This document shows, piece after piece, positions 1 through 64,000 of a stretch of 64,000 bases of DNA. This DNA comes from Candidatus Campbellbacteria bacterium RIFOXYC2_FULL_35_25 (GTDB lineage Bacteria; Patescibacteriota; Minisyncoccia; Phycocordibacterales; UBA12079). A model generated the notes under the pieces. That model saw nothing but the letters and a program-made list of their open reading frames with translations, was not told where the DNA came from and searched no databases. The stretch is taken from assembly GCA_001774495.1 (NCBI GenBank), contig MFAE01000005.1:26583-90582 (forward strand), read 5' to 3'. Positions within the stretch are counted from its first letter, which is position 1. Every line of letters begins with the position of its first letter. A program made the translations under genes and the position numbers.

Positions 1-2785
1 AGGACTTGTTTGTATTTCTCCTCACTTTAGTGGAGAAATTTCTCAAGCACTAAAAATGAACAATTTTGCTAAAGCAGAAGAAATTGCGATTTGGTATAAA
101 GAAAAATTTGGGGAAAACTTTTATCTTGAACTTACCCACCATCCAGAAATAAACGGGCAGATAGAATTAAAAGAAAAAATTATTGCATTTGGAAAAAAAA
201 TGAATATCCCGCTTGTCGCTGCTCACGATGTTTATTATCTGAAACCTGATGACAAAAGAGCTAGGGATATTTTAATGTCTATTCAGTCTTCCCAGGGAGG
301 TTCTTTTGGTGGAGAAAAAGATGACTTTTCTTTTATAAGCCAAAAACAAGCTCAAACATATTTTAAGAACACTCCTGAAGCTTTGGTAAACACTGAAAAA
401 ATAGCCAACCTATGTAATCTTGAGTTAGATTTAGACAGTTGGATTTTCCCTGATATTGATATTCCTGCAGGAGAAACCTACGACAGCCAACTTAAAAAAC
501 TAAGTTACGCGGGAATAGAAAAAAGAGGGCTTGAAAGAACAAAAGAAATTGAGGACCGAATAGAATACGAACTAGAAATCATAAAAAACAAAGGTTACTC
601 TTCTTACTTCTTGATAGTGGCGGACTTATTAAAATATGCAAAAGGAGCTGGAATATATACAAATACAAGAGGTTCCGCTGCTGGAAGCCTTGTTTCTTAC
701 TTAAACTTTATTACAAAAGTAAATCCAATAGAGCTAAAGCTACCCTTTGAGAGGTTTATGAATCCTCAAAGACCCGGCATCCCCGATATAGATATTGACA
801 TCGCAGACATCCGAAGAGATGATGTTATTGATTATGCGAGGAAAAAATATGGGAAAAAAGCAGTGGCTCAAATCGGGACATTTGGAACAATGGCCGCTCG
901 TGGTTCTGTTAGAGATGTAACTAGAGCTTTGGGGCTTCCCTATTCTCTTGGTGACCAAGTAGCAAAGTTAATCCCCATGGGGTCACAAGGATTCCCGATG
1001 ACAATTGAAAGGGCTTTGGAAATGGAAGAAGACCTGAGAAAACTTCACAAACAAAATAAAGATGTTCAAGAAATAATAAAATATGCAAAAAAAATTGAAG
1101 GTTGTGCAAGACACATTTCCACCCACGCAGCAGGAGTTTTAATTTCCCCTACTCGTATTGATGACTATTCCCCTGTGCAATTTGATAAGGAAGAAAAAAT
1201 TATTACTCAATATGACATGTACACTGGTGACCGTGATGGCGTGGTCAATTTACCCAAATTTGATATCTTGGGAATTAAAAACTTATCAATTCTTTCAAAT
1301 GCAGTTAACCTAGCGAAAGAATTAGAAGGGGTAGAGGTTGACTTAGATAATATTGATCTCGAAGACAAAAAAACTTATGACATGCTCTCCCGAGGAGAAA
1401 CACTGGGGACCTTCCAACTAAATGGGCAAGGAATGACACAATACTTAAAAGAACTAAAACCAGAAGATATTTGGGACATAATGGCTATGGTAGCTTTATA
1501 CCGTCCTGGACCAATGGCTTTTATTCCTGATTACATTAAAAGAAAAAACAATCCAGAACTAGTAACCTACCTTCACCCCGAATTAAAAGCTATTCTTGAG
1601 CCAACCTACGGAGTTATTATGTACCAAGATGACGTCATGCTTATTGCTGTTAATTTAGCGGGTTATACTTGGGGAGAAGCTGACAAATTTCGTAAAGCAA
1701 TGGGGAAGAAAATTCCAAAGATGATGCAAGAACAAAAAGAAAAATTTTATAAAGGTTGTCTTGAACACGGGCTTAAAGAAAAAATAGTGAAAGAACTTTG
1801 GGAATCTATCGAAACCTTCGCGGCCTATGGATTTAACAAAGCCCACTCAGCTAGTTACGGAAGAATCGCTTACGAAACTTCTTATATGAAGGCTAACTTC
1901 CCTATCGAATATTTAACCGCCTTACTTATGGCGGACTCTGGTGACACAGAAAAAGTCTCCGAAATAATTTCGGAATGTAAGAGGATGGAAATTCCTGTTC
2001 TTCCTCCAGATATTAATGAAAGTTTTACAGACTTCACAATTGTTGATTATGAAGGGGGGAAAGCTATTCGTTTTGGATTACAAACTATAAAAAACTTCGG
2101 CGAAGGTATCGCTAATATAATTATTGAAGAAAGAGCCAAAAATGGAAAATTCAAATCTCTGGAAGATTTTCTTGAAAGAATCCAGGATAGAAATTTAAAT
2201 AAAAAATCATTAGAGGCGCTGACTATGTGTGGGGCCATGGATAAATTGGAAGAAAGAGGTCAGATCTTGGGAAATATACCTGACTTACTTAATTACAATA
2301 AAGAAAACGCGAACAAACCAAAAGAGCAAGATTCTTTGTTTGGTCTTTTATCAAGCGACTCTAATATTCCTAAGCTAAAACTAAAAGAATTTCCGCCAGC
2401 AGAAACAAAAGACATGTTGTCTTGGGAAAAAGAATTGCTTGGTTTATATATATCAGGACATCCTCTCGATAAATACAAGGAACTCCTAAAAAAAGAGGGT
2501 AAGAATATAAAAAGCATCAAAGAAAAAACTCTCGATGGAGTAGAAACGGTTATTGCAGGAATTATCGAGGAAGTAAAACTAATTTTAACAAAAAAAGAGG
2601 CCAAAATGGCTTTTGTTAAGGTCTCTGATTTTAGTGATAGCATGGAAGTAGTGGTCTTCCCAAAAGTATTTGATGAGTACAGAGATCTTTTGGAAGCCAA
2701 CAAATGTGTTATTCTTCAAGGGAAAATATCAAGTCGCAATGGAGAAAAAGGTTTCCTTGTAAATACAGTTAAGGAGTTATTATAA
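1..2785 (+). CDS. dnaE: DNA polymerase III alpha subunit (DnaE), C-terminal ~925 aa; 5' end upstream of window (frame open from nt 2)
   Basis: 909-aa ORF plus open upstream frame; PHP-to-polymerase-core motifs (GYSSYFLIVAD, PDIDIDI, AAGVLIS), OB-fold tail; stop TAA 2783-2785. Confidence 0.9.
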   Translation, partial: GLVCISPHFSGEISQALKMNNFAKAEEIAIWYKEKFGENFYLELTHHPEINGQIELKEKIIAFGKKMNIPLVAAHDVYYLKPDDKRARDILMSIQSSQGGSFGGEKDDFSFISQKQAQTYFKNTPEALVNTEKIANLCNLELDLDSWIFPDIDIPAGETYDSQLKKLSYAGIEKRGLERTKEIEDRIEYELEIIKNKGYSSYFLIVADLLKYAKGAGIYTNTRGSAAGSLVSYLNFITKVNPIELKLPFERFMNPQRPGIPDIDIDIADIRRDDVIDYARKKYGKKAVAQIGTFGTMAARGSVRDVTRALGLPYSLGDQVAKLIPMGSQGFPMTIERALEMEEDLRKLHKQNKDVQEIIKYAKKIEGCARHISTHAAGVLISPTRIDDYSPVQFDKEEKIITQYDMYTGDRDGVVNLPKFDILGIKNLSILSNAVNLAKELEGVEVDLDNIDLEDKKTYDMLSRGETLGTFQLNGQGMTQYLKELKPEDIWDIMAMVALYRPGPMAFIPDYIKRKNNPELVTYLHPELKAILEPTYGVIMYQDDVMLIAVNLAGYTWGEADKFRKAMGKKIPKMMQEQKEKFYKGCLEHGLKEKIVKELWESIETFAAYGFNKAHSASYGRIAYETSYMKANFPIEYLTALLMADSGDTEKVSEIISECKRMEIPVLPPDINESFTDFTIVDYEGGKAIRFGLQTIKNFGEGIANIIIEERAKNGKFKSLEDFLERIQDRNLNKKSLEALTMCGAMDKLEERGQILGNIPDLLNYNKENANKPKEQDSLFGLLSSDSNIPKLKLKEFPPAETKDMLSWEKELLGLYISGHPLDKYKELLKKEGKNIKSIKEKTLDGVETVIAGIIEEVKLILTKKEAKMAFVKVSDFSDSMEVVVFPKVFDEYRDLLEANKCVILQGKISSRNGEKGFLVNTVKELL

Positions 2786-2813
2786 TTTGAAAGAGAGCCC
2801 CAAAGGGCTCTCT

Positions 2814-3116
2814 TTAGCATCGGCAAAGAGTGTTTTCTTCTGGCAAAGGAATCCATGTATCCTCCGCGTAACATTTTAATATTTGAGCCAAACCCATTTT
2901 TAAATCTAAAGATTCGTCACCTGTCTGAAAATCTTTATCAATTAACATCAGGAAAAGGTCTTCTGCGATAGAAAAAACTTCGTCTGAGTTTCCTGAAAAA
3001 TGTTCTCCTCTGAGGATTAATTTGAATCCTTCTCTCCCAGCACCATTCACAATCTTTTTATAGATTTTTAAACTGATTGGGTTTCTTTCATTGTCCATAA
3101 GACCTCCCTGACTCAT
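2814..3116 (-). CDS. hypothetical small protein (likely start at internal ATG 3098 preceded by AGGGAGG)
   Basis: 100-aa ORF, SD-like AGGGAGG before second Met; shares bidirectional hairpin terminator 2792-2813 with dnaE. Confidence 0.35.
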   Translation of the reverse strand: MSQGGLMDNERNPISLKIYKKIVNGAGREGFKLILRGEHFSGNSDEVFSIAEDLFLMLIDKDFQTGDESLDLKMGLAQILKCYAEDTWIPLPEENTLCRC

Positions 3117-3203
3117 TATTAAAATAACTTTTCTCTACATACAATTAAATTATATACAGGGGTGAAAGTCAAACAGGATTTTTGTGGATTACACTAAAAA
3201 AAT

Positions 3204-3491
3204 TTGACAAATTGCTTCTCACAAGGTAATCTATCCCGAGGTTATTTTTTATTAATATTTTTTGAGGTAAGAGTTTTGAAGAAAAAGAATGTTTGCGAAA
3301 CCTGCGGAGAAAAATTGAAGAAAAAATCTTGCGGGCTCTTTCTTTCAAAAGAAACCGGTTCCACTAACGAAGAAATTTTTGCCTGCGGAAATGAGAACTG
3401 TGGAATGTTACATGATACTTCGGGAAAATTGATTATCTTAAAAGGAAAAGGTTACACCGAAAAAGACTTGGTAAAACCACCTAAAAAATAA
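3204..3491 (+). CDS. hypothetical small CxxC...CxxC zinc-ribbon-like protein (possible TTG start at 3276 after GAGGT)
   Basis: ORF with CETCGEK...ACGNENCG; followed by hairpin+T-run terminator 3517-3546. Confidence 0.4.
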   Translation: MTNCFSQGNLSRGYFLLIFFEVRVLKKKNVCETCGEKLKKKSCGLFLSKETGSTNEEIFACGNENCGMLHDTSGKLIILKGKGYTEKDLVKPPKK

Positions 3492-3687
3492 AAAAGGTAA
3501 AAAGACCGAGGATACAAGGAGGGGCGCAAGTTCCTCCTTTTTTATTCTAAAATCTGTCAAAATCCCCATAATCTGAGCCATTTTTCACAAAATTTGACTT
3601 CTTATCTTTTTTATTTTATACTCCAGCTAGAAGCAGTCCTTTAACTTTCGTTTATTTTAGTTCAAAAAGAATGATAGAGGTGTTCGT

Positions 3688-4467
3688 ATGAACAAAGCAA
3701 AAAAGATTTTTTTTGTACTTATTGGAGCGGTTCTTTTAATAACCGCAGGAGACAGAGCCTTGTCACATCTCAATCGTGAGAACATTTCATCAGCTTTCGC
3801 TCGCGGAAAAATTCTAGCACTCTTCGTGAGCGAAGAGGTCTTGCCTTTTTTCACCCACAGTGAAACTTTTGAGTTTTCCTCCCGTGGAAAAACTCAAGCA
3901 TTCTTCTCCCTCGGAGATTTATTGCCTCTTTTTACCCAATATGGGTATGGGAACTTTTCATCCCGAACATCTGCGTGGTTCGCCTTCCGCAAAGCTCATC
4001 CAAGGAGATCGCTTCAGGAAATTCTGCACAGTAGGGCTTATCCCAAAAGATCAAACCGGGAAGTTCAATACTCTAAGAATTACCCAGCAGAAGTAGAAGA
4101 GGAAGCTTGGGACGACAACCCCTCTGACGAGAATGTCATCAACCCAGCGGAGCTCAAGAAGAGACCTCATGAAGTGGCTTCTTGGTATGGCCCAGGATTT
4201 TATTGGAAACAAACTGCCAGTGGGAAATGGTACAACCCAAAGGATAGCTTCGCCGCCCACAGGACTGCTCCGTTGGGCTCAAAAGTTAAGGTCACCAATA
4301 AGTTAAACGGGGAAAGTGTCGTTGTCGAAATTCTTGACAGGGGACCTTTCACCACAGATGGCAAAGGGCGCTACACACGAGACATTGATTTGACTCGGGC
4401 AGCAGCTCTGAAAATCGACATGATTCCAGAAGGCATTGTGCCAGTGGAAATAACTTTTTTGAACTAA
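3688..4467 (+). CDS. rlpA: RlpA-like lipoprotein, double-psi beta-barrel domain, N-terminal signal/TM
   Basis: C-terminal ASWYGPGFYWKQTASG...AAHRTAPLGSKVKVTNKLNGESVVVEILDRGPF matches RlpA/DPBB consensus; terminator 4485-4515. Confidence 0.75.
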   Translation: MNKAKKIFFVLIGAVLLITAGDRALSHLNRENISSAFARGKILALFVSEEVLPFFTHSETFEFSSRGKTQAFFSLGDLLPLFTQYGYGNFSSRTSAWFAFRKAHPRRSLQEILHSRAYPKRSNREVQYSKNYPAEVEEEAWDDNPSDENVINPAELKKRPHEVASWYGPGFYWKQTASGKWYNPKDSFAAHRTAPLGSKVKVTNKLNGESVVVEILDRGPFTTDGKGRYTRDIDLTRAAALKIDMIPEGIVPVEITFLN

Positions 4468-4613
4468 AATAAAAACGAAAGAAGCAGGGTCGATTTATCG
4501 GCCCTGTTTTTCTTTTTAATTAAAAAATTGATTTTTGAAAGAGAATAATGTACATTAGCAGAAGGAAAAGAAACATTTTAATTTTTAATAAACTTGGCTA
4601 GGGAGAAAATACT

Positions 4614-4880
4614 ATGAAAGTATTGCTGCCGCTAGACATCCCTTACGGGAGAACTTGCAAATTTGAAGGAGGAGAAGTTTGCCGACTATTCCTTTGGGGT
4701 CACGAAAATAGTCATTCTTCTTGCCGAGGGTGGAATGGAAGCCAAATTATTGAAAATTTTTTCAAACACCCAGCGTGTTTTGCCTTGCAAGAAAGAGAAA
4801 CGCATTGTTCCTCAGAACACCTGCATTTAGCAACAGGGTCCTGCCCTAGTTGCGATTATGGCAAACCACCCACTCCTTAA
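4614..4880 (+). CDS. hypothetical Cys/His-rich small protein, GC-rich islet
   Basis: 88-aa ORF, AGGGAG SD 8 nt before ATG, elevated GC, followed by GC-rich two-level hairpin element 4881-4930. Confidence 0.35.
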   Translation: MKVLLPLDIPYGRTCKFEGGEVCRLFLWGHENSHSSCRGWNGSQIIENFFKHPACFALQERETHCSSEHLHLATGSCPSCDYGKPPTP

Positions 4881-5000
4881 ATCCGCCCGACGAGAATTCC
4901 CGCTCTCGCTTGGCGGGTTTTCTCATTTTTGGTCAACCCAAAAAAAAAGAAACCCGCTTTGCGTAAACGCAAAGCGGGAGTTCTAGGTAATAAGGACGGC

Positions 5001-5279
5001 TCATCCCGAAGTCAATCCTGTTGCGTCGTAAAGATTCTGAAGGCTTTTTTGGGTTTCTCTCCCGACGACACCGTCAGCCTGCAAATCCGGAGAGGCAAAA
5101 CCCATACCAATGAGTGCATACTGGAAAAGGATTTTACTGTTGCGATGAGGCACATTGTAACGATAGTGCAAGAATATCTCCGCCACAGTGGCCTTGTTGG
5201 GAAGATGCCCCGCTCCTATGCACAAAATTCTCCAACGCTTCTTGATTTCTTCTTGGGACAACTGCTTTTTCTCACACAT
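5001..5279 (-). CDS. hypothetical protein with peptidoglycan-binding-like (PG_binding_1-type) motif DLQADGVVGRETQKSLQNLY
   Basis: 92-aa ORF in GC-rich islet; TGA stop; own hairpin+U-run terminator 4939-4978; overlapping + strand ORF 4929..5306 judged spurious. Confidence 0.4.
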   Translation of the reverse strand: MCEKKQLSQEEIKKRWRILCIGAGHLPNKATVAEIFLHYRYNVPHRNSKILFQYALIGMGFASPDLQADGVVGRETQKSLQNLYDATGLTSG

Positions 5280-5452
5280 CTGAATCCTCCTCTTGGGTTA
5301 AATTGACATCTTTAGTATACGGGCTTTTCTAAAAGTAATAATACTTATTCTGAAAATATAAGCAAGGATCACCAAAAAAACACCAAAAAATAAACGGCTA
5401 AGCTTTAAAAAGCTTAGCCGTTTATTTTTTGATGAATCACATATCTGGTTAT

Positions 5453-5716
5453 CTATTTTAAATCTGCAGCTTGAATAGGACTTTGTATTAAAGGAGGCGT
5501 CATATCGATTTCACCAAACTGTTTTTCATATTCGGCTACTTGTTTATTTATCCAGATGGCAATACTTTTCATAATCTGAGGTGTTGTCGCAAAAGAATCA
5601 AGATTATTACCGGATGTGATAGCAAAGGAAAATAAATCCTTTGCATAACCGCCAATGGCTCCATCACAGAATTTTTTTGGTAATTCGTTTAAATTTATTT
5701 TTGTTGGATCTATCAT
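5453..5716 (-). CDS. hypothetical protein
   Basis: 87-aa ORF, AT-rich native composition, bidirectional terminator 5382-5413 downstream. Confidence 0.4.
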   Translation of the reverse strand: MIDPTKINLNELPKKFCDGAIGGYAKDLFSFAITSGNNLDSFATTPQIMKSIAIWINKQVAEYEKQFGEIDMTPPLIQSPIQAADLK

Positions 5717-5906
5717 ATTTTTTAATTATTATAAGTAATACTCATATGCTATCATAAAAACATCTTTTTTTACTTTGAAATCAAAAAACTTGATTTTGAA
5801 TTTATGTTTGGTATCATCAATGGAATATTAACTCTATTTTAAAATAGTTGTTAAAAAGGAAATGCCTGTATAAAAATAGTGAATATTACAGTATAATATC
5901 CAAATT

Positions 5907-5928
5907 GGCCCTATCGTCTAACGGTTAT
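5907..5928 (+). pseudogene. tRNA-Glu 5' fragment (first ~21 nt) with duplicated promoter; part of 43-bp direct repeat
   Basis: attacagtataatatccaaattggccctatcgtctaacggtta occurs at 5886-5928 and again at 6074-6116 where it continues into the intact tRNA. Confidence 0.7.
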
Positions 5929-6094
5929 TGGAATAAAAAAACAAACTGCTTTGTTTTTTATCCAGTTCTGAGTGTAACGAAGAAATTTCCTTTATCGAAC
6001 GAAGTGAGATAGGAAATAGGGTAAGCCTTCGTTGAAGGCGATGTCTGCTTAAGACATATAAAAATAATCAAGATTACAGTATAATATCCAAATT

Positions 6095-6166
6095 GGCCCT
6101 ATCGTCTAACGGTTAGGACATCGCCTTCTCAAGGCGGAAATTCGGGTTCGATTCCCGGTAGGGTCA
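6095..6166 (+). tRNA. tRNA-Glu (anticodon CUC)
   Basis: GGCCCTA acceptor pairs with TAGGGTC (one G-U); Glu-type short D arm TCGTCTAACGGTTAGGACA; anticodon stem TCGCC/GGCGG, loop TTCTCAA (U33, A37); T-loop TTCGATT; close to E. coli tRNA-Glu. Confidence 0.85.
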
Positions 6167-6217
6167 CACCAAAAGTAAATCCGCCTGAATAAGGCAGATT
6201 TACTTTTGGTGTGACCC
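6161..6217. repeat. 57-bp inverted repeat (25-bp arms) that embeds the tRNA-Glu 3' end; likely terminator/processing hairpin
   Basis: gggtcacaccaaaagtaaatccgcc / ggcagatttacttttggtgtgaccc, one G-U-compatible mismatch. Confidence 0.8.
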
Positions 6218-6267
6218 TAAGAAAGCAAACTTCTTTGCTTTCGTCAGGAATCGAACGGCGGAGTATG

Positions 6268-6381
6268 TCGAGCGAAGCGAGACAGCGAGCCGCGTCCAGC
6301 GATACTTAGGATTTTTTAAAACACGAAGTGACTTAAAAAAGACTTAGTGATCGCGGGACGATTCCCTCCTGTAGGGTCACA
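6268..6381. repeat. tRNA-associated repeat modules: GC-rich cgagcgaagcgagacagcgagccgcg module, inverted copy of GTCCCGCGAT(T/C)ACTAAGTCTTTT, and degenerate tRNA 3'-end copy gggacgattccctcctgtagggtcaca (6355-6381)
   Basis: matches 24841-24863 (inverted) and tRNA-Glu 3' end cgattcccggtagggtcaca. Confidence 0.6.
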
Positions 6382-6431
6382 AACAAAAACCTCCCCACAC
6401 TTACGTGTGAGGAGGTTTTTGTTTAAATACC

Positions 6432-7901
6432 CTAAACCAAAGGTCTCATTATCGGAAAGAAAACCGTGTCTCTTAGATTACTTTGTTCTGTCAAAATTGC
6501 AACCAGTCTATCAATTCCCATACCAAAACCTGTCATTGGTGGCATCCCGTGTTCCATGGCATCAATAAATTCTGAATTAAATTCCATAGCTTCTGCATCT
6601 CCCTGTTCTTTCATCTTCATTTGTTTTTCCAAAAGATCTCTTTGAACAATAGGGTCAACTAACTCTGCATATTGATTGGTTACTTCAGCGCCATTGATAA
6701 CAAGTTGTGCTACTTCGGCTGTCCCGTCTTCGTTTTGGATAGCTAAGGGCTTTAAGGAACCAGGGTAATGAGTAACAAAAGTTGGATTAATAATTTTTCC
6801 TCGAGAACTTTTTTTGAAAACAAAATCAATCAAGTTACCGTCTGAAATTTTAGAAATTTCTTTTCCGTCAAAACCCAATTTCAAAGCATTTTTTTCTATT
6901 TCTTCTCGGCTAGCCCCTTGCGGATTCCAACCAGTGTTTTTCTCTACCAAATCATTAAAGCGAACTCTTTCCCATTTTTTATCTAAATCAATTTCAACCT
7001 CTTTCCCTTTCTCGTCAAAATTTTTAAATTGCATTTTACCTACTACATTTTTAGCAATATTCTTTATCATCTCTTCTGTCAGTTTAATATTATACTCAAG
7101 GTCTTTATAAGCTCTATACCATTCAATCATAGTAAACTCTTGAATGTGAGAAGGGTCTGAGCCTTCATTTCTAAAATTCTTACCGATTTCGTAAACAGCC
7201 GTGTAACCCCCAACCATAATCATTTTCAATTCTGCTTCCAAAGAAATTCTTAAAACCATATCAATATCATAATCATTGTGGTGAGTTTTAAATGTTTCAG
7301 CAATAGCCCCGGAAGCCTGATTTTGAAGAATAGGAGTTTCCACTTCCAAAAAACCTTCACCATCCAGTATTTTTCTTATTTCTGAAATAACTTTGGCTCT
7401 GATTATAAAACGATTTTGAGCATCTTTATCCATCAAAACATCTAAATATCTTTTTCGGTATTTTTGTTCAATATCTTGAAGACCGTGCCATTTCTCTGGC
7501 AAAGGTCTCAAACTCTTACTTATTATATCCCAACTGGAAACAACCACGGACTGCTGTCCCCTTTTGGTTGTAAATAATTTTCCTTCAACTTGAATAAAAT
7601 CTCCAATATCCATCACTTCTTCAAAAAAATTAAAAGATTCTTCAGTTACATCTTCTTTTTTTAAGATTCCTTGAAAAACAGCTGTTCCGTCATCAAAATT
7701 GAAAAAGGTTAAACCACCTTGAGGTCTTAAGGACATAATTCGCCCTACCAACTTTACATCTTTATCTTCTTTAAAACCCTCTGTTACCTCTTTTAAAGTA
7801 AGATCAAAATCCACCTTGGATGGATAAGGATTAATTTTATTTTTTTCTATTTTCTCCTTTTTTTCAATACGAACTTTGCGTATTTCATCTAGTGATGACA
7901 T
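6432..7901 (-). CDS. lysS: lysyl-tRNA synthetase, class II
   Basis: 489 aa; N-terminal OB anticodon-binding, class II motifs (FLEVETPIL, YEIGKNFRNEG, GFGMGIDRL). Confidence 0.95.
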   Translation of the reverse strand: MSSLDEIRKVRIEKKEKIEKNKINPYPSKVDFDLTLKEVTEGFKEDKDVKLVGRIMSLRPQGGLTFFNFDDGTAVFQGILKKEDVTEESFNFFEEVMDIGDFIQVEGKLFTTKRGQQSVVVSSWDIISKSLRPLPEKWHGLQDIEQKYRKRYLDVLMDKDAQNRFIIRAKVISEIRKILDGEGFLEVETPILQNQASGAIAETFKTHHNDYDIDMVLRISLEAELKMIMVGGYTAVYEIGKNFRNEGSDPSHIQEFTMIEWYRAYKDLEYNIKLTEEMIKNIAKNVVGKMQFKNFDEKGKEVEIDLDKKWERVRFNDLVEKNTGWNPQGASREEIEKNALKLGFDGKEISKISDGNLIDFVFKKSSRGKIINPTFVTHYPGSLKPLAIQNEDGTAEVAQLVINGAEVTNQYAELVDPIVQRDLLEKQMKMKEQGDAEAMEFNSEFIDAMEHGMPPMTGFGMGIDRLVAILTEQSNLRDTVFFPIMRPLV

Positions 7902-7905
7902 AAGA

Positions 7906-8370
7906 TTACTCTATATTTATAATTTTATAATCTACTTGCCCTGCGGGTGCCTTAAATGAAAATGTTTCCCCTTTCTTCTTTCCAAGCATTGCGCTAACCA
8001 AAGGAGACTTGGTGGAAATCTTGTTCTGGGCACTATCGGACTCTTCTGCCCCAACAATCTTGTAAGTCACACAATCTTCATTTCCTCTTTTACAAATAGT
8101 AACCGAACGCCCAATACCAACAACGTCTTTGCTCCCTTCTGTAATAATTTCAGCAGTCTTCAAAACATTTTCTACTATCATAATTCGATGTTCCAACTCT
8201 GCCTGAGCTTCTCGTGCTTGATGATATTCTGCATTTTCTTTTAAATCACCCATAGAACTAGTTTGGCCGAGCTCGGCGGCGATTTCTTTTCTCTTTGTTC
8301 CTTTCAAGAATTTTAATTCCTCTTCCAGTTCTTTAAATTTTTCTTTTGTTATATATTCTTTCTGTTCCAT
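7906..8370 (-). CDS. greA: transcription elongation factor GreA
   Basis: 154 aa, N-terminal coiled coil with GDLKENAEY motif, C-terminal FKBP-like domain. Confidence 0.9.
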   Translation of the reverse strand: MEQKEYITKEKFKELEEELKFLKGTKRKEIAAELGQTSSMGDLKENAEYHQAREAQAELEHRIMIVENVLKTAEIITEGSKDVVGIGRSVTICKRGNEDCVTYKIVGAEESDSAQNKISTKSPLVSAMLGKKKGETFSFKAPAGQVDYKIINIE

Positions 8371-8478
8371 AAGTCATAATAATAACACAAACTTAGACAA
8401 AATAAAAAATCCTCGGGGAAAACCCTGAGGCATTTAAACTCTTTATTTCACCAAAGGACCAAGGTCCACTGTTTTGAT

Positions 8479-8673
8479 TTATTTGCTTGGAATAATAAGC
8501 CAACCAACAGCATAAACAGCTACTGCTGGGATTATTGATGTCACCAAAGCAAGAAAAATACATACCATTCTAACAATAGTAGAATCAACACCAAAAGCCT
8601 CGCCGATTCCTCCGCAGATTCCCACAATTTTTTTGTCCTTTTTTGAAAGATGTAATTTTTTTATATTACTCAT
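8479..8673 (-). CDS. PspC-domain membrane protein
   Basis: 64 aa, KLHLSKKDKKIVGICGGIGEAFGVDSTIVRMV matches PspC domain consensus plus one TM. Confidence 0.7.
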   Translation of the reverse strand: MSNIKKLHLSKKDKKIVGICGGIGEAFGVDSTIVRMVCIFLALVTSIIPAVAVYAVGWLIIPSK

Positions 8674-8878
8674 GTTATTTAGATATTAAATGATACAATA
8701 CAATACTCGCAAAAGTCAATGGGACGTTATGGTTCAATAGCTATGCAACACTTTAATCAGGTAAGCTTAAATCTGGATGTATTTGAGGAAGTGAGAAAAA
8801 AATTTTTGAGCCTTATAAACATAAGGTGAAAAAACTTTTTTTGAAACTGACGAAAAAATACGCCAAATTTAAGCTTAC

Positions 8879-9247
8879 CTAAATACCTTTACAATTTGCG
8901 GCTGGCGTATACCCCTTATTTTCTGCCTCTTCTTTTGTCTCAAACCAAATTTTATTTGTCTCGCTAATTCTTTGGGCTCCAGAACACCAAGGTAAATGGT
9001 ATTTTGAGCCGTTTTTTGATACCACATAATTCCCTTTTACCTCATTTGATTCAATTACTTCAGATACTGAGGCAATATTATTTATTTGTAGAGGAAAATC
9101 ATTCTCTGTTATTTTTGACAATCTCCCTAAACCGAAAGAAGCGCTAGCAACTAAAATTATGGTAAAAACAAGAAAAACGTCCTGACTGTTGAAAAAATCA
9201 CTTACTAACTTGATTTTATTAGTTAAATATCTTATACTTTCTCGCAT
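8879..9247 (-). CDS. hypothetical membrane-anchored protein with C-terminal YHxPxC...GY.P...C motif
   Basis: 122-aa ORF, N-terminal TM, C-terminal SKYHLPWCSGAQRI...EEAENKGYTPAANC. Confidence 0.5.
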   Translation of the reverse strand: MRESIRYLTNKIKLVSDFFNSQDVFLVFTIILVASASFGLGRLSKITENDFPLQINNIASVSEVIESNEVKGNYVVSKNGSKYHLPWCSGAQRISETNKIWFETKEEAENKGYTPAANCKGI

Positions 9248-9345
9248 ACGTTTAATTATATATTAATTAGTAAGTGGGTGGTAGGAATAAATTAAAAAAG
9301 GTTTTAACTAAAAACTATCAACTATAAACTATAAACTAAACAAAT

Positions 9346-9618
9346 ATGGCACATAGAAAAGCTGGGGGATCAGCAAAAAACCTAAGAGATTCAAATCCTA
9401 AATATTTAGGAACTAAATTATATGACGGACAAACTGCAAAAGTTGGTTCTATTTTGGTACGCCAAAGAGGGACTAAAATTTTACCAGGAACTAATGTAGC
9501 AGTAGGAAAAGACCATACTCTATTCGCAATGAAAGAAGGGACGGTAAAATTTGGCAAAAAAAGAAAAGCCAATTTTGACGGGTCAGTAAAGATAAGAAAA
9601 GTTGCAAATATTGTTTAA
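9346..9618 (+). CDS. rpmA: 50S ribosomal protein L27
   Basis: [22 protein letters not shown]...; G-less ACTATAAACTA leader directly upstream, no SD. Confidence 0.9.
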
Positions 9619-9699
9619 TCTAAATATAAAAAAATAAAATAAAAACCACAGGAATTGATTTCTGTGGTTTTTATTTTTTATATGTTTTTTAAAACTCAC

Positions 9700-10149
9700 C
9701 TATTCTTTTTCTGCAGTAATCTTTAAAGTGAAACTAAACTCTTTACTTCCTACTTTTAGTTTTATTACATGCTCGGAAGCCTCTTTTATCGGTTTTTCTA
9801 ATACAATAAAATCTTCACCAATATCCAAAGCTTTTTGGTCTTTTATCACATCAACAATTGCTTTCTTGTCTATCCCAGCAAATAAATGTCCTTCTTTATT
9901 TACTTTAGTTGTTATATTTATAACAGAATCTTTTAATTTTAGGATATCTTCCATCAATTCAGCTTCCTCTTTAACCTGTTTCAGTTGTTGTTTTTCTTTC
10001 AAAATTTCTATCTCTTTTTTAGCGTCTTTAGTCGCTAGTTTTGCTAATTTTTTAGGAATCAAAAAATTCAAAGCATAACCATCAGCTATGTTTTTTAAAT
10101 CATATTTTTTTCCAACCTTTGGAACATTTTGTAGTAAAATAATTTTCAT
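9700..10149 (-). CDS. rplI: 50S ribosomal protein L9
   Basis: MKIILLQNVPKVGKKYDLKNIADGYALNFLIPKKLA typical L9 N-domain. Confidence 0.9.
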   Translation of the reverse strand: MKIILLQNVPKVGKKYDLKNIADGYALNFLIPKKLAKLATKDAKKEIEILKEKQQLKQVKEEAELMEDILKLKDSVINITTKVNKEGHLFAGIDKKAIVDVIKDQKALDIGEDFIVLEKPIKEASEHVIKLKVGSKEFSFTLKITAEKE

Positions 10150-10201
10150 AATATCTTTTCTTTAATTTAATAATTAATCAAACTTCTCTAAAAACTAGAA
10201 A

Positions 10202-11428
10202 CTATTTATTTAGTATCTCAATAGCTTTTTCAAATTGAGGATCAAGACCTGCTTTAAAATCTTCTAGGGTGAATTCAACCTCTGTGTCAGGGGTTAACCC
10301 CTCTTTAGAAATTGAAACTCCATTTGGTGTTAGCCACCTTGCGATAGTTACTTTCAAAGAAGTTTCTGGGGTTATTTCAACTAACTCTTGGACCGAACCT
10401 TTCCCAAAAGTTTGTTCCCCGACAAGTGTGGCAATACCGTGCTCTTGCAAGGCTCCGGCTAATATTTCAGAAGCCGAGGCCGAACCGCCGTCAACCAGTA
10501 TAACAAACTTTAAGTCTTTGTTAAAGATATCGTAGCCTTTACTTCGATGTATTTTGTTTTCCTGGGTTCCTCCAAAATCTTCGATAACCACGGTCTTTCC
10601 TGCTGGCAAAAACCAACTAGCCATATCAACTGCCGCCTCCATATAACCACCGGGGTTTCCTCGAAGGTCTAAAATTAATTTATCTACCTTTCCAGACTGA
10701 TTTCCTTCTTTAAATTCTCTCAAAGCTTCTCTGAAAAGATCTGGGGAAGTAGCAGTAAAGCTATATAAATAAATAATAAAAACTTTCCCCTTTGACTCAG
10801 TCTTTATTGTGGGAATGTTTATGATATCTCTAACGACTGTTATTTCTAAGGGCTTATCTTCTTCATCTCTCATCAAAGAAAATTTAACTGGGGTTCCTTT
10901 TTCTCCTCTTATTAATTTTACGGCTTTATCTGTACTGAAATCGGAAGATAAAACGTCATCTATTTTTAATATTTTATCACCAGACTTGATTCCAGCTCTA
11001 TCAGCCGGGGTATCTTTCAAAGGAGCAATAACTGTTAAAATTCCATCCCTGATTCCTATCTCCATACCCACACCAGTAAAATTCCCAGCGATATCGCTCG
11101 CAAAAAGTTCATTCTCTTCTGGGGGTAAGAAAACTGTGTAAGGGTCACCAAAGGAACTGGCCAAGCCCTGTATAGCACCCCAGACTCTAGCTTGGTCATC
11201 TGTCCCATCAAAATCTACATATTTTTCATTTAAAAGGTTCCATGTTTTCCAAAAAGGCCCAAAATCAACCTTATTGCCTAAATCATCGGTTTTGTTAATT
11301 AAAGAATCAATTTTATTCTGACTAGCTTCACGACTTTGCCCAAAGCGAAAACCTACAAGAAACACGCCTGTAATTAGTGTAATAGCGAGGAGAGGGAAAA
11401 TTATTTTTTCAATTAATTTTTTTTGCAT
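10202..11428 (-). CDS. ctpA: carboxyl-terminal processing protease (S41 family) with PDZ domain
   Basis: 408 aa, N-terminal TM, PDZ (GIKSGDKILKIDD), S41 motifs LDLRGNPGG, TFGKGSVQ. Confidence 0.9.
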   Translation of the reverse strand: MQKKLIEKIIFPLLAITLITGVFLVGFRFGQSREASQNKIDSLINKTDDLGNKVDFGPFWKTWNLLNEKYVDFDGTDDQARVWGAIQGLASSFGDPYTVFLPPEENELFASDIAGNFTGVGMEIGIRDGILTVIAPLKDTPADRAGIKSGDKILKIDDVLSSDFSTDKAVKLIRGEKGTPVKFSLMRDEEDKPLEITVVRDIINIPTIKTESKGKVFIIYLYSFTATSPDLFREALREFKEGNQSGKVDKLILDLRGNPGGYMEAAVDMASWFLPAGKTVVIEDFGGTQENKIHRSKGYDIFNKDLKFVILVDGGSASASEILAGALQEHGIATLVGEQTFGKGSVQELVEITPETSLKVTIARWLTPNGVSISKEGLTPDTEVEFTLEDFKAGLDPQFEKAIEILNK

Positions 11429-11495
11429 TATTTATAAATAAAAAATAAATATGGAGATATTATATCATAAGTTTTTTTGTAGAGAAATTAAAAAA

Positions 11496-11546
11496 GGCGG
11501 AACAGTATAAAACTGCCCGCCTTTCGGGAATCCCTAAGGGATTCTC
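11496..11546 (-). terminator. tandem hairpins (ggcgg...cgcc; palindrome GAATCCCTAAGGGATTC) followed by U-run on minus strand
   Basis: directly downstream of stop of 11553..11888 gene. Confidence 0.6.
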
Positions 11547-11552
11547 AAAAAA

Positions 11553-11888
11553 TCAGAAAGAAAGAGATTTTTGAATGAGGGATTCATTTGCCCCCATGCA
11601 ATCATAGACAAAAGTCTCCTTCTCCCCCGAGACACTTTCGGTTGCGTAAGAAACACAACCATCGGAATCTCTGGACACAAAGATTCGATCCCCCTGGATT
11701 CCCATGCCCAAGTATTTCCACTCGGAGACCTCAGGAGCCTCAGAAACGACAACTTCCTCGGCCACCGGCTTTGCTGGAGGAGTAACTTCTTCCTCTCCAA
11801 GAAAAAAGGCAGCCCCCATTAAAAAAATAAACAATGCCAATGAAACAATTACTGTGGGACGGGTTCCTACTAGGTTGTTCTTCGCCAT
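11553..11888 (-). CDS. hypothetical secreted/membrane-anchored protein, GC-rich islet (start at Met27 of ORF-track model, SD GGGAG)
   Basis: 111 aa from MAKNNLVG...; signal/TM then acidic Pro-rich linker; many overlapping ORFs in other frames typical of locally high GC. Confidence 0.4.
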   Translation of the reverse strand: MAKNNLVGTRPTVIVSLALFIFLMGAAFFLGEEEVTPPAKPVAEEVVVSEAPEVSEWKYLGMGIQGDRIFVSRDSDGCVSYATESVSGEKETFVYDCMGANESLIQKSLSF

Positions 11889-12162
11889 GATTATTTCTCC
11901 CAAAATATTATGAACTTCTTTCCTCCCCTTGTCCTCTGTTGTTAATAGTAGCACATAACTATGCATTATGTCAATGGTTTGTTATATTTCAACAGCTATA
12001 CAGCACCTTAAACCAAAAAAGAGTCCCCAACTATTGTATTTCTAATATCAAAAACATACAGTATAATAAAATAGAAGTTGTGATATAAAAAGAAACAAAA
12101 AATTTACAGAATAAATTTTTTTAACTTATTACTTGCTACTTATTCACTTACTACTATTTTTT

Positions 12163-13077
12163 ATGATAAAAAAACATACTTACAAAAAGTTAACTTGGAT
12201 TGATTTGTTCAAACCAACAAAAGAAGAGGTTTTGGGTTTAATGGAAGAATATGATATTAACCCCAGCATTGCCAATGACCTTTTGTCTCCATCATTTAGA
12301 CAAACAGTAGATGCCCATGAAAATTTTATTTATTTAATCCTTCACTTTCCTGCCCTCAAACATACACACAGCAATGAGCCCAATCAGGAAATTGATTTTC
12401 TTATTGGAAAAGATTTTATCATTACCTCAAGATATGACGATATTGATTCTATCCACAAATTCTCAAAAGTTTTTGATGTCAATTCAGTTCTAGAAAAAGA
12501 AGATATGGAAAGAGATGGAGGTTATATATTTCTTCTACTGATGAAAAAACTTTATGCATCGATTGATTATGAGATTGAATATATTCAAGATGCTTTAGAA
12601 AAGGCGGAGGATAGTATTTTCAAAGGCGAAGAAAAAAGAATGGTCCAAGAACTGTCAAAAATCGGGCGTGATTTACTCAACTTAAAGCAAGCCACAAACA
12701 ACCATCAATCAGGGCTTGAATCATTACAAGTGGCTGGATTAAGCTTTTTGGGAGATGAATTCTCAAAAAATATAAATAAAATTATAAACGAGTACCACAA
12801 AATAAGACACAACATTGCTATCAATGTTGAATCATTAAACGAGCTCAGATATACAAACAATTCGCTTTTAAGCACAAAACAAAACGAAACAATGACAATT
12901 TTGACTATTATGGCGTTCGTTACATTCCCATTGTCTTTATTGGCCTCAATTTTTGGGATGAATACACAACACATGCCTATCATTGGCTCTGATTATGATT
13001 TTTGGAAAGTTCTTGGAATAATGCTTCTTTTAACAACTACATTTTCCCTATTCTTTAAATACAAAAAATGGCTCTAA
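12163..13077 (+). CDS. corA: CorA-family Mg2+/Co2+ transporter (ORF-track start 12133 is inside low-complexity leader; ATG 12163 preferred)
   Basis: two C-terminal TMs with FGMN signature; stop overlaps cysS start. Confidence 0.85.
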   Translation: MIKKHTYKKLTWIDLFKPTKEEVLGLMEEYDINPSIANDLLSPSFRQTVDAHENFIYLILHFPALKHTHSNEPNQEIDFLIGKDFIITSRYDDIDSIHKFSKVFDVNSVLEKEDMERDGGYIFLLLMKKLYASIDYEIEYIQDALEKAEDSIFKGEEKRMVQELSKIGRDLLNLKQATNNHQSGLESLQVAGLSFLGDEFSKNINKIINEYHKIRHNIAINVESLNELRYTNNSLLSTKQNETMTILTIMAFVTFPLSLLASIFGMNTQHMPIIGSDYDFWKVLGIMLLLTTTFSLFFKYKKWL

Positions 13078-14501
13078 AAATCTACAACACCCTTTCTAAG
13101 ACTAAAGAAGAATTTAAACCTCTTGAAGATAACAAAGTGAGGTTTTATTATTGTGGGCCAACTGTCTACAAAACCCAACATATTGGTGGGTTAAGGGGTA
13201 ATTTTAATGCTGATTCCATCCGACGCTCTTTAACATACTTAAATTATAAAGTTAACTTTGTATCAAATTATACCGATGTAGGACACTTAACCGGAGATAA
13301 TATTGGTGATGCTGATACAGGAGAAGATAGAATGGAAATAAGTGCGCGGTTAGAAATGAAAACCCCGAAAGAAATCGCAGATGTTGCTATTGAAGATTAC
13401 GAAAGGGACACAAAAGAATTAAATTTATTATTTCCAACGACAAGATGCCGGGCTACCGACTACATCCAAGAAATGGTTGATATGATTCAAATTTTATTGG
13501 ACAAAAATTTTGCTTACCAAACAAACTTGGCAATTTATTTTGATGTATCAAAAGCAAAAGATTACACAAGACTTTCTGGCCAAAAAATGGAGGAACAAAT
13601 TGGGGGAGCAGGAACTGGCGATACCACCGACACAGAAAAAAGAAACCCAGCTGATTTTGCTTTATGGTTTTTTAAAAAAGGTAAACATGAAAATGCCCTT
13701 CAAACATGGAGTTCTCCTTGGGGCGAAGGTTTCCCTGGATGGCATATTGAATGTTCTGCAATGAGCAAGAAACATTTAGGCGACACCATGGATATTCATA
13801 TGGGAGGAAAAGAACATATTTCTATCCACCATACAAACGAAATCGCGCAAAGTGAATCTGCTAACGGGGTAAATTTTGTTAATTACTGGGTCCACAATGA
13901 GCACCTCGTAGTTGATAATAAAAAAATGTCAAAATCTATCGGGAACGTTGTAATGTTAAAAGACATAAAAGAAAAAGGTTTTGACCCATTGGCTCTTCGT
14001 TATTTTTTCTTACAAGCACATTACCGCTCTGGACAAAATTTTACTTGGGAAGCTTTGGATTCTGCACAGAAAGGCTTAATAAATCTGTATGAGCAGGTAG
14101 CTTCATTAGGAAATAAGGTTGGAGAAACAAACAAGGAATACAAAAATAAATTTACAGAAAAAATTGAGGATGATTTTAACACACCCCAAGCATTAGCTGT
14201 TGTTTCAGAATTATTAAAATCAGATTTGCCTAACGAGAATAAACTAGCGACTATTTTAGATTTTGATAAAGTGCTAGGCCTAAATTTAAGTAAGGCAAAA
14301 GAAAAAATTCCACAAGAAATTTCAATTGAGGAACTTTCTCCAGAAATTCAAAATTTAATTAAAGAAAGACAAACAGCTCGTGACAATAAAGATTATCAAA
14401 AATCTGATGAATTAAGGGCTTCAATCATTGATAAAGGTTATGAAGTAAAAGATACTCCTGAGGGGCAGAAAGTTTTTAAAAAGCTAACAGCAGACAGCTA
14501 A
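13068..14501 (+). CDS. cysS: cysteinyl-tRNA synthetase
   Basis: 477 aa, class I HIGG/KMSKS motifs, CGPTVY zinc-binding start. Confidence 0.95.
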   Translation: MALKIYNTLSKTKEEFKPLEDNKVRFYYCGPTVYKTQHIGGLRGNFNADSIRRSLTYLNYKVNFVSNYTDVGHLTGDNIGDADTGEDRMEISARLEMKTPKEIADVAIEDYERDTKELNLLFPTTRCRATDYIQEMVDMIQILLDKNFAYQTNLAIYFDVSKAKDYTRLSGQKMEEQIGGAGTGDTTDTEKRNPADFALWFFKKGKHENALQTWSSPWGEGFPGWHIECSAMSKKHLGDTMDIHMGGKEHISIHHTNEIAQSESANGVNFVNYWVHNEHLVVDNKKMSKSIGNVVMLKDIKEKGFDPLALRYFFLQAHYRSGQNFTWEALDSAQKGLINLYEQVASLGNKVGETNKEYKNKFTEKIEDDFNTPQALAVVSELLKSDLPNENKLATILDFDKVLGLNLSKAKEKIPQEISIEELSPEIQNLIKERQTARDNKDYQKSDELRASIIDKGYEVKDTPEGQKVFKKLTADS

Positions 14502-14532
14502 CGGCTCACAGCAACGGACAAAAAAAGAAAAA

Positions 14533-14565
14533 GGTTCCGTCGCGAGCGACGAAACCTTTTTGTAT
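14533..14565. terminator. hairpin ggttccgtcgcgagcgacgaaacc + T-run, A-run before (bidirectional)
   Basis: between convergent cysS and 14581..15315. Confidence 0.6.
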
Positions 14566-14580
14566 TTTGGCGGAAAAATG

Positions 14581-15315
14581 TCATTCGTCGACAATTTCTG
14601 TATTGCGACAAAAACCACCTGGTTTTTTGGAAGAGAGCCAATCCTTTGCTACGGCCCATTTTTCTTGTGTTTTTTTATCACTAAGAAAAATAATCAAAAA
14701 AATAAAGAAACAAAGAAACAAACAAGTTAAAAGAAAGGGTATCAAACCATTAGTAGCAACCACTTTGGTGGCATACGCACTTGCTTGAAAAAAAGAACTG
14801 ACTGTTCCAAAAAGCCACAAAACACTTGCGATGATTTCTTCCCAAAAAGAAGCCACCAAATAACCCATCCCTAAAGGAAGCAGAAATTTCCAAGGGGCAA
14901 TGAATTTTTTCTCATTTTCTTTGCCGTATGTTTGGTACGGTTTAAAACAGGTTTGAGCATCTCTTGAAATCAAAGGAATGAAACCACAAACTAGACCAAC
15001 TGTTCCCGCAATCCCTATAATGATTCCAAAAACAAACATGATTGCAATGTTAACTGGTATCCCCCAAAAAAATCCCCGGATTACTTGGCAGTCATTTCTT
15101 GGACATACTACTTTCCTGTTAATTGTAACCCAGAAATTGTTACGAAAAAGATATTTAATGACAAAACTGTTTTTATTGATTCTCAATTCTCCTGCTTCAT
15201 TTCTATTGGGAGTTCCCAATGCAAACTCTGAGATAAGCCCAACCAACAAAACATAAAAAAAGAAAGTTTCAATGACTAAACAAAACGGGCTAATCCAAAA
15301 AATCCAGTTCCACAT
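14581..15315 (-). CDS. hypothetical polytopic membrane protein
   Basis: 244-aa ORF with ~6 hydrophobic segments. Confidence 0.5.
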   Translation of the reverse strand: MWNWIFWISPFCLVIETFFFYVLLVGLISEFALGTPNRNEAGELRINKNSFVIKYLFRNNFWVTINRKVVCPRNDCQVIRGFFWGIPVNIAIMFVFGIIIGIAGTVGLVCGFIPLISRDAQTCFKPYQTYGKENEKKFIAPWKFLLPLGMGYLVASFWEEIIASVLWLFGTVSSFFQASAYATKVVATNGLIPFLLTCLFLCFFIFLIIFLSDKKTQEKWAVAKDWLSSKKPGGFCRNTEIVDE

Positions 15316-15600
15316 AACAACTCCTCCTTATACTCAATATTTGACTAAGATGAACATCTCAAAAAATCTATAGATATAGTAATACTAATTGACTCATTTG
15401 TAAATAGTAAGAAAAAATTTTGAGAAGGCTATAACAACGAAAAACAAGGCGAATTTTGACTCCGTCAAAATTCGCCTTGTTACTTAATACTTATTACTTA
15501 ATACTGGGGATAAAAATCTTCGATTTTTATCCCCACTTCCTCCCCACTTTAATATCTTTTAAAGGTTTGGGCATTTTTTTCATTGTGCTAGAATACTTCA

Positions 15601-16995
15601 ATGGCTGAAAAAATAAATAAAAATTTAAGAATCCCCCCTCAAGATATTGATTCGGAAAAGGCTCTTTTGGGTTCGGTTATGCTTAAAGCAGATTCCTTGT
15701 ATGACATTTTGGACTTCATCTCAAAAGATTGTTTTTACTCCGAAAAACATAGAATAATTTTTGAAGCCATGGTGGATCTTTTTTCAAAAAGAGAACCAAT
15801 TGACTTACTGACGCTTTCAACAAAATTAAAAGAAAGAAAAGCTTTGGAACAAGCCGGTGGAAATACTTACTTAACAGAACTAGTTAATTTTGTTCCTTCT
15901 TCTTCAAACATTGAATACTATGGAAAAACAGTCCACAAAAAATATATGATGAGACGTCTTATCGAGTCGTCCGAAGAAATCGCCGGGATTGGGTATAACG
16001 AAGAACACAATTTAGAAGAATCTTTGGACCGAGCGGAAAAAAGTGTGTTTGGAATTTCAGCTTCAATTGTTGCCAACAACTACATAAAAATAAAAGATGC
16101 TTTAGGAGAAGCCTTTGAAAGATTGAGTCGTCTCCATGAATCAAAAGACGAACTACGTGGAGTCCCTTCTGGATTTAAAGATTTGGATGATAAACTTTCT
16201 GGCTTTCAAAAATCAGACCTTATTATCTTAGCCGCTCGTCCTTCCATGGGTAAGACTGCTTTTGCATTGGACATCGCCAGAAAAGTTGCAGTTAACCATA
16301 ACATGGCTGTGGCAATTTTTTCTTTAGAGATGAGCTCCCAACAATTAGTAGATAGAATGTTAGCCGCTGATTCTAAAGTTGATGCTTGGAAACTAAGAAC
16401 GGGAAGACTGAACCAAGAAAGTGAGTTTGATTTGATAAGAGAATCTTTGGACACCCTTTCAAAGGCTCCTATTTTTATAGATGACCAGCCTGCTAACAAC
16501 ATCTTAAAAATGCGATCAATCGCAAGAAAATTGAAAAGACAGCATGATTTGAAACTGATTATTGTTGATTACCTCCAGCTTATGGCTCCTACTCAAACAA
16601 GGGCATCTGATAACATGGTTCAACAAGTAACAGAAATTTCTAGGTCTCTTAAGCACCTAGCCAGAGAATTAGATGTTCCTGTCATTGCTCTTTCACAGCT
16701 AAGCCGTGCCATTGAACAAAGAGGTGGACGCCCCAAACTTTCAGACTTGAGAGACTCTGGTTCTATTGAGCAAGACGCCGATGTTGTTATGTTTATTCAC
16801 AGAGAAAAAAATGAGGCTGGTGAAAAATCAAACATCACGGAAATATTAATCGAAAAACACAGAAACGGTCCGACTGGAAGAATTACATTAAATTTTGATG
16901 ATAAAAAAGCAACCTTCCAAAGTATTGATAAAAACTCCTTCGAAGATTTTACTGTCTCTCAAACAGGAGGTGATGAGGATACTGATGATTTCTAA
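15601..16995 (+). CDS. dnaB: replicative DNA helicase DnaB
   Basis: 464 aa, N-terminal DnaB domain, Walker A ARPSMGKTAF, RecA-like core. Confidence 0.95.
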   Translation: MAEKINKNLRIPPQDIDSEKALLGSVMLKADSLYDILDFISKDCFYSEKHRIIFEAMVDLFSKREPIDLLTLSTKLKERKALEQAGGNTYLTELVNFVPSSSNIEYYGKTVHKKYMMRRLIESSEEIAGIGYNEEHNLEESLDRAEKSVFGISASIVANNYIKIKDALGEAFERLSRLHESKDELRGVPSGFKDLDDKLSGFQKSDLIILAARPSMGKTAFALDIARKVAVNHNMAVAIFSLEMSSQQLVDRMLAADSKVDAWKLRTGRLNQESEFDLIRESLDTLSKAPIFIDDQPANNILKMRSIARKLKRQHDLKLIIVDYLQLMAPTQTRASDNMVQQVTEISRSLKHLARELDVPVIALSQLSRAIEQRGGRPKLSDLRDSGSIEQDADVVMFIHREKNEAGEKSNITEILIEKHRNGPTGRITLNFDDKKATFQSIDKNSFEDFTVSQTGGDEDTDDF

Positions 16996-17010
16996 TGATT
17001 CTCAAACAAT

Positions 17011-17628
17011 ATGAATAGAATAGATAAATTAACTGAATATTTTTCCAAATTTCCAGGAATTGGCCCAAGGCAAGCTAAAAGATTTGTTTATTTTTTGTTA
17101 GCTAAGGATAATAATTTTTTAAAAGAATTGGCCGAAAATATTTTAAATCTTAAAGACGAAGTAAAAATTTGTAATTTCTGCTATCGCTACTACCCTGACC
17201 AAGGAGGAAAACAATCTGTGTGTGATATTTGTTCTGACAACAACAGAGATGACTCTGTTTTAATGGTAATTGGCAAAGACGCGGATATGGAAAATATTGA
17301 AAAAAATCACATCTTCAATGGAAAATATTTTATTCTTGGTGGGTATTTACCCATTATGAGTGACAACGCTCCTTGGGTTCGCTCCAGAGAACTGATGCAA
17401 TTAATTGAGAAAAGAAGCAAAGGCAAAGAACTAAAAGAAATTATTTTAGCCCTCAGCCTAAGCCCCGAAGGAGAAAACACAATTCACTACATTATGCAGG
17501 TTTTAGAGCCACTAAGAGCCAAATTCGGCTTTAATATCACTACTCTGGGTAAAGGTTTGTCTACAGGAACAGAGCTGGAATACTCTGATGACGATACACT
17601 TAAAAACGCATTAAAAAACAGAAGCTAA
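17011..17628 (+). CDS. recR: recombination protein RecR
   Basis: HhH (FPGIGPRQAKRF), C4 zinc finger CNFC...CDIC, Toprim domain. Confidence 0.9.
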   Translation: MNRIDKLTEYFSKFPGIGPRQAKRFVYFLLAKDNNFLKELAENILNLKDEVKICNFCYRYYPDQGGKQSVCDICSDNNRDDSVLMVIGKDADMENIEKNHIFNGKYFILGGYLPIMSDNAPWVRSRELMQLIEKRSKGKELKEIILALSLSPEGENTIHYIMQVLEPLRAKFGFNITTLGKGLSTGTELEYSDDDTLKNALKNRS

Positions 17629-17722
17629 GCTTCTGTTTTTTCTTTACTTATTTTTTGTTTGAGGTAACATAAGATTTAGAAATGTTGTTTTTTGGTAAAA
17701 CCAAGAGCAAGGAGGATTGATT

Positions 17723-18097
17723 ATGTTGTTTCTACAAAATTTGCCAAAGAGTGTACAACTTTTTTTAGTCATTCTCACTTTCTTTTCTTTTTTAGCCTTT
17801 CTTTTTTTTATGATTCGTCTTTTTTTTAGACGAGATAAAAAGGAGATTCTGAAAAAACTAAACAGAAACGGAAGCCCGAGAACGGTTGGTCTAGTCTATA
17901 TAGACCAAAAATCAAGAGGAAAAGAAGCTGGTAGAACATATTTCAAACAAGCCATCACGGGAGATCTTTGTTTTGTTGACGAAGTAGTTAACGAAAGTAT
18001 TCTTATGAGCCAGTTTATGCCACATATAGCCGAGGAATACAGACTCGTCAAAGGAGGTAAAGATTTCGAAATCAAAATGGTTGCTTACATACACTGA
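17723..18097 (+). CDS. hypothetical membrane protein (ATG 17723 after AAGGAGG; ORF-track start 17717 is TTG)
   Basis: ~124 aa, N-terminal TM; TGA stop; hairpin terminator 18116-18150. Confidence 0.4.
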   Translation: MLFLQNLPKSVQLFLVILTFFSFLAFLFFMIRLFFRRDKKEILKKLNRNGSPRTVGLVYIDQKSRGKEAGRTYFKQAITGDLCFVDEVVNESILMSQFMPHIAEEYRLVKGGKDFEIKMVAYIH

Positions 18098-18183
18098 TTT
18101 TTTTCACTAAGTATGGGAATCAAAAGCAGGGGCCCTCCTAGGCCCCTGCTTTTTTAAAACCAGAGATAACTCTTGCTTTGTGA

Positions 18184-18489
18184 CTAGTACGAAGAAATAA
18201 ATTGATAGGAAAAAAACACTGATGTAAGTAAATAAACAATTATTATTGACACTATCAACGTAATAAAAAAATGAAGTGCCCTCCTATTTTTTACAAAAAT
18301 AATAACAAACAAAGCAGAAATAATAGACAAGACGAAAGGAGCATAAATAGATAACAGAGCAAAAATCATTCGTACTATTTGTCCTCCAAAAGACAAAGCT
18401 ACCCAAAACATCAACATAAAAATTACCCAAACAACTACTGGCACCAATAATATCTTTTTCCACTGAATATTTTTATTTTCTGTAATCAT
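18184..18489 (-). CDS. hypothetical small membrane protein
   Basis: 101 aa, 3 hydrophobic helices. Confidence 0.35.
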   Translation of the reverse strand: MITENKNIQWKKILLVPVVVWVIFMLMFWVALSFGGQIVRMIFALLSIYAPFVLSIISALFVIIFVKNRRALHFFITLIVSIIIVYLLTSVFFSYQFISSY

Positions 18490-18509
18490 GAAATAAATTA
18501 ATTAAATTT

Positions 18510-18743
18510 TTAATCTTTAGAAAGAATCATTTTGAGTTTAAATTTTTTGTCAGAACTTAAAATCCAATACAAAACCAAACCAAGGAGTATCATTACCTGC
18601 CAGCCAATGTATTTATAAACTTGGCCAAAAATCAAAAAATTTCCGATAGCTATAGTAAAAAAAAGAAACACGGGGCAAGAAAACAACTTAAACATAGCTT
18701 TCTGAAAAGTTGATTCTTTTTTCTTCTTATTGTTATTTTTCAT
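18510..18743 (-). CDS. hypothetical small membrane protein
   Basis: 77 aa, 2 TM; start abuts rmuC stop via AGTAGTAAGTATTAAGTA motif. Confidence 0.35.
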   Translation of the reverse strand: MKNNNKKKKESTFQKAMFKLFSCPVFLFFTIAIGNFLIFGQVYKYIGWQVMILLGLVLYWILSSDKKFKLKMILSKD

Positions 18744-18756
18744 TACTTAATACTTA

Positions 18757-19842
18757 CTACTCATTATTAGGTTTATCAATCACCAATTCCTCAACCTCTG
18801 AAGATTCTCCTGTGATTCTCAAAACATCCTTGTCTATCTTTTTGAATTCTTTTCTAGAGGTGTTGTAATGATTAACCGTTGTGGCCAAAGAATTTCCTAG
18901 TTTTGCATGATAATTATCATAAGCTTTAATATGCCCCTGCAGTTTTTCAACGTTTTTTATAATTTCTTTGGCTGATTCTTCTATCTGAAAAGCCTTAAAT
19001 CCTTGCAAAATTGTACTTAAATAGGCCACAAAAGTAGTAGGCGACACTATTATCACCTTTCTATCTCTATAAGCATATTCAATCAAACTCTTTGTGTTTA
19101 CCTTTACTGAGCCAACCTCATTTACCAACAAATCATAATAAATCGCTTCGGCGGGAATATACATAATAGCAAAAGGAAGTGTCCCCTCTTTGGGTTTTAT
19201 ATACTTTGAAGTTTCGTCAATCCTCTTTTTTAAATCATTTTTAAAATCTTTCTCAAGCTCTATCTTTCTGTTTTCGTTTTCTTCATTTGTAATTCTATTA
19301 TAATTATCTAGAGAAAATTTTGCATCGACTGGAATTATTCCATCTTTAGTAAAAATTACTGCATCAACTATATCTCCATCTTTGAAACTATATTGCATTT
19401 GAAAAGCTGTCGGAGGCAAAATATTATTTAAAATCAATTCCAGACCAGATTCCCCCAGGTTCCCTCTTTGTTTTTGATTCTTCAAAACTTTTTCAAGATT
19501 TTGAAGTTGTTCTGTCATGCTAAAAACTTGTTTGTTGGTTTCTTTTATTTCAGTCATTTGCCCAATCATCTCTTTTATAAGTTTTTGAGACTCTTGGGAC
19601 TGGTTTCGGGAGGATTCGTTCATCATCTTTGAAGACTCCCCTATTTTCATGTCCAATGTTTTTGTTAAATCCCGATTAGTCCTCATCAATTCATTTAACT
19701 GATTTTGGATAAGTAAAAAACTATTATCGTCCTTTTTTTCTTCACCATTGTTTTGAGTTTTTAGTAATTTAAACAAAAAATAGGTCATTGTGCCCACAGC
19801 AATCACTAAAAAAACAATTAAAACGATCAAAAGATTTTCCAT
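18757..19842 (-). CDS. rmuC: DNA recombination protein RmuC
   Basis: N-terminal TM, long coiled coil, C-terminal RmuC nuclease-like domain (MYIPAEAIYYDLL). Confidence 0.8.
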   Translation of the reverse strand: MENLLIVLIVFLVIAVGTMTYFLFKLLKTQNNGEEKKDDNSFLLIQNQLNELMRTNRDLTKTLDMKIGESSKMMNESSRNQSQESQKLIKEMIGQMTEIKETNKQVFSMTEQLQNLEKVLKNQKQRGNLGESGLELILNNILPPTAFQMQYSFKDGDIVDAVIFTKDGIIPVDAKFSLDNYNRITNEENENRKIELEKDFKNDLKKRIDETSKYIKPKEGTLPFAIMYIPAEAIYYDLLVNEVGSVKVNTKSLIEYAYRDRKVIIVSPTTFVAYLSTILQGFKAFQIEESAKEIIKNVEKLQGHIKAYDNYHAKLGNSLATTVNHYNTSRKEFKKIDKDVLRITGESSEVEELVIDKPNNE

Positions 19843-19973
19843 TGATTAAATAATAACATTTTGTTTTTAATAAAACAAAAACACCTTAAGTATTGTTTTC
19901 TTTTTTAGTTTGTGTTACTGTCTGAGACAGAAAAGTTTCCTTCGCAACCTAACCCTTACTTGGGAGAAAGAAC

Positions 19974-20246
19974 ATGCCACAAGACACTCTTTGTTCCTTT
20001 GGTGACTTTCTGAGGGAACAGCTAAGCTTGATCACAGGGTTTTGTCTTAAAGATTTTGGAAGCCATACAATATCAACCGCAACTATTGATGGCGACATAG
20101 TGACCCTCTCTGTAAAAGGCGATACGAAAATTCTCGACCGGGTAATAATTTCTCTTAAAGAAATGACTTTCGTCGTAGCAAAAGGTGAGATGGTTTCTCA
20201 AAACCCCCTCCCGATAGGAGAAGGAAATTTCCAACTCAGGATTTAA
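19974..20246 (+). CDS. hypothetical protein
   Basis: 90-aa ORF; shared hairpin terminator 20268-20295 with ATPase gene. Confidence 0.4.
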   Translation: MPQDTLCSFGDFLREQLSLITGFCLKDFGSHTISTATIDGDIVTLSVKGDTKILDRVIISLKEMTFVVAKGEMVSQNPLPIGEGNFQLRI

Positions 20247-20320
20247 CCCCTGTTGTACAAGCAAAAAAAGGCACGTTGCAAGGCGTGCCTTTTCCTTATT
20301 TATTTTTATACCAGTCTCTG

Positions 20321-23053
20321 TTATTTTAATTCTTTTTCAAAAACGAAATATTTGGTAACCTCTATCAAAATCAGATTAAACACTCCAATCCCCAGCAAAA
20401 ACAATAGCTCTTTCCCGGAAAGGATCGTTAAAGAGAGCATGTTTCTTATTGGGTCAAAAAATAGTGCGGCGAGCAAGAACAAAATACTTATCACCCAAGA
20501 GATTAACAAAAACTTATTTGAAAGAAAATTTTCTTTCCACAAGGGTGTCCTTAGTGATTTAAATGAAAAGGCAAAGAAAATTGAATCTAGGGAAACAACA
20601 GCGAACATAATAGTTCTAACCTCTTCTATCCTCAAATCAAATTGCATAAGTACCCAATAAAGTCCAACTAAAAACAGACCTGTAACAATGGAAACTATTG
20701 CTATTAAACGTTTTAACTGAGAGGAAACAATATTTGTATTATCTGATGAACGAGGATTTCTTTTCATCAAGTCTTTTTCTCCTGGCTCAAAAACAAAAGC
20801 AAAATTCATTAAACCCTCTTCGATAATATTCGCCCAAAGAATTTGAGCCGGCAAAATAGGCAAAGGAAGTCCAATAATAAGAGAACCCCCAATCAAGAAC
20901 ACTTCACTGAAACTAGTCGATAACAGATAACCAACTATTTTTTTTAAATTATCAACGATCCTTCTCCCTTCCTCAATGGCAAATGTAATTACAGAAAAAT
21001 CTCCATCTAACAAAATAATATCTGAGGCTTCTTTAGAAACGTCTGTCCCATTACCCATAGCTATCCCGATATCAGCCCCTTGAAGAGCCGGGGCATCATT
21101 TACTCCGTCTCCTGTCATAGCCACCACCTCCCCATCTTTTTGGAAGATTCTTGATATCCTTAATTTTTGAGATGGTTCCATTCTAGCCAAGACTTTTGTA
21201 TGTTTTAAAGCCTCCAACAACTCTTCATCATTCATTTTATCTATTTCTACCCCTGTCAAAACGCGGTCTCCCTTCTTCATAATTCCAACTTCTTGAGCAA
21301 TTTTTCCAGCCGTATTAGGATTATCTCCTGTTATCATAATAACCCTCGCTCCGGCCTCTGTAGCTATCTTTATGGCATCCTTTGCATTAGCCCTAACAGG
21401 ATCACTGAAGCCAAAAAATCCCACAAAAACTAAATCTGTGACTATCTCCCCAGCGTTCTTTTCTTCTGCGGGGATTTTTTCCCAGTCAACGTCCTTGTAG
21501 ACCAAAGCAGTAAAGCGTATCCCCTCGCTACTTTTCTCAGCTTGAACTTTCTGAAACGACTCTAATAAAGCCCCTGTCATTTCTTCTTTCTTTCCATTTA
21601 TAAAAATAAATTTTGAATTTTCTAAAAGAAGTTCCGGTTTGCCACTCACAAATAATCTATTAATTTTATGACTTCCGTTTTTATTTAGAGAAGCACTAAA
21701 ACCATTTTTAGATTCAAATCCTAGCATATCAATCCTTTTGTGATCAATAGAGAAATCATTTTGGCTTACCCCGTATTCCAAACCAGCCATAACCATCGCT
21801 TTCTCTAACGGACGTCCCCTCACTATTAATTTACCAGGGGAGTTTTCGTCTTCTTCAACAAAAGCGTCTGAAGAAATGACTGCCATCTTTAATAAATCCC
21901 TATTATCTCCTTCGTCAATTTTCAGATTTTTATTATGCAAAGACTCTGCTGTAAAAATTTCTGCCAAGTGTAGCTTTGCTTCAGTTATTGTCCCTGTTTT
22001 ATCTGTTAAAATTATAGTAGTACTCCCTAATGTTTCTGCTGCTAATAAATTCCTAACTAAACCACCCTTTTTTAATATGGCAGACATTCCAACGGCCAAA
22101 ACAGAGGTAACAGCAACAGGAAGCCCTGAAGGCATAACAGCGACTGCAACAGCGATGGCAACTAAAATCATTTCAAGAAGAGGTTCCTCTCTTAAAAGAC
22201 CTAAGACTAAAATTATAAGTAAAGAAATTACAACAGCAATGCTTAAAAATTTTGATAATTTTTCTATACTCTCCTTTATAGGAGTCTTCTCTTCTTCTAT
22301 ATCACCTAAACTTTTGGCTATTTTTCCTATTTGAGTTCTATTTCCTGTTTCGACAACGATACCCTTACAGTAACCAGCGGCAATGAGAGTTCCCATCCAA
22401 ACCATATTAGTTCTTTCAATAATTGAAACCTCTTTTCCTAAAGTTTCAATACTTTTTGAAACGTTAGCCCATTCTCCTGTCAAAACAGATTCGTTAATGG
22501 AAATATTTTTTTCTTTAATTAATCTTATGTCCGCGGGAATATACATACCAGCATCAAGAATGACAATATCTCCTGGAACTAGTTCCTTGGCTAGAATTAA
22601 ACTTTTCTTTCCTTCTCTTACAACCGTTGCATATTTTTGCTGAGATTTATTTAATTCATCAAAAGCTTTTGAAGCTTTATTCTCTTGTAAAGTTCCTATG
22701 ATTGTATTAATAGCAAGGGCGATAAAAATAACAGTAGCATCAGCGAATTCATTTAAAAGTAAGGTTAATATCCCAGCTAACAATAATATAAAAACCAAAG
22801 GACTCTTAAATTGAGTCAAAATTTTCCCCCAAATTCCTAACCCATCCTTTTTTCCAAAAGAGTTTTCTCCGTGTTTTTCACGCAACTTTAACACTTCTGA
22901 GTTACTAAGCCCCTCCACCAGGTGGGTTTTCAATTTTTCCGCAATTTCCTCTGTATTTAATAGGTACCAATCTATTTTTTTAATCATAACCAATATTATA
23001 ACAGAAGAATATAAAAACATACAAAACGAAAGAACAAAGATACTAAAAAACAT
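20321..23053 (-). CDS. cation-transporting P-type ATPase (Ca2+/Mg2+ type IIA/IIB-like)
   Basis: 910 aa; DKTGTITE phosphorylation site, TGDN, GDGVNDAPAL, 10 TM. Confidence 0.9.
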   Translation of the reverse strand: MFFSIFVLSFCMFLYSSVIILVMIKKIDWYLLNTEEIAEKLKTHLVEGLSNSEVLKLREKHGENSFGKKDGLGIWGKILTQFKSPLVFILLLAGILTLLLNEFADATVIFIALAINTIIGTLQENKASKAFDELNKSQQKYATVVREGKKSLILAKELVPGDIVILDAGMYIPADIRLIKEKNISINESVLTGEWANVSKSIETLGKEVSIIERTNMVWMGTLIAAGYCKGIVVETGNRTQIGKIAKSLGDIEEEKTPIKESIEKLSKFLSIAVVISLLIILVLGLLREEPLLEMILVAIAVAVAVMPSGLPVAVTSVLAVGMSAILKKGGLVRNLLAAETLGSTTIILTDKTGTITEAKLHLAEIFTAESLHNKNLKIDEGDNRDLLKMAVISSDAFVEEDENSPGKLIVRGRPLEKAMVMAGLEYGVSQNDFSIDHKRIDMLGFESKNGFSASLNKNGSHKINRLFVSGKPELLLENSKFIFINGKKEEMTGALLESFQKVQAEKSSEGIRFTALVYKDVDWEKIPAEEKNAGEIVTDLVFVGFFGFSDPVRANAKDAIKIATEAGARVIMITGDNPNTAGKIAQEVGIMKKGDRVLTGVEIDKMNDEELLEALKHTKVLARMEPSQKLRISRIFQKDGEVVAMTGDGVNDAPALQGADIGIAMGNGTDVSKEASDIILLDGDFSVITFAIEEGRRIVDNLKKIVGYLLSTSFSEVFLIGGSLIIGLPLPILPAQILWANIIEEGLMNFAFVFEPGEKDLMKRNPRSSDNTNIVSSQLKRLIAIVSIVTGLFLVGLYWVLMQFDLRIEEVRTIMFAVVSLDSIFFAFSFKSLRTPLWKENFLSNKFLLISWVISILFLLAALFFDPIRNMLSLTILSGKELLFLLGIGVFNLILIEVTKYFVFEKELK

Positions 23054-23364
23054 AAAAAAGTTTTCAACATTTTTAACTTATCAAAAAATAGTGTAGTATT
23101 CGCTGATGTTCCCAGAAAATAAAAACCGTAATATAAAAAATGAATATGATATCCTCTTAATTTTTATGTTAATGGGAACAGTAATCACCGGTGTTTTTTT
23201 ATTTAAAGTGTCATCTTTTGTTGCGGTAAAAAGCTTTGATTTATTGATGTTAGCAACGGTCAGTAGTTTTTAATTTTTTTATAGAGTAAAATATAAATAT
23301 CTTTTAAAAAAATATTTTATAAATTAATTCTATAAACTATCAACTATAGACTACAAACTTAAAT

Positions 23365-23817
23365 ATGTTACAACAACAAATCAGAGAACAATTAACAGAA
23401 TCAATGAAAGCTCGAAACGAAGTGAGGACATTGGTCTTAAAAAGTCTTTTATCTGCTTTCACAAACGAATTAGTGGCTCAAAGAAAAAAACCCTCCGAGG
23501 CATTGTCTGATGGAGATGTTCTTAATGTTATTAAAAAAGCCGTTAAACAAAGAAAAGATTCAGTTGAACAGTTCTCGAAAGGAGGCCGAGAAGATTTGGT
23601 GCAGAAAGAACAAGCTGAATTAGAAATTTTAAGCGCCTACGTTCCAGAAACAATGAACAAAGAAGAAATTTTGAAAATTGCTCAAGCAAAAAAGGACCAG
23701 CTTGGAATTGAAGATAAATCAAAAATGGGAATATTAATGGGAGCGTTGATGAAAGAATTGGGGGGAAAGGCTGATGGCGGGGATGTAAAAGAGGTTGTTG
23801 ATGGATTGTTTGAATAA
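23365..23817 (+). CDS. GatB/YqeY domain protein
   Basis: 150 aa, YqeY-family N- and C-terminal helices; G-less CTATAAACTATCAACTATAGACTA leader. Confidence 0.85.
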   Translation: MLQQQIREQLTESMKARNEVRTLVLKSLLSAFTNELVAQRKKPSEALSDGDVLNVIKKAVKQRKDSVEQFSKGGREDLVQKEQAELEILSAYVPETMNKEEILKIAQAKKDQLGIEDKSKMGILMGALMKELGGKADGGDVKEVVDGLFE

Positions 23818-24005
23818 GGAAAACTTAAGAAAAATTTAGGTCAATAAGGTCTCGAATTTTTAATTTATAATTTATAATTTTTAAAAACAATACGAATAAA
23901 ACTGATAAATAGAGTTTTGTATAAATAATGAGAAAATATAAAATTGCCAGCGAGATGCTGACAATTTTTGGTTCAAATCTTTAACAAGAAGTTGCTTCGA
24001 AAAAA

Positions 24006-24251
24006 TTACTTTCTTCCTAACCGTTCAGAAAGATCTCTCCAATAGTTATTTTTTTCCAAGGAAGATTTCCAACTAAATAACTGAACTAAAATGAAACTAG
24101 GGTGAACTCTCATTTCTAATAATTCACCAAGAGAGTGTTCATTAAAACCCGCCTCCTTATTCTTTCTTATCCGCTCCAATTTTTCTCCAGAACCAGGAAC
24201 AGCATTTTTGCATTGAGAGACGAAATCACTCCATTTTTTCTCAGTATCCAT
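24006..24251 (-). CDS. hypothetical protein
   Basis: 81-aa ORF. Confidence 0.35.
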   Translation of the reverse strand: MDTEKKWSDFVSQCKNAVPGSGEKLERIRKNKEAGFNEHSLGELLEMRVHPSFILVQLFSWKSSLEKNNYWRDLSERLGRK

Positions 24252-24355
24252 AATCTTTGCCCTCTTTAGATTTTAGTTTCAAGTAGCAAACAAAGGTTAA
24301 CAAATCTCAGTTTAATATACATAAATATTAAAGAAAAATCAATAAAAATGATTAA

Positions 24356-24384
24356 ACCGCGCCTTTTGAGGGGCGCGGTTTTTG
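24356..24384. terminator. hairpin accgcgcc ttttgagg ggcgcggt + T-run
   Basis: immediately downstream of 24409..24648 on minus strand. Confidence 0.6.
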
Positions 24385-24408
24385 CCACTGATGGTAGCGG
24401 CGAAACTG

Positions 24409-24648
24409 TTATTGGGAATGTCCCCTTCGTCCGATACTCCTGAAAAAAGAAAACGCCTGAGCGAGGATTCCTGGCCGATGAATAATAGTCTCGGTGACAA
24501 CCTGAGTGGCCCGAGGAACCACAGTACGATGAACTTGCCGTCGTGACGGCCGATGTTTTCTCCGAGATGATTTTTGGGGGATTCCCCACGAAGGAAATCT
24601 CCGTCCATTTCTCTGCTCAGAACTCATTGTTTTCCGACTCGCAACCAT
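24409..24648 (-). CDS. hypothetical very basic (Arg/Lys/His-rich) 79-aa protein, GC ~53%, cargo of tRNA-Phe-associated island
   Basis: strong SD cGGAGGaatatcATG; three overlapping minus-frame ORFs typical of high GC; terminator 24356-24384. Confidence 0.4.
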   Translation of the reverse strand: MVASRKTMSSEQRNGRRFPSWGIPQKSSRRKHRPSRRQVHRTVVPRATQVVTETIIHRPGILAQAFSFFRSIGRRGHSQ

Positions 24649-24749
24649 GATATTCCTCCGTGTCTGAATGGATAAAATGATACTTCCTGCGATATTTATA
24701 CACTATTAGTGGTTATTTGTCAAGGAGTTTTAAATGGCTCTTTTATACG

Positions 24750-24930
24750 GGCTCGTCTCGCGGTTACTAATTTAAAACGGGCTTCGGTCACAAATCACTA
24801 AGTATATTTTTCGCGCTTCGCAACTGCTTAGGGGCGGGTCGTCCCGCGATTACTAAGTCTTTTATTTATTCAAGACTAGTAAAAAGGACTCGGTCACGAA
24901 TCACTAACTTTTTTATTCGTCCTCCGGACT
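24750..24930. repeat. cluster of short direct repeats (T/C)ACTAA units: CGCGGTTACTAA, GGTCACAAATCACTAAG, CCCGCGATTACTAAGTC, CGGTCACGAATCACTAAC; shared with tRNA-Gly and tRNA-Glu loci
   Basis: 24891-24927 ~85% identical to 26425-26460; 24841-24863 matches 6339-6360 inverted. Confidence 0.7.
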
Positions 24931-25040
24931 CCAAAAAACTAAGTGTTCGCGACCCCGCCTCACTCGTCGTGCTCGCTATCGCTCCGCGCGACATCGTTCC
25001 GGCTTCCGAGCCCGCACACAAAGTCCTCAAGGACTTTGCT

Positions 25041-25104
25041 CCCTCGACACAGCAAAAGAAAAAAGACGAATAAATTCGTCTTTTTTCTTTTGCTGTGTCG
25101 AGGG
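25041..25104. repeat. 64-bp perfect palindrome (30-bp arms, loop taaa) whose right arm continues into the partial tRNA-Phe 3' copy
   Basis: ccctcgacacagcaaaagaaaaaagacgaa taaa ttcgtcttttttcttttgctgtgtcgaggg. Confidence 0.85.
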
Positions 25105-25148
25105 GCGGGCTCGGACCGCCGACCCTTCGCTCTTCAGGCGAATGCTCT
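25095..25148 (-). pseudogene. partial tRNA-Phe copy (3' 54 nt: acceptor 3' strand, T arm, anticodon arm, D-stem 3' strand), att-like direct repeat of intact gene
   Basis: 54/54 identity with 25289-25342 then divergence. Confidence 0.8.
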
Positions 25149-25290
25149 CCCTCCTATTGCCTGCTCGCCCTTCGGGACTCGCTTCGGCAATTTTTTGCTT
25201 CGCAAAAACCAGATAAAAAGCTTAAACGCTTTTTATCCAACTGAGCAACGCTCAGTTGCTAGAGCATTAATAAATTTAGTTTATACAGTG

Positions 25291-25363
25291 TGTCGAGGGG
25301 CGGGCTCGGACCGCCGACCCTTCGCTCTTCAGGCGAATGCTCTACCAACTGAGCTACCTCGAC
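25291..25363 (-). tRNA. tRNA-Phe (anticodon GAA)
   Basis: GTCGAGG/CCTCGAC acceptor, D arm TAGCTCAGTTGGTAGAGC, anticodon stem TTCGC/GCGAA loop CTGAAGA, T stem GGCGG/CCGCC with unusual T-loop TCCGAGC. Confidence 0.85.
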
Positions 25364-25494
25364 ATATATTTTATATTTTATGAGAAAACTACCTTTAACA
25401 TCAATTCATTATTAAAGATGCCCCATATTAACATTTTATAAGAAATTACGCATCAAAAAGGACATTTTATAATCTTAAAACTACTAAGAAAAAA

Positions 25495-25794
25495 CTATCG
25501 AGGCAATTCGCCAGTTTTATCCAATAAGCTTGGGAGAATACCGGTCACCTTTTTTATATTTTCAACTAATGCACCAATCCCCTTCCCAACACTACCATAC
25601 CCCTGAGAAAAACCTTCTATTATTGGTTGAACATAGTAATAAGCGCCTAGAGCTAAGCCAATTATAATTAACCAATAAATAAATTTAGTAATTCTCTTCC
25701 ACTTTACGTCTGACCAAATCTTTGAGAGAATTTCATTGTTCTCCTTAGAGACTTCTAAATTTTCTTCTAGTAACTCTTTCAATTCCTCATCCAT
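25495..25794 (-). CDS. hypothetical membrane protein
   Basis: 99 aa, acidic N-terminus, one TM. Confidence 0.45.
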   Translation of the reverse strand: MDEELKELLEENLEVSKENNEILSKIWSDVKWKRITKFIYWLIIIGLALGAYYYVQPIIEGFSQGYGSVGKGIGALVENIKKVTGILPSLLDKTGELPR

Positions 25795-25935
25795 AAGAAA
25801 AATTATAGCAAAAATATCAACAAAGTAAATATAATTAATTGAATTTAAGTCCTAATAATGATATCTTTAAATTTGTTGCCATTACAAAATGTCTGCCTAG
25901 GCAGATTAAGTAGGCTTTAAATTTTTTATATTTGT

Positions 25936-26007
25936 GCCCCCGTAGTTCAATGGATAGAACAGTCCCGTCCTAAGGGATAGATGTGGGTTCGATTCTTGCC
26001 GGGGGCA
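25936..26007 (+). tRNA. tRNA-Arg (anticodon CCU)
   Basis: GCCCCCG/CGGGGGC acceptor, D arm TAGTTCAATGGATAGAAC, anticodon stem GTCCC/GGGAT loop GTCCTAA, T-loop TTCGATT (T stem has 3 G-U pairs); hairpin terminator 26035-26053. Confidence 0.7.
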
Positions 26008-26091
26008 CATGTATAAGAAATTTAAAAAACAAAAAAATCCCCTCTAGGGATTTTTTTGTTTTACTATAATCTATAAACTATCTACTACCAA

Positions 26092-26325
26092 CTATTTCAA
26101 CAATTCTTCAATTCCATTTTTATCAAAACCAAAAACAACTGTTCCATCAATAACAATAACAGGAACTCCCATTTGCCCATCTGTTAGTTTTAACAATTCT
26201 TCTCTCTTTTCTTCACTTCCTGATACATCAATTTCTTCAAACTCAACTCCTTTTTCTCTAAAAAAATCTTTGGCCATTAAACAATAAGTACAAGTTGGTG
26301 TTGAATAAATAATTACTTTTTTCAT
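26092..26325 (-). CDS. glutaredoxin-like protein (CxxC thioredoxin fold)
   Basis: 77 aa, MKKVIIYSTPTCTYCLMAK..., cis-Pro VPVIVIDG. Confidence 0.85.
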   Translation of the reverse strand: MKKVIIYSTPTCTYCLMAKDFFREKGVEFEEIDVSGSEEKREELLKLTDGQMGVPVIVIDGTVVFGFDKNGIEELLK

Positions 26326-26404
26326 AATAAATTAAAGATTAAATTTAATAACGAATTTTATTATAACATAATAAATGGGAACGCAAAATTTTCTTGTATC
26401 TTAT

Positions 26405-26631
26405 TCATGGGTAGGGAGGAGAATCGGTCACGAATCACTAAGCCTTTTGTTCGTCCTCCGCTCGATCATTAGTTTATTGTAGGGAGAATCGCCTTCCAGT
26501 TCTAAGTTCAGCCTTCGCCCTTCGGGACTCGTCTTCACTAAGAACTCGCAGGCCCGTCGCTCGTATTTTTCTTTCGCTTCACTACAGAAAAATATACTTC
26601 GCTCTTTCCGATTCTCCCTACCCGCTACAAA
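26405..26631. repeat. tRNA-Gly-associated mosaic: two direct partial copies of the tRNA-Gly 3' end (26409-26427, 26478-26493), one inverted copy (26607-26625), CGGTCACGAATCACTAAG module (26425-26460) and TCGCCCTTCGGGACTCG module (26515-26531, also at 25165-25181)
   Basis: direct sequence comparison with tRNA-Gly 26675-26745 and tRNA-Phe locus. Confidence 0.75.
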
Positions 26632-26674
26632 AATAAACAAAAACAGAGCTATTCGCTCTGATTTTGTATTTTTG

Positions 26675-26745
26675 TGCGGGTAGGGAGAATCGGACTCCCG
26701 TCTCATCCTTGGGAAGGACGTGTCATACCACTAAACTATACCCGC
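26675..26745 (-). tRNA. tRNA-Gly (anticodon CCC)
   Basis: GCGGGTA/TACCCGC acceptor, anticodon stem CGTCC/GGATG loop TTCCCAA, T stem GGGAG/CTCCC with T-loop TCCGATT. Confidence 0.8.
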
Positions 26746-26809
26746 ATAGATGAATTTTTAATTTCAAATTTCAATTCATTACTACAAACTACTCACTACT
26801 CACTACCAA

Positions 26810-27187
26810 CTAATCAAACCATCCTAAAAACTTGCTCCAAATTCCATCACCTTTACCATCATCTTCTTTTTGCTTGGTGTCTTTGGGATCAATTATCAAA
26901 ACCATTTTTTCTCCACTTTTTGCCACACCAAATTTGCTTCTTATCTCTCCCTCCTCTCCTTCTTTCGTTTTCAAAATTTCAATTTCAGACGATAGATTCT
27001 CTCCTCTTTCTTTTAACTCTTCTAATTCCCGTTGAGCAAGCTCTTTATTAATTCTTGTAATTTTTGATTCCCTGTAAGCGGTCCAAACTCCTTTTAAAAT
27101 AAAAAGGGTCACCAAGGCAAGCAAAAAAATAGTAACCTTTGAATAAATAATTCTTCTGACTACTTGTTTTTCTTCAAAATCAAACAT
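26810..27187 (-). CDS. FtsB/DivIC-like septum formation initiator
   Basis: 125 aa, N-terminal TM, coiled coil, IRSKFGVAKSGEKMVLI matching FtsB C-terminal motif. Confidence 0.6.
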   Translation of the reverse strand: MFDFEEKQVVRRIIYSKVTIFLLALVTLFILKGVWTAYRESKITRINKELAQRELEELKERGENLSSEIEILKTKEGEEGEIRSKFGVAKSGEKMVLIIDPKDTKQKEDDGKGDGIWSKFLGWFD

Positions 27188-27519
27188 TGGAGTAATTATA
27201 AAATTAATATTTCCTAAAGTCTATAAAACATTAGAAATAACTTTTGACTTTATAAGCTTTTAACATTAAACTGTGTGTATGTTATTTAATCCAAAACATA
27301 AAAAGAAAATTAAAGTATTTTGGGGAGTTATGGGGGCTCTACTTATCGTAAGTATGATACTTCTTTACATGCCTATTCTTTTTTAATTCTTTAGAAGTCA
27401 AAAAGACAAAAATGGTCGTTTCTAAGGATTCGGCTTTTTTTATTGCATATCCTTTGGTTTATATGTAAGATACTAAATAGATTTGTTCTAGTAAAAACAC
27501 TCACATATGGAGGCGAAAG

Positions 27520-27963
27520 ATGAGCACAATAAAGATTTTTTTTAACCAAGACTGTTTTCCTGCGGAACTCTGTCAACAAACCAGCGAGGTCAAGCAATTG
27601 CTCTCCAAAGCGGAAGGACTCTTGAGGGAGATCCAAATCAAAACCAACAAAATTCAGGAGGAATGCACTCACGAGCCAGGCAATTTCAAAAAAATCTGTG
27701 TTGATTCCAGCGACAACCTGGAAATCATGGAAGATCTTTTTTTAAGAAAAAATGGTTGGGTCTGGGTTGGAACCCAGTGCCCGAAATGCAAAAAAATCTC
27801 CTCGAGACCATCTTATGACCCCAAGGTTGAGTGTGAAAAATGTGGCGGAAAAATGAAGGATCGATGCCTTGGTTTGCGGGCAAACGTCCTAGCTCATGTC
27901 TTCCAGTGCGAAGTCTGCGACCATGAATTCGTCGAGGATTTAATGAAAAAGAGACTTCTTTAA
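27520..27963 (+). CDS. hypothetical Cys-rich protein with two zinc-ribbon knuckle pairs (CPKC...CEKC; C...CEVC)
   Basis: 147 aa, SD GGAGGCGAAAGATG, elevated GC; operon with next ORF. Confidence 0.5.
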   Translation: MSTIKIFFNQDCFPAELCQQTSEVKQLLSKAEGLLREIQIKTNKIQEECTHEPGNFKKICVDSSDNLEIMEDLFLRKNGWVWVGTQCPKCKKISSRPSYDPKVECEKCGGKMKDRCLGLRANVLAHVFQCEVCDHEFVEDLMKKRLL

Positions 27964-27998
27964 CCGACAGGACTCATCCAAAAAAGGAGGCTAATAAG

Positions 27999-28223
27999 AT
28001 GAAAGATTGTGTCGTTGAAAATAGCAAGACTATTCACAAATGTGGAGAGCCGAGAATCCATACATTTGATAATCTTGTGCAATCCCACCCTAGTATCGTG
28101 GGGAAAACTGTCCCAATTAAGGCCGAAATATATCCTTGCCAGGAGGTAGGTTTTGTTAAGGCGGGGCACGCCGGACAAGAATCTGCCCTAAGATTTACAA
28201 ACCGAATGCGGCCTCCTCAATAA
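27999..28223 (+). CDS. hypothetical protein
   Basis: 74 aa, strong SD AAGGAGG 8 nt upstream; terminator hairpin 28261-28286. Confidence 0.4.
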   Translation: MKDCVVENSKTIHKCGEPRIHTFDNLVQSHPSIVGKTVPIKAEIYPCQEVGFVKAGHAGQESALRFTNRMRPPQ

Positions 28224-28254
28224 GGGAAGGCATAAAATCTGTCTTCCCACTTCC

Positions 28255-28293
28255 TAAAAAGGTTTAGCAACAGTTGTTGCTAAACCTTTTTTT
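28255..28293. terminator. hairpin ggtttagcaacagttgttgctaaacc + T-run
   Basis: between convergent 27999..28223 and leuS. Confidence 0.7.
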
Positions 28294-28326
28294 ACTTACT
28301 ACTTGATACTTGCTACTTATTACTTA

Positions 28327-30777
28327 CTACTCATTACTCTCTACCACAATGTTTAAAATTCTATTTTTGACGTAAATGATCTTTTTGGGTTCTTTTCCTT
28401 CAAGCCATTTTTTTATCAATTCGCTTGCAAGAGCTTTCTTGCTAACATCCTCTTCCTCAGTTCCCTCTTCTATTTCTATAGTCTCTCTAACTTTTCCATT
28501 TACCTGAACGGCTATTTTGTGGATACTGTCTTTAGACAAGCTCTCATCAAATTTTGGCCAACTTTCATCTTGAATCAAACTTTCATTTCCCAACTGGTGC
28601 CAAAGCTCTTGTGTAATATGCGGAGCAAAAGGAGAAAGTATTGTTAAAAATGTTTGATAATCTTCTTTTGAGATACTTGATTTTTTTACTGTGTTTATAA
28701 ATTTCATCATATCAGAAACAGCAGTATTATAAGCCAACTCATCTATACCTTTCGTCATTCTTTTAATTGTCTTATGCAATTCCCTAACAACATCTTCAGA
28801 ACTTTTTTCTTTTAGTTCATCTTTGGTAAACCAAACTTTTTCCAAAAATCTATAAACTCCCACTATATTATCTTCATTCCACATTACCTCGTCTTCCAAT
28901 GGTGCAGCAAAAAGCATATAAGTCCTTACGGAATCAGCCCCAAAACTTTTAACCATATCATCTGGATTAACCACATTACCCTTTGATTTGCTCATTTTCT
29001 TGCCCTGCGCGTCCAAAACCATCCCTTGGTGCCTTAGCTTCAAAAACGGCTCATCAAAGTCTAGAAGGCCTATTTTGTTCATCGCTTTTGTGAAAAAACG
29101 AGCAAATAATAAGTGCATATAAGTATGTTCGGCCCCACCAATATACAAATCAACCGGCAACCATTTCTTACGAATTTCTGAACAAAACTCAGAATCATTT
29201 AGAGCATCTGGATATCTTAAAAAGTACCAAGAAGAATCAACAAAAGTGTCCATGGTGTCATATTCGGGAGTCCAACCTTTTCCAAAAATTTTTTCAGTTC
29301 TTTCTTTAAATTCTTTTGAAGCCCCTAATGGAGAAACTCCCTTTGGTTTAAAATCAACATCGATGGGAAGAATCCAAGGAAGATGCTCTTCAGGAACCAA
29401 GGTCGCCTTACCCTCGGGAGAATAAACGATCGGAATCGGACAACCCCAATATCTCTGTCGAGAAATTGACCAATCTCTTAAACGATAATTGGTTGTCATT
29501 TCCCCACCAACAAATTCTGTAATTTTCTTCTTAGCTTCTTCGGAGTTCATTCCATTGAATTGTCCTGATTCCATAAGTAACCCAAAACCTATCGTTGCAA
29601 AACCAGACTCACGAGCACTTTTTATTTTTAATTCTGCTAATCCTGGAATAATTTCGTCAACAGATTTAACCTCAGCTATAACTGGCTTAATTTCAATATC
29701 TTTTTGTAATGCAAACTGAAGGTCTCTATCATCATGAGCCGGCACCGCCATAATCGCACCAGTTCCATAGTTAACCAACACATAATCAGCAATGAAAACT
29801 GGTATTTCTTCGCTGTTAGCTGGATTAATAGCCGAAATTCCCTCAAGCTTCACCCCTGTCTTCTCTTTACCCTCTATTCTCTCCATTTCTGTCTTATTTT
29901 GAGCTTTAATCCCGTACTCCTCAACCTCGTCCCAGTTTGTAATTTGGTCCTTCAATTCGGAAACAAGCGAATGTTCTGGGGCAAGCACCATATAAGTAGC
30001 ACCAAACAAAGTGTCAGGACGAGTAGTAAATACCTCTATTTCGTTCGCTGTTAGCTGTGATCTGTGAGCTGTCAGCTTAAACTTAATCTTTGCTCCTTCA
30101 CTCTTCCCTATCCAATTTCTCTGATTTTTTTTAGTATGTTCTGGCCAATCAACTTTGTCTAAGTCATTAATTAAATCATCGGCGAAATCTGTAATCTTGA
30201 AAAACCACCCTGGTATTTTTTTCTGTTCAATTTGGGTTCCGCATCTTTCACACTCACCATTAAGAACTTGTTCGTTCGCAATTACAGTCTGGCAAGAAGA
30301 ACACCAATTTGCTTTTTGTGTACTTTGATAAACTAAATCATTTTTATAAAATTGTTGAAAAATCCATTGAGTCCATTTGTAGTATTTTGGATCAGAGGTT
30401 ACTGCCTGTTCATCAAAATCATAATTAAGACCCAACATCTTCATTTGTTTAATATAATTGCTGATATTTTTTTCAGTAGTTTGGGCGGGGTGAACTCCTG
30501 TTTTTATTGCAAAGTTTTCAGCCGGCAAACCAAAGGCGTCAAACCCTTGAGGGTGCAAAACATTAAATCCCTGCATCTTTTTGAAACGGTAATATACATC
30601 ACTCGCGGTATAACTTTCAGTATGTCCCATATGAAGACCATCACCGGACGGATAAGGAAACATATCAAGCATGTAAAACTTATTTTTAGTATCGTCTTTG
30701 TCTATTTTAGAAACCTTATTTTCCTCCCAAATCTTTTGCCATTTCCCCTCAATATCATTGTGATTGTATTTTTCCAT
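28327..30777 (-). CDS. leuS: leucyl-tRNA synthetase
   Basis: 816 aa, HMGH and KMSKS motifs, editing (CP1) domain. Confidence 0.95.
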   Translation of the reverse strand: MEKYNHNDIEGKWQKIWEENKVSKIDKDDTKNKFYMLDMFPYPSGDGLHMGHTESYTASDVYYRFKKMQGFNVLHPQGFDAFGLPAENFAIKTGVHPAQTTEKNISNYIKQMKMLGLNYDFDEQAVTSDPKYYKWTQWIFQQFYKNDLVYQSTQKANWCSSCQTVIANEQVLNGECERCGTQIEQKKIPGWFFKITDFADDLINDLDKVDWPEHTKKNQRNWIGKSEGAKIKFKLTAHRSQLTANEIEVFTTRPDTLFGATYMVLAPEHSLVSELKDQITNWDEVEEYGIKAQNKTEMERIEGKEKTGVKLEGISAINPANSEEIPVFIADYVLVNYGTGAIMAVPAHDDRDLQFALQKDIEIKPVIAEVKSVDEIIPGLAELKIKSARESGFATIGFGLLMESGQFNGMNSEEAKKKITEFVGGEMTTNYRLRDWSISRQRYWGCPIPIVYSPEGKATLVPEEHLPWILPIDVDFKPKGVSPLGASKEFKERTEKIFGKGWTPEYDTMDTFVDSSWYFLRYPDALNDSEFCSEIRKKWLPVDLYIGGAEHTYMHLLFARFFTKAMNKIGLLDFDEPFLKLRHQGMVLDAQGKKMSKSKGNVVNPDDMVKSFGADSVRTYMLFAAPLEDEVMWNEDNIVGVYRFLEKVWFTKDELKEKSSEDVVRELHKTIKRMTKGIDELAYNTAVSDMMKFINTVKKSSISKEDYQTFLTILSPFAPHITQELWHQLGNESLIQDESWPKFDESLSKDSIHKIAVQVNGKVRETIEIEEGTEEEDVSKKALASELIKKWLEGKEPKKIIYVKNRILNIVVESNE

Positions 30778-30812
30778 ATCTAAATATATTACAACAAAAA
30801 CATGAAAAACAA

Positions 30813-30852
30813 ACTATACTAAAATTTACGCGACCGCGTAAATTTTAGTATA
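30813..30852. repeat. 40-bp sequence, copy 1 (38-bp perfect palindrome with 18-bp arms; extended to 23-bp arms 30810-30857); identical to 31529-31568
   Basis: actatactaaaatttacgcgaccgcgtaaattttagtata; 75 bp downstream of stop of 30928..31482. Confidence 0.9.
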
Positions 30853-30927
30853 GTTTGTTTTTTCCTTCATTTTATTACTTCTCTTTATTATTTCCCTTTA
30901 TTATTTATTTTTCTTTATTATAAATAA

Positions 30928-31482
30928 CTACTTAGTTAAACCAAAAACTTCTTTTAACCACTCTTCGTTTTCTATTCTATTTACTTCCATATACAAAACA
31001 TCTTCATCAGCAAAAAAATTTGTTTTAAGTAGAAAAATAAGCTCTTCACACTCATAAGGAAGAACCCATACACTATTTTGTAATTTAATAAACCCTAATC
31101 TATCTAAATTATGACGAAGTAATTCTCGAAGTCTCTTTTTTTTCTCTGGAATATCAAAAATAATAACTCTCCATTTTTTATCCCAATTCTTTGGCTTTTC
31201 TATTTCTATTTCTTCTAATTCATATTGGGAAATCATTTCCCTACCCTTTTTTGTAAGTTCTATAAATTCAACACTGCCTTTTTTTACTTTTTTTATTAAA
31301 CCTTTCTTTAATAGTGTTTTTACAGAATTATTCATATAATATTTTTCTTTCGACCAACCCTTCTTTTTTGGTAAAAACATTTTTAAAGATTGCAAAGCAT
31401 TTGGAGCTAAAACAGCCATACCAACCAAGCCGGTAATCGCTATTGTGGATAAAATTATTTTTTGATAATTTATATTTTTCAT
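30928..31482 (-). CDS. membrane-anchored wHTH + Cas2/VapD/PaaX_C-like (ferredoxin-fold) domain protein; orphan, no cas1 or CRISPR array
   Basis: N-terminal TM; LKKGLIKKVKKGSVEFIELTKKGREM wHTH-like; WRVIIFDIPEKKKRLRELLRHNLDRLGFIKLQNSVWVLP resembles Cas2 core (RVLVFFDLP...GF.MLQ.SV). Confidence 0.6.
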   Translation of the reverse strand: MKNINYQKIILSTIAITGLVGMAVLAPNALQSLKMFLPKKKGWSKEKYYMNNSVKTLLKKGLIKKVKKGSVEFIELTKKGREMISQYELEEIEIEKPKNWDKKWRVIIFDIPEKKKRLRELLRHNLDRLGFIKLQNSVWVLPYECEELIFLLKTNFFADEDVLYMEVNRIENEEWLKEVFGLTK

Positions 31483-31528
31483 TTTTTATTATCTTTTATA
31501 TAAAAATATTATATATTTATATAATATC

Positions 31529-31568
31529 ACTATACTAAAATTTACGCGACCGCGTAAATTTTAGTATA
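31529..31568. promoter_or_regulatory. 40-bp sequence, copy 2 (identical palindrome), 46 bp upstream of start codon of 30928..31482: candidate operator
   Basis: perfect identity with 30813-30852; position in promoter region; AT-rich promoter between it and ATG. Confidence 0.5.
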
Positions 31569-31610
31569 TCTTGATAAGTAAGATCGAGATTGTTAAGCAT
31601 CAAAAAAACA

Positions 31611-31633
31611 AAAACCGCCAAAGGCGGTTTTTG
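31611..31633. terminator. hairpin aaaaaccgcc aaa ggcggttttt
   Basis: downstream of 31695..32249 stop, preceded on minus strand by stop-rich TAGTAGCGAGTATTAAGTAATAAGTAG. Confidence 0.7.
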
Positions 31634-31694
31634 TTTACTTTCTACTTATTACTTAATACTCGCTACTAGAAATTTAAATAAAAATTTTCAATTT

Positions 31695-32249
31695 TTATTT
31701 AAATTTCTTTATTCCAAGCCATATCAAAACCAACAAGGCTAGCCCTAAAATTCCAACTTGCAAATATTCACTAGCAAACTGCCAATATCTAACAGATGCA
31801 ACGATGAAAGTAAGAACTCCACCAAGTGAAAATGCTACCGAAATGACTGCTTGAGTAGACATCATGAATCCGATTATAATCGAAATAACACCTAAAGCAA
31901 TCAGAGTCATAAAGACATTCCTTTCATATTTTTCTAGAGCTGACCGATATTCTTGGTTACAGGTAAAGTAAAGATCACAATACCCAGGGTTCATAACTTC
32001 TCCATTTTCTCCTCTAATAACTGGTTCAGATTCTGGAGCATTGATAGCCTTAATATTTTCATTCCATTGTCCTCCTTGTTCTAAACACATATCCTTTGTA
32101 TCAATTTTTTCAATTACCTGCTTTTCTTGGCAGAAATTGGTGTACTCGGGAGAATTGTAAGCAACCTTCATTGCATAGGCAAAGAAAAGATTAAGAACGA
32201 CGATGATTCCTAAAATTAATGCCCATTTTAATATTTTGTTATTTTCCAT
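31695..32249 (-). CDS. hypothetical membrane protein with extracytoplasmic Cys-rich domain
   Basis: 184 aa, N-terminal TM, 6 Cys in loop, 2-3 C-terminal TM; heptamer SSR 95 bp upstream. Confidence 0.5.
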   Translation of the reverse strand: MENNKILKWALILGIIVVLNLFFAYAMKVAYNSPEYTNFCQEKQVIEKIDTKDMCLEQGGQWNENIKAINAPESEPVIRGENGEVMNPGYCDLYFTCNQEYRSALEKYERNVFMTLIALGVISIIIGFMMSTQAVISVAFSLGGVLTFIVASVRYWQFASEYLQVGILGLALLVLIWLGIKKFK

Positions 32250-32343
32250 ATTATTTATATTATTGAGATTAATAAAAATTCTAATAATAAACTAGAAATT
32301 GAATAGAGAATCATGAATTAAGAATTCTGAATCATGATTCTTT

Positions 32344-32410
32344 ATTCGTGATTCGTGATTCGTGATTCGTGATTCGTGATTCGTGATTCGTGATTCGTGA
32401 TTCGTGATTC
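32344..32410. repeat. heptanucleotide tandem repeat (ATTCGTG) x 9.5, perfect
   Basis: attcgtg units 32344-32406 plus attc; intergenic between SPFH stop (32432) and start of 31695..32249. Confidence 0.95.
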
Positions 32411-32431
32411 TGTTTTGTTAATAAAAAACTA

Positions 32432-33208
32432 CTATTTTTTACTAACAAAATTAGAATATCCTTTTATAGCTTCCAAAACTTCTGTAGGAATCATCCAGAT
32501 GGTTGTATTTGATTGATCAGAGCTTAAATCGTTAATTGCTTGCAATGTTCTCAAATGCATAGCCCCAGGGGTAGCGGAAAGTTTTGCAGCCGCTAGAGCT
32601 AGGTTGTCAGCAGCAATTCGATCACCGTCAGCTTTAATAATAACAGCTCTCTTTTCTCTTTCAGCTTCAGCTTCTTTTGAAATAGTTCTCTTCAAGTCTT
32701 CTGGGATAATAACATCCTTTAGTTCAACCGATTCGATATCGATTCCCCAAGGATCGGTGAGGGAGTCAACTCTTTCTTTAATCTGCAAAGCTATTTCAGC
32801 TCTTTTCTGCAACAAATCATCCAAACTTCTTTCTCCCACAAAGTTTCTCATCGTTGTTTGAGCAACCTGTGAAGTAGCATAGTAGTAATCTTCTACTTCA
32901 AGAACAGCCTTAGAAGCCTCAACAATTTTATAATAAACAACGGCATTGATCTTTACCGGGATATTATCCTTTGTAATCACTTCTTGATCGGGAACATCTA
33001 CTGCTTTTGTTCTTATATCGACCTTTGTCATAGATTGAAAAATTGGAATAACAAGTCTCCATCCTGGTTGTTTTATTCCTGTAAATTTACCAAGGGTAAA
33101 CATAACCCCTCTTTGATACTGATTCACCTGCCTCAATATCAATACCAAAATTACAATAATAACTGGTATGTATGTTAACAGGTTTGGACCTCCTAAAAAT
33201 GTATTCAT
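32432..33208 (-). CDS. SPFH/band-7 (stomatin/prohibitin-like) domain protein
   Basis: 258 aa, N-terminal TM, SPFH core, coiled-coil tail; G-less CTATAGACTATAAACTAAA leader before ATG. Confidence 0.85.
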   Translation of the reverse strand: MNTFLGGPNLLTYIPVIIVILVLILRQVNQYQRGVMFTLGKFTGIKQPGWRLVIPIFQSMTKVDIRTKAVDVPDQEVITKDNIPVKINAVVYYKIVEASKAVLEVEDYYYATSQVAQTTMRNFVGERSLDDLLQKRAEIALQIKERVDSLTDPWGIDIESVELKDVIIPEDLKRTISKEAEAEREKRAVIIKADGDRIAADNLALAAAKLSATPGAMHLRTLQAINDLSSDQSNTTIWMIPTEVLEAIKGYSNFVSKK

Positions 33209-33372
33209 GGTTAATTTAGTTTATAGTCTATAGTTTTTAGTCTATAGAAAAATATAGTATTAATAATATAATTATAACACAGTCTAGTTTTTAGTTGATA
33301 GTTGATAGTTTTTAGGAAAAAGAAAAAGCCCGTCCCGGAAAAAATTTCATGAGTCTCTCAATTCCTTGCTTT

Positions 33373-33438
33373 TTTTAAAAGAAATTTTTCTGACAAAAAT
33401 GACGACCGTCATTTTTATCAGAAAAATTTCTTTTAAAA
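33373..33438. repeat. 66-bp near-perfect AT-rich palindrome (32-bp arms, 1 mismatch, centre gacg ac cgtc)
   Basis: tttaaaagaaatttttctgacaaaaatgacg / cgtcatttttatcagaaaaatttcttttaaaa. Confidence 0.85.
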
Positions 33439-33485
33439 AACCATGGTGATCTATCCTAACCAATTTAAATATTTTACGAGAAAAA

Positions 33486-33953
33486 AGCCCGTCCCGGAAA
33501 CCGGGGCGGGCTACAAAACAACAAAAAGATAGCTCGGGATCGCTGGGTGGCGGTTTGAAAATTTCATTGACCGTCGCCTTCAGGGCGGTTTTTTACGTCG
33601 CAGGCGTCTCTTTTTGGTGTTTTTCTATTTGGAAACCTCCCCATATAAACAGAGAAGCTCCACCCATAAGAGCAAAACAAATATAGAAAAAAAGCAGGGC
33701 AAAATGATGAAAGAAAAAATCATTTAACCAATTTCGATAAAAATCATTTAACAGAAGAATATTAAGATCTGAAAAAAACAATACTGATACCATCAAGAAA
33801 AAACCAATGGCCACAGAGCAATAAGCAATAGACTTCATAGCACTCCTCCTTTCTTTTTTATACTTTTTTATGAAAGACAAAAAATTCTAACCATAGACTA
33901 ACAACATAGACGAGGGTTGTCAATCATTTTGGCTTCTTTTACAATTATTTAGA
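33486..33953. repeat. 468-bp direct repeat, copy A (apparently 100% identical to 34461-34928); contains gene 33593..33880 and GC hairpin AGCCCGTCCCGGAAACCGGGGCGGGCT
   Basis: base-by-base comparison of the two stretches; identical 95-aa translations. Confidence 0.9.
33593..33880 (-). CDS. hypothetical small membrane protein (2-3 TM), copy A
   Basis: 95 aa; identical to 34568..34855. Confidence 0.5.
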   Translation of the reverse strand: MSFIKKYKKERRSAMKSIAYCSVAIGFFLMVSVLFFSDLNILLLNDFYRNWLNDFFFHHFALLFFYICFALMGGASLFIWGGFQIEKHQKETPAT

Positions 33954-34085
33954 AATTAAGAATTTAAAATTAATTTGATTTTAAAATTGGATGCGGAACG
34001 AAGGTTTGAGGTAGTTATTTGGAAAAAGAAAAAGCCCGTCCCGGATAACCGGAACGGGCTGCAAAACAACATTTGGTGTTTTTGT

Positions 34086-34292
34086 TTATAAAAAAAGTTT
34101 TTCACCAAAAGCGTTAATCCCTTTGCCGTCAGGGTAATGAACCCTTTTACATACCGGGCACGCCGGCATATCCTCAAATTGAGGATTTGAACATCACCCC
34201 CCTCCAGAGACCATCATACTTTTTGAAGGAGAATCTTGATCTATTGCCTCCCCACAGTCAGTACATGGAAATTGAAAAGTATCTTGTCCCAC
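34086..34292 (-). pseudogene. small zinc-ribbon ORF (CTDCG...CPVCK) with strong SD (AAGGAGG-6nt-GTG) interrupted by in-frame TGA at 34194-34196 next to a G6 tract
   Basis: translation MGQDTFQFPCTDCGEAIDQDSPSKSMMVSGGG*CSNPQFEDMPACPVCKRVHYPDGKGINAFGEKLFL*; upstream TTGACA promoter-like. Confidence 0.35.
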
Positions 34293-34460
34293 TCTTACCT
34301 CCTTATAATGGCTCTGGTTTTTTGTACCGGGTTAAATAATCTATCGTTAGATTAACAGATCAGATTATATTGTCAACAAAAAATTAATTTGATTTTAAAA
34401 TTGGATGCAGAACGAGGAGTTGAGGTAGTTTTTAGTTGATAGTTTTTAGGAAAAAGAAAA

Positions 34461-34928
34461 AGCCCGTCCCGGAAACCGGGGCGGGCTACAAAACAACAAA
34501 AAGATAGCTCGGGATCGCTGGGTGGCGGTTTGAAAATTTCATTGACCGTCGCCTTCAGGGCGGTTTTTTACGTCGCAGGCGTCTCTTTTTGGTGTTTTTC
34601 TATTTGGAAACCTCCCCATATAAACAGAGAAGCTCCACCCATAAGAGCAAAACAAATATAGAAAAAAAGCAGGGCAAAATGATGAAAGAAAAAATCATTT
34701 AACCAATTTCGATAAAAATCATTTAACAGAAGAATATTAAGATCTGAAAAAAACAATACTGATACCATCAAGAAAAAACCAATGGCCACAGAGCAATAAG
34801 CAATAGACTTCATAGCACTCCTCCTTTCTTTTTTATACTTTTTTATGAAAGACAAAAAATTCTAACCATAGACTAACAACATAGACGAGGGTTGTCAATC
34901 ATTTTGGCTTCTTTTACAATTATTTAGG
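34461..34928. repeat. 468-bp direct repeat, copy B
   Basis: identical to 33486-33953. Confidence 0.9.
34568..34855 (-). CDS. hypothetical small membrane protein, copy B (identical to 33593..33880)
   Basis: 95 aa identical protein. Confidence 0.5.
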   Translation of the reverse strand: MSFIKKYKKERRSAMKSIAYCSVAIGFFLMVSVLFFSDLNILLLNDFYRNWLNDFFFHHFALLFFYICFALMGGASLFIWGGFQIEKHQKETPAT

Positions 34929-35083
34929 CCGAAATACCCAGCCATAGCAATCAGCGGGAAACATGGGTACAGAACTTTTTTCAGTTTCCTAAACCGTGTC
35001 GGCCCAGGAGGATGAGTCAGCCCCCAAATTGATCCCACAAAACCGACAAGAAAAACAATAACGCATGCTGATTTAATATCCAT
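34895..35083 (-). CDS. hypothetical small protein (weak)
   Basis: 62-aa ORF whose 3' end overlaps the duplicated segment. Confidence 0.25.
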   Translation of the reverse strand: MDIKSACVIVFLVGFVGSIWGLTHPPGPTRFRKLKKVLYPCFPLIAMAGYFGLNNCKRSQND

Positions 35084-35293
35084 ACCTTCTCCTTTTTCGC
35101 CACTATGTTAAAAAGCTTCCCAAAATTCTTGTTCTATAATAACGTCTATTTTACTAATTGTCAATACTTGTATTAAGTTAATTTCAAAATTAAATGCAGA
35201 ACGAGGAGTAAGAGTAAAATTTTGTGAGACGTATTTTCAATACGGTGAACAAAATTTTGCGAATTACGACAAAGCTCTGCGCCAATTTTGGAA

Positions 35294-36388
35294 TTAAATC
35301 CTAAATTCGATGACATCCCCATCCTTCACAACATATTCCTTCCCTTCTATCCTCTTCAAACCCTTTTCTCGCGCGACGGCGTGAGAACCACAAGAAATCA
35401 AATCCTGCCAATTTATTACATCAGCTTTGATAAACTTGTCTTTAAAATCTGTGTGAATAGCTGTGCCTGCCATAGGAGCTGCCCAACCACGCTTTATTGT
35501 CCAAGCTCTAGATTCATCTTCCCCTGTTGTGAAATATGTAATCAAATCTAACAATTCATATCCTGTCCTGATTAAACCATCAATATCATCAGCAGAACCA
35601 CCGAGCTGTTGTTTAAATTCTTCTTTTTCATCAGGCGCAAAGTCTTGTAATTCATGTTCAATCTGAGCATCAACTTTTACATACTTAGCCCCAGTTTCTT
35701 CAAAAAACTTTATCAGTTGGTCATATCTTTCGTCTTCAATTTCATCCAAATTTTGCCCACCCGACTTTTTGTTCAAAATATAAAAAATTGGTTTCATTGT
35801 AAGCAAGTGAAGAGCTTTAACAATTTTTATTTCTTCTTCGTCCATCTCCACAGTTGAAGCAAACTTTCCATCGTCTAAAACTTTTTCTATTTTTTGTAAA
35901 ACTCCTTTTTCAATAATTGCATTTTTATCTTGCCTTCTTACATCCTTTTCAACATTATCCAATCTCTTGGTAACAGTTTGAAAGTCTGCCATTATTAATT
36001 CAAGATTAATAACTTCCACATCATCCATTGGATCAATTTTCCCTTCCACGTGAATAATTTTGTCGTCTTCAAAAATTCTCACCAATTCGGCGATAGCATC
36101 TACTTCTCTAATATTGGCCAAGAATTTATTTCCCAAACCTTCTCCAGAGTGAGCTCCGGCAACCAGACCAGCGATATCAACAAACTCAATTGCCGCTGGA
36201 ACCATTTTTTTTGATTTTGAAAATTCGTTTAATTCTTCTAACCTTTGGTCAGGAACAGAAACAACCCCGACTGATGGGTCGATAGTACAAAATGGGTAGT
36301 TTTCTGCTTCGACAGACTTTTTGGTCAAAGCGTTAAACAAAGTTGATTTTCCTACGTTGGGCAAGCCCACAATACCTATCGAAAGCAT
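35294..36388 (-). CDS. ychF: ribosome-binding ATPase YchF (Obg-family GTPase)
   Basis: 364 aa, G1 GLPNVGKST, coiled-coil insert, C-terminal TGS domain. Confidence 0.9.
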   Translation of the reverse strand: MLSIGIVGLPNVGKSTLFNALTKKSVEAENYPFCTIDPSVGVVSVPDQRLEELNEFSKSKKMVPAAIEFVDIAGLVAGAHSGEGLGNKFLANIREVDAIAELVRIFEDDKIIHVEGKIDPMDDVEVINLELIMADFQTVTKRLDNVEKDVRRQDKNAIIEKGVLQKIEKVLDDGKFASTVEMDEEEIKIVKALHLLTMKPIFYILNKKSGGQNLDEIEDERYDQLIKFFEETGAKYVKVDAQIEHELQDFAPDEKEEFKQQLGGSADDIDGLIRTGYELLDLITYFTTGEDESRAWTIKRGWAAPMAGTAIHTDFKDKFIKADVINWQDLISCGSHAVAREKGLKRIEGKEYVVKDGDVIEFRI

Positions 36389-36607
36389 AAGGTTATTAAG
36401 AGATTAATGATTAATTTGTAAATTAGTAAAAAAGGGGAGGTAAAATTTTTAATTTATAATTTTTAATTTATAAACAATTTTTAATGATAAAATTTTTAAA
36501 ATTTAAAAGTTGGGATTATGATACCTTGCAATGGAAATCGCAAAGCCAATTCCCCTCCTTAACCTCGTTATAATAGCCTTTTTTAAGCGAAAACTCAATA
36601 AATAAGA

Positions 36608-36648
36608 AAACCCGTCCAACAAGAAACAGGTTTTCTTGTTGGACGGGT
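36608..36648. terminator. hairpin cccgtccaacaagaaa acag gttttcttgttggacggg
   Basis: downstream of 36655..37086. Confidence 0.7.
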
Positions 36649-36654
36649 TGTTCG

Positions 36655-37086
36655 CTACTGGGCGAGCTCACAGAAAGTTTGCTTGTCAAAAGTTTTCCAA
36701 GTTCCTCCACGCAAAATTGTTAGAGTGGGGTTATTATCCCAGTCCCTAATTTTTTCAAAAGCATAAAAAATTTGTCTTTGAGTAATCCACCCAATAACTC
36801 GGTGGTCTTTGCGACTGAAGGCTTTTGAGGTCCCTCTTCTCCTGATCAAAACGAAATCCTGAAACCCCAGTGCGAAATCAAAGAGACAAAAGGTTTTTCC
36901 GAGTTCGTCTTCCCAGATGACGACATTTCCGTTCTCGGTAAAATAATACTGCCCTATTGTTCTTACATTTTTAGTCCTGCAAAGCTGTAAATCCTCTTCA
37001 GAGAAATTACCATCCTTCACGGGACTTCCGATTATAGGGAAACCTAGTCGTCTCTCACCTTTGAACCTTTGCATGGCTGTATTCAT
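36655..37086 (-). CDS. hypothetical protein, GC-rich islet (start at Met15 of ORF-track model after AAGGAG)
   Basis: 143 aa; elevated GC; flanked by GC hairpins 36608-36648 and 37227-37255. Confidence 0.45.
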   Translation of the reverse strand: MNTAMQRFKGERRLGFPIIGSPVKDGNFSEEDLQLCRTKNVRTIGQYYFTENGNVVIWEDELGKTFCLFDFALGFQDFVLIRRRGTSKAFSRKDHRVIGWITQRQIFYAFEKIRDWDNNPTLTILRGGTWKTFDKQTFCELAQ

Positions 37087-37226
37087 TGGTTTACTCCTTC
37101 TTTGGGTTATTACAGAGAACCGATACAAATCTTTTTCTAGATTACCTCAAAAGAAAAGCTTTTTCAAGCTTTATGTGTTCCGTCCCTACATTCTGTTAGG
37201 CAAGGCCTACTAGATTAATAAAAAGA

Positions 37227-37262
37227 AAACCGCCCAGATAAGAAACGGGCGGTTTCTTTTTT
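37227..37262. terminator. hairpin aaaccgccc agataagaaac gggcggttt + T-run
   Basis: between 36655..37086 and 37401..37841. Confidence 0.7.
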
Positions 37263-37400
37263 GGACGATTGTTGTTTACCACGGAATCCACGGAGGGATT
37301 GATGCGAATTCATGCCCCATGGCAGCCATTGTGATAACGATGGTCATCATATACGGATAAAGTGCGTTATACAAATTTGTCATGGTTCTCCACCTCTTTT

Positions 37401-37841
37401 TTAATGATTGCCGCAATTTGGGCATTTACCATCGGCGGATTGCATATGTTCGATAGAACCGTGAACTTCGCAATCAGGATTCTTGGTGGGCTGGTCTGCT
37501 GAAGTCCAGAATCCGTTTTCAGGATTAAAGCTTGCAACGAAACATTCCACTTTCGCTTTCGGATAAAGTCTTTTGATTCCCAAACCAACATTCAGTGCAA
37601 GCCGTTGCCGAACTCCTTGTGTTCTTTCTGGTTTTTCGAAGAGACCACTAATTTCGATGATGATTTCTTCACCCAGACCATAAGACATAAGGTCAGGAAC
37701 AAACAAGCAGGTCATGTCGTTTTCATCCTTCAAACCAAGTTCGTAAATACCAACAACAGCGGATACAATCGATTGATGAACCTTGTTCAGCATCTCCTCT
37801 GTCTGATTAGCAGGAAGACACCATACTTTGATTATGGGCAT
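37401..37841 (-). CDS. hypothetical protein: N-terminus MPIIKV... reminiscent of tautomerase-superfamily Pro1 start, C-terminal zinc ribbon (C..H..CPNCGNH); GC-rich islet
   Basis: 146 aa ORF, elevated GC. Confidence 0.4.
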   Translation of the reverse strand: MPIIKVWCLPANQTEEMLNKVHQSIVSAVVGIYELGLKDENDMTCLFVPDLMSYGLGEEIIIEISGLFEKPERTQGVRQRLALNVGLGIKRLYPKAKVECFVASFNPENGFWTSADQPTKNPDCEVHGSIEHMQSADGKCPNCGNH

Positions 37842-38004
37842 TAGAATATCTCCTTTAGGTGGTTTTTATACCGTGTATTGAAAATGACTCACTTTTTTCT
37901 AACAAAAATATACATCAAACTGGCTTGTTTGTAAATAGGTTTATAAAAAATGAGCTGTGAGTTGTAAGCTGTCGGCTGTTAGCTTCTCTTAGCTATCCCC
38001 TCAT

Positions 38005-38565
38005 TTAAAACAATTGCATTGTTTTAAATTTTTTTCTTATCTCTTTAAAATTAGGAAAAGTCTGAGCAACTAAGTTCCAAAAATTTTGCGAATGATTAAA
38101 TTCTCCCAAATGACACAGCTCGTGAACAATAATATAATCCCGCAACTCCTCGGGTAAAAACAAAATCTTAAAATTAAAATTTAAATTACCATTTCTTGAG
38201 CAACTTCCCCATCGAGTCTTTTGATTTTTAACAAAAATTTTATTATATTTAAAACCATAAATTTTATTAAAGTATTCTATCCTTTCAGTGGCCAACGAAA
38301 AAGCTTTTTCTTTATTTTCTAAATTAAATTTTGGAAAATAAGCATTTTTTATACTTTTAAAAAAATTGATTTTACTTAAAACCCAATCAGCTTTTTCAAT
38401 TAAAAACTTTTCGATGGCATCCTCTGTCCCTCCCCTAGGCATGGTAGCAACAACACTGCCATCACGGCGAACAAGCAAACGCAATCTTCTAGCTCTTTTA
38501 CTTTTCTTAATTGAATAAGAAATATTATTTTCTTTTAATTTTATATTTTTAGCTTCCACAAACAA
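38005..38565 (-). CDS. YgjP-like metal-dependent hydrolase (DUF45/M48-related, HExxH...NHS)
   Basis: IIVHELCHLGEFNHSQNFWNLV matches DUF45 signature. Confidence 0.75.
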   Translation of the reverse strand: MFVEAKNIKLKENNISYSIKKSKRARRLRLLVRRDGSVVATMPRGGTEDAIEKFLIEKADWVLSKINFFKSIKNAYFPKFNLENKEKAFSLATERIEYFNKIYGFKYNKIFVKNQKTRWGSCSRNGNLNFNFKILFLPEELRDYIIVHELCHLGEFNHSQNFWNLVAQTFPNFKEIRKKFKTMQLF

Positions 38566-38695
38566 ATAATATCACAGTTATTTCTATCTTTTTTCTCCCT
38601 TTGTTCTTTTTATTGACAGGGTATAGGTAATAAAGTATATTTTTAACAGAAATGTAAACCTTATCATACATTTAGAAACATAAAGGGGGGCTAAG

Positions 38696-39202
38696 ATGGT
38701 GGAAAATAAGATATACCCAAAAGATGTTGAAGCCGTTTTTTTCAAAGCTGCGGAACGGGGTTGGGCAGTTACTGGAACAGCAACAGAAACTTCCACCCTA
38801 CTTCCAGGGTACAAACTTATCCGTTTTAAATCAGGAAAATTTTCTGTTTTAGACGCCTACTGCGTCAACCCAGCAAGCGACAAGTCAGCAGGATTCACCA
38901 CCATTTGGTGCGACGACGTTCCGGTATGGACGATGCATTACAGCGGGAGGTATCAGAAACGATTGATCCCACTCCTTAAACTAGCCTTACAAGCAAACAT
39001 CATCAGCCGTACCTTTGTGGGAGGACGTGGTCCGACGACTTTTACCGATGAAGAACGGTACCCAGACCTTGTCTATATCAACAATGTTGTAAGGGGAAGG
39101 AGAACCTTCTCCAGTTTTGCAGGAAGAGAAATTATTGTTGACGTGGGAAACCTCAACCTCCCATTGGGGTATCACGACTACCGGGGAATAAGTCTCCTCT
39201 AA
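38696..39202 (+). CDS. hypothetical protein, GC-rich islet
   Basis: 168 aa; TTGACA-17-TAAAGT-like promoter and AAAGGGGGG SD upstream; followed by two-level GC hairpin element. Confidence 0.5.
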   Translation: MVENKIYPKDVEAVFFKAAERGWAVTGTATETSTLLPGYKLIRFKSGKFSVLDAYCVNPASDKSAGFTTIWCDDVPVWTMHYSGRYQKRLIPLLKLALQANIISRTFVGGRGPTTFTDEERYPDLVYINNVVRGRRTFSSFAGREIIVDVGNLNLPLGYHDYRGISLL

Positions 39203-39250
39203 ACCCGCCCAACGAGAAAACCCGCCATTCTCGTATGGCGGGTTTTCTTT
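39197..39250 (+). terminator. two-level GC hairpin element aaacccgcccaacgagaaaacccgccattctcgtatggcgggttttct; homologous to 4881-4930
   Basis: outer stem cccgcc/ggcggg, inner stem acgagaa/ttctcgt; same architecture and ~70% identity to element after 4614..4880. Confidence 0.6.
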
Positions 39251-39393
39251 ATTTTAATACTCTAGAGTCTAACTCTGCAAGTCATTAAAAAGTTATTTAT
39301 TAGCTATAATATTTTCTTGACCCCTAATTTAAACTGGTGTAGTATCAACAATAGATTGTACCCTGAGACTAAATTTATTTTAGGAGGAAAGAC

Positions 39394-39705
39394 ATGAGTA
39401 CGCCAAGAAAAATCGAATTGTCCAAAGATTTTAGTTCAAAAGGTTGTTATAAAGCTAAAGCTGAAATATTTAAGGATACAGGAGGTATGGCTTTATCAAT
39501 AAATATAAAAAATGAAACTACCGGAAATCTGGTGGCGAGCGATCATTTTGGTATTGGAAGCTTGAATTTAAACGAGGAGAGAGAAAACTGGCTTGCTAAC
39601 ATAATCGTAAGCAATATGATTCGTTTAGCGGTGGCAGTTAGAAAAGAAACTGGGAATGAGATATATACTGCTTATCAAAATTTTATTACTTCCATTTCTC
39701 CCTAA
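39394..39705 (+). CDS. hypothetical protein
   Basis: 103 aa; TTGACC/TAGTAT promoter-like, SD TAGGAGG. Confidence 0.45.
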   Translation: MSTPRKIELSKDFSSKGCYKAKAEIFKDTGGMALSINIKNETTGNLVASDHFGIGSLNLNEERENWLANIIVSNMIRLAVAVRKETGNEIYTAYQNFITSISP

Positions 39706-39776
39706 ACTTTTTCAGCACTCGTGTTTGTCTTTCATAAAATATGGCCTCCTTGGTATAAGGAGGCCATATTTAATAT

Positions 39777-40004
39777 TTATTTCATAATATCTTTCAACTC
39801 ATCTTGATGCGCCTGCATAACTTCCATAGTAGCGGCCATCTGATCTTTTCCCTCTTTCATCTTGGCTTGAACTTCAAGACCGATTTTTTGGAAAAGCTCT
39901 GGATTTTTTTCAATTAATAGTAAAATTTTTTCTTGCTCTGCCTCTGGGACTCCTTTCATTTGAGACTTGAGCATCTTCTTCATTAACATATTTTTTATTC
40001 CCAT
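39777..40004 (-). CDS. hypothetical Met/Lys/Glu-rich helical small protein
   Basis: 75 aa; G-less AAACTATAAACTAATAACTAACGACTAAACC leader before ATG. Confidence 0.4.
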   Translation of the reverse strand: MGIKNMLMKKMLKSQMKGVPEAEQEKILLLIEKNPELFQKIGLEVQAKMKEGKDQMAATMEVMQAHQDELKDIMK

Positions 40005-40252
40005 AGGTTTAGTCGTTAGTTATTAGTTTATAGTTTTTAGAAAATTTTTAAAAACAAAAACTTATTTGCAATTAATTTATAATTAATAAAATAATAACAC
40101 AGGAGGATAGAAAATAAAAATAAAAAACACTTCTAGTTTTTTTCATACTTAAATTTATATAGGCATGAAAAAAACCGCCGAAGCGATTTCTTTCATAGTA
40201 CCTATTAAGTAGCAAGCTAAATAATAAGTACTTTAATTAGTATACTAAAGTG

Positions 40253-40342
40253 AGAAAAAAAAGCAAGCTTCTTGTTGATAACTCAAATTTAATTTACAGA
40301 GTCTTAGTCTCTGTAAATTAAATTTGAGTTATCAACAAGAAG
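40253..40342 (-). terminator. exceptionally long perfect hairpin (34-bp arms, 7-nt loop) followed on minus strand by U9: probable murJ terminator
   Basis: cttcttgttgataactcaaatttaatttacagag tcttagt ctctgtaaattaaatttgagttatcaacaagaag; A-run 40253-40262 on plus. Confidence 0.65.
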
Positions 40343-40456
40343 TAATAAGTAGTAAGTAGTGAGTATTAAGTTTCTGGATTGCTTCAGGCTTCGCCTTCGC
40401 AAAGACAAAAATCGTTTGCTATAAGCTATCGGCTATTAGCTATTAGCTTTCTAATA

Positions 40457-42133
40457 TTATAGTTCTCTTTTTTCTGGGATTATTACTCTATTTTTCCAAA
40501 TTTTATTATTTAAAGCCCCGCCGATTTCCCTTAACTCCCGACTCCCTAATAACCACAAAACAAAAATTCCTGCCACTAGACCAATCAAGCCCGGGAACAA
40601 TCCCTGCAAGAAAATTCCCAAGAGAGTCTTCGTGTCTAAGAATAAAGCAAAGACATCTAAAAGCTTGTAGGCGACAAAACCCATTATCAGCGAAGAAAAC
40701 AAGCTATGCCAAAAAGTGGTTGATATGGAAAAACTAAACTTTTTAAAATCCTTTTGGAAGATAAAAATCAAAACCAACGCATTGATAATAACTCCCAACG
40801 AATAACTTAGGGCTAACATCAAAACAACGGCTCCCCCAACATTCTCTATCCTGAAAATTGACTCAATAAAATATCTGAATGCATCATATTTTGTAAAAGC
40901 CCAATTTAATAAAACAGCGAAGCCAACGATAAAAGTAGAAGAAAAAACATTTACAAAAAGAGGTTTCCTTGTATTCCCCATTGCATAATAACCCCGAACA
41001 AATAACAAAACTAAGCTCTGAGCAGTTATTGAAAAAACAAACAAAGCCAAGCAGGCTGCTGTTAACCTAGTAGCAGACCAATCAAACTCTCCTGTTCCAA
41101 GAATAGTTCTTACTATCTGGGCTCTTAATACAACAAACAGAACCATGGCGGGTAAAGACCAAAAAATTATGTGTCTTGTGGCGGAAGCCATTTGCTTAAG
41201 AAATTTTTCTTCTTCTCCACTCGAGAATAATTTTGCTAAAGTTGGGAAAGCGGCCACAGAGTAACTGACTCCTATGATACTTAGAGGGACTGACTGCAAA
41301 TTGAATGATAAATTAAAAACAGAAATCGCCCCGATTCCCATTGTGGAAGCAAATCCCACTAAGAAAAAGAAAGCTAATTGATTGGCAGACATCGTTAAAG
41401 TCCTAGGCAAAGATAATAGGACAACCTTTTTAATATCGTTGAAATTTATTTTGAGAGATACTTTAGGAAGCAAGCCTATCTTTTTCACAACAGGAATTTG
41501 AATCATAAAATGCAGTAAGGCACCGAGAACAACTCCCAAGGCTAATCCTTTTAAACCAAAAATTGGGTAGAAGAAAAATATACCGAAAATTATTCCAGCA
41601 TTATAAAGGAGCGGACTAATCGCGTAAACTAAAAATTTTTTCTTCACCTGAACGATACTAGCAAAAAGATTGGATAGCCCGAGAAAAATTGGAGACAGCA
41701 ACAAAATCCGTGTCAAAGAAATAGTTTCATTTAAAGCTTCTACGGGGAAACCAGAAAATATGTTTTTTATAAGGAAAGGAACAAAAAAGAAAACAATACC
41801 GCTAACGACTACAATAAATAAAAAGAAAGTAGTGAAAACACTATTTATAAAATTTTGAATTTCGGTCTCATTTTTTTGAGCCTTATCTGCTAAGAAAGGA
41901 ATCAAAACCGAGATGGAGACGATGGATGCCACGGTAATAAAAATAAAATCTGGGATACGGAAAGAAGCATAATATACATCCAAAGTTTCCCCCGCACCAA
42001 AAAAATGTGCTAAAGAGCGATCCCTTAACAAGGCTAAGATGTGCGAAAAAAGAGCAAAAACACCTAAAAGATAAGCGGCCTCATGAAGACCGCTTATCTC
42101 TCTATTTAAAAGTTTGAAAATCTTTTTAACCAT
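40457..42133 (-). CDS. murJ: lipid II flippase MurJ (MviN)
   Basis: 558 aa, 14 TM, N-terminal LLRDRSLAHFFGAG..DVYYASFRIP MurJ signature. Confidence 0.85.
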   Translation of the reverse strand: MVKKIFKLLNREISGLHEAAYLLGVFALFSHILALLRDRSLAHFFGAGETLDVYYASFRIPDFIFITVASIVSISVLIPFLADKAQKNETEIQNFINSVFTTFFLFIVVVSGIVFFFVPFLIKNIFSGFPVEALNETISLTRILLLSPIFLGLSNLFASIVQVKKKFLVYAISPLLYNAGIIFGIFFFYPIFGLKGLALGVVLGALLHFMIQIPVVKKIGLLPKVSLKINFNDIKKVVLLSLPRTLTMSANQLAFFFLVGFASTMGIGAISVFNLSFNLQSVPLSIIGVSYSVAAFPTLAKLFSSGEEEKFLKQMASATRHIIFWSLPAMVLFVVLRAQIVRTILGTGEFDWSATRLTAACLALFVFSITAQSLVLLFVRGYYAMGNTRKPLFVNVFSSTFIVGFAVLLNWAFTKYDAFRYFIESIFRIENVGGAVVLMLALSYSLGVIINALVLIFIFQKDFKKFSFSISTTFWHSLFSSLIMGFVAYKLLDVFALFLDTKTLLGIFLQGLFPGLIGLVAGIFVLWLLGSRELREIGGALNNKIWKNRVIIPEKREL

Positions 42134-42145
42134 TTTGCCTTGAAA

Positions 42146-44314
42146 TTAGTTTTCTACCCCTTCTTCTTCTGTGGTAGTAGGAGCAGGGGTAGGGTTACTT
42201 TCTTGCCCTAAACTCTTTATAAGATCTTTGATATCCTTGTTGTCTGGGTTCAATAGACTAACCGTCTCAAACTGAATACGAGCGTCCTCTGTTCTTCCCA
42301 AGTTATAATATGCCAAACCTAAGTAATATCTAGCGTCTGAGTAATTGGACTGAAGAATAACAGCTTTCTCTAGAGTAGCAACAGCTTCATCAAGATTTTT
42401 ATTGTTGTATTCAAGTGCCCCTAGTTTAAAAATAAGAGAAGGGTTTCTAGGATTTAAACCAACAGCTTTTTTATAAGAGCTTATTGCCCCATCATAGGCT
42501 CCCTCAACGCCAGACAATGCCATAGCCTCATATACATCACCCAGAAATACCCAATTGCTATAATTATTTTTATCAATTTCCGTCGCCTTTTCCGCACTTT
42601 GAATTATGTTGTTTAAGATAGCCTGAAATTGCTGTTTTGTTTCTTCATCAGTAAGACCCTCTTCTGGTGTATTTAATTTTAATTCATTTATTTTCGACAA
42701 AAATTTATAGTAATCTGCGTTTTCTGATAACTGTATCGCTTTTACTATGTTTTTTTCAGCCTCTTCTAAACTACTACCTCCAAGACCTCTGTTAGAATAA
42801 ACTGAGGCCATGAATTTTTGTGAAATTGTGTAAGCCCCCACCAACGAAGCCAAAATCAAGAATATCAAAACAATTGTTACAATAAAATCAAATCTTTGAT
42901 TGTTCAGGAAAGTAATTTTTTTGGTCTTCAAAACACCATTCTGAATAAGCAACGCTATCAAAGCCCCTGTAAACACAAAGGTAAGCGTCATAAGCACATT
43001 TGAAGGGACATAAACTATCGAGAATATCCACAAGAACAAAGTCGCAAAAAAAGATAATGTTAACAAATAATTTTCCGAGGAAGCAAATGCCGATTTAAAA
43101 CCTAGATAAAACAAAGCACCCAAGAAAGCAATCCATAAAATAAAACCTAAAATACCAACAGTAATCAAAGCAGAGGAAATAAAACTAAATCCTATGACGA
43201 AATCTACATTGGCAAAGGCAGTATTGTTTATTTCCAAGGGTTTATGCAAAAGCCATTGACTTAAAAACTTGTTTGGGCCAGCTCCCAACAAAGCATATTT
43301 ACTGGTCAACGTCCCCTTAGCAACACTCATAGTGCCTATTAAAGAAGGACGAACTTCCGTATCGGTTATTTTGAAAAGTGACGGCAATTTAGCTCCAACA
43401 TTGTTAGCCCCTAACACAAAGGTAAAAGACATGACTAAAACTAAAATTGAAATTACCGGGAATTTTTTACCCATAAAACCTTTTTGATCTTTTTGAAACT
43501 TATTATTTGAAATAATAAAAGCAGACGTTATGAAAGAGAATATTCCTAACACTACCCATAAAATAGTCAGATTAGTCAGAGCAACAAAAAACAGCGAGAC
43601 AAAAAAAGCAATGAAAATGAAGATCTTTAAAACCTTGCTAAGGTTTACAAATTCAATCACAAACAAGGATGAAATGGATATTAAGCCACAGAAAATTCCT
43701 AATTCATTCCATCCACCAATTAAATTTGAAGTTGGATTGGTTGATATGTTGGCAATAAAACTAATGCCAGGAATTAACCTTAATATTTGGAAAATGGCTA
43801 CAACAAAAAAAGAAACAAAAAAAGTCGCAAATAAGTAATACACTTTTCTTTTTGTGTTTAAAATACTCGAGACTAAAAACATTAGGATAAACAGGGTAAA
43901 GACCGAAGAAAATGTTCCGACTTCAAACCCCAGACCAATTAAAGAGGCAGATATTGAGCCAGAAAACAGAGAAGAGAATAGATAAACGACGGGGATAGAA
44001 ATTCCTAAAATAATAATAGGGTTTTGGGAAGCCGTAAATTCGCCATCTTTTAATCGTGCTATCACCCATAGTATAAACAAAAACGTAGTAATAAGAGAAA
44101 CTACTATACCTTTACTAAATAAAAAAGAAAATTCTGGGAGAGGTATAAAGAATATTGGGAGAAAAAAAACTAGGCACAACAACAGGAAAAAAGAAAAGTC
44201 GTGTTCCTTTTTTATATCCTGAACAACGGTACTTTTAATTTCTGATTTTTTTTCGTTAATTTCAAAAACTACTTCTTTTTCATCACTTGTCTTTACTTTA
44301 AATTTTTTAAACAT
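42146..44314 (-). CDS. O-antigen ligase/polymerase-like polytopic membrane protein with C-terminal TPR repeats
   Basis: 722 aa, ~12 TM then TPR (YYLGLAYYNLGRTEDA). Confidence 0.6.
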   Translation of the reverse strand: MFKKFKVKTSDEKEVVFEINEKKSEIKSTVVQDIKKEHDFSFFLLLCLVFFLPIFFIPLPEFSFLFSKGIVVSLITTFLFILWVIARLKDGEFTASQNPIIILGISIPVVYLFSSLFSGSISASLIGLGFEVGTFSSVFTLFILMFLVSSILNTKRKVYYLFATFFVSFFVVAIFQILRLIPGISFIANISTNPTSNLIGGWNELGIFCGLISISSLFVIEFVNLSKVLKIFIFIAFFVSLFFVALTNLTILWVVLGIFSFITSAFIISNNKFQKDQKGFMGKKFPVISILVLVMSFTFVLGANNVGAKLPSLFKITDTEVRPSLIGTMSVAKGTLTSKYALLGAGPNKFLSQWLLHKPLEINNTAFANVDFVIGFSFISSALITVGILGFILWIAFLGALFYLGFKSAFASSENYLLTLSFFATLFLWIFSIVYVPSNVLMTLTFVFTGALIALLIQNGVLKTKKITFLNNQRFDFIVTIVLIFLILASLVGAYTISQKFMASVYSNRGLGGSSLEEAEKNIVKAIQLSENADYYKFLSKINELKLNTPEEGLTDEETKQQFQAILNNIIQSAEKATEIDKNNYSNWVFLGDVYEAMALSGVEGAYDGAISSYKKAVGLNPRNPSLIFKLGALEYNNKNLDEAVATLEKAVILQSNYSDARYYLGLAYYNLGRTEDARIQFETVSLLNPDNKDIKDLIKSLGQESNPTPAPTTTEEEGVEN

Positions 44315-44670
44315 AACAAAAAATAATAATGGTAATACTATGCACTAATTATAGAATAAAAAATTTGTTTTACCAAACAAGCCCTGTTGATACAATTAAG
44401 CGAAAATTGATTCTTTTCATTTTCTTGCAAAAATAAGACAAAAAAACCAGCGCTCGAAGCACTGGGGATTTTTTGAGACGGTTGGCTATTTCCATCTATA
44501 CTCAAAACAATTTCAGTAGAGATGAAAAAGGCCATCCGAAGATGACTTTTTTCATGCACTTATCAAATAGCAAGCTATTTAATAAGTACTCGTACATAAT
44601 ACTCGAAGCCAATAACAAAGTCAAGCTTTTTATAAAGTTTTATTTACTAAAAGAGAAAATCCTTAATGTT

Positions 44671-45726
44671 TTAGGCAATTAAAGCTATTATCATGCCTAA
44701 GATAGAAAAAATAATACCTATAATCCAAAACCTCATGGTAACCTTGTAACTCGGCCAGCCTAAGGCTTCGAAGTGGTGATGAATTGGTGCTACCAAAAAA
44801 ACCTTCTTTCCATTTCTCAATTTTTTTGAAAAAACTTGAATAATAACGGAGGCTGTAGTGATAAAAAGAGGGAAAGCAATTATAGGCAAGATCAATACAT
44901 GCCCAGTTAAAAAGGCTACCACAGTAAGTGTTGTTGTTAAACCCAAGATACCTGTCTCTGACATATAAAACCTAGCTGGTGGAATATTAAACCAAAGGAA
45001 AGCCAAAATCCCTCCAACGATGACTGCACAAAAAGCAGCTAGGTTGATTTGATTTTGGAAGAAAGCAATCCCTGCATAGGCGGAAAAAATCGACGCCATA
45101 ATGCCCCCCGACAAACCATCAATTCCATCAATAACTCCGGTCGAAAAAAGAGCCAACATGACCATCATAAAAAATGGGATAAACCAAACACCTAACTCCC
45201 ATACTCCATTAAAAGGAATATCTATGGATGTCACTCCTAATTTTGAATAAAACCACCAACCCCCAATCAAACCTATCAACAAAACAACTCCGATTCTTAT
45301 TTTTAAAGGAATTCCTCCTGCAACGTAACCACCCTTCCCAAAAACAACCCAAAAATCATCAACAAGCCCCAACAAAGATGCAGAAACAAGAGTAAACAAA
45401 GGGAGCCAAGTCTGAGTTCGACTCATAAAATCGAGTTTTTGGGTTAAAGCATCCGGGAATAAGTAAGGGAGTAACCAAAAGATAAAGGTGGTAGTCAAAA
45501 CGCTCCCCCAAATTATGATTCCTCCCATCCGAGGAGTCCCTGTATCCTTTTCTTTGTGGAGTTCATTAAAGATAGGAGTTCCATTATTATCACCAAGCCC
45601 CCCAGCCTTTCCTGATTTCTTCTTCCACATTTTGTATTTGTATAAGTAATGAGTCAAAAAGGGAGTCATTACTATTCCTATAAAGAAGGCTACGGTCCAT
45701 GGGATAAAAATTTTTAGAATGTCCAT
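44671..45726 (-). CDS. mraY: phospho-N-acetylmuramoyl-pentapeptide transferase MraY
   Basis: 351 aa, PRMGG, DGIDGLSGG motifs, 10 TM. Confidence 0.9.
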   Translation of the reverse strand: MDILKIFIPWTVAFFIGIVMTPFLTHYLYKYKMWKKKSGKAGGLGDNNGTPIFNELHKEKDTGTPRMGGIIIWGSVLTTTFIFWLLPYLFPDALTQKLDFMSRTQTWLPLFTLVSASLLGLVDDFWVVFGKGGYVAGGIPLKIRIGVVLLIGLIGGWWFYSKLGVTSIDIPFNGVWELGVWFIPFFMMVMLALFSTGVIDGIDGLSGGIMASIFSAYAGIAFFQNQINLAAFCAVIVGGILAFLWFNIPPARFYMSETGILGLTTTLTVVAFLTGHVLILPIIAFPLFITTASVIIQVFSKKLRNGKKVFLVAPIHHHFEALGWPSYKVTMRFWIIGIIFSILGMIIALIA

Positions 45727-45845
45727 AGAAAATTTTTACGAAAATTTTAGTATTAAGTAATAAGTAGTAAGTATTAAGTATAAATGAAAAAGTTAAAAGT
45801 TGAAAGTTTATAATTTCTAGCGAGGACGAAAGGGAGGTATAGTCC

Positions 45846-46100
45846 ATGAAAAAAATTGATCGTGAGGCAATTATAATTATTTTTGTTGTTCTCTTGGTAT
45901 GCAGTCTTTTTAGAAGCACGCGTACCATACACTCTCTCGAGGAGAATCTATCCTCGATCGAAACTGCTGTGATGAGAGAGTGTGACTTCTCTAATGAGGA
46001 ATGCATCACCTGCAAACCAAAAGGGATTGTCGCCGTAAAACATCATCTCGACGGAAGTAATGAATTTATTTGGGGCAAGGATAAAGTTTCTAGAATCTAG
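45846..46100 (+). CDS. hypothetical protein
   Basis: 84-aa ORF with SD GGGAGG; moderately GC-rich. Confidence 0.3.
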   Translation: MKKIDREAIIIIFVVLLVCSLFRSTRTIHSLEENLSSIETAVMRECDFSNEECITCKPKGIVAVKHHLDGSNEFIWGKDKVSRI

Positions 46101-46263
46101 GCCTCCGACGAAATTCAAACTCCTTTGGAAAGTGAGCCGATTGATACATCGGTATACTAACCAGAATACACCTAGCCTAGGGGGCCTCGGAACTTGTTTG
46201 TTCCGTGGCCTCTTTTTTTGTTTGTTAAAAAGTCACAAGCCTAGCTTGTGACTTTTTAAAGAT

Positions 46264-46289
46264 TTGTTACGTAGCATGCTACGTAACAA
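46264..46289. repeat. 26-bp perfect palindrome ttgttacgtagcatgctacgtaacaa inside a 500-bp hairpin-rich intergenic region (46100-46595)
   Basis: self-complementary; neighbours: hairpins 46230-46254, 46430-46462, 46488-46530 and GC-rich CCGTCGTTTCGCTTCGCTCC module also seen at tRNA loci. Confidence 0.8.
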
Positions 46290-46594
46290 GGTTCTGAATT
46301 GCTTCGAAATTACTCCCCGAGGCCTCACCTCTCCCGTCGTTTCGCTTCGCTCCACTTCTCCTCGAGGACTTAAAATTTTTTAGGAAAAGTTTTAAGCAAC
46401 GACGGGCCTCCGTCCGTAATTTCTCGCAAAGACGACGAAAGGCAGAGCCTTTCGTCGTCTTTTAAAAATTAATTTATTAAAAATTTTTAAACCCCCACCC
46501 CTTTCTTTTCCAAAACAAAGGTGTGGGGGTTTAAAAATTAAAAATTAAAAATTTCAGATGTTTTTTCTACTCACTACTCACTACCAACTACTCA

Positions 46595-47527
46595 CTATTC
46601 CTGTGCAACTTTTTCTATACTAGCAGAAACTAATTTTCCCACGTCTTTGAAACGGCCTTCTCGGGAAGAACCTAAAACAGAAACAATGATAGGATGACCT
46701 ATGCCAATATCAAAAGCGATAACTAAATTTCCTCCAGCCAAATCTGTAAAGCCGGTTTTAGAAGCAATTATTCCGGGGATGGCTTCCGCGTATTGATTGG
46801 TATTGTAAACAGTATGAGTAAAATCTTTTGATTTTATTTCCAAACTCGAATATTTTGTAGCCTCAAGAATCTGCGGTTTCTCTTTTATGATCTGCCCCAT
46901 TAGCATAGCCACATCTTTTGCCGAACCATAGGCCCCACCAACATCCTGACTTACATCTAACCCAGATTCGTTTAAAAAATAAGTTTGGATTAATCCTAAA
47001 TTTTGAGCTTTTTGGTTCATTTCTTTAATAAACATTTCTTCCTGTGTTTGTCCCTCTCCTGTATTAATAGAACCTATGATAGAGGCAAGGGCGTGCGCTC
47101 CATCATTAGATGAAGATACTAAAGTAAAGTCCAAAACATCAGCGAGTCTCCATTTTTCACCCATCAAGAAACCACTATCCCCTTCTTCGTTGATGTCCTG
47201 ACTGTCTATGGTAACAATGATTCCTTCTGGAACTAATTCTGAAACAACTAGTGCTGTCATTAACTTTGTTAAAGATGCCAAAGGTAACTGAGCTTCCCCA
47301 TTCATTGAATAAATTATTTTATTTTCGTAAGTGTCCCAAACGAAAGCTGATTTTGCTTCCAAAACCAAGTCTTCAAATGGATCTATTTTTTCTTCCGCAA
47401 TATTGACCTCTGATTCAATTATTATTTCTTCTTTTTTACTTAAAAAATAAAAAAGAAAAACGCCCACCAAAACGACAGTGGTTGTTATTAGAACAATAAT
47501 TTTATTTTTATTTTTTGCGAAATTCAC
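46595..47527 (-). CDS. D-alanyl-D-alanine carboxypeptidase (S11, PBP5-like)
   Basis: 310 aa, SLTK, SSN, KTGFT motifs, N-terminal TM. Confidence 0.8.
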   Translation of the reverse strand: MNFAKNKNKIIVLITTTVVLVGVFLFYFLSKKEEIIIESEVNIAEEKIDPFEDLVLEAKSAFVWDTYENKIIYSMNGEAQLPLASLTKLMTALVVSELVPEGIIVTIDSQDINEEGDSGFLMGEKWRLADVLDFTLVSSSNDGAHALASIIGSINTGEGQTQEEMFIKEMNQKAQNLGLIQTYFLNESGLDVSQDVGGAYGSAKDVAMLMGQIIKEKPQILEATKYSSLEIKSKDFTHTVYNTNQYAEAIPGIIASKTGFTDLAGGNLVIAFDIGIGHPIIVSVLGSSREGRFKDVGKLVSASIEKVAQE

Positions 47528-47557
47528 TTATACCAAAATACCACAAATAAGCCGAAT

Positions 47558-48109
47558 TTAAAAGCTTTCAAAGCCTTTTTGTTGTGCTTGGATTTGATTA
47601 TCTTCAATTTCTTTTTGAGTTTGTTCATATTCAGGTAATTCTTTCAGTTCAGAAATCCCCAGATAGGACAATAATTCAAATGTTGGTAAGTAAAAAAAAC
47701 TTCTTTGATTATTTTCATCGGTTTTTCTTTCAACCAATCCTCTAACCAAAAGATTTCTCAAAATAGTTGCCGAGTTAACCCCTCTAATATAATCAATCTC
47801 TGATTTCCTCACAGGCCCGCGATACAGAACAATAGAGAGAGTTTCCAAACTGGCTTTACCTAAATCTTTTGATAATTCTTCCTTCTTTAATGACTCAATA
47901 ATTTCGTGGGCCTCAGGACCAGTGGCAAGCATTACCTTGTCATCCTTAAAAATTAATCTTATACCCCGGTCCTCTAACTTTATTTTTAATTCTTCTAAAC
48001 TAGTTTTAATATCATCTTCTTTTACATTCAAAATGCTTGCCAATTTTTTATATGACATGGCCTCCCCTTTAAAAAATAATATCGCTTCAATTTGTTTATC
48101 TAGATTCAT
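47558..48109 (-). CDS. scpB: segregation and condensation protein B
   Basis: 183 aa, tandem wHTH ScpB motifs. Confidence 0.85.
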   Translation of the reverse strand: MNLDKQIEAILFFKGEAMSYKKLASILNVKEDDIKTSLEELKIKLEDRGIRLIFKDDKVMLATGPEAHEIIESLKKEELSKDLGKASLETLSIVLYRGPVRKSEIDYIRGVNSATILRNLLVRGLVERKTDENNQRSFFYLPTFELLSYLGISELKELPEYEQTQKEIEDNQIQAQQKGFESF

Positions 48110-48217
48110 AATATTTTAGTCGATAGTTTATAGACTATAGTTTATAGTATAAAATTATATTATTAAAGTATAAATTATCTAAATTCTATAGACTATCAAC
48201 TAAAAACTATAGACTGT

Positions 48218-48967
48218 CTAATTATAACTTGGGACACTTACTTCTTGGTTTTCAATACTTATATCATCAAAATTAGTGGTTTGTTTAACCATAATAATTC
48301 CCTGTTTTACTAATTCCAACAACGCCAAAAAACTTATAACAACATTTACCTTCTCTGTTTTTCCTTTCTGAGAAAAATCATTGAAACTCATCTTTATGTT
48401 TTCCCGAACTCTTTTTGTAAGACTATCTATCATCTCCTCTAAACTAATAACAGTCTTTACGACTTTTTTAGGAACAATTTCTACTTTTGGAAGATTATTT
48501 AAAACATCCTTCATCAATAAAAAAATATTTTTTGTTGTAATCTTTTTATCGGGAGAAAAGATTGGCTCTATATTTCTAAACTCGGATTTTGCAAAAAAGA
48601 TTTCCTTTCCAAATTTATCATTTATATAAATACTCAACTCTTTTGTTCTTTTATAAATTTTTAATCTCTTTCCTAAATCATCAATACTATGTTCTTCTTC
48701 TAGGGTTAGGTTCAAAGTTGGCAAAAGAGATTTAGATTTTATCAACATTAAAATAGAAGCGACTAAAACAAAGTCTGCGGAATTTTTAATTTTTGACAAT
48801 GAAGAAAAACTAGTAAAATTTTGATCATTTCTAATATAAGCGATATAATCGTCTGTTATTTCAGCCAAAGAAACATCGTTTATATGAAGTTTTCTTTTTT
48901 CAATTAAATTTAAGAGTAGATCAAGAGGGCCTTCAAAAATCTCTGTTTTTACTTTGTAATCTTCCAT
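48218..48967 (-). CDS. scpA: segregation and condensation protein A (start at Met13 of ORF-track model)
   Basis: FEGPLDLLLNLIEKRKL..ITDDYIAYI ScpA N-terminal motif; leader ACTTGATACTTACTACTTTATACTTATTCAC before ATG. Confidence 0.85.
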   Translation of the reverse strand: MEDYKVKTEIFEGPLDLLLNLIEKRKLHINDVSLAEITDDYIAYIRNDQNFTSFSSLSKIKNSADFVLVASILMLIKSKSLLPTLNLTLEEEHSIDDLGKRLKIYKRTKELSIYINDKFGKEIFFAKSEFRNIEPIFSPDKKITTKNIFLLMKDVLNNLPKVEIVPKKVVKTVISLEEMIDSLTKRVRENIKMSFNDFSQKGKTEKVNVVISFLALLELVKQGIIMVKQTTNFDDISIENQEVSVPSYN

Positions 48968-49027
48968 GTGAATAAGTATAAAGTAGTAAGTATCAAGTAT
49001 CAAGTTTGAAACTTTTAATTAGTATTT

Positions 49028-49058
49028 TAAAAAAACAAACCCGCGCCAGAGACGCGGG
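49028..49058 (-). terminator. hairpin cccgcg ccagaga cgcggg followed by U-run on minus
   Basis: downstream of 49079..49414. Confidence 0.65.
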
Positions 49059-49078
49059 TATGTGCAAAAGATTCATTA

Positions 49079-49414
49079 CTACTGATTTCTGCACTGAGGG
49101 CAAAGGGTTTCAAAATAATTTTTCTCTACCCCTTTCTGGATACTTTCAATTGTTAGCGGGGAGCTATGCCAAGGCCCGCCCGACTGAGAGACCACGAGTT
49201 TGTGCTTCACACAAACCTTACGAAACGGTTTTTTACATTTATCGCATCCTACGATTCTTAACAAAAAACCGTGAGATTGAGGGTCCGCACAAACCGACTT
49301 ACCAGGCTTCCACTTCCCTTTGTAATAAACCCTTTGATGCTTTTGGCATGCTGGAATTTCAAGAAATTGAGACATAGGTCTTCCTCCCATGAAAGTAATA
49401 AACAAAAATAACAA
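49079..49414 (-). CDS. hypothetical Cys-rich zinc-ribbon-like protein, GC-rich islet
   Basis: 111 aa (or 98 aa from MSQFLEIPACQKH...), CDKCKK...CPQCRNQ. Confidence 0.45.
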   Translation of the reverse strand: MLFLFITFMGGRPMSQFLEIPACQKHQRVYYKGKWKPGKSVCADPQSHGFLLRIVGCDKCKKPFRKVCVKHKLVVSQSGGPWHSSPLTIESIQKGVEKNYFETLCPQCRNQ

Positions 49415-49472
49415 TTCTGTCTAAAATAATAAACTAAAACAGTCAAAAAGTCAATACTGACTGTCCCACCTG

Positions 49473-49664
49473 CTAACGAGTGAATACACTAACTAGGGAA
49501 ATAGCAAAACTAAAAAACCCAGTAATTAGAGCAATGAGGGTGGCTCTATCGCTATACCATTTATAATTAGCGGAGATGTCTGAATTTTGTACTAAATTTG
49601 GAACAGCCCCTTGAACAGCTGGGTTCTGTTGATTCTGCGCTGATTTGTTTTTATTATCTTCCAT
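49473..49664 (-). CDS. hypothetical small membrane protein
   Basis: 63 aa, Gln/Asn-rich N-terminus, one TM. Confidence 0.35.
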   Translation of the reverse strand: MEDNKNKSAQNQQNPAVQGAVPNLVQNSDISANYKWYSDRATLIALITGFFSFAISLVSVFTR

Positions 49665-49725
49665 ACGTTAAATATTATATCATTACAAAAAAATATCTAA
49701 AAAATTATTGTGTATAATGCCTAAG

Positions 49726-51558
49726 CTACTCACTTTTCATCATTTTTAAGAAAATATCTTGTGAAATATTAACCTTTCCTCGGTCTTTCATCTTCTTTTT
49801 TCCTTTCTTTTGCTTTTCTCTTAATTTCATCTTTCTCGTAATATCTCCCCCGTACATATGAGCGGTTACGTCTTTTTTCATGGCAGAAATTTTCTTTGAT
49901 GCCAGAATTCTCCCCATGGCTTTAACTTGTACTTTCATGACGAACATTTGACGAGGTAAGATTTTATATAATTTTTCAACAATTTTGTCTGCTTCTTCTT
50001 GGGCTCTTCTCCTGGAAACTACTCTTGAGAAAGCTGTGATGACTTCATCAGCGACAAGGATATCTAAACGAACGACATCAGAATCCCTATGGTCGTTCAT
50101 CTTATACGACAAAGAAGCAAAACCAGAGGAAAGACTTTTTATTTCATCAAAAAAGTTCCTCATTAATTCTCTTAAAGGCATGAGAATATCAATGGAGATT
50201 CGATTGTTTCCGAAATCTTTTGAGTCACCTATTTCGGCCTCGTGGTCAAAAAATGTTTTCATCAAAGCTCCCATATACTCTGAAGGAGTTATTATATTAA
50301 CGTTAGCCCATGGCTCTATAATTCTGGCGACCGTTCCATCATCGGGAAATAGTGATGGAGAATAAATTGTTTCCTTTTTTCCATTTTTATATTCAACCTC
50401 GTAAGTGATACTTGGATGGGTAATGACAAGATCCAAATCAAACTCTCTTTTTAATCTTTCAGTAATAATTTCTAGGTGGAGCATCCCCAAAAAACCACAA
50501 CGGAACCCTCTTCCTAGTGAATTGGATTTTTCTTCCTCATAGGAAAAAGATGAATCGGTTAGCTTTAATCTATCAAGCGATTGTTTTAACAAATCAAATT
50601 CATCAGAATCTTCAGGGAAAATTGAAGCCCAAACTACTGGCTCTGGTGTCATATAACCGCTCAAAGATTCCAACGGTTTTCGGCTCAATGTAATGGTATC
50701 CCCCACAGAAGCTACTCCTGGCTTTTTTATTCCGGTAACAATATAACCGATTTCACCAGCCCCTAAAAATTCTTTGGGCTTTTCATCAGGACAAAAAATA
50801 CCCACTTCAAGAGAATTAAATTTTTCTCCGATAGCTTTAAAAATTAAGTTTTCATTCTTGGAAACCTTTCCGTCCAGCACTCTCACATACACGATAATCC
50901 CTCGATGTGTTGAGTATTTAAAATCAAAAACAAGCGCCCGGAAACTATCCGTTTCTTCTAAAATTTCTTTGGGCGAAGGAATTTTTTCTATGATTGATTT
51001 TAAAATTTCTTCAACCCCTTCCCCTGTTTTTCCCGAGGCCTCGATGATGTCATCTTCATCACAATCGACAAGACGACTTAATTCTTTTTTTACTTCATCT
51101 ATACGAGCCAAAGGAGAATCAACTTTACTCAAAACAGGGATGATAACCATCCCTATTTTTTTTGCCATCTCTAATGTTGTTAGTGTTTGAGCCTGGACCC
51201 CCTGAGTAGCGTCAACTAGCAAAATAGACCCCTCAACGGCCCTTAAAGCCCTAGAAACCTCGTAGGAGAAGTCTATATGTCCAGGGGTGTCTATCAAGTT
51301 AAGAATATATTTTTTGCCACCCATTTCATAATCCATTCGGGCTGGTTGCATTTTTATGGTAATTCCCCGTTCCCTTTCAAGTTCCATACTATCCAAAAAC
51401 TGCTCCTTCATTTTTCTTTTTTCGACAGTATTAGTAACCTCGAGCATTCTGTCAGCAAGTGTGCTTTTTCCATGGTCAATGTGGGCTATAATTGAAAAAT
51501 TTCTTATATTAGATAAATCCATAGACATCAGTATAAGGTAGCAAGTAGCTAGTAGCAA
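49726..51558 (-). CDS. lepA: elongation factor 4 (LepA); true start probably internal (MSMDLSN...)
   Basis: IIAHIDHGKSTLADRM G1, DTPGHIDF, LepA C-terminal domain. Confidence 0.95.
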   Translation of the reverse strand: MLLATCYLILMSMDLSNIRNFSIIAHIDHGKSTLADRMLEVTNTVEKRKMKEQFLDSMELERERGITIKMQPARMDYEMGGKKYILNLIDTPGHIDFSYEVSRALRAVEGSILLVDATQGVQAQTLTTLEMAKKIGMVIIPVLSKVDSPLARIDEVKKELSRLVDCDEDDIIEASGKTGEGVEEILKSIIEKIPSPKEILEETDSFRALVFDFKYSTHRGIIVYVRVLDGKVSKNENLIFKAIGEKFNSLEVGIFCPDEKPKEFLGAGEIGYIVTGIKKPGVASVGDTITLSRKPLESLSGYMTPEPVVWASIFPEDSDEFDLLKQSLDRLKLTDSSFSYEEEKSNSLGRGFRCGFLGMLHLEIITERLKREFDLDLVITHPSITYEVEYKNGKKETIYSPSLFPDDGTVARIIEPWANVNIITPSEYMGALMKTFFDHEAEIGDSKDFGNNRISIDILMPLRELMRNFFDEIKSLSSGFASLSYKMNDHRDSDVVRLDILVADEVITAFSRVVSRRRAQEEADKIVEKLYKILPRQMFVMKVQVKAMGRILASKKISAMKKDVTAHMYGGDITRKMKLREKQKKGKKKMKDRGKVNISQDIFLKMMKSE

Positions 51559-51586
51559 GTAGCAACTGAAAATTTTTTCGAAGTTT

Positions 51587-52858
51587 CTATCTCACCAAAA
51601 GTTCGTCAGCTTTTTCCGGGTGAGCCATTACCTCTTCAACCACAAATTCCATTCTTGTGGCCCAACGAGAACCTTTTACCAAAATGAGGTCTTTTTCTTT
51701 TATTAAATTTTGTAAAAAGGCGCCGGCTTTCTGAGAATCATCAAATTCAAAAATGTTCTTCTTGTTCATCCCTGACTTATGAGCTCCTTCCGCAATATCT
51801 TTGGCACGCAAACCAACAACTAAAAGAATGTCACAGATCCCCGCTACAATTTTCCCGGCCTTTTTATGTTCTTCTGTAGCGTATTCTCCTAATTCCATCA
51901 TATCTCCCAAGACAGCTATTTTTCTTTCAGCCTCTACCTCTCCTAACATTTTCAACGCCCATTCTACAGCTAAAGGAGAAGAATTGTACGAATCATCTAT
52001 AATAATAGAATTTTTTATACCTTCGATTAATTTCATTCTTCCTGGTTGAGCTAAATGATCTTCGGATAAAGCCTGGGACATAGAAACAAGATTAAGGCCC
52101 TGCGAGATTCCCACAGCGATTGCAGCTAGTGCTGGATAAATATGTTGAACCCCAATAACCCCTGTCATATTTACAGGAACACTAGTTCCCTTGCTGTTCG
52201 CCTTAAAGACCATCCCAGTAACTTTCCCTTCTTTATAAGAAAATTGATTATTTGAACCCCAAATATCAGCCTCATCATTTTCTAATCCATACGTAATAGT
52301 TTTCTGATCATTTTCTTCTTTTATTTTTAAAACATCCTTATCGTCATAATTAAGAATGATATAACCATCTTCTTTTAAATATCTAACTAATTTCTTTTTT
52401 TCTTGGATGACGGCATCTGGGGAATCAAAGTATTCAACATGAACCGGAATTTCTGCAAAACGAGTAATAACAGCGATGTCTGGCTTTAGCCATTTTGCTA
52501 TATCCTCAATATCATTGGGATGGTCTGCCCCCACTTCTAACACAAGCCATTTTGGATAATGGTTTTTAAAAAGAATTAGTGCCAATCCTTCAAAAATATT
52601 TTTTAACCAAATAAAAATGTTGTTTCCTCCGTTGGGACAACCCAAAATACTCAGAGGAACACCAATTTCACTATTAAAACTTTTCTCACTTTTTCTAACA
52701 AAGAAAGCTGAACTTAGAACAGTAAAAATAGCATCTTTGGCAGTAGTTTTCCCTACACTACCTGTTATCGCCACAATTTTAGGTTTATATTTTTTCAAAA
52801 CAATTTTCGCCTCCAGTTGGATTATAAAAACTATTATTTTTTTAAAGGTTGATTTCAT
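51587..52858 (-). CDS. murF: UDP-MurNAc-tripeptide--D-Ala-D-Ala ligase MurF (Mur ligase family)
   Basis: 423 aa, ITGSVGKTT P-loop, Mur ligase middle/C domains; dcw context. Confidence 0.8.
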   Translation of the reverse strand: MKSTFKKIIVFIIQLEAKIVLKKYKPKIVAITGSVGKTTAKDAIFTVLSSAFFVRKSEKSFNSEIGVPLSILGCPNGGNNIFIWLKNIFEGLALILFKNHYPKWLVLEVGADHPNDIEDIAKWLKPDIAVITRFAEIPVHVEYFDSPDAVIQEKKKLVRYLKEDGYIILNYDDKDVLKIKEENDQKTITYGLENDEADIWGSNNQFSYKEGKVTGMVFKANSKGTSVPVNMTGVIGVQHIYPALAAIAVGISQGLNLVSMSQALSEDHLAQPGRMKLIEGIKNSIIIDDSYNSSPLAVEWALKMLGEVEAERKIAVLGDMMELGEYATEEHKKAGKIVAGICDILLVVGLRAKDIAEGAHKSGMNKKNIFEFDDSQKAGAFLQNLIKEKDLILVKGSRWATRMEFVVEEVMAHPEKADELLVR

Positions 52859-52943
52859 AATTTGGTTTTTAGTTGTTAGTTATTAGTATTCTTCAGAATT
52901 TTTTTAGCTGTAAGCTGTCGGCTGTGAGCTGTAAGCTTTTCTA

Positions 52944-54650
52944 TTACCGGTCGGGGGGTATCTCATAATAATTTATTAAAAATTTTGCTGTATTCATAAA
53001 AGGCTCGGTCAAAGTGCTAGATGCATATTTTACCTCTTTGGGGTTTATTATATAGAAAAATACTAGAAACTCTGGATTATAGGCAGGAAAATATCCAAAA
53101 AAACTATGCAGGTACTTATCATCATAATATCCTCTCCCGTCTTCTTTAGCCATTTGCGCAGTTCCTGTTTTCGCGGCAATGCTATAATGCTCCATCTTCA
53201 CGGTGCCCCCCATAAGAGCCTTGTCTACAACCTCTACCAACATTCTGGTGATTTCCTCGGAAGTGCTTTCTTTAAAAACTTGATCCCCGTCATCATACAA
53301 CAGTTCTCGTGCCAATCCAACCCTGTACTTAATCCCCTCAGTTAAATGGGGGGTAATTAACTTTCCTCCATTAGCCAGTGCTGATAAGGCCCGAACAGTT
53401 TCGACAGGAGTAAGAGCAATCCCTTGCCCGAATGATGCCGTAGCATATTCAAGATCCCTGGGGCTTTTTAAATTATTAACAAGGCCATAGGTTTCATTAG
53501 GTAAATCTATCCCGGTTTCTTCTCCTATTCCCAGTTTCAGCATATACTCCGCAAACTTTTCTTTGCCAGTTTCTTGCATTACAAAAACAACTCCTGTGTT
53601 AAGCGACTGATTCAAAACCTCCTGCATAGGAACAATACCCCTCGCTTTTCCGTCGTAGTTAGAAATCTTCGCCCCGTCAATAAGTAAAGAACCTTTGTCA
53701 TTATAAGTTGTCTCCGCAGTTACTGATTTTGTGTCCAATCCAATTGCCATAGTTAATGGTTTTATAATAGAGCCCATTTCGAAAACATTCTCTACAAAGG
53801 AATTAGAAAAAATAGAATTATCTTTTTCTTCTTGAAAGTTATTTAAATCAAAACCTGGATCAATCGCTAAGGCATAAATTTTACCCGTCTTTGGGTCAAG
53901 AACGACTCCGACAGCCGAATCTGTATTCCACTTTTCCCCAACTTTCTTTAGCTCAGATTCTAGAAATAATTGAACGGATGGTTCTATACTTAAAACTATT
54001 TCCCCCTTTTTCTTACCTTCAAGAAACCTGTCTTTTACATTAGAAAAAATTTCTGCAAAAAAATTTATGTACAAATCATTGCCTTCTCTTGTTAATAAGT
54101 CATCATAATATTTTTCAACCCCATAACGTCCATCTAAAACATTTTCATCAAAAGCAACAAAACCAAGAGTTCTAGAAGCAAGCTCTCCCCCTGGGTAAAA
54201 TCTCCATTTTTGTTTTTTTAGATCAACCCCATCAATATTCAAAGCTTCAATTTTCTTCGCAGTTTCTTCGTCTAACTTTTCGGCTAATTCTTCATACGTG
54301 TCATCCTTCTTATTGGCTTTATTGTAAAAAGCATCAACCTCTAAGTCGACAATCTCTGATAATTTTTTATAAGTATCCTTGGGGTCAACTATTAAACTAG
54401 GGTTAATTATTAAGATGAAACCAGTTTTTAACGTGGCAGCAGAAATTAGTTGCCCGTCTTTGTTTTTAAAATAAATAGACCCTCTATCAAAAACTCCTCC
54501 TTGAGGGGTAACGTAGTGCTTCTCGGCCTGGTCTCTATAATCGCTACCTTTTAGCACCTGTAAAGAATACAATTGCACCATTAAAATAAATGCTACAAAA
54601 GAAACCAGCCCATACAATATTTTTATCCTTAATACATTAAATGATGGCAT
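52944..54650 (-). CDS. ftsI: penicillin-binding protein 2 / FtsI transpeptidase
   Basis: 568 aa, N-terminal TM, dimerisation domain, SIIK, SLN, KTGTA motifs. Confidence 0.9.
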   Translation of the reverse strand: MPSFNVLRIKILYGLVSFVAFILMVQLYSLQVLKGSDYRDQAEKHYVTPQGGVFDRGSIYFKNKDGQLISAATLKTGFILIINPSLIVDPKDTYKKLSEIVDLEVDAFYNKANKKDDTYEELAEKLDEETAKKIEALNIDGVDLKKQKWRFYPGGELASRTLGFVAFDENVLDGRYGVEKYYDDLLTREGNDLYINFFAEIFSNVKDRFLEGKKKGEIVLSIEPSVQLFLESELKKVGEKWNTDSAVGVVLDPKTGKIYALAIDPGFDLNNFQEEKDNSIFSNSFVENVFEMGSIIKPLTMAIGLDTKSVTAETTYNDKGSLLIDGAKISNYDGKARGIVPMQEVLNQSLNTGVVFVMQETGKEKFAEYMLKLGIGEETGIDLPNETYGLVNNLKSPRDLEYATASFGQGIALTPVETVRALSALANGGKLITPHLTEGIKYRVGLARELLYDDGDQVFKESTSEEITRMLVEVVDKALMGGTVKMEHYSIAAKTGTAQMAKEDGRGYYDDKYLHSFFGYFPAYNPEFLVFFYIINPKEVKYASSTLTEPFMNTAKFLINYYEIPPDR

Positions 54651-54655
54651 AAAAA

Positions 54656-54982
54656 CTAATCAGCAGTTGCCATAGTTAGATTTTGACTAGACAACTTTCT
54701 TGAAGCAAACTTTGGATTTTTAACATCAACAAAACCTACTGAGTGAGCATAGTCTAAATTAATATCATTTTTTAAAGCAATATAATAAAATTCGTATTCA
54801 CTTATTTGGGAACTCAAATCAACAAGTTCTTCAACCATTCTATCTCTTTCAACGATATTAAAAACAGTTTGTTTTACAAAATACATGTAAGAAAAAACCG
54901 AGGCAAACAACACGAAAGCCATTAACCAAAAAACTTTTTTTTCTATACCCCTTATATTCATTTTTTCTGTAATTGTATCCAT
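54656..54982 (-). CDS. ftsL: FtsL-like cell division protein
   Basis: 108 aa, single TM, position between rsmH and ftsI. Confidence 0.5.
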   Translation of the reverse strand: MDTITEKMNIRGIEKKVFWLMAFVLFASVFSYMYFVKQTVFNIVERDRMVEELVDLSSQISEYEFYYIALKNDINLDYAHSVGFVDVKNPKFASRKLSSQNLTMATAD

Positions 54983-54991
54983 AATATTTTT

Positions 54992-55888
54992 TTAATTTTT
55001 TTCTATAACTCTTAATTTTGCGCTTCTTGATTTTGGGTTGTTTAAAACTTCTTCCCGGCTCGGCGTAATAGGTTTTTTTATGATAGGCATCCCTTCCCCC
55101 CCTTTCTTTTTATCTCTTATAAAATTCTTTACAATCCTATCTTCCAGACTATGAAATGAGACTACGGCCATCCTTCCTCCTTCATCCAAAGCGTCAAACC
55201 CTTTGCTCAAACCGTCTTTCAGTGACCCTAATTCATCATTCACCGTAATTCTTAATGCTTGAAATGTTTTTGTAGCAAAATGTGTTCTCCCTTTTCTATA
55301 TTTCACCGGGACCGCATCGCTTATAATTTTTATCAATTCAAAAGTAGTCTCTATCGATTTCTCCTGTCTTGCTTCAACAATTAATTTTGCGATTCTCCTG
55401 GAATATTTTTCCTCCCCATAACCGAATAAAACATCTGCAATATTATTCTCTTCCCAATCGTTAACGATATCTCTAGCCGTAAAATCTACTTTGTCTGAAT
55501 CACAGCTAAGAGTCATCACAAGTGGTTCGTCCTTTTGAAAAGAAAATCCTCTCCCAGAATTTTTTAACTGGTCTGAACTTAAACCTAAATCTAAAGTTAT
55601 TGCATTTACCTTTCTTATCTTTAATGTTTTTAAAACTTTATCTAAATTTCTAAAATTTTCGTTTATTAAATATTTTTTACATCCGCAATCTTTTAGTTTT
55701 TTTTCAACCATGGCTATCGCTTCCTTATCATGATCAAGGCCAATTACTGTTCCCTTCTTCCCTACCGCTTTACATAATTGTTCCGAATAGCTACCTCCTC
55801 CAAGAGTTCCGTCCAAAACAACCTCACCTAACTTTAGATTTAAATTTTTTATTACTTCATTTAAAAGAACTGGAATATGCTCTGTCAT
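54992..55888 (-). CDS. rsmH: 16S rRNA m4C1402 methyltransferase RsmH (MraW)
   Basis: HIPVLLNEV..DGTLGGGSYS SAM motif. Confidence 0.9.
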   Translation of the reverse strand: MTEHIPVLLNEVIKNLNLKLGEVVLDGTLGGGSYSEQLCKAVGKKGTVIGLDHDKEAIAMVEKKLKDCGCKKYLINENFRNLDKVLKTLKIRKVNAITLDLGLSSDQLKNSGRGFSFQKDEPLVMTLSCDSDKVDFTARDIVNDWEENNIADVLFGYGEEKYSRRIAKLIVEARQEKSIETTFELIKIISDAVPVKYRKGRTHFATKTFQALRITVNDELGSLKDGLSKGFDALDEGGRMAVVSFHSLEDRIVKNFIRDKKKGGEGMPIIKKPITPSREEVLNNPKSRSAKLRVIEKN

Positions 55889-55892
55889 AATT

Positions 55893-56330
55893 TTAAATTA
55901 CACCGATTTCTCCCAATTTTTCCGCTAATACGTCAGCCTGATTTTCAATTCTCTTTTTGTAAATTCTCCAAGCTTTTTCATCCCAAATTTCTATGTGACT
56001 ATAAACTCCGGCCAAAACAATCTTGTTTTTTAGTCTCGCAAAATCCTTCAAAAAATCTGGTATTAATATTCTTCCAATAGAATCAACATCGGTTTCGACA
56101 GCCCCTGCCAACATAAAACGATTGAATCCTCTCTGATCTGCTTGCCCTATAGAGAGTTGCGACAATTTTTCTGAAACTATTTTCTCCCACTCTATCGGAG
56201 TATATACAGAAAGACAATTATCCAGACCGTGAGTTATTATCACCTTTTTTCCAACTTCTTTACGAAATTTTGCAGGTAATGAAACCCTTTTTTTTATGTC
56301 TATTGTATGTGTGTATTCGCCTATTAACAT
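55893..56330 (-). CDS. mraZ: transcriptional regulator MraZ
   Basis: 145 aa, two DxxxR-type MraZ repeats (TIDIKKRVSLP). Confidence 0.9.
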   Translation of the reverse strand: MLIGEYTHTIDIKKRVSLPAKFRKEVGKKVIITHGLDNCLSVYTPIEWEKIVSEKLSQLSIGQADQRGFNRFMLAGAVETDVDSIGRILIPDFLKDFARLKNKIVLAGVYSHIEIWDEKAWRIYKKRIENQADVLAEKLGEIGVI

Positions 56331-56544
56331 GATTATTTCCAGTGGTTTTTATATCACCCACAATCTCCCACTTACCTACCATTATATACCACCAGATACC
56401 ACAATACAAAACAAGTTATCCACATTCAATATGCCCTTTAAAACCAAAATTTATAATAAAAAAACCCGCAGTCGCCTGAGCGGCCGCGGGGTCTACCTAA
56501 TTTGCTCCAGTGAATACATCAGCTGAAATTTCTTTCTTGTAAAA

Positions 56545-56889
56545 CTAATCATTTTTTTGCAACCACTCCGCGATCCTTTCCGTTCCTGCTTTTCTGTTTT
56601 CCTTATCTTGTTTCCAATTTTCCCTAAATAATGTAATCAAGGAAACAAAAATAGAGAGCGCGAACGAAGCCATCATTGTCGAGAAAAAAGTGTTAAAAAA
56701 CAATGCGGCGTCAATTTCATTGTAACCCGCCAAATAGCAAAAGAGGATTACAGAGACAGTGCAAAGCGATAATGATATCCCCGTTCCCCGCTTCTGTAAA
56801 ACATCCAAAAGTAAAAACGTAAAGAAAACAGCAAAACAAAACCAAAGTGCGAAAAACAAAAAGTAATTCATTGAGTTTCCTCCCTTCAC
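56545..56889 (-). CDS. hypothetical membrane protein
   Basis: 114 aa, 3 TM; terminator hairpin 56461-56500 downstream. Confidence 0.4.
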   Translation of the reverse strand: MKGGNSMNYFLFFALWFCFAVFFTFLLLDVLQKRGTGISLSLCTVSVILFCYLAGYNEIDAALFFNTFFSTMMASFALSIFVSLITLFRENWKQDKENRKAGTERIAEWLQKND

Positions 56890-57036
56890 TTGAAGTTAAA
56901 ATCCTACTTAGAAACTTTTTCTACGAAGAACTATACAACAAATTGAAAATTTAAGCAATATAATGGATGAATATATAAGTACAGAAAACCCTGGCCAATG
57001 AACAGCCAGGGCAAAATCTTCTTAACCTCTTTTTGA

Positions 57037-57375
57037 CTACTTTTTTTGAGGGGGAACCTCCCATTCGTAAATAATATCCTCTCTTTCTTCTTGTTCATTT
57101 CCCTTATATTCACCACGGAAAGCTTTAGGCAACACCGAGGTAAGCTCAAATGTTACTCCTGCAACAAAAGCAGAGGCAGCGAGAATAAAAAGGAAAACTT
57201 CACTTGAGATAGGATAAATTAAAAAATGATTTCTTTCCCAAAATAAAAACGTAGAGAAAAGAAGCCAACAGGCAAGAAACCCGAGAGAAATCTTTGCTTT
57301 AAAATTTGCTAAAAAGGAAAAACTCATTACGACAGCCAACCCAAACAAAATAACAATAGACCATGTGTTTTCCAT
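57037..57375 (-). CDS. hypothetical membrane protein
   Basis: 112 aa, 3 TM. Confidence 0.4.
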   Translation of the reverse strand: MENTWSIVILFGLAVVMSFSFLANFKAKISLGFLACWLLFSTFLFWERNHFLIYPISSEVFLFILAASAFVAGVTFELTSVLPKAFRGEYKGNEQEEREDIIYEWEVPPQKK

Positions 57376-57462
57376 CTTTCATTCCTCCAAGGCTAAGGTT
57401 AATACTATAGATTTCTAAAAAAACAGTACCATATTCGCCCTACAAATGCTATTATCTAATCT

Positions 57463-59526
57463 ATGAAAAATATAAAAATTATGAAAAATAAACATTCAGG
57501 CAAAAAACACGACTCGAAAGATTTTAACCATAACAAAAATAAGCATTCCAACACCTCTAGAAATACTAGGGGTGGAGAAACTATGGAAGGGGTTATTTTT
57601 GTAACAATGAGAGGAAACGGCTTTGTTAAGGTTGTTAATTTAAAAGATGACGTTGAAATATCAGAATTTAATCTTAATACCGCTCTCAATAAAGATATTG
57701 TAAAAATTTCTCTGGAACCAAAAAGAGGCAATCGAGCTGAAGGAAGAGTAGAAGAAATTATCGAAAGAGCTAAAACCGAATTTGTTGGAACTATCACAAA
57801 AAAAGAAGGGGCTATGTTTTTTACTCCAGATGATAAAAAAGTTTATAGAGAAATAGTGATAATCCCTAACAGAAAGTCAGAACAAGCTAAAACAAATCAG
57901 AAAGTACTTATAAAAATGGAACCTTGGACAAATCCTAAGGCTAACCCTAAAGGTGAAATTGTTAAAGTGCTCGGGGACAAGGGGGACAATAATGTTGAGA
58001 TGGAATCCATTGTTTATGAAAAAGGTTTCAGCCCTCACTTCCCTAAAAGTATAGAGGACGAGGCCCACAGAATAAAAGAAAGTGCCCCTGCTGATTTCGA
58101 AGAGGAAGTTAAAAAAAGACTTTCTGCCCCAGATGGACCACCTTCAAGTTGGGATTTTAGAAATACCACAACTTTTACCATTGACCCTTTTGACGCTAAA
58201 GATTTCGACGATGCTCTTTCCTTTAAAGAATTGCCTGACGGAAACTATGAAGTTGGTATCCATATTGCTGATGTAACTCATTATGTAAAAGAAGGAAGTA
58301 TTATTGATAAAGAAGCCGTAAAAAGAGGAACTTCTATTTATTTAGTTGACCGAACAATTCCAATGCTACCAGAAGTTTTGTCTAACGACCTTTGTTCGCT
58401 GAACCCTCATACAGATAAACTGGCTTATTCCGCTATTTTTAAAATAAATGACAAATGCGAAGTCTTGGATCGATGGTTTGGAGAAACAATAATAAATTCT
58501 AACCGAAGATTCAGCTATCTAGAAGCCCAGGAAGTTTTAGATAAACATGAGGGAGAGTTCCACAAGGAATTATTTACATTGAATGAACTGGCTTTAATCA
58601 AAAGAAAAAGAAGAACAAAAAACGGAGCAATAACTTTTGGAAGTATAGAAGTAAAATTTAAATTAGATGAAAAAGGTTTCCCTATTGAAGTTTATGAAAA
58701 AGAACTATTGGAAACCAATGAGTTAATTGAAGATTTTATGCTTTTGGCAAACAGAGAAGTTTCTGAATACATAGACCGTCTAAACAAAAAGACTGGGGTG
58801 ATTAATCCTTTTGTTTACAGAATCCACGATGTCCCTAAACAAGAAAAAATTATTGAACTACAATCTTATTTAAGAAATATTGGTTATGAATTAAACACGG
58901 ATAAAGACGGCAATGTGACAGCAAAAGATATAAATAAATTATTAAACATAATTCAAGGAATAGACGAGCAGGACCTTATTGAAAAAGCTATTTTGAAATC
59001 AATGGCAAAAGCTATCTACTCAACAACCAACATTGGACATTTCGGTTTGGCTTTTGAACATTACACTCATTTCACCTCCCCTATCCGAAGATATCCTGAC
59101 ATGATGGTACACCGTCTAATGAAAAAGTATCTAAAAGACGAAAGAATTTCTGCTCAAGAAAAAAGAACTTACGACAGACTTTGTGCTAGTTCCTCAAGAC
59201 AAGAAATTGTTGCCGTGGAAGCAGAAAGGGACTCACAAAAATACAAATACACAGAATATATGTCACAACGAATTGGGGAAGAATTTGAAGGAATAATCAC
59301 GAGCGTTGTAGAATGGGGAGTTTACGTACAGGACTCTGTAACTAAGACGGAAGGTCTAGTGAGTGTCAGAAGCCTAAAAGACGACCATTATAACATTGAC
59401 CCAAAAAACTATCGAATCAAAGGAGAAAAAACCGGGAGGACTCTCACCCTTGGTGACAAGGTTAAAGTTAAATTGACCGGAACCGATCTAGACAAGAGGA
59501 CGATAGACTTTGAGATAATAGGGTAA
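57463..59526 (+). CDS. rnr: ribonuclease R (RNB-family 3'-5' exoribonuclease) with basic His/Lys-rich N-terminus and C-terminal S1 domain
   Basis: RNB catalytic motifs (DPFDAKDFDDALS, LVDRTIPMLP), S1 domain at C-terminus. Confidence 0.9.
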   Translation: MKNIKIMKNKHSGKKHDSKDFNHNKNKHSNTSRNTRGGETMEGVIFVTMRGNGFVKVVNLKDDVEISEFNLNTALNKDIVKISLEPKRGNRAEGRVEEIIERAKTEFVGTITKKEGAMFFTPDDKKVYREIVIIPNRKSEQAKTNQKVLIKMEPWTNPKANPKGEIVKVLGDKGDNNVEMESIVYEKGFSPHFPKSIEDEAHRIKESAPADFEEEVKKRLSAPDGPPSSWDFRNTTTFTIDPFDAKDFDDALSFKELPDGNYEVGIHIADVTHYVKEGSIIDKEAVKRGTSIYLVDRTIPMLPEVLSNDLCSLNPHTDKLAYSAIFKINDKCEVLDRWFGETIINSNRRFSYLEAQEVLDKHEGEFHKELFTLNELALIKRKRRTKNGAITFGSIEVKFKLDEKGFPIEVYEKELLETNELIEDFMLLANREVSEYIDRLNKKTGVINPFVYRIHDVPKQEKIIELQSYLRNIGYELNTDKDGNVTAKDINKLLNIIQGIDEQDLIEKAILKSMAKAIYSTTNIGHFGLAFEHYTHFTSPIRRYPDMMVHRLMKKYLKDERISAQEKRTYDRLCASSSRQEIVAVEAERDSQKYKYTEYMSQRIGEEFEGIITSVVEWGVYVQDSVTKTEGLVSVRSLKDDHYNIDPKNYRIKGEKTGRTLTLGDKVKVKLTGTDLDKRTIDFEIIG

Positions 59527-59544
59527 AAAATCATTTCATTTCAA

Positions 59545-59582
59545 AACAAAAAAACAAACACAGGGAGTGTTTGTTTTTTTGT
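59545..59582. terminator. hairpin acaaacac aggga gtgtttgt + T-run (bidirectional)
   Basis: between convergent rnr and 59600..62245. Confidence 0.7.
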
Positions 59583-59599
59583 TTCCATTTAATTTCTTT

Positions 59600-62245
59600 C
59601 TAATCCCCGTAAACCTCCCCAAACACTTTTCTCGTCTTCGGCCCAAAAACTCCATAACCTGTTCCTCCTGCAGAACCAGAACAAACAATGTTGTGTTTGC
59701 ATTGGAATCTTTGAATAGCTTTGGTAGTAAGTGAACCATAGTAACCAGAAGTGAGGCCTTCGGGATAAAGGGAGGGATCCTGAGCCAAAGTTTCTTGAAG
59801 CTTTTTAACCTGTTCGTTTTCCAAACCGTAGTAAAGATTAGAGGTAAAAGAGTAACCACTGGTAGACGGTTGGCTGGTAGTAGTTGAAGAAGAAGGACTT
59901 GCAGTCTCTGTTCCTCGGAGAGCTATAGTAGCCTTGGCGAGTGTAGCTTGGTCGGCACCAAAGGATTGAATAAGGGTAAGGATTGCTTGAATCTGAGTTT
60001 CTGAGAGACTGGAAGAGTTAGTTGTTGCGATGGTGTTGGTAACGGGTACCAAGGAGGTAGAAGAAGTCCTTGGGGCAGTAAATGTTGTGGGGGTTCCTCC
60101 GCCAGTGGAAGGGGTTGTTACTGGTGGAGTATAACTGCCCCCTCCACCTCCACCTCCACCTCCTCCACTATTAACTAAGGTCACCGCAGTCTGAGTAGTA
60201 GCACTCACTACCGTAGAATAATCGCTTGTATTAGATGTAGTGTCGTAAGCACTCACTCTGAAAGTATAAGTAGTGTTGGCTGTTAATCCTGTGTTGGAGT
60301 AGGAATTACTGGTAGTGGTTGTGATTAAACTAGTTGGCGTGCAGGAAGACCCGGTACACCTGTAAATGCTGTAGCCACTTACTCCTGAGTTATCAGTGGA
60401 GGCTGTCCAAGTTAGATTGATTTGGGAAGAAGAAATAGCTGTCGCAGTTAGATTAGCAGGGGTAGTGGGGACAGAAGTATCAACTACGGGTAAAGCAATG
60501 TTGAAAGTAATAAGGGTGTCGGTAGCATTACTATTTCCCAAGACATCAATACAACGGGCATAGTAAGTATGGCTACCACTACTTAATCCACTCACTGTTG
60601 CTGTATGGTTTGTAGTAGCAGCTCCTGAGAACGTATTAGTTTTTGATGCAAAAGAAACCCCAGCCGTAATGGAATACGTACAAATAGCTGGCTCGTCAGT
60701 AGTAAGTGAAAGTGTAGCTGAGGTGGTTCCTGCCGTTAGGGTACCAGTGGGGGTAGGAGAAGAAATAACAGGGGCGGCAGTTTCAGCTACGAGAACAGTA
60801 CAAGATTGAGTTTCTGTTGTGATTGGTTTGGTCGTGGTGGTTTTACAGCTATTAGCATCGGTACAAATTCGATTGTGAGACTGAGAACTGTTGGCACATG
60901 TGCTCCAAATTGTCCAACCTGAGCAATACCAGTTTTCGACACAGACAGGAGTAATATATTTTTCCAAATATCTTTCCACTGACCAACCGTCAATAGCATT
61001 GTCATAGTTTATTTGCCACCACCAATCACTACCATTATATGTTGGGCCACCAATAACAGTGCCGAGAGAGCCGGTCGGCTCATTTCCAAGATAGGTACCA
61101 ATAAAAGACGGAGTAGCACGGACATTGAGAGTGGTTGTTGTTTTGACACGATCGTTAATAACTAGTTTGGTGGAAACTGTCTGTGAGCTGGTGCAGGATT
61201 GAGTTTGGGTTTCAATTGGTTTGGTGTTGGTGGTGCCACAACTCTTGGTGTCAGTACAAGCTCTGGTTTGGTTTTGGAAGTTATTGGTGCACGTGGACCA
61301 AGCGGACCAGTTTGTGCAGGACCAGGTTTCGGTGCAGGCAGCTGGAGGTGGAGCGACAACTTCATTCGGCATTCTATTCCAAATCTGAACATCATCCAGC
61401 CAGAACTTCCAGTTACCTGAGGTTGTGCGACCTTCTGATGTGCTTCCATTCATAGGCATCACCGGACCTTTATAATAAGCAGGGGTAACAACCGCAATTC
61501 TTTTGAAATCTTCTGATTGATGAATGCCCTCTTGATTTAATTTAGCATCTGAGACTGCATAACTGCCACTGTCATCTCGCCACATCCTAAGAGCTCCATC
61601 AGTTGCACTTGATGACGAGGGCATTTTGACTTCAATAGCGTATTCATGCCATTGATTATCCTTTAAATAAATGTTAGTACCCCACATAACTTTACCAGAA
61701 TCATACCAATAAGTTGAACCACCATGTAGCCATCCAGCACCAAATGTTGCTTCTATTGAACGATTAGTAACCCCATTTATTCTAAGATGATTTGCTCCTC
61801 CCGAGCTCGCAGGTCCGCCAGGAAGAATATAGTCTGTTGCTTCTCCCACCCAATCTACTGGAAACTTTGCGGCGTATTTTATAAAAAGAACATCGCCAAA
61901 AGTCATTGTGCTTCTTCCGAAGATGTTTGGGAAATCAGATACAAAAAAAGAGTCCGTATCATAATCATTTAAAATACGACCATTTGGATCCATGCTCCTG
62001 ACGGCAAAAGATCCTCCGAAAGGACTATCCGAATCCAAGGTAAATCTATCTTTTTTTCCAGCTATATCCTGAGTAAATCCTTTTGCTGAATAATGACTCC
62101 AAATGCTTTCATCCAAGTTATCGCTTTCTTCAAAATCAGCACAGATTTTAAGCCCTTCAGGCATTGGATTAGGGCAATTTGCTTTCGCAGTGGAAGAAAA
62201 ACCAAAACAAATAAACAACACGAACAATACAATTATTTTTTTCAT
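59600..62245 (-). CDS. large secreted surface protein: signal peptide, ConA/glucanase-like beta-sandwich N-domain, 2 TSP1-like WSxWS Cys-rich repeats, SH3b-like segment, FN3 domains, poly-Gly linker, C-terminal peptidoglycan-binding (PG_binding_1-like) domain
   Basis: 881 aa; CTNWSAWSTCTNN..RACT and CSGWTIWSTCANS..RICT repeats; NLTWTASTDNSGVSGYSIYR FN3; GGGGGGGGGGG encoded by (cctcca)n 60135-60170; GVFGPKTRKVFGEVYG at C-terminus; GC clearly above window average. Confidence 0.8.
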   Translation of the reverse strand: MKKIIVLFVLFICFGFSSTAKANCPNPMPEGLKICADFEESDNLDESIWSHYSAKGFTQDIAGKKDRFTLDSDSPFGGSFAVRSMDPNGRILNDYDTDSFFVSDFPNIFGRSTMTFGDVLFIKYAAKFPVDWVGEATDYILPGGPASSGGANHLRINGVTNRSIEATFGAGWLHGGSTYWYDSGKVMWGTNIYLKDNQWHEYAIEVKMPSSSSATDGALRMWRDDSGSYAVSDAKLNQEGIHQSEDFKRIAVVTPAYYKGPVMPMNGSTSEGRTTSGNWKFWLDDVQIWNRMPNEVVAPPPAACTETWSCTNWSAWSTCTNNFQNQTRACTDTKSCGTTNTKPIETQTQSCTSSQTVSTKLVINDRVKTTTTLNVRATPSFIGTYLGNEPTGSLGTVIGGPTYNGSDWWWQINYDNAIDGWSVERYLEKYITPVCVENWYCSGWTIWSTCANSSQSHNRICTDANSCKTTTTKPITTETQSCTVLVAETAAPVISSPTPTGTLTAGTTSATLSLTTDEPAICTYSITAGVSFASKTNTFSGAATTNHTATVSGLSSGSHTYYARCIDVLGNSNATDTLITFNIALPVVDTSVPTTPANLTATAISSSQINLTWTASTDNSGVSGYSIYRCTGSSCTPTSLITTTTSNSYSNTGLTANTTYTFRVSAYDTTSNTSDYSTVVSATTQTAVTLVNSGGGGGGGGGGSYTPPVTTPSTGGGTPTTFTAPRTSSTSLVPVTNTIATTNSSSLSETQIQAILTLIQSFGADQATLAKATIALRGTETASPSSSTTTSQPSTSGYSFTSNLYYGLENEQVKKLQETLAQDPSLYPEGLTSGYYGSLTTKAIQRFQCKHNIVCSGSAGGTGYGVFGPKTRKVFGEVYGD

Positions 62246-62413
62246 TTTATTTTTATTTTTACGAAAATACTGAATAATTAAGATACATTTAATAAATTAA
62301 TTTTTAATTATCAATGCTTTTAATGTATACTAATTTCCCCTAATTAGTAAGTGTGTTTATCCACAAACCCTCTAAAAAACGAGTTGCTATAAAAAATTGA
62401 CAAAAAAATCATT

Positions 62414-62821
62414 TTGTATTATTCTGGTGGAGGAATTAGTTTGGGAGATTTTCAATCTTTTACTTCGGGGGAAGAAAACATGATAATCACTCAGGAATTT
62501 TTGGAAAAAAACGGTGCATGTCCTGCTCTTTTGAATGCCTTTTGGAAGGAACTAGATGGTCAGGCTCCTGTAAAAAGAACTCTGCGGTGGCTACGAAGAA
62601 CGTACATGGGATGTTGGGAAGCTTGGTTTTTAACCGTAACCCTCCCCGTAACACAAGCTTTTGTGGAAGAAGGGGCTAACCCTCGTGCTTACGAGGATCG
62701 AGCCCTCAAACTGACCCACGGCAAAAAGCCGGAAATACACATCTTTCTCATTGACCAGATAAGGGAACGGGAGGAACAAGAAGAAAAGGAAAGAAAGAAT
62801 CGCCTCATAAGACGATCCTGA
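62414..62821 (+). CDS. hypothetical protein, GC-richer (likely start ATG 62480; ORF-track start is TTG)
   Basis: ~113 aa; TGA stop; hairpin terminator 62836-62866. Confidence 0.35.
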   Translation: MYYSGGGISLGDFQSFTSGEENMIITQEFLEKNGACPALLNAFWKELDGQAPVKRTLRWLRRTYMGCWEAWFLTVTLPVTQAFVEEGANPRAYEDRALKLTHGKKPEIHIFLIDQIREREEQEEKERKNRLIRRS

Positions 62822-62914
62822 TCAAGAGGAATAAGACCCGGCGAGAAATCGTCGGGTCTCACTTTTTATATATTTACTGTTTCAAAAACCTTAAAAACTT
62901 CTTTCTTGGCAAAC

Positions 62915-64000
62915 CTATTTAGCCACTTTAACCGCTTCATCCAATTCAACTGAAAGCAACCGAGAAACTCCATCACCTCCCATAGTTATCCCATAAAGCA
63001 AACCTGCTCGTGCCATTGTTTCGCGGTTGTGGGTAATAAGAATTAATTGAGAATATTTTGAAAGGTTCTCTATCATGTCTCCGTAACGACGTGAATTGGC
63101 TTCATCTAAAGCTGCATCAGTTTCATCCAAGATGATAAATGGTGGTGGATTAATTTGAGACATAGCAAAAATAAGAGCAATAGAAGTTAAAGACCTCTCC
63201 CCTCCAGAAAGCATCTGCAAGCCCTTTGTCTTTTTGTTAGGCAAAGCCACATTAATATCAATTCCATCCTGCTCTTGTTGTTCCTCCTCTTCATTATATT
63301 CCTCAGCAGAGGTAGCTACAGCAAAGTCATCAATATCCTCCGCTTTTTTTCTTTTTTGAGCCTTCACAGAAAACAATTCTGCTCTCCCCCCTCCAAACAT
63401 AGTTGCGAAAAAACTATTAAACTGAACATTTATTTTTTCAATTCCCTCTTTAAATTCAAGGTCTAATTTTTCTTTTAATTCAGCTATTAATTCATTTAAC
63501 GAAGTCGCTGATTTATCTAAATCCAAGATTTCTTTTTCTAAAAATTCGTCCCTTTCTTGAACCTCTTTATACTCTTTCATTATTTCTTCACTTGAACCAC
63601 CCCCCATATCCTCCAATTTGATTTTTATTCTTTCAATTATTCTGCGTCGCTCTTCTTGTTTATTTCGGTCTTCATTAATGACTTCTTCTAGGCTAATTTC
63701 AAAATCAAAAAACTGAATAGAATCTCTCCCCGCCAAAACAAAGGCTTCTTTTAATTCTCTTTTATAGTTTTCATCCTCGATATCTATTTTGTCCTCTAAG
63801 TTTTTTAATGAATTCAATTTTGAATTTATTTCAGATTTCTGTGCTTTGATTTCAAAAATCCTTACTTCAGCCTTTCTGCTAGTATCCTTTTCTGATTCAA
63901 TCTCACTTTTTACTTTTTCAAAATCAGCAACAACAATCTTTTCTTCTGACAAAAAGTTTTTCATTTCTTCATCTAATCCTTTTTTTTCTTCCTTTAGTTT
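62915..64000 (-). CDS. smc: chromosome partition protein Smc, C-terminal head segment (5' part of gene beyond window end)
   Basis: LSGGERSLTSIALIFAM signature motif, Walker B FIILDETDAALD, coiled coil upstream. Confidence 0.9.
   Translation of the reverse strand, partial: KLKEEKKGLDEEMKNFLSEEKIVVADFEKVKSEIESEKDTSRKAEVRIFEIKAQKSEINSKLNSLKNLEDKIDIEDENYKRELKEAFVLAGRDSIQFFDFEISLEEVINEDRNKQEERRRIIERIKIKLEDMGGGSSEEIMKEYKEVQERDEFLEKEILDLDKSATSLNELIAELKEKLDLEFKEGIEKINVQFNSFFATMFGGGRAELFSVKAQKRKKAEDIDDFAVATSAEEYNEEEEQQEQDGIDINVALPNKKTKGLQMLSGGERSLTSIALIFAMSQINPPPFIILDETDAALDEANSRRYGDMIENLSKYSQLILITHNRETMARAGLLYGITMGGDGVSRLLSVELDEAVKVAK

What the first reader, a model, noticed from the sequence alone, without database searches (positions are those of the whole stretch)
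39197..39250. Two homologous two-level GC hairpin elements at the 3' ends of unrelated acquired genes
The two elements align at ~70% identity and share the same nested stem architecture. They are aaatccgcccgacgagaattcccgctctcgcttggcgggttttct (4881-4925, after 4614..4880) and aaacccgcccaacgagaaaacccgccattctcgtatggcgggttttct (39201-39247, after 38696..39202). Each has an outer ccgcc/ggcgg stem and an inner cgaga/tctcg stem. The similarity is sequence homology rather than merely similar terminators. The genes they follow are unrelated. The element may be a conserved 3' boundary of a family of mobile cassettes, or a structured RNA motif.
Basis: seen in the sequence. Interest (0 to 1): 0.5.

Follow-up and report, generated by a model that had tools for sequence, protein, structure and literature searches.

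The report
Family of three-arm transcription terminator hairpins
The two look-alike GC hairpins are real and belong to a small family of related transcription terminators in a groundwater Campbellbacteria (CPR) genome; each carries a spare copy of its 5' arm, a curious variant of an ordinary signal and not a mobile-cassette boundary.

Summary
Both elements are where stated, are 79% identical, and follow unrelated genes. The window holds four such elements, not two: A 4879-4930(+), B 39201-39255(+), C 36649-36601(-), D 37269-37221(-). Each starts 0-7 nt after a stop codon and ends in a TTTTCTT run, so all are intrinsic terminators. They are a distinct sequence cluster among about 45 strong terminator-like hairpins in the window. 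In leave-one-out profile searches each member is recovered at E 5e-4 to 2e-10, and the best other site scores E 0.012. The apical loop holds a second copy (P2) of the outer 5' arm (P1). The 3' arm can therefore pair with either copy, giving two exclusive folds, both directly upstream of the U-tract. Both folds are kept by compensatory changes across eight sequences, which include terminators of DUF5680 orthologues in three other CPR genomes and a relative with 85% DNA identity. No evidence supports mobility, attC sites or a riboswitch-like switch. The B gene is syntenic in a related genome, so it is not a recent acquisition. Verdict: a lineage-specific family of terminators, a new variant of a known kind, of modest interest.

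The parts
39201..39255 (+). Element B, the finding. P1 AAACCCGCC 39201-39209 overlaps stop codon TAA 39200-39202. Spacer CAA. Y CGAGAA 39213-39218. P2 AACCCGCC 39219-39226, in the apical loop. Y' TTCTCG 39228-39233. Spacer TAT. Pbar GGCGGGTTT 39237-39245. T-tract TTTTCTTTATTTT 39243-39255.
   Evidence: Sequence. Folds: fold I -23.6 kcal/mol, fold II -25.2 kcal/mol. Called terminator-like. Covariance model score 80.3 bits (B is one of the four training sequences).
4879..4930 (+). Element A. P1 AAATCCGCC 4879-4887 overlaps stop codon TAA 4878-4880. Y CGAGAA 4891-4896. P2 core CCCGC 4899-4903. Y' TCTCG 4904-4908. Pbar GGCGGGTTT 4912-4920. Tail TCTCATTTTT.
   Evidence: Sequence. Folds: fold I -19.1 kcal/mol, fold II -17.9 kcal/mol. 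Called terminator-like. Recovered in leave-one-out search at E 2.6e-7.
36601..36649 (-). It is a perfect 18-bp hairpin, AACCCGTCCAACAAGAAA / TTTCTTGTTGGACGGGTT, with loop ACCTG and tail TTCTTATT. It starts 5 nt after stop codon TAG 36657-36655.
   Evidence: Found by the A+B profile at E 2.6e-6. Sequence. Fold I -29.2 kcal/mol and fold II -16.0 kcal/mol. Both folds are called terminator-like.
37221..37269 (-). Element D, a fourth copy. P1 ATCGTCCA 37269-37262. Y AAGAAAC. P2 CCGCCC 37252-37247. Y' GTTTCTT. Pbar TGGGCGGT 37236-37229. Tail TTTTCTTTTT. It starts 6 nt after stop codon TAA 37278-37276 of a 35-aa ORF.
   Evidence: Sequence. Covariance model score 72 bits (D is one of the four training sequences). 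Leave-one-out recovery at E 4.9e-4. Fold I -17.1 kcal/mol and fold II -19.8 kcal/mol.
38696..39202 (+). B gene: 168 aa, DUF5680 family. GC 0.464 and GC3 0.456.
   Evidence: Pfam PF18931. Homologues P0002-P0012 in other CPR bacteria. Synteny with L031. Composition.
38613..38641 (+). Promoter-like site upstream of the B gene: TTGACA-17-TATATT, 11 of 12 consensus positions matched.
   Evidence: This is a consensus match only, not evidence of function.
4614..4880 (+). A gene: 88 aa, Cys/His-rich, found only in this lineage. It is a real gene under purifying selection.
   Evidence: The only homologue found is a 97% identical variant. Against L040 there are 10 synonymous and 3 non-synonymous codon differences. 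No family hit.
36655..37128 (-). C gene: 143-157 aa depending on the start codon, with no homologue found outside this lineage.
   Evidence: GC 0.414.
37276..37841 (-). D transcription unit: a 146-aa gene at 37401-37841 plus a 35-aa ORF at 37276-37383. The 146-aa protein belongs to a widespread family with no Pfam model.
   Evidence: 685 representative clusters match at E<=1e-3. Promoter-like site at 37935..37907.

Best explanation
A, B, C and D are Rho-independent (intrinsic) transcription terminators of four separate small transcription units in a Candidatus Campbellbacteria genome. They are related by descent, having spread by copying within this lineage, and are not independently evolved. 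All share a three-arm design: P1 (AAACCCGCC, at or just after the stop codon), spacer, Y (CGAGAA), P2 (a second AACCCGCC in the apical loop), Y' (TTCTCG), spacer, Pbar (GGCGGGTTT), then TTTTCTT. Alternatively Pbar plus the U-tract can pair with Y+P2; this is fold II, a single 11-15 bp helix. In both folds a GC helix ends directly at the U-tract, so both terminate transcription. Shown here: the anatomy, the position and orientation at gene ends, the family status, and conservation of both helices by compensatory change. Inferred: that transcription stops there. Also inferred is the role of the spare arm P2. A ribosome sitting on the stop codon would cover P1, which lies 0-7 nt after the stop codon in 7 of 8 copies, and P2 would keep termination efficient in that case. 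After release, fold II would tuck the 3' U-tract into a helix and protect the transcript from 3' exonucleases; an RNase R-type gene is in the window.
For: Hairpin plus T-run on the coding strand at all four sites. All 8 known copies lie downstream of a gene with the T-tract distal to it. Family status: the A+B profile finds C at E 2.6e-6. Leave-one-out recovery is at E 2.6e-7, 2.3e-10, 1.2e-7 and 4.9e-4, against 0.012 or worse for any other site. Fold I: 89.5% of cells paired, 7 pairs changed on both sides, slid controls 41-49%. P1:Pbar alone: 91.7% paired. Fold II: 94.6-96.3% paired, 4 pairs changed on both sides, slid controls 49-67%. Energies: fold I -17 to -32 kcal/mol, fold II -13 to -25 kcal/mol. 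The spare arm is specific to the family. Among the ~46 strongest hairpin+T-run sites (<= -15 kcal/mol) in the window and the comparable sites (<= -14 kcal/mol) in the low-GC related loci, only family members re-pair the 3' arm cleanly when the 5' arm is blocked. In the relative L040 (85% DNA identity), Pbar changed GGCGGG to GACGGG and P2 changed CCCGC to CCCGT, which compensates in fold II. Window copies are closer to B (66-79%) than B's own orthologues are (53-64%), which points to within-lineage copying. In E. coli, a terminator a few bp after a stop codon is almost fully repressed by the ribosome (PMC4824070). An RNB-domain exonuclease gene is at 57463-59526.
Against: There are no transcript 3'-end data. 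Only 8 sequences are known, from 4 loci in one genome plus orthologues. The structural alignments were hand-built with N as gaps and so are fitted to the folds. The covariance model built from A-D scores the orthologous copies at 28-29 bits, no better than unrelated long terminators at 31-39 bits. Their membership therefore rests on position and the three-arm design, not on sequence score. Mirrored changes could come from template-switch correction of palindromes rather than from selection. Whether transcription and translation are coupled in CPR bacteria is unknown. The L035 copy starts 24 nt after the stop codon, so ribosome masking cannot explain P2 there.
Confidence: 0.7

Rival explanations
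1. The similarity is convergent. The four are independent terminators shaped by the same local rules (GC clamp, flanking A- and T-tracts, TTTTCTT tail), with no common descent.
For: TTTT(T)CTTTT tails and CCCGC-type stem bases recur in other terminators of the window. Unrelated sequences share the outer stem: L023 from a marine metagenome scores 38.6 bits, and phage hits cover only the simple P2/Pbar hairpin. The orthologous copies score no better than generic terminators with the covariance model.
Against: Identity extends through spacers, inner stem and loop, where a terminator imposes no sequence rule. The A-D pairs are outliers against 2,415 terminator pairs in the same genome region. Leave-one-out E-values reach 2e-10. 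The three-arm design is absent from the other terminators examined.
Confidence: 0.15
2. The element is a mobile or recombination feature: an attC-like site marking the 3' end of gene cassettes, or a REP/MITE-like dispersed palindrome that also happens to terminate transcription.
For: The C and D units are adjacent, in the same orientation, each ending in the element, and both are absent between YchF and DUF5680 in the related locus L031. The preceding genes are GC-rich and partly lineage-specific. Element C matches RYYYAAC...GTTRRRY (read).
Against: The attC core sites are not conserved: only C matches both, B matches one, and the other six match none (sequences). The hairpins are 41-50 nt, against the 57-141 bp of attC sites (known range, from my own knowledge of the literature). 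No integrase or transposase domain was found in the 40 window proteins (about 50 ORFs look like genes) scanned. The B and D units have promoter-like sites. All copies have the same orientation relative to the gene. No target-site duplication is visible. The B copy is vertically retained after DUF5680 in four genomes. Pattern scans of GTDB representatives, JGI metagenomes and IMG/VR found only chance hits.
Confidence: 0.06
3. The two exclusive folds form a regulatory switch, either an attenuator or riboswitch-like element controlling read-through into the downstream gene, or a 3'-UTR-derived small RNA.
For: Two mutually exclusive helices are both conserved by covariation. In B, a same-strand gene follows 190 nt downstream.
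Against: Both folds keep Pbar paired directly upstream of the U-tract, so neither acts as an antiterminator. In L031 the element lies between convergent genes with nothing downstream to regulate. The gene downstream of B has its own promoter-like site. No Rfam family matches, and the sub-threshold hits are to the terminator stems of sRNA and leader models.
Confidence: 0.06

Closest known systems
Canonical Rho-independent (intrinsic) terminators, including bidirectional ones with an A-tract upstream and a U-tract downstream
   Same: A GC-rich hairpin directly followed by a U-rich tract at the 3' end of a transcription unit. An upstream A-rich segment (AGAAAA) is complementary to the U-tract (UUUUCU). 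The stems are maintained by compensatory changes.
   Different: These carry a duplicated 5' arm (P1 and P2), which gives two exclusive terminator folds. They also form a sequence-similar family shared by unrelated genes, and the design is conserved across genomes whose upstream proteins are only 43-53% identical. I found no paper on CPR terminators in one library search, and I know of no described three-arm terminator class.
REP/BIME and other dispersed palindromic repeats (ERIC, Correia, RPE), and paired DNA-uptake sequences that double as terminators
   Same: Short, sequence-similar palindromes found after genes in several places in one genome. They can terminate transcription and stabilise the upstream mRNA.
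   Different: Only four copies are seen in 64 kb, three of them within 2.7 kb. All have the same orientation relative to the gene. There is no conserved GTAG-type head, no RAYT or transposase is seen, and one copy is vertically inherited with its gene.
Integron attC sites
   Same: An imperfect palindrome at the 3' end of small genes of unknown function. Two such units lie in tandem.
   Different: The elements are too short, the R''/R' core sites are not conserved, no integrase or attI is seen, the genes have promoter-like sites, and a U-tract follows every copy.
Transcription attenuators with alternative hairpins (trp-type 1:2/2:3/3:4 logic)
   Same: One segment (Pbar) can pair with either of two upstream segments.
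   Different: Both alternatives are terminators, there is no antiterminator state, and the element lies after a gene rather than in a leader.

Membership tests
Rho-independent (intrinsic) terminator | A stable GC-rich hairpin followed within 0-2 nt by a U/T-rich tract | tested here: met
   The fold energies are -17 to -32 kcal/mol, and every copy has a TTTTCT(T/C) tail. All four window copies are called by the terminator scan.
Rho-independent (intrinsic) terminator | Lies at the 3' end of a transcription unit, on the transcribed strand | tested here: met
   All 8 copies start from -2 to +24 nt relative to a stop codon, with the T-tract distal to the gene.
Rho-independent (intrinsic) terminator | The hairpin is conserved as structure, by compensatory substitutions | tested here: met
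   Fold I has 89.5% of cells paired and 7 pairs changed on both sides. Fold II has 94.6% paired and 4 such pairs. The alignment was hand-fitted and holds only 7-8 sequences.
Rho-independent (intrinsic) terminator | RNA polymerase releases the transcript in the U-tract | not testable with these tools
   This needs Term-seq, 3' RACE or in vitro transcription.
Integron attC site | Conserved core sites R'' (RYYYAAC) and R' (GTTRRRY) at the two ends | tested here: not met
   I read this from the sequences. C has GTCCAAC...GTTGGAC. B has GCCCAAC but GTATGGC. A, D, L031, L035, L038 and L040 have neither.
Integron attC site | Length of about 57-141 bp with L''/L' boxes and extrahelical bases | tested here: not met
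   The hairpins span 41-50 nt, and C is a perfect 18-bp helix with no extrahelical base.
Integron attC site | Linked integron integrase and attI, or an array of promoterless cassettes | tested here: not met
   No recombinase domain was found in the 40 window proteins (about 50 ORFs look like genes) scanned; not every small ORF was scanned. Promoter-like sites precede the B and D units.
REP/BIME/MITE-like dispersed repeat | Many copies spread over the genome | not testable with these tools
   Only 64 kb of this genome was available: four copies, three of them within 2.7 kb. The GTDB, JGI and IMG/VR pattern scans did not contain this lineage and returned only chance hits.
REP/BIME/MITE-like dispersed repeat | Inserted in either orientation; terminal inverted repeats with target-site duplication (MITE) or a GTAG head with a RAYT (REP) | tested here: not met
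   All copies are oriented with the gene. No duplicated flank is visible. No Y1-transposase domain was found in the scanned proteins.
Attenuator or riboswitch expression platform | An alternative fold that prevents the terminator hairpin from forming | tested here: not met
   Both folds pair Pbar directly upstream of the U-tract.
Attenuator or riboswitch expression platform | Lies in the 5' leader of the regulated gene, and matches a known aptamer or leader family | tested here: not met
   The L031 copy lies between convergent genes. Rfam gives nothing at gathering score and only sub-threshold matches to terminator stems at E<=5.

The most novel reading that the evidence does not exclude
The three-arm layout is a selected, 'ribosome-proof' terminator module. 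P1 overlaps or abuts the stop codon and is masked by the terminating ribosome. The spare arm P2, about 19-24 nt further on, then completes the terminator. After release, fold II seals the 3' end against exonucleases. The module is copied onto newly gained small genes in Campbellbacteria. This would make it a portable gene-end part, and a natural solution to the known repression of terminators that lie too close to a stop codon.
Probability: 0.2. Interest if true: 0.5.

Novelty: new variant of a known kind. Interest (0 to 1): 0.3.

Why it matters
If the spare-arm idea holds, it shows how very compact genomes can place a terminator directly on the stop codon without losing it to ribosome interference. 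It would also give synthetic biology a short terminator that is insensitive to translation. The finding also shows that terminators in CPR genomes can occur as sequence families copied between unrelated genes; the related locus L031 has its own, different family. That matters for terminator prediction and for reading gene gain in these little-studied bacteria. If the idea does not hold, these are ordinary terminators and nothing more follows.

Tried and rejected
(1) I ran loose-pattern scans (AAACCCGNC..CNAGA..TCTNG..GGNCGG). GTDB representatives gave 4 hits, JGI metagenomes 16 and IMG/VR 0. All hits were chance matches in high-GC DNA or generic terminators, and the source lineage is not in those collections. 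The copy number elsewhere in this genome therefore could not be measured.

(2) Rfam at gathering score, and at E<=5 on 36.5-39.4 kb, gave no family.

(3) All 10 contigs that carry the B gene are the same strain, at >=99.4% identity over every long aligned segment and with identical element sequences, and give no variation.

(4) Homologue searches for the A and C proteins returned only near-identical copies. PHROGs, NCBIfam and PADLOC gave nothing for the A, B, C or D proteins.

(5) Two look-ups (P0004, P0005) returned no DNA. Three DUF5680 orthologues (L034, L037, L039) carry a different downstream element, and one (L036) overlaps the next gene.

(6) BLAST of B against phage genomes gave only partial hits to the simple hairpin half, at E 0.01-0.5.

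(7) The attC reading was rejected on the core sites and on length. The attenuator reading was rejected because both folds are terminators.

(8) The covariance model R1 does not separate the orthologous copies from generic long terminators, so I did not use it to define membership outside the window.

Full report
**Observation**

They align at 79% mean column identity, flanks included. A pattern joining both arms (CCGCC..GGCGGGTTTT) matches only these two sites in the window, against none in 100 shuffles. For B, that fold is a close suboptimal at -23.6 kcal/mol. B's best fold, at -25.2 kcal/mol, is a different hairpin that uses a second CCCGCC lying in the loop. The upstream proteins, of 88 and 168 aa, are unrelated.

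**More copies in the window**

A profile built from A+B found a third copy, C, on the minus strand at 36649-36601 (E 2.6e-6). It also found a weaker fourth, D, at 37269-37221. C is a perfect 18-bp hairpin. It differs from A and B by mirrored changes: CCGCC/GGCGG becomes CCGTC/GGACG, and CGAGA/TCTCG becomes CAAGA/TCTTG.

Each of the four copies begins 0-7 nt after a stop codon:
- A and B overlap a TAA stop codon.
- C starts 5 nt after a TAG stop codon.
- D starts 6 nt after the TAA of a 35-aa ORF that follows a 146-aa gene.

Each copy ends in TTTTCT(T/C) on the transcribed strand. The simple terminator scan calls all four.

**Is this more than terminators looking alike?**

I listed 70 hairpin+T-run sites in the window, about 45 of them convincing, and compared all pairs. 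After one obvious tandem duplicate (33.5/34.5 kb), the top pairs are A-B 35, B-C 30, C-D 25, A-C 22 and B-D 21. The 99th percentile of the 2,415 pairs is 16, and the highest remaining score is 20.

In leave-one-out profile searches of the window, the omitted member is recovered at these E-values:
- A: 2.6e-7
- B: 2.3e-10
- C: 1.2e-7
- D: 4.9e-4

The best site outside the family reaches only E 0.012. So the four are a real sequence family. The other terminators of this genome are long A/T-flanked hairpins with unrelated stems.

**Anatomy**

In order, the parts are:
- P1: AAACCCGCC
- a spacer
- Y: CGAGAA
- P2: a second (A)ACCCGCC, in the apical loop
- Y': TTCTCG
- a spacer
- Pbar: GGCGGGTTT
- the tail TTTTCTT

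This layout allows two mutually exclusive folds:
- Fold I pairs P1 with Pbar and Y with Y'. This is the two-level hairpin.
- Fold II pairs Y+P2 with Pbar plus the first bases of the U-tract, forming one helix of 11-15 bp.

Fold I ranges from -17 to -32 kcal/mol and fold II from -13 to -25 kcal/mol. Fold II is the minimum-free-energy fold in B and D. In both folds a GC helix ends directly at the U-tract.

As a control, I blocked the outer 5' arm of every strong hairpin+T-run site and refolded. In the window, only family members re-pair the 3' arm into a clean helix: C 9/9 bases and A 7/9. (B and D enter that list already in fold II.) In the low-GC related loci, only the family copies do so.

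**Source and context**

The B protein is identical to a protein of Candidatus Campbellbacteria bacterium RIFOXYC2_FULL_35_25. The contigs that carry it include several from Rifle aquifer metagenomes, and all are essentially the same strain.

The window is core chromosome. It encodes DnaE, GreA, L9, CysRS, DnaB, RecR, LeuRS, LysRS, YchF, MurJ, MraY-like, FtsI, MraW/MraZ, LepA, ScpA/B and an RNase R-type RNB protein. No recombinase or transposase domain was found in the 40 window proteins (about 50 ORFs look like genes) scanned.

The genes ahead of the four elements are GC-rich (GC 0.41-0.46, GC3 0.36-0.50), whereas core genes show about 0.34-0.37 and 0.28. They are otherwise a mixed set:
- A88 and C157 have no homologue outside this lineage. 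A88 is still a real gene: against a relative it shows 10 synonymous and 3 non-synonymous codon changes.
- D146 belongs to a widespread family with no Pfam model, with 685 representative clusters.
- B168 is a DUF5680 protein with homologues in other CPR bacteria.

Promoter-like sites precede the B and D units.

**Outside the window**

A related MAG locus, L031, has its 75-aa neighbour protein 81% identical to the window's. In L031 the DUF5680 gene sits in the same LeuRS-YchF-DUF5680-75aa neighbourhood, so the B gene is not a recent arrival.

Directly at the stop codon of that gene lies TAATCCCGCTCAATAGGAAACCGTTCCTATCTGAGCGGTTTTCTT. It has the same layout with different stems. Two more DUF5680 orthologues, L035 (53% identical) and L038 (43% identical), also carry three-arm elements. 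In these, P1, P2 and Pbar have changed together: CCCACC / CCCA / GGTGGG in L035, and CCTGT / CTCG / ACGGG in L038. Three other orthologues carry a different downstream element, and one overlaps the next gene.

L040 is a relative of the A region with 85% DNA identity. There, Pbar changed from GGCGGG to GACGGG and P2 from CCCGC to CCCGT. This preserves fold II, while P1 keeps a C opposite the new A.

**Covariation**

I counted pairs on a hand-built alignment with N in place of gaps, so it is fitted to the folds.

| Helix | Cells paired | Pairs changed on both sides | Slid controls (cells paired) |
|---|---|---|---|
| Fold I | 89.5% | 7 | 41-49% |
| P1:Pbar alone | 91.7% | 3 | 33-56% |
| Fold II | 94.6-96.3% | 4 | 49-67% |

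Both helices are therefore maintained. The sample is small: eight sequences, four of them from one genome.

**Descent or convergence**

Over the element, the window copies are closer to B (A 79%, C 77%, D 66%) than B's own orthologues are (53-64%). This points to copying or concerted change within the lineage.

The covariance model built from A-D scores the orthologous copies at 28-29 bits. Unrelated long terminators score 31-39 bits. Membership of the orthologous copies therefore rests on position and design, not on sequence score.

L031 has its own separate trio of look-alike terminators (AAATCAGCTATCCTATAGC...) after core genes. Families of terminators may be a habit of these genomes.

**Mechanism**

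Most likely these are intrinsic terminators.

The spare arm has a plausible role. In E. coli, a terminator placed a few base pairs after a stop codon is almost completely repressed by the ribosome (PMC4824070). Here P1 lies under the footprint of a terminating ribosome in 7 of 8 copies. The P2 core lies about 19-24 nt past the stop codon and would stay free. Fold II also buries the 3' U-tract in a helix, which should hinder 3' exonucleases such as the RNB enzyme encoded in the window. These steps are inference and nothing here tests them. The L035 copy, which starts 24 nt after the stop codon, does not fit the ribosome argument.

**Rivals**

- Convergence is unlikely, given the identity in spacers and loop and the outlier statistics.
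- An attC-like or REP/MITE-like element is unlikely. The core sites are not conserved, the hairpins are too short, all copies have one orientation, no recombinase is seen, the genes have promoter-like sites, and the element is vertically retained after DUF5680.
- An attenuator or riboswitch is unlikely. Both folds are terminators, the L031 copy lies between convergent genes, and Rfam gives nothing.

**Verdict**

The finding is a lineage-specific family of terminators with a duplicated 5' arm, which is a new variant of a known kind. It is of modest interest unless the spare-arm function is shown.

**Limits**

The rest of this genome could not be reached. The genome-wide copy number therefore remains unknown.

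Noticed in passing
window, many intergenic sites, e.g. 32324-32410, 9306-9338, 26781-26812, 28293-28339, 30047-30077, 37945-37985, 40008-40040, 40340-40371, 40418-40448, 45749-45781, 46567-46597, 48974-49005, 52906-52937: There are roughly 30 short tandem arrays, each with a 7-nt period (3-12 copies). The unit differs from array to array (ATTCGTG, AACTATA, ACTACTA, GCTGTGA, AAGTAGT, GCTATTA and others). Those I checked lie in intergenic DNA; for example, 37945-37985 sits between the end of YgjP and the promoter-like site of the D146 gene. I know of no described function.
   Followed up: no
L034:10521-10620, L037:3130-3229, L039:1322-1423: A conserved ~100-nt non-coding block lies directly after DUF5680 orthologues in three other CPR genomes. 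It has a closing stem, CTGTNACATGTGAG/CTCACGTGACAG, that shows compensatory changes. Rfam gives no match at gathering score (L034, L037, L039) or at E<=1 (L037, L039). The block is absent from the window and from L031. It is possibly an undescribed small RNA.
   Followed up: partly
L031:3098-3153(-), 7966-8023(-), 11185-11242(+): The related genome has its own, different family of three long perfect-hairpin terminators (AAATCAGCTATCCTATAGC...GCTATAGGATAGCTGATTT) with mirrored differences. Two of them follow core genes, sigma-70 and YchF.
   Followed up: partly
window 33482-33781 and 34457-34756: A 300-nt stretch is repeated at 100% identity 975 bp apart. It is part of a local duplication carrying 95-aa ORFs and GCCCGTCCCGGAAACCGGGGCGGGC terminators, with a third diverged copy near 34027.
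   Followed up: no
window 25095-25169 and 25290-25363; 5869-5927 and 6057-6115: ARAGORN finds two tRNA-Phe(GAA) genes 195 bp apart, but only one reaches the Rfam gathering score. The promoter region plus the first ~20 nt of tRNA-Glu is duplicated 188 bp upstream of the intact gene.
   Followed up: partly
window 37401-37841 (-): The 146-aa protein starts MPIIKVW, which is tautomerase-like. It has no Pfam, NCBIfam, PHROG or PADLOC hit, yet it matches 685 representative clusters (306 at E<=1e-10) over a ~115-aa N-terminal domain. This is a widespread family with no model in any of the four libraries searched (Pfam, NCBIfam, PHROGs, PADLOC). Its C-terminal CxxH..CPxC motif is shared with the 88-aa A protein.
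   Followed up: partly
window 38696-39202 vs L031:10001-10489: The DUF5680 proteins of the two genomes are only 49% identical, while the neighbouring 75-aa protein is 81% identical. DUF5680 is therefore either evolving fast or was replaced in place. It is GC3-rich relative to its neighbours in several genomes.
   Followed up: partly

What the first reader, a model, noticed from the sequence alone, without database searches (positions are those of the whole stretch)
59600..62245. GC-elevated 881-aa surface protein combining TSP1-like WSxWS repeats, FN3, a poly-Gly slippage tract and a PG anchor
The domain order is signal peptide, beta-sandwich (ConA/glucanase/polysaccharide-lyase-like) domain, two Cys-rich repeats with the thrombospondin type-1 signature W-S-x-W-S-x-C...R-x-C, an SH3b-like segment, FN3 repeats, an 11-Gly linker and a C-terminal PG_binding_1-like domain. 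The Gly linker is encoded by (cctcca)n at 60135-60170, which is prone to in-frame slippage. The two Cys-rich repeats are CTNWSAWSTCTNNFQNQTRACT and CSGWTIWSTCANSSQSHNRICT. This is a cell-wall-anchored adhesin or enzyme with unusual, eukaryote-like repeats. Its GC content indicates lateral acquisition. For an episymbiotic CPR cell it is a prime host-attachment candidate.
Basis: partly seen in the sequence, partly recalled or inferred. Interest (0 to 1): 0.55.

Follow-up and report, generated by a model that had tools for sequence, protein, structure and literature searches.

The report
Wall-tethered CPR surface protein, thrombospondin-like repeats
This is a real secreted, cell-wall-binding surface protein of an ultra-small Campbellbacteria (CPR) bacterium, with a probable sugar-polymer-cleaving or sugar-binding head on a stalk. 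Two of the stalk modules belong to an uncatalogued repeat family, common in CPR bacteria and DPANN archaea, that appears related to the animal thrombospondin type-1 repeat.

Summary
The 881-aa ORF (59600-62245, minus strand) is real. It is the deposited hypothetical protein OGD67484.1 of a Candidatus Campbellbacteria MAG.

Corrections:
- The Gly run is 10 residues, not 11, encoded by only 3.8 perfect CCTCCA units. It is identical in every assembly on record.
- The GC excess (0.437 vs 0.356) lies at codon position 2. About 80% of it follows from Thr/Ser/Gly/Ala/Pro-rich composition. The flanks are housekeeping genes. Lateral acquisition is not supported.

The "TSP1-like" call holds up better than expected:
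- The two repeats belong to a six-Cys module (41 residues in its common form) absent from Pfam and NCBIfam.
- The module was confirmed at 112 loci in species-representative genomes, mostly DPANN archaea and CPR bacteria.
- Archaeal long variants carry WSxWSxW plus RxRxR and match a TSP1 profile at 88-92% hhalign probability (0/100 column-shuffled controls reach this).

The head domain's nearest relatives are PF14099/PL14/PL20 polysaccharide lyases, on weak evidence. A role in host attachment is plausible but untested.

The parts
59600..62245 (-). Whole ORF, 881 aa. It is OGD67484.1 / UniProt A0A1F5EJT4, a hypothetical protein of a Candidatus Campbellbacteria MAG.
62180..62245 (-). Sec-type signal peptide, aa 1-22 (MKK, hydrophobic core, AKA|N).
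   Evidence: Read from the sequence; no predictor was run.
61355..62179 (-). N-terminal ConA-like beta-jelly-roll head, aa 23-297, from a small uncatalogued family nearest to PF14099/PL14/PL20 polysaccharide lyases. R155, D196, H200, D224, Y229 and K259 are invariant, and there is a Y-Y-K-G motif.
61193..61336 (-). TSR-like six-Cys repeat 1, aa 304-351 (C304, C310, C319, C330, C336, C351; W308, W313, W316; R328). It lies within a local GC3 island.
60953..61153 (-). SH3b-like domain, aa ~365-431.
60800..60943 (-). TSR-like six-Cys repeat 2, aa 435-482.
60476..60790 (-). Ig-like beta-sandwich, aa ~486-590 (sub-threshold Big_13/Y_Y_Y). Together with the FN3 it matches the Fn3-like module pair of exoglucanase CbhB.
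60203..60463 (-). FN3 domain, aa 595-681.
59846..60190 (-). Low-complexity Gly/Thr/Ser/Pro-rich tether, aa ~686-800.
60137..60166 (-). Gly10 run (aa 694-703). The perfect CCTCCA x3.8 repeat lies at 60141-60163.
59666..59818 (-). PG_binding_1 domain, aa 810-860 (C-terminal peptidoglycan-binding module).
59544..59584 (.). 18-bp stem-loop between the convergent stops of this gene and RNase R; looks like a bidirectional terminator.

Best explanation
The gene encodes a Sec-secreted, non-covalently wall-tethered modular surface protein of a Campbellbacteria (CPR) cell.

Shown. The C-terminal PG_binding_1 domain is of the kind that binds peptidoglycan, and the genome encodes peptidoglycan synthesis. 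A ~110-residue Gly/Thr/Ser/Pro-rich segment lies in front of it. Five small beta-rich modules follow towards the N-terminus: FN3, Ig-like, TSR-like repeat, SH3b, TSR-like repeat. An N-terminal ConA-type jelly-roll head is at the far end.

Inferred. The PG-binding domain holds the protein on the cell's own wall. The low-complexity segment acts as a flexible tether. The small modules form a stalk that projects the head away from the cell. The head binds, and most likely cleaves by beta-elimination, an acidic polysaccharide on a partner cell or in the matrix. Its nearest relatives are PF14099/PL14/PL20 uronate lyases, and it keeps invariant Arg, His, Tyr and Lys residues.

The two Cys-rich repeats are disulfide-stapled spacer or contact modules. 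They belong to a prokaryotic six-Cys family, 41 residues long in its common form, that adopts the three-stranded thrombospondin type-1 repeat fold and is probably homologous to it. The elevated GC is a by-product of amino-acid composition, and the Gly10 run is just part of the linker.
For: Architecture.

Identity and context: the protein is OGD67484.1 of Campbellbacteria. It sits between SMC and RNase R next to mraZ-rsmH-ftsI-mur. MurJ, MraY, DnaE and LeuRS are also in the window.

Head domain:
- Small family: 39 representatives at E<=1e-3 among 1.84 billion proteins.
- Close members P0055 and P0056 give sub-threshold PF14099 hits. Distant members P0070, P0077 and P0080 hit PF14099, or PF21294 in P0077, on the same stretch our profile matches.
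- R155, D196, H200, D224, Y229 and K259 are invariant in 16 of 16 members.

Repeat:
- 230 unique copies, 222 with six Cys.
- AF2 model at pLDDT 83.
- Archaeal variants give sub-threshold TSP_1 hits over nearly the whole model, and hhalign probability of 88-92% with 0/100 column-shuffled controls reaching the score.
- Partner domains in 70 host proteins are extracellular enzyme or adhesin modules.

GC.
Against: - The window's own head domain has no Pfam hit. No catalytic residue could be mapped onto a solved lyase.
- In one of the PF14099-positive distant proteins (P0071), our profile's best match lies on a different jelly-roll domain from the one Pfam assigns to PF14099.
- The modelled copy is the WSxWS-bearing sub-variant, which might bias AlphaFold towards a TSR.
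- The window's own copies and the pooled family give only 4-35% hhalign probability against TSP1.
- The inferred Cys2-Cys4 disulfide does not correspond to the TSP1 group-1 pattern as I recall it.
- Nothing shows whose peptidoglycan the C-terminus binds.
Confidence: 0.6

Rival explanations
1. Non-catalytic adhesin. The jelly-roll head is only a lectin, and the protein glues the CPR cell to a host glycan.
Confidence: 0.3
2. Released lytic or predatory enzyme. PG_binding_1 and SH3b target the host's wall rather than the cell's own, as in endolysins and autolysins, and deliver the N-terminal enzyme to host envelope polysaccharides.
For: Catalytic head plus SH3b plus PG_binding_1 is the module logic of wall hydrolases. 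A weak SleB-like hit covers the C-terminus. SH3b homologues occur in glycosidase-bearing proteins such as P0009, P0011 and P0014.
Against: There is no peptidoglycan-hydrolase domain. The long stalk and tether fit display better than a diffusible enzyme. The organism has its own peptidoglycan machinery.
Confidence: 0.2
3. The TSR likeness is convergence. The repeat is an unrelated small disulfide-rich beta-ribbon that merely resembles TSRs.
For: No Pfam TSP_1 hit for the window copies. No PDB profile hit. The A4 set of 37 copies gives 3.9% hhalign probability and the pooled 230 copies give 35%. Structural scores are sub-significant. The canonical 41-residue form has two Trp spaced W-x4-W and a single Arg. 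At least one disulfide appears to be placed differently.
Against: TSRs rank first exclusively in two independent structure-comparison methods. Family members carry the full WSxWSxW and RxRxRxC signature in register. Those members reach 88-92% hhalign probability with 0/100 shuffles as good, and have TSP_1 as a full-length Pfam hit.
Confidence: 0.25
4. Recently laterally acquired, phase-variable gene: a GC-rich foreign island whose Gly-tract length changes by slippage.
For: Gene GC is 0.437 vs 0.356. There is a local GC3 island of 0.58 over codons ~276-350. A CCTCCA x3.8 repeat is present.
Against: GC expected from the amino-acid sequence alone is 0.421, and GC3 is 0.34 vs 0.31 expected. Flanks are housekeeping with no integrase, transposase or adjacent tRNA. 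The tract is short and any change would be in frame. The tract is identical in the window, L001, L002 and P0048. The 90% cluster holds no length variants. Homologue P0001 has no Gly run.
Confidence: 0.05

Closest known systems
Thrombospondin type-1 repeat (TSR; Pfam TSP_1 PF00090), as in thrombospondin-1, properdin, F-spondin, semaphorin-5A and apicomplexan TRAP/MIC2
   Different: The window copies have no Pfam TSP_1 hit. They lack the C-S-x-x-C-G hairpin of the canonical TSR. They have one Arg instead of the R-x-R-x-R ladder. The common 41-residue form has two Trp spaced W-x4-W. An extra N-terminal C-x-E-x-W-x-C element and a conserved C-T-D-A-N-x-C-G-T...K-P motif have no TSR counterpart. 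A Cys2-Cys4 disulfide is inferred. The copies are net acidic or neutral (mean charge -1.7), whereas the heparin-binding TSRs I recall are basic. The hosts are prokaryotes, where the eukaryotic C-mannosylation and O-fucosylation of TSRs would not be expected (from general knowledge).
Beta-jelly-roll polysaccharide lyases: Pfam PF14099 (as I recall it, heparin lyase I and the PL20 glucuronan lyase) and PF21294 (PL14, e.g. Chlorella virus vAL-1, Aplysia AkAly30)
   Different: The window's own domain has no Pfam, NCBIfam or PDB sequence hit. The family is tiny (39 representatives). Catalytic residues are not mapped and no activity is known.
Gram-positive wall-associated modular enzymes and adhesins that use PG_binding_1 and/or SH3b modules for non-covalent wall attachment, with Fn3/Ig spacers (e.g. 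the Fn3-like modules of clostridial exoglucanase CbhB)
   Same: Signal peptide, functional head, Ig/Fn3 spacers, wall-binding module. The NCBIfam CbhB model matches aa 484-689. PG_binding_1 is above threshold.
   Different: The head family is uncatalogued. TSR-like repeats flank the SH3b. The host is a CPR bacterium.
Apicomplexan TRAP/MIC2 adhesins (functional analogy only)
   Same: A ligand-binding head carried on TSR module(s) and tethered to the cell surface. TRAP and MIC2 TSRs are among the structural matches.
   Different: The head is unrelated (von Willebrand A domain). TRAP/MIC2 are anchored by a transmembrane segment, not by peptidoglycan binding. No common ancestry of the whole protein is implied.

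Membership tests
Thrombospondin type-1 repeat (Pfam TSP_1, PF00090) | Scores above the Pfam gathering threshold (21.6 bits) | tested here: not met
   The window repeats scanned alone at E<=10 give no hit. The best archaeal family member gives 16.8 bits, E 0.0077, over profile positions 2-45 of 49.
Thrombospondin type-1 repeat (Pfam TSP_1, PF00090) | Three-stranded TSR fold (irregular Trp strand plus two beta-strands) | tested here: met
Thrombospondin type-1 repeat (Pfam TSP_1, PF00090) | W-x-x-W-x-x-W Trp ladder interleaved with an R-x-R-x-R ladder | tested here: not met
   Window copy 1 has W308-x4-W313-x2-W316 and a single R328. Only 28 of 230 copies have W-x-x-W. The full WSxWSxW plus RTRTRTC signature exists only in archaeal long variants.
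Thrombospondin type-1 repeat (Pfam TSP_1, PF00090) | Six Cys forming three disulfides in a TSR pattern | tested here: inconclusive
   Six Cys in 222 of 230 copies. Joint loss of Cys2 and Cys4 in three independent copies implies a Cys2-Cys4 bond.
Thrombospondin type-1 repeat (Pfam TSP_1, PF00090) | Profile-profile homology to a validated TSR profile | tested here: inconclusive
   The TSR reference set A5 is validated: 9 of 9 hit TSP_1. The A4 set of 37 copies (window copies first) gives 3.9%. All 230 copies give 35%, with 2/100 shuffles as good. Archaeal long and mid variants give 88-92%, with 0/100 shuffles as good.
Polysaccharide lyase jelly rolls (PF14099 / PF21294-PL14 / PL20) | HMM hit above threshold in the window's own domain | tested here: not met
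   No Pfam hit at E<=10. No NCBIfam hit in this region.
Polysaccharide lyase jelly rolls (PF14099 / PF21294-PL14 / PL20) | Homologues of the domain are members (transitive link) | tested here: inconclusive
   6 of 24 aligned relatives hit PF14099 (best 3.7e-12) and 2 hit PF21294. Close members P0055 and P0056 are only sub-threshold. The strong hits are in relatives linked to our profile at only E 1e-4 to 5e-6. In P0071 the best stretch matched by our profile is a different domain from the PF14099 one.
Polysaccharide lyase jelly rolls (PF14099 / PF21294-PL14 / PL20) | Beta-jelly-roll fold closest to solved lyases | tested here: inconclusive
Polysaccharide lyase jelly rolls (PF14099 / PF21294-PL14 / PL20) | Catalytic Tyr/His base-acid pair and an Arg/Lys/Gln carboxylate neutraliser at equivalent positions; beta-elimination activity | not testable with these tools
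PG_binding_1 (PF01471) | HMM hit above the gathering threshold (23 bits) | tested here: met
   26.1 bits in the full protein and 31.7 bits (E 1.7e-7) for the C-terminal segment alone.
fn3 (PF00041) | HMM hit above the gathering threshold (25 bits) | tested here: met
   44.3 bits, E 2e-11, aa 595-681.
Bacterial SH3 (SH3_3, PF08239) | HMM hit above the gathering threshold (27 bits) | tested here: not met
   21.1 bits, E 3.6e-4. However, the segment is 55-62% identical to segments of P0009, P0011 and P0013, which carry PF08239, so homology is likely.
Simple-sequence contingency (phase- or length-variable) locus | Long perfect repeat tract with observed length variation | tested here: not met
   3.8 hexamer units over 23 bp. 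G10 is identical in the window, L001, L002 and P0048. The 90% cluster holds no length variants. Read-level data were not available.
Laterally acquired genomic island | Synonymous-site composition deviating from the genome; mobile-element or tRNA flanks | tested here: not met
   GC3 0.339 vs 0.307 expected, and GC 0.437 vs 0.421 expected from the amino-acid sequence. Flanks are housekeeping. The nearest tRNAs are more than 30 kb away. Exception: a 75-codon GC3 island at repeat 1.

The most novel reading that the evidence does not exclude
The six-Cys repeat is a true prokaryotic branch of the thrombospondin type-1 repeat superfamily. It is shared, presumably by inter-domain transfer, between the two ultra-small episymbiotic radiations (CPR bacteria and DPANN archaea), where it serves as a cell-contact or stalk module. 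That would mean TSRs are not a eukaryotic invention, and it would give a common molecular handle on how both radiations build host-facing surface proteins.
Probability: 0.3. Interest if true: 0.75.

Novelty: new variant of a known kind. Interest (0 to 1): 0.5.

Why it matters
The protein is an ordinary kind of object, a modular wall-tethered surface protein, and it is already deposited as a hypothetical protein.

What is new is the repeat family it belongs to. This short disulfide-rich module is not in Pfam or NCBIfam. It is abundant in DPANN archaea and CPR bacteria and is attached to beta-helix, FG-GAP, Ig, LamG, glycosidase, lyase and protease domains. It appears to be a reduced relative of the thrombospondin type-1 repeat.

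If confirmed, this would:
- define a new domain family for annotating a large block of 'hypothetical' surface proteins in the least understood prokaryotic lineages;
- bear on the evolutionary origin of TSRs;
- nominate concrete candidates, this protein among them, for the host-contact machinery of episymbionts, whose mechanisms of host binding are described as largely unknown (abstract of PMC12206443).

Tried and rejected
- Word-indexed homologue search with the repeat profile returned one protein and was uninformative.
I replaced it with a degenerate DNA pattern scan.
- PDB sequence searches with the repeat profile, the head-domain profile and two PF14099-positive intermediates found nothing usable. 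Catalytic residues therefore could not be mapped.
- The AFDB50 Foldseek library was unavailable.
- The viral-contig scan for the repeat motif gave 0 matches, so there is no phage link.
- Four literature searches found no description of TSR-like repeats in CPR, DPANN or prokaryotes in the searchable library. This does not prove none exists.
- Rejected: lateral acquisition from GC content.
- Rejected: slippage-driven variation.
- Rejected: rRNA or another ncRNA as the cause of other GC-rich spots in the window. Rfam finds only four tRNAs.
- The seven pattern matches that the repeat HMM did not confirm (Bradyrhizobium, Burkholderia, Marivivens and others) are consistent with chance matches.
Full report
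OBSERVATION

The ORF exists exactly as stated: 59600..62245 on the minus strand, ATG start, 881 aa. The same protein is on record as OGD67484.1 / UniProt A0A1F5EJT4, a hypothetical or 'Fibronectin type-III domain-containing' protein of a Candidatus Campbellbacteria MAG. It is called on six contigs. Two of them (JGI 3300002209 and ENA ERZ27254852) are 100% identical to the window over 14.4 kb, so they probably represent one population.

Pfam gives fn3 at aa 595-681 (44 bits) and PG_binding_1 at aa 810-860 (26 bits in the full protein, 32 bits alone), both above threshold. SH3_3 at aa 372-427 is below threshold. That segment is nevertheless 55-62% identical to segments of proteins annotated with PF08239. 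The NCBIfam CbhB model matches aa 484-689, the Ig-like plus FN3 pair. Neither the N-terminal 275 residues nor the two Cys-rich segments hit any Pfam model at E<=10. The signal peptide (MKK, hydrophobic core, AKA|N) was read from the sequence only.

GC CONTENT

The gene is GC-richer than the window, 0.437 against 0.356. The excess sits at codon position 2: 0.55, against about 0.31 in fourteen neighbouring genes. GC3 is 0.34, against 0.26-0.34 for most neighbours. The protein is 15% Thr, 12% Ser and 9% Gly, while the neighbours are Lys/Glu/Ile/Leu-rich.

Back-translating the protein with the neighbours' synonymous codon usage predicts GC 0.421 and GC3 0.307. About 80% of the excess is therefore amino-acid composition. 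The flanks are SMC, RNase R, mraZ-rsmH-ftsI-mur, LepA, TopA and SecG. The rest of the window holds DnaE, LeuRS, MurJ, MraY and similar genes. There are no mobile-element genes, and the nearest tRNAs are more than 30 kb away. Lateral acquisition of the gene is not supported. The one anomaly is a 75-codon stretch spanning the head/repeat-1 junction with GC3 0.58. It hints at module-level recombination.

GLY TRACT

The run is 10 Gly (aa 694-703; window 60137-60166). It is encoded by GGA/GGT/GGG/GGC codons, with a perfect CCTCCA repeat of only 3.8 units. It is identical in all assemblies and in the near-identical fragment P0048. The 90% cluster contains no length variants. The closest full-architecture homologue, P0001, has no Gly run. 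It is best read as part of a ~110-residue Gly/Thr/Ser/Pro-rich tether. Read-level variation could not be tested.

THE CYS-RICH REPEATS

The two segments (aa 304-351 and 435-482) recur in other proteins. An alignment of copies shows six invariant Cys, two invariant Trp and an invariant Asp, with Arg, Gly, Pro and Gln nearly invariant. The third Trp, which creates 'WSxWS', is present only in a 48-residue sub-variant to which the window copies belong.

I back-translated the motif C-T-D-A-N-x-C-G-T and scanned one genome per GTDB species. A repeat HMM on six-frame translations confirmed 112 of them, mostly at E 1e-10 to 1e-18. The seven failures are ordinary Proteobacteria, Bacteroidota and similar, consistent with chance matches.

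By record title, about 79 confirmed loci are archaeal. The labelled groups are Woesearchaeota, Nanoarchaeota, Iainarchaeum, Aenigmatarchaeota, Micrarchaeota and Pacearchaeota, plus unnamed archaea and some 'Methanosarcinales' TPA bins. Nineteen loci are CPR/Patescibacteria. Nine are 'Gammaproteobacteria' TPA bins, four are Myxococcota and one is Binatia. The Myxococcota loci have GC 0.57-0.73, as expected for that group. The scan order is unknown and some TPA labels may be unreliable, so these proportions are not meaningful. It is still clear that the module is native to and widespread in prokaryotes, especially DPANN and CPR. It is absent from IMG/VR viral contigs.

Pooling gave 230 unique copies with the consensus C-x-E-x-W-S-C-x-x-W-S-x-C-x-x-G-x-Q-T-R-T-C-T-D-A-N-x-C-G-T-T-x-x-K-P-x-x-x-Q-x-C. 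Of these, 157 are exactly 41 residues long, 222 have six Cys, and only 13 contain WSxWS. In 70 host ORFs the partner domains are Beta_helix, FG-GAP, Big_7, fn3, MopE, Laminin_G_3, Peptidase_S8, GH32, GH43, PL14, CBM9 and polysaccharide deacetylase. The module is therefore a promiscuous extracellular one.

IS THE REPEAT A THROMBOSPONDIN TYPE-1 REPEAT?

By direct sequence tests the window copies are not:
- They have no Pfam TSP_1 hit.
- The repeat profile has no PDB hit.
- They give 3.9% hhalign probability against a TSR reference profile that I wrote from memory and validated (9 of 9 hit PF00090).

Structurally the answer is different. An AlphaFold2 model of copy 1, built with a 37-copy alignment, reaches pLDDT 83. 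It has an irregular Trp-bearing N-terminal segment followed by two long beta-strands.

Sequence intermediates then appeared. Archaeal copies of 48-56 residues carry W-S-x-W-S-x-W-x-x-C together with R-T-R-T-R-T-C. Three of ten such copies have Pfam TSP_1 as a hit over profile positions 2-45 of 49 (best 16.8 bits, E 0.0077, cutoff 21.6). A fourth hits the properdin-type TSP1 model.

Their alignments reach 88-92% hhalign probability (scores 31-33.5) against the TSR profile, and W-x-x-W-x-x-C and R-x-R-x-C align in register. One hundred column-shuffled TSR profiles score 10-11 +/- 2.7 with a maximum of 22, and none reaches the observed value. For the pooled family the score is 20.3 (35% probability), and 2 of 100 shuffles are as good.

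I conclude that the TSR fold is supported. Homology is likely, at about 0.6-0.7, through a graded series: canonical TSR, then the archaeal W3/R3 form, then the 48-residue W3/R1 form found in this gene, then the 41-residue W2/R1 form, then a four-Cys form.

The family also differs from TSRs:
- It lacks the C-S-x-x-C-G hairpin.
- It has an extra C-x-E-x-W-x-C element at the N-terminus.
- It has its own C-T-D-A-N-x-C-G-T...K-P motif.
- It is net acidic (mean charge -1.7).
- Three independent copies have lost Cys2 and Cys4 together. This implies a Cys2-Cys4 bond (C310-C330 in the window's copy 1) that, as far as I recall, is not the TSP1 group-1 pattern.

THE HEAD DOMAIN (aa 23-297)

The head belongs to a small family. 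The word-indexed search finds five relatives, plus P0003 from the full-length search. An exhaustive profile search of 1.84 billion representatives finds 39 at E<=1e-3 and 15 at E<=1e-10. The window's own domain has no Pfam, NCBIfam or PDB sequence hit.

Two close members give sub-threshold PF14099 (Polysacc_lyase) hits. Several distant ones hit PF14099, or PF21294 (PL14), above threshold on the stretch that matches our profile (P0070, P0077, P0080). In P0071, however, our profile's best match is a different jelly-roll domain from the PF14099 one.

Across 16 secure members, R155, D196, H200, D224, Y229 and K259 are invariant, and N152, R220, Y257 and Y258 are nearly so. They include a G-G-A-N-H-x-R strand and a Y-Y-K-G strand. 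From memory, these recall the R / Q-I-H / Y-F-K-A-G signature of jelly-roll uronate lyases. D-N-Q-W-H is also a generic LamG motif, as the neurexin hits show.

I therefore place the head in the ConA-like clan nearest the PF14099/PL14/PL20 lyases. I rate actual lyase activity at about 0.45 and lectin-only function at about 0.35.

MECHANISM

Shown:
- The domain order.
- A peptidoglycan-binding type domain at the C-terminus.
- An organism with peptidoglycan synthesis genes (FtsI, Mur ligase, MurJ, MraY).
- A gene that appears monocistronic, with a convergent neighbour and a shared stem-loop at 59544-59584.

Inferred:
- The protein is exported.
- It is held on the cell's own wall by its C-terminus.
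- It extends through a flexible tether and a stalk of five small beta modules.
- It presents a glycan-binding or glycan-cleaving head to the outside.

Whether the target is a host cell surface, which would make it an attachment or feeding factor, or a matrix polysaccharide cannot be decided here. The alternative, that PG_binding_1 and SH3b bind the host wall as in lysins, remains open.

NOVELTY AND SCORE

The protein itself is a new member of a familiar class and is already deposited. The repeat family is the interesting part. It is uncatalogued in the libraries searched, and I found no description of it in the searchable literature. It is widespread in DPANN and CPR, and it is probably a reduced TSR. 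I rate the whole as a new variant of a known kind, with interest 0.5.

Noticed in passing
window ~61196-61420 (codons ~276-350 of the gene): A local codon-usage island. GC3 is 0.58 over the junction of the head domain and Cys repeat 1, against 0.31 expected and 0.38 for repeat 2. Repeat 1 uses ACC, TCC and TGC where repeat 2 uses ACA/ACT, TCT and TGT. This suggests module-level recombination or gene conversion from a GC-richer relative.
   Followed up: partly
window 3688-4467 (+): A 259-aa ORF with a DPBB_1 (RlpA-like lytic transglycosylase) domain has GC 0.458 and GC3 0.45. It is a much stronger synonymous-site outlier than the gene under study, and a better lateral-transfer candidate.
   Followed up: partly
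window 38696-39202 (+): A 168-aa ORF with a DUF5680 hit has GC 0.466, flat across codon positions (GC3 0.46). It is another compositional outlier in a 0.36-GC window.
   Followed up: no
L023 near 2627-2652 (-); also L006, L059, L050, L079, L030, L096: DPANN archaeal copies of the repeat (56-residue form) carry the full canonical TSR signature, WSxWSxWxxC ... RTRTRTC. They often alternate in tandem with a shorter form in the same protein.
   Followed up: partly
P0001 (1253 aa homologue), aa ~640-680 and ~790-830: P0001 has a four-Cys sub-variant of the repeat (CTSFTYSSWNTCQSNNTQTRTV...GC...C) in which Cys2 and Cys4 are replaced by Tyr and Val. The repeat-SH3b-repeat cassette seen in the window protein is reiterated in this homologue, which also has a second jelly-roll domain.
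   Followed up: partly
L012, L047, L077, L089: The repeat is also confirmed in high-GC (0.57-0.73) Myxococcota MAG contigs, so it is not exclusive to ultra-small lineages. Nine 'Gammaproteobacteria' and eight 'Methanosarcinales' TPA bins also carry it, but their labels were not verified.
   Followed up: partly
window 62414-62821 (+): A 135-aa TTG-start ORF between the gene's upstream region and SMC has no Pfam hit. JGI and ENA call a 113-126-aa gene on the opposite strand here instead (L001 9425-9805). The coding status of this 670-bp spacer is unclear.
   Followed up: no
window 59544-59584: An 18-bp stem-loop with T/A runs on both sides lies between the convergent stop codons of RNase R (59526) and this gene (59600). 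It looks like a shared bidirectional terminator.
   Followed up: partly
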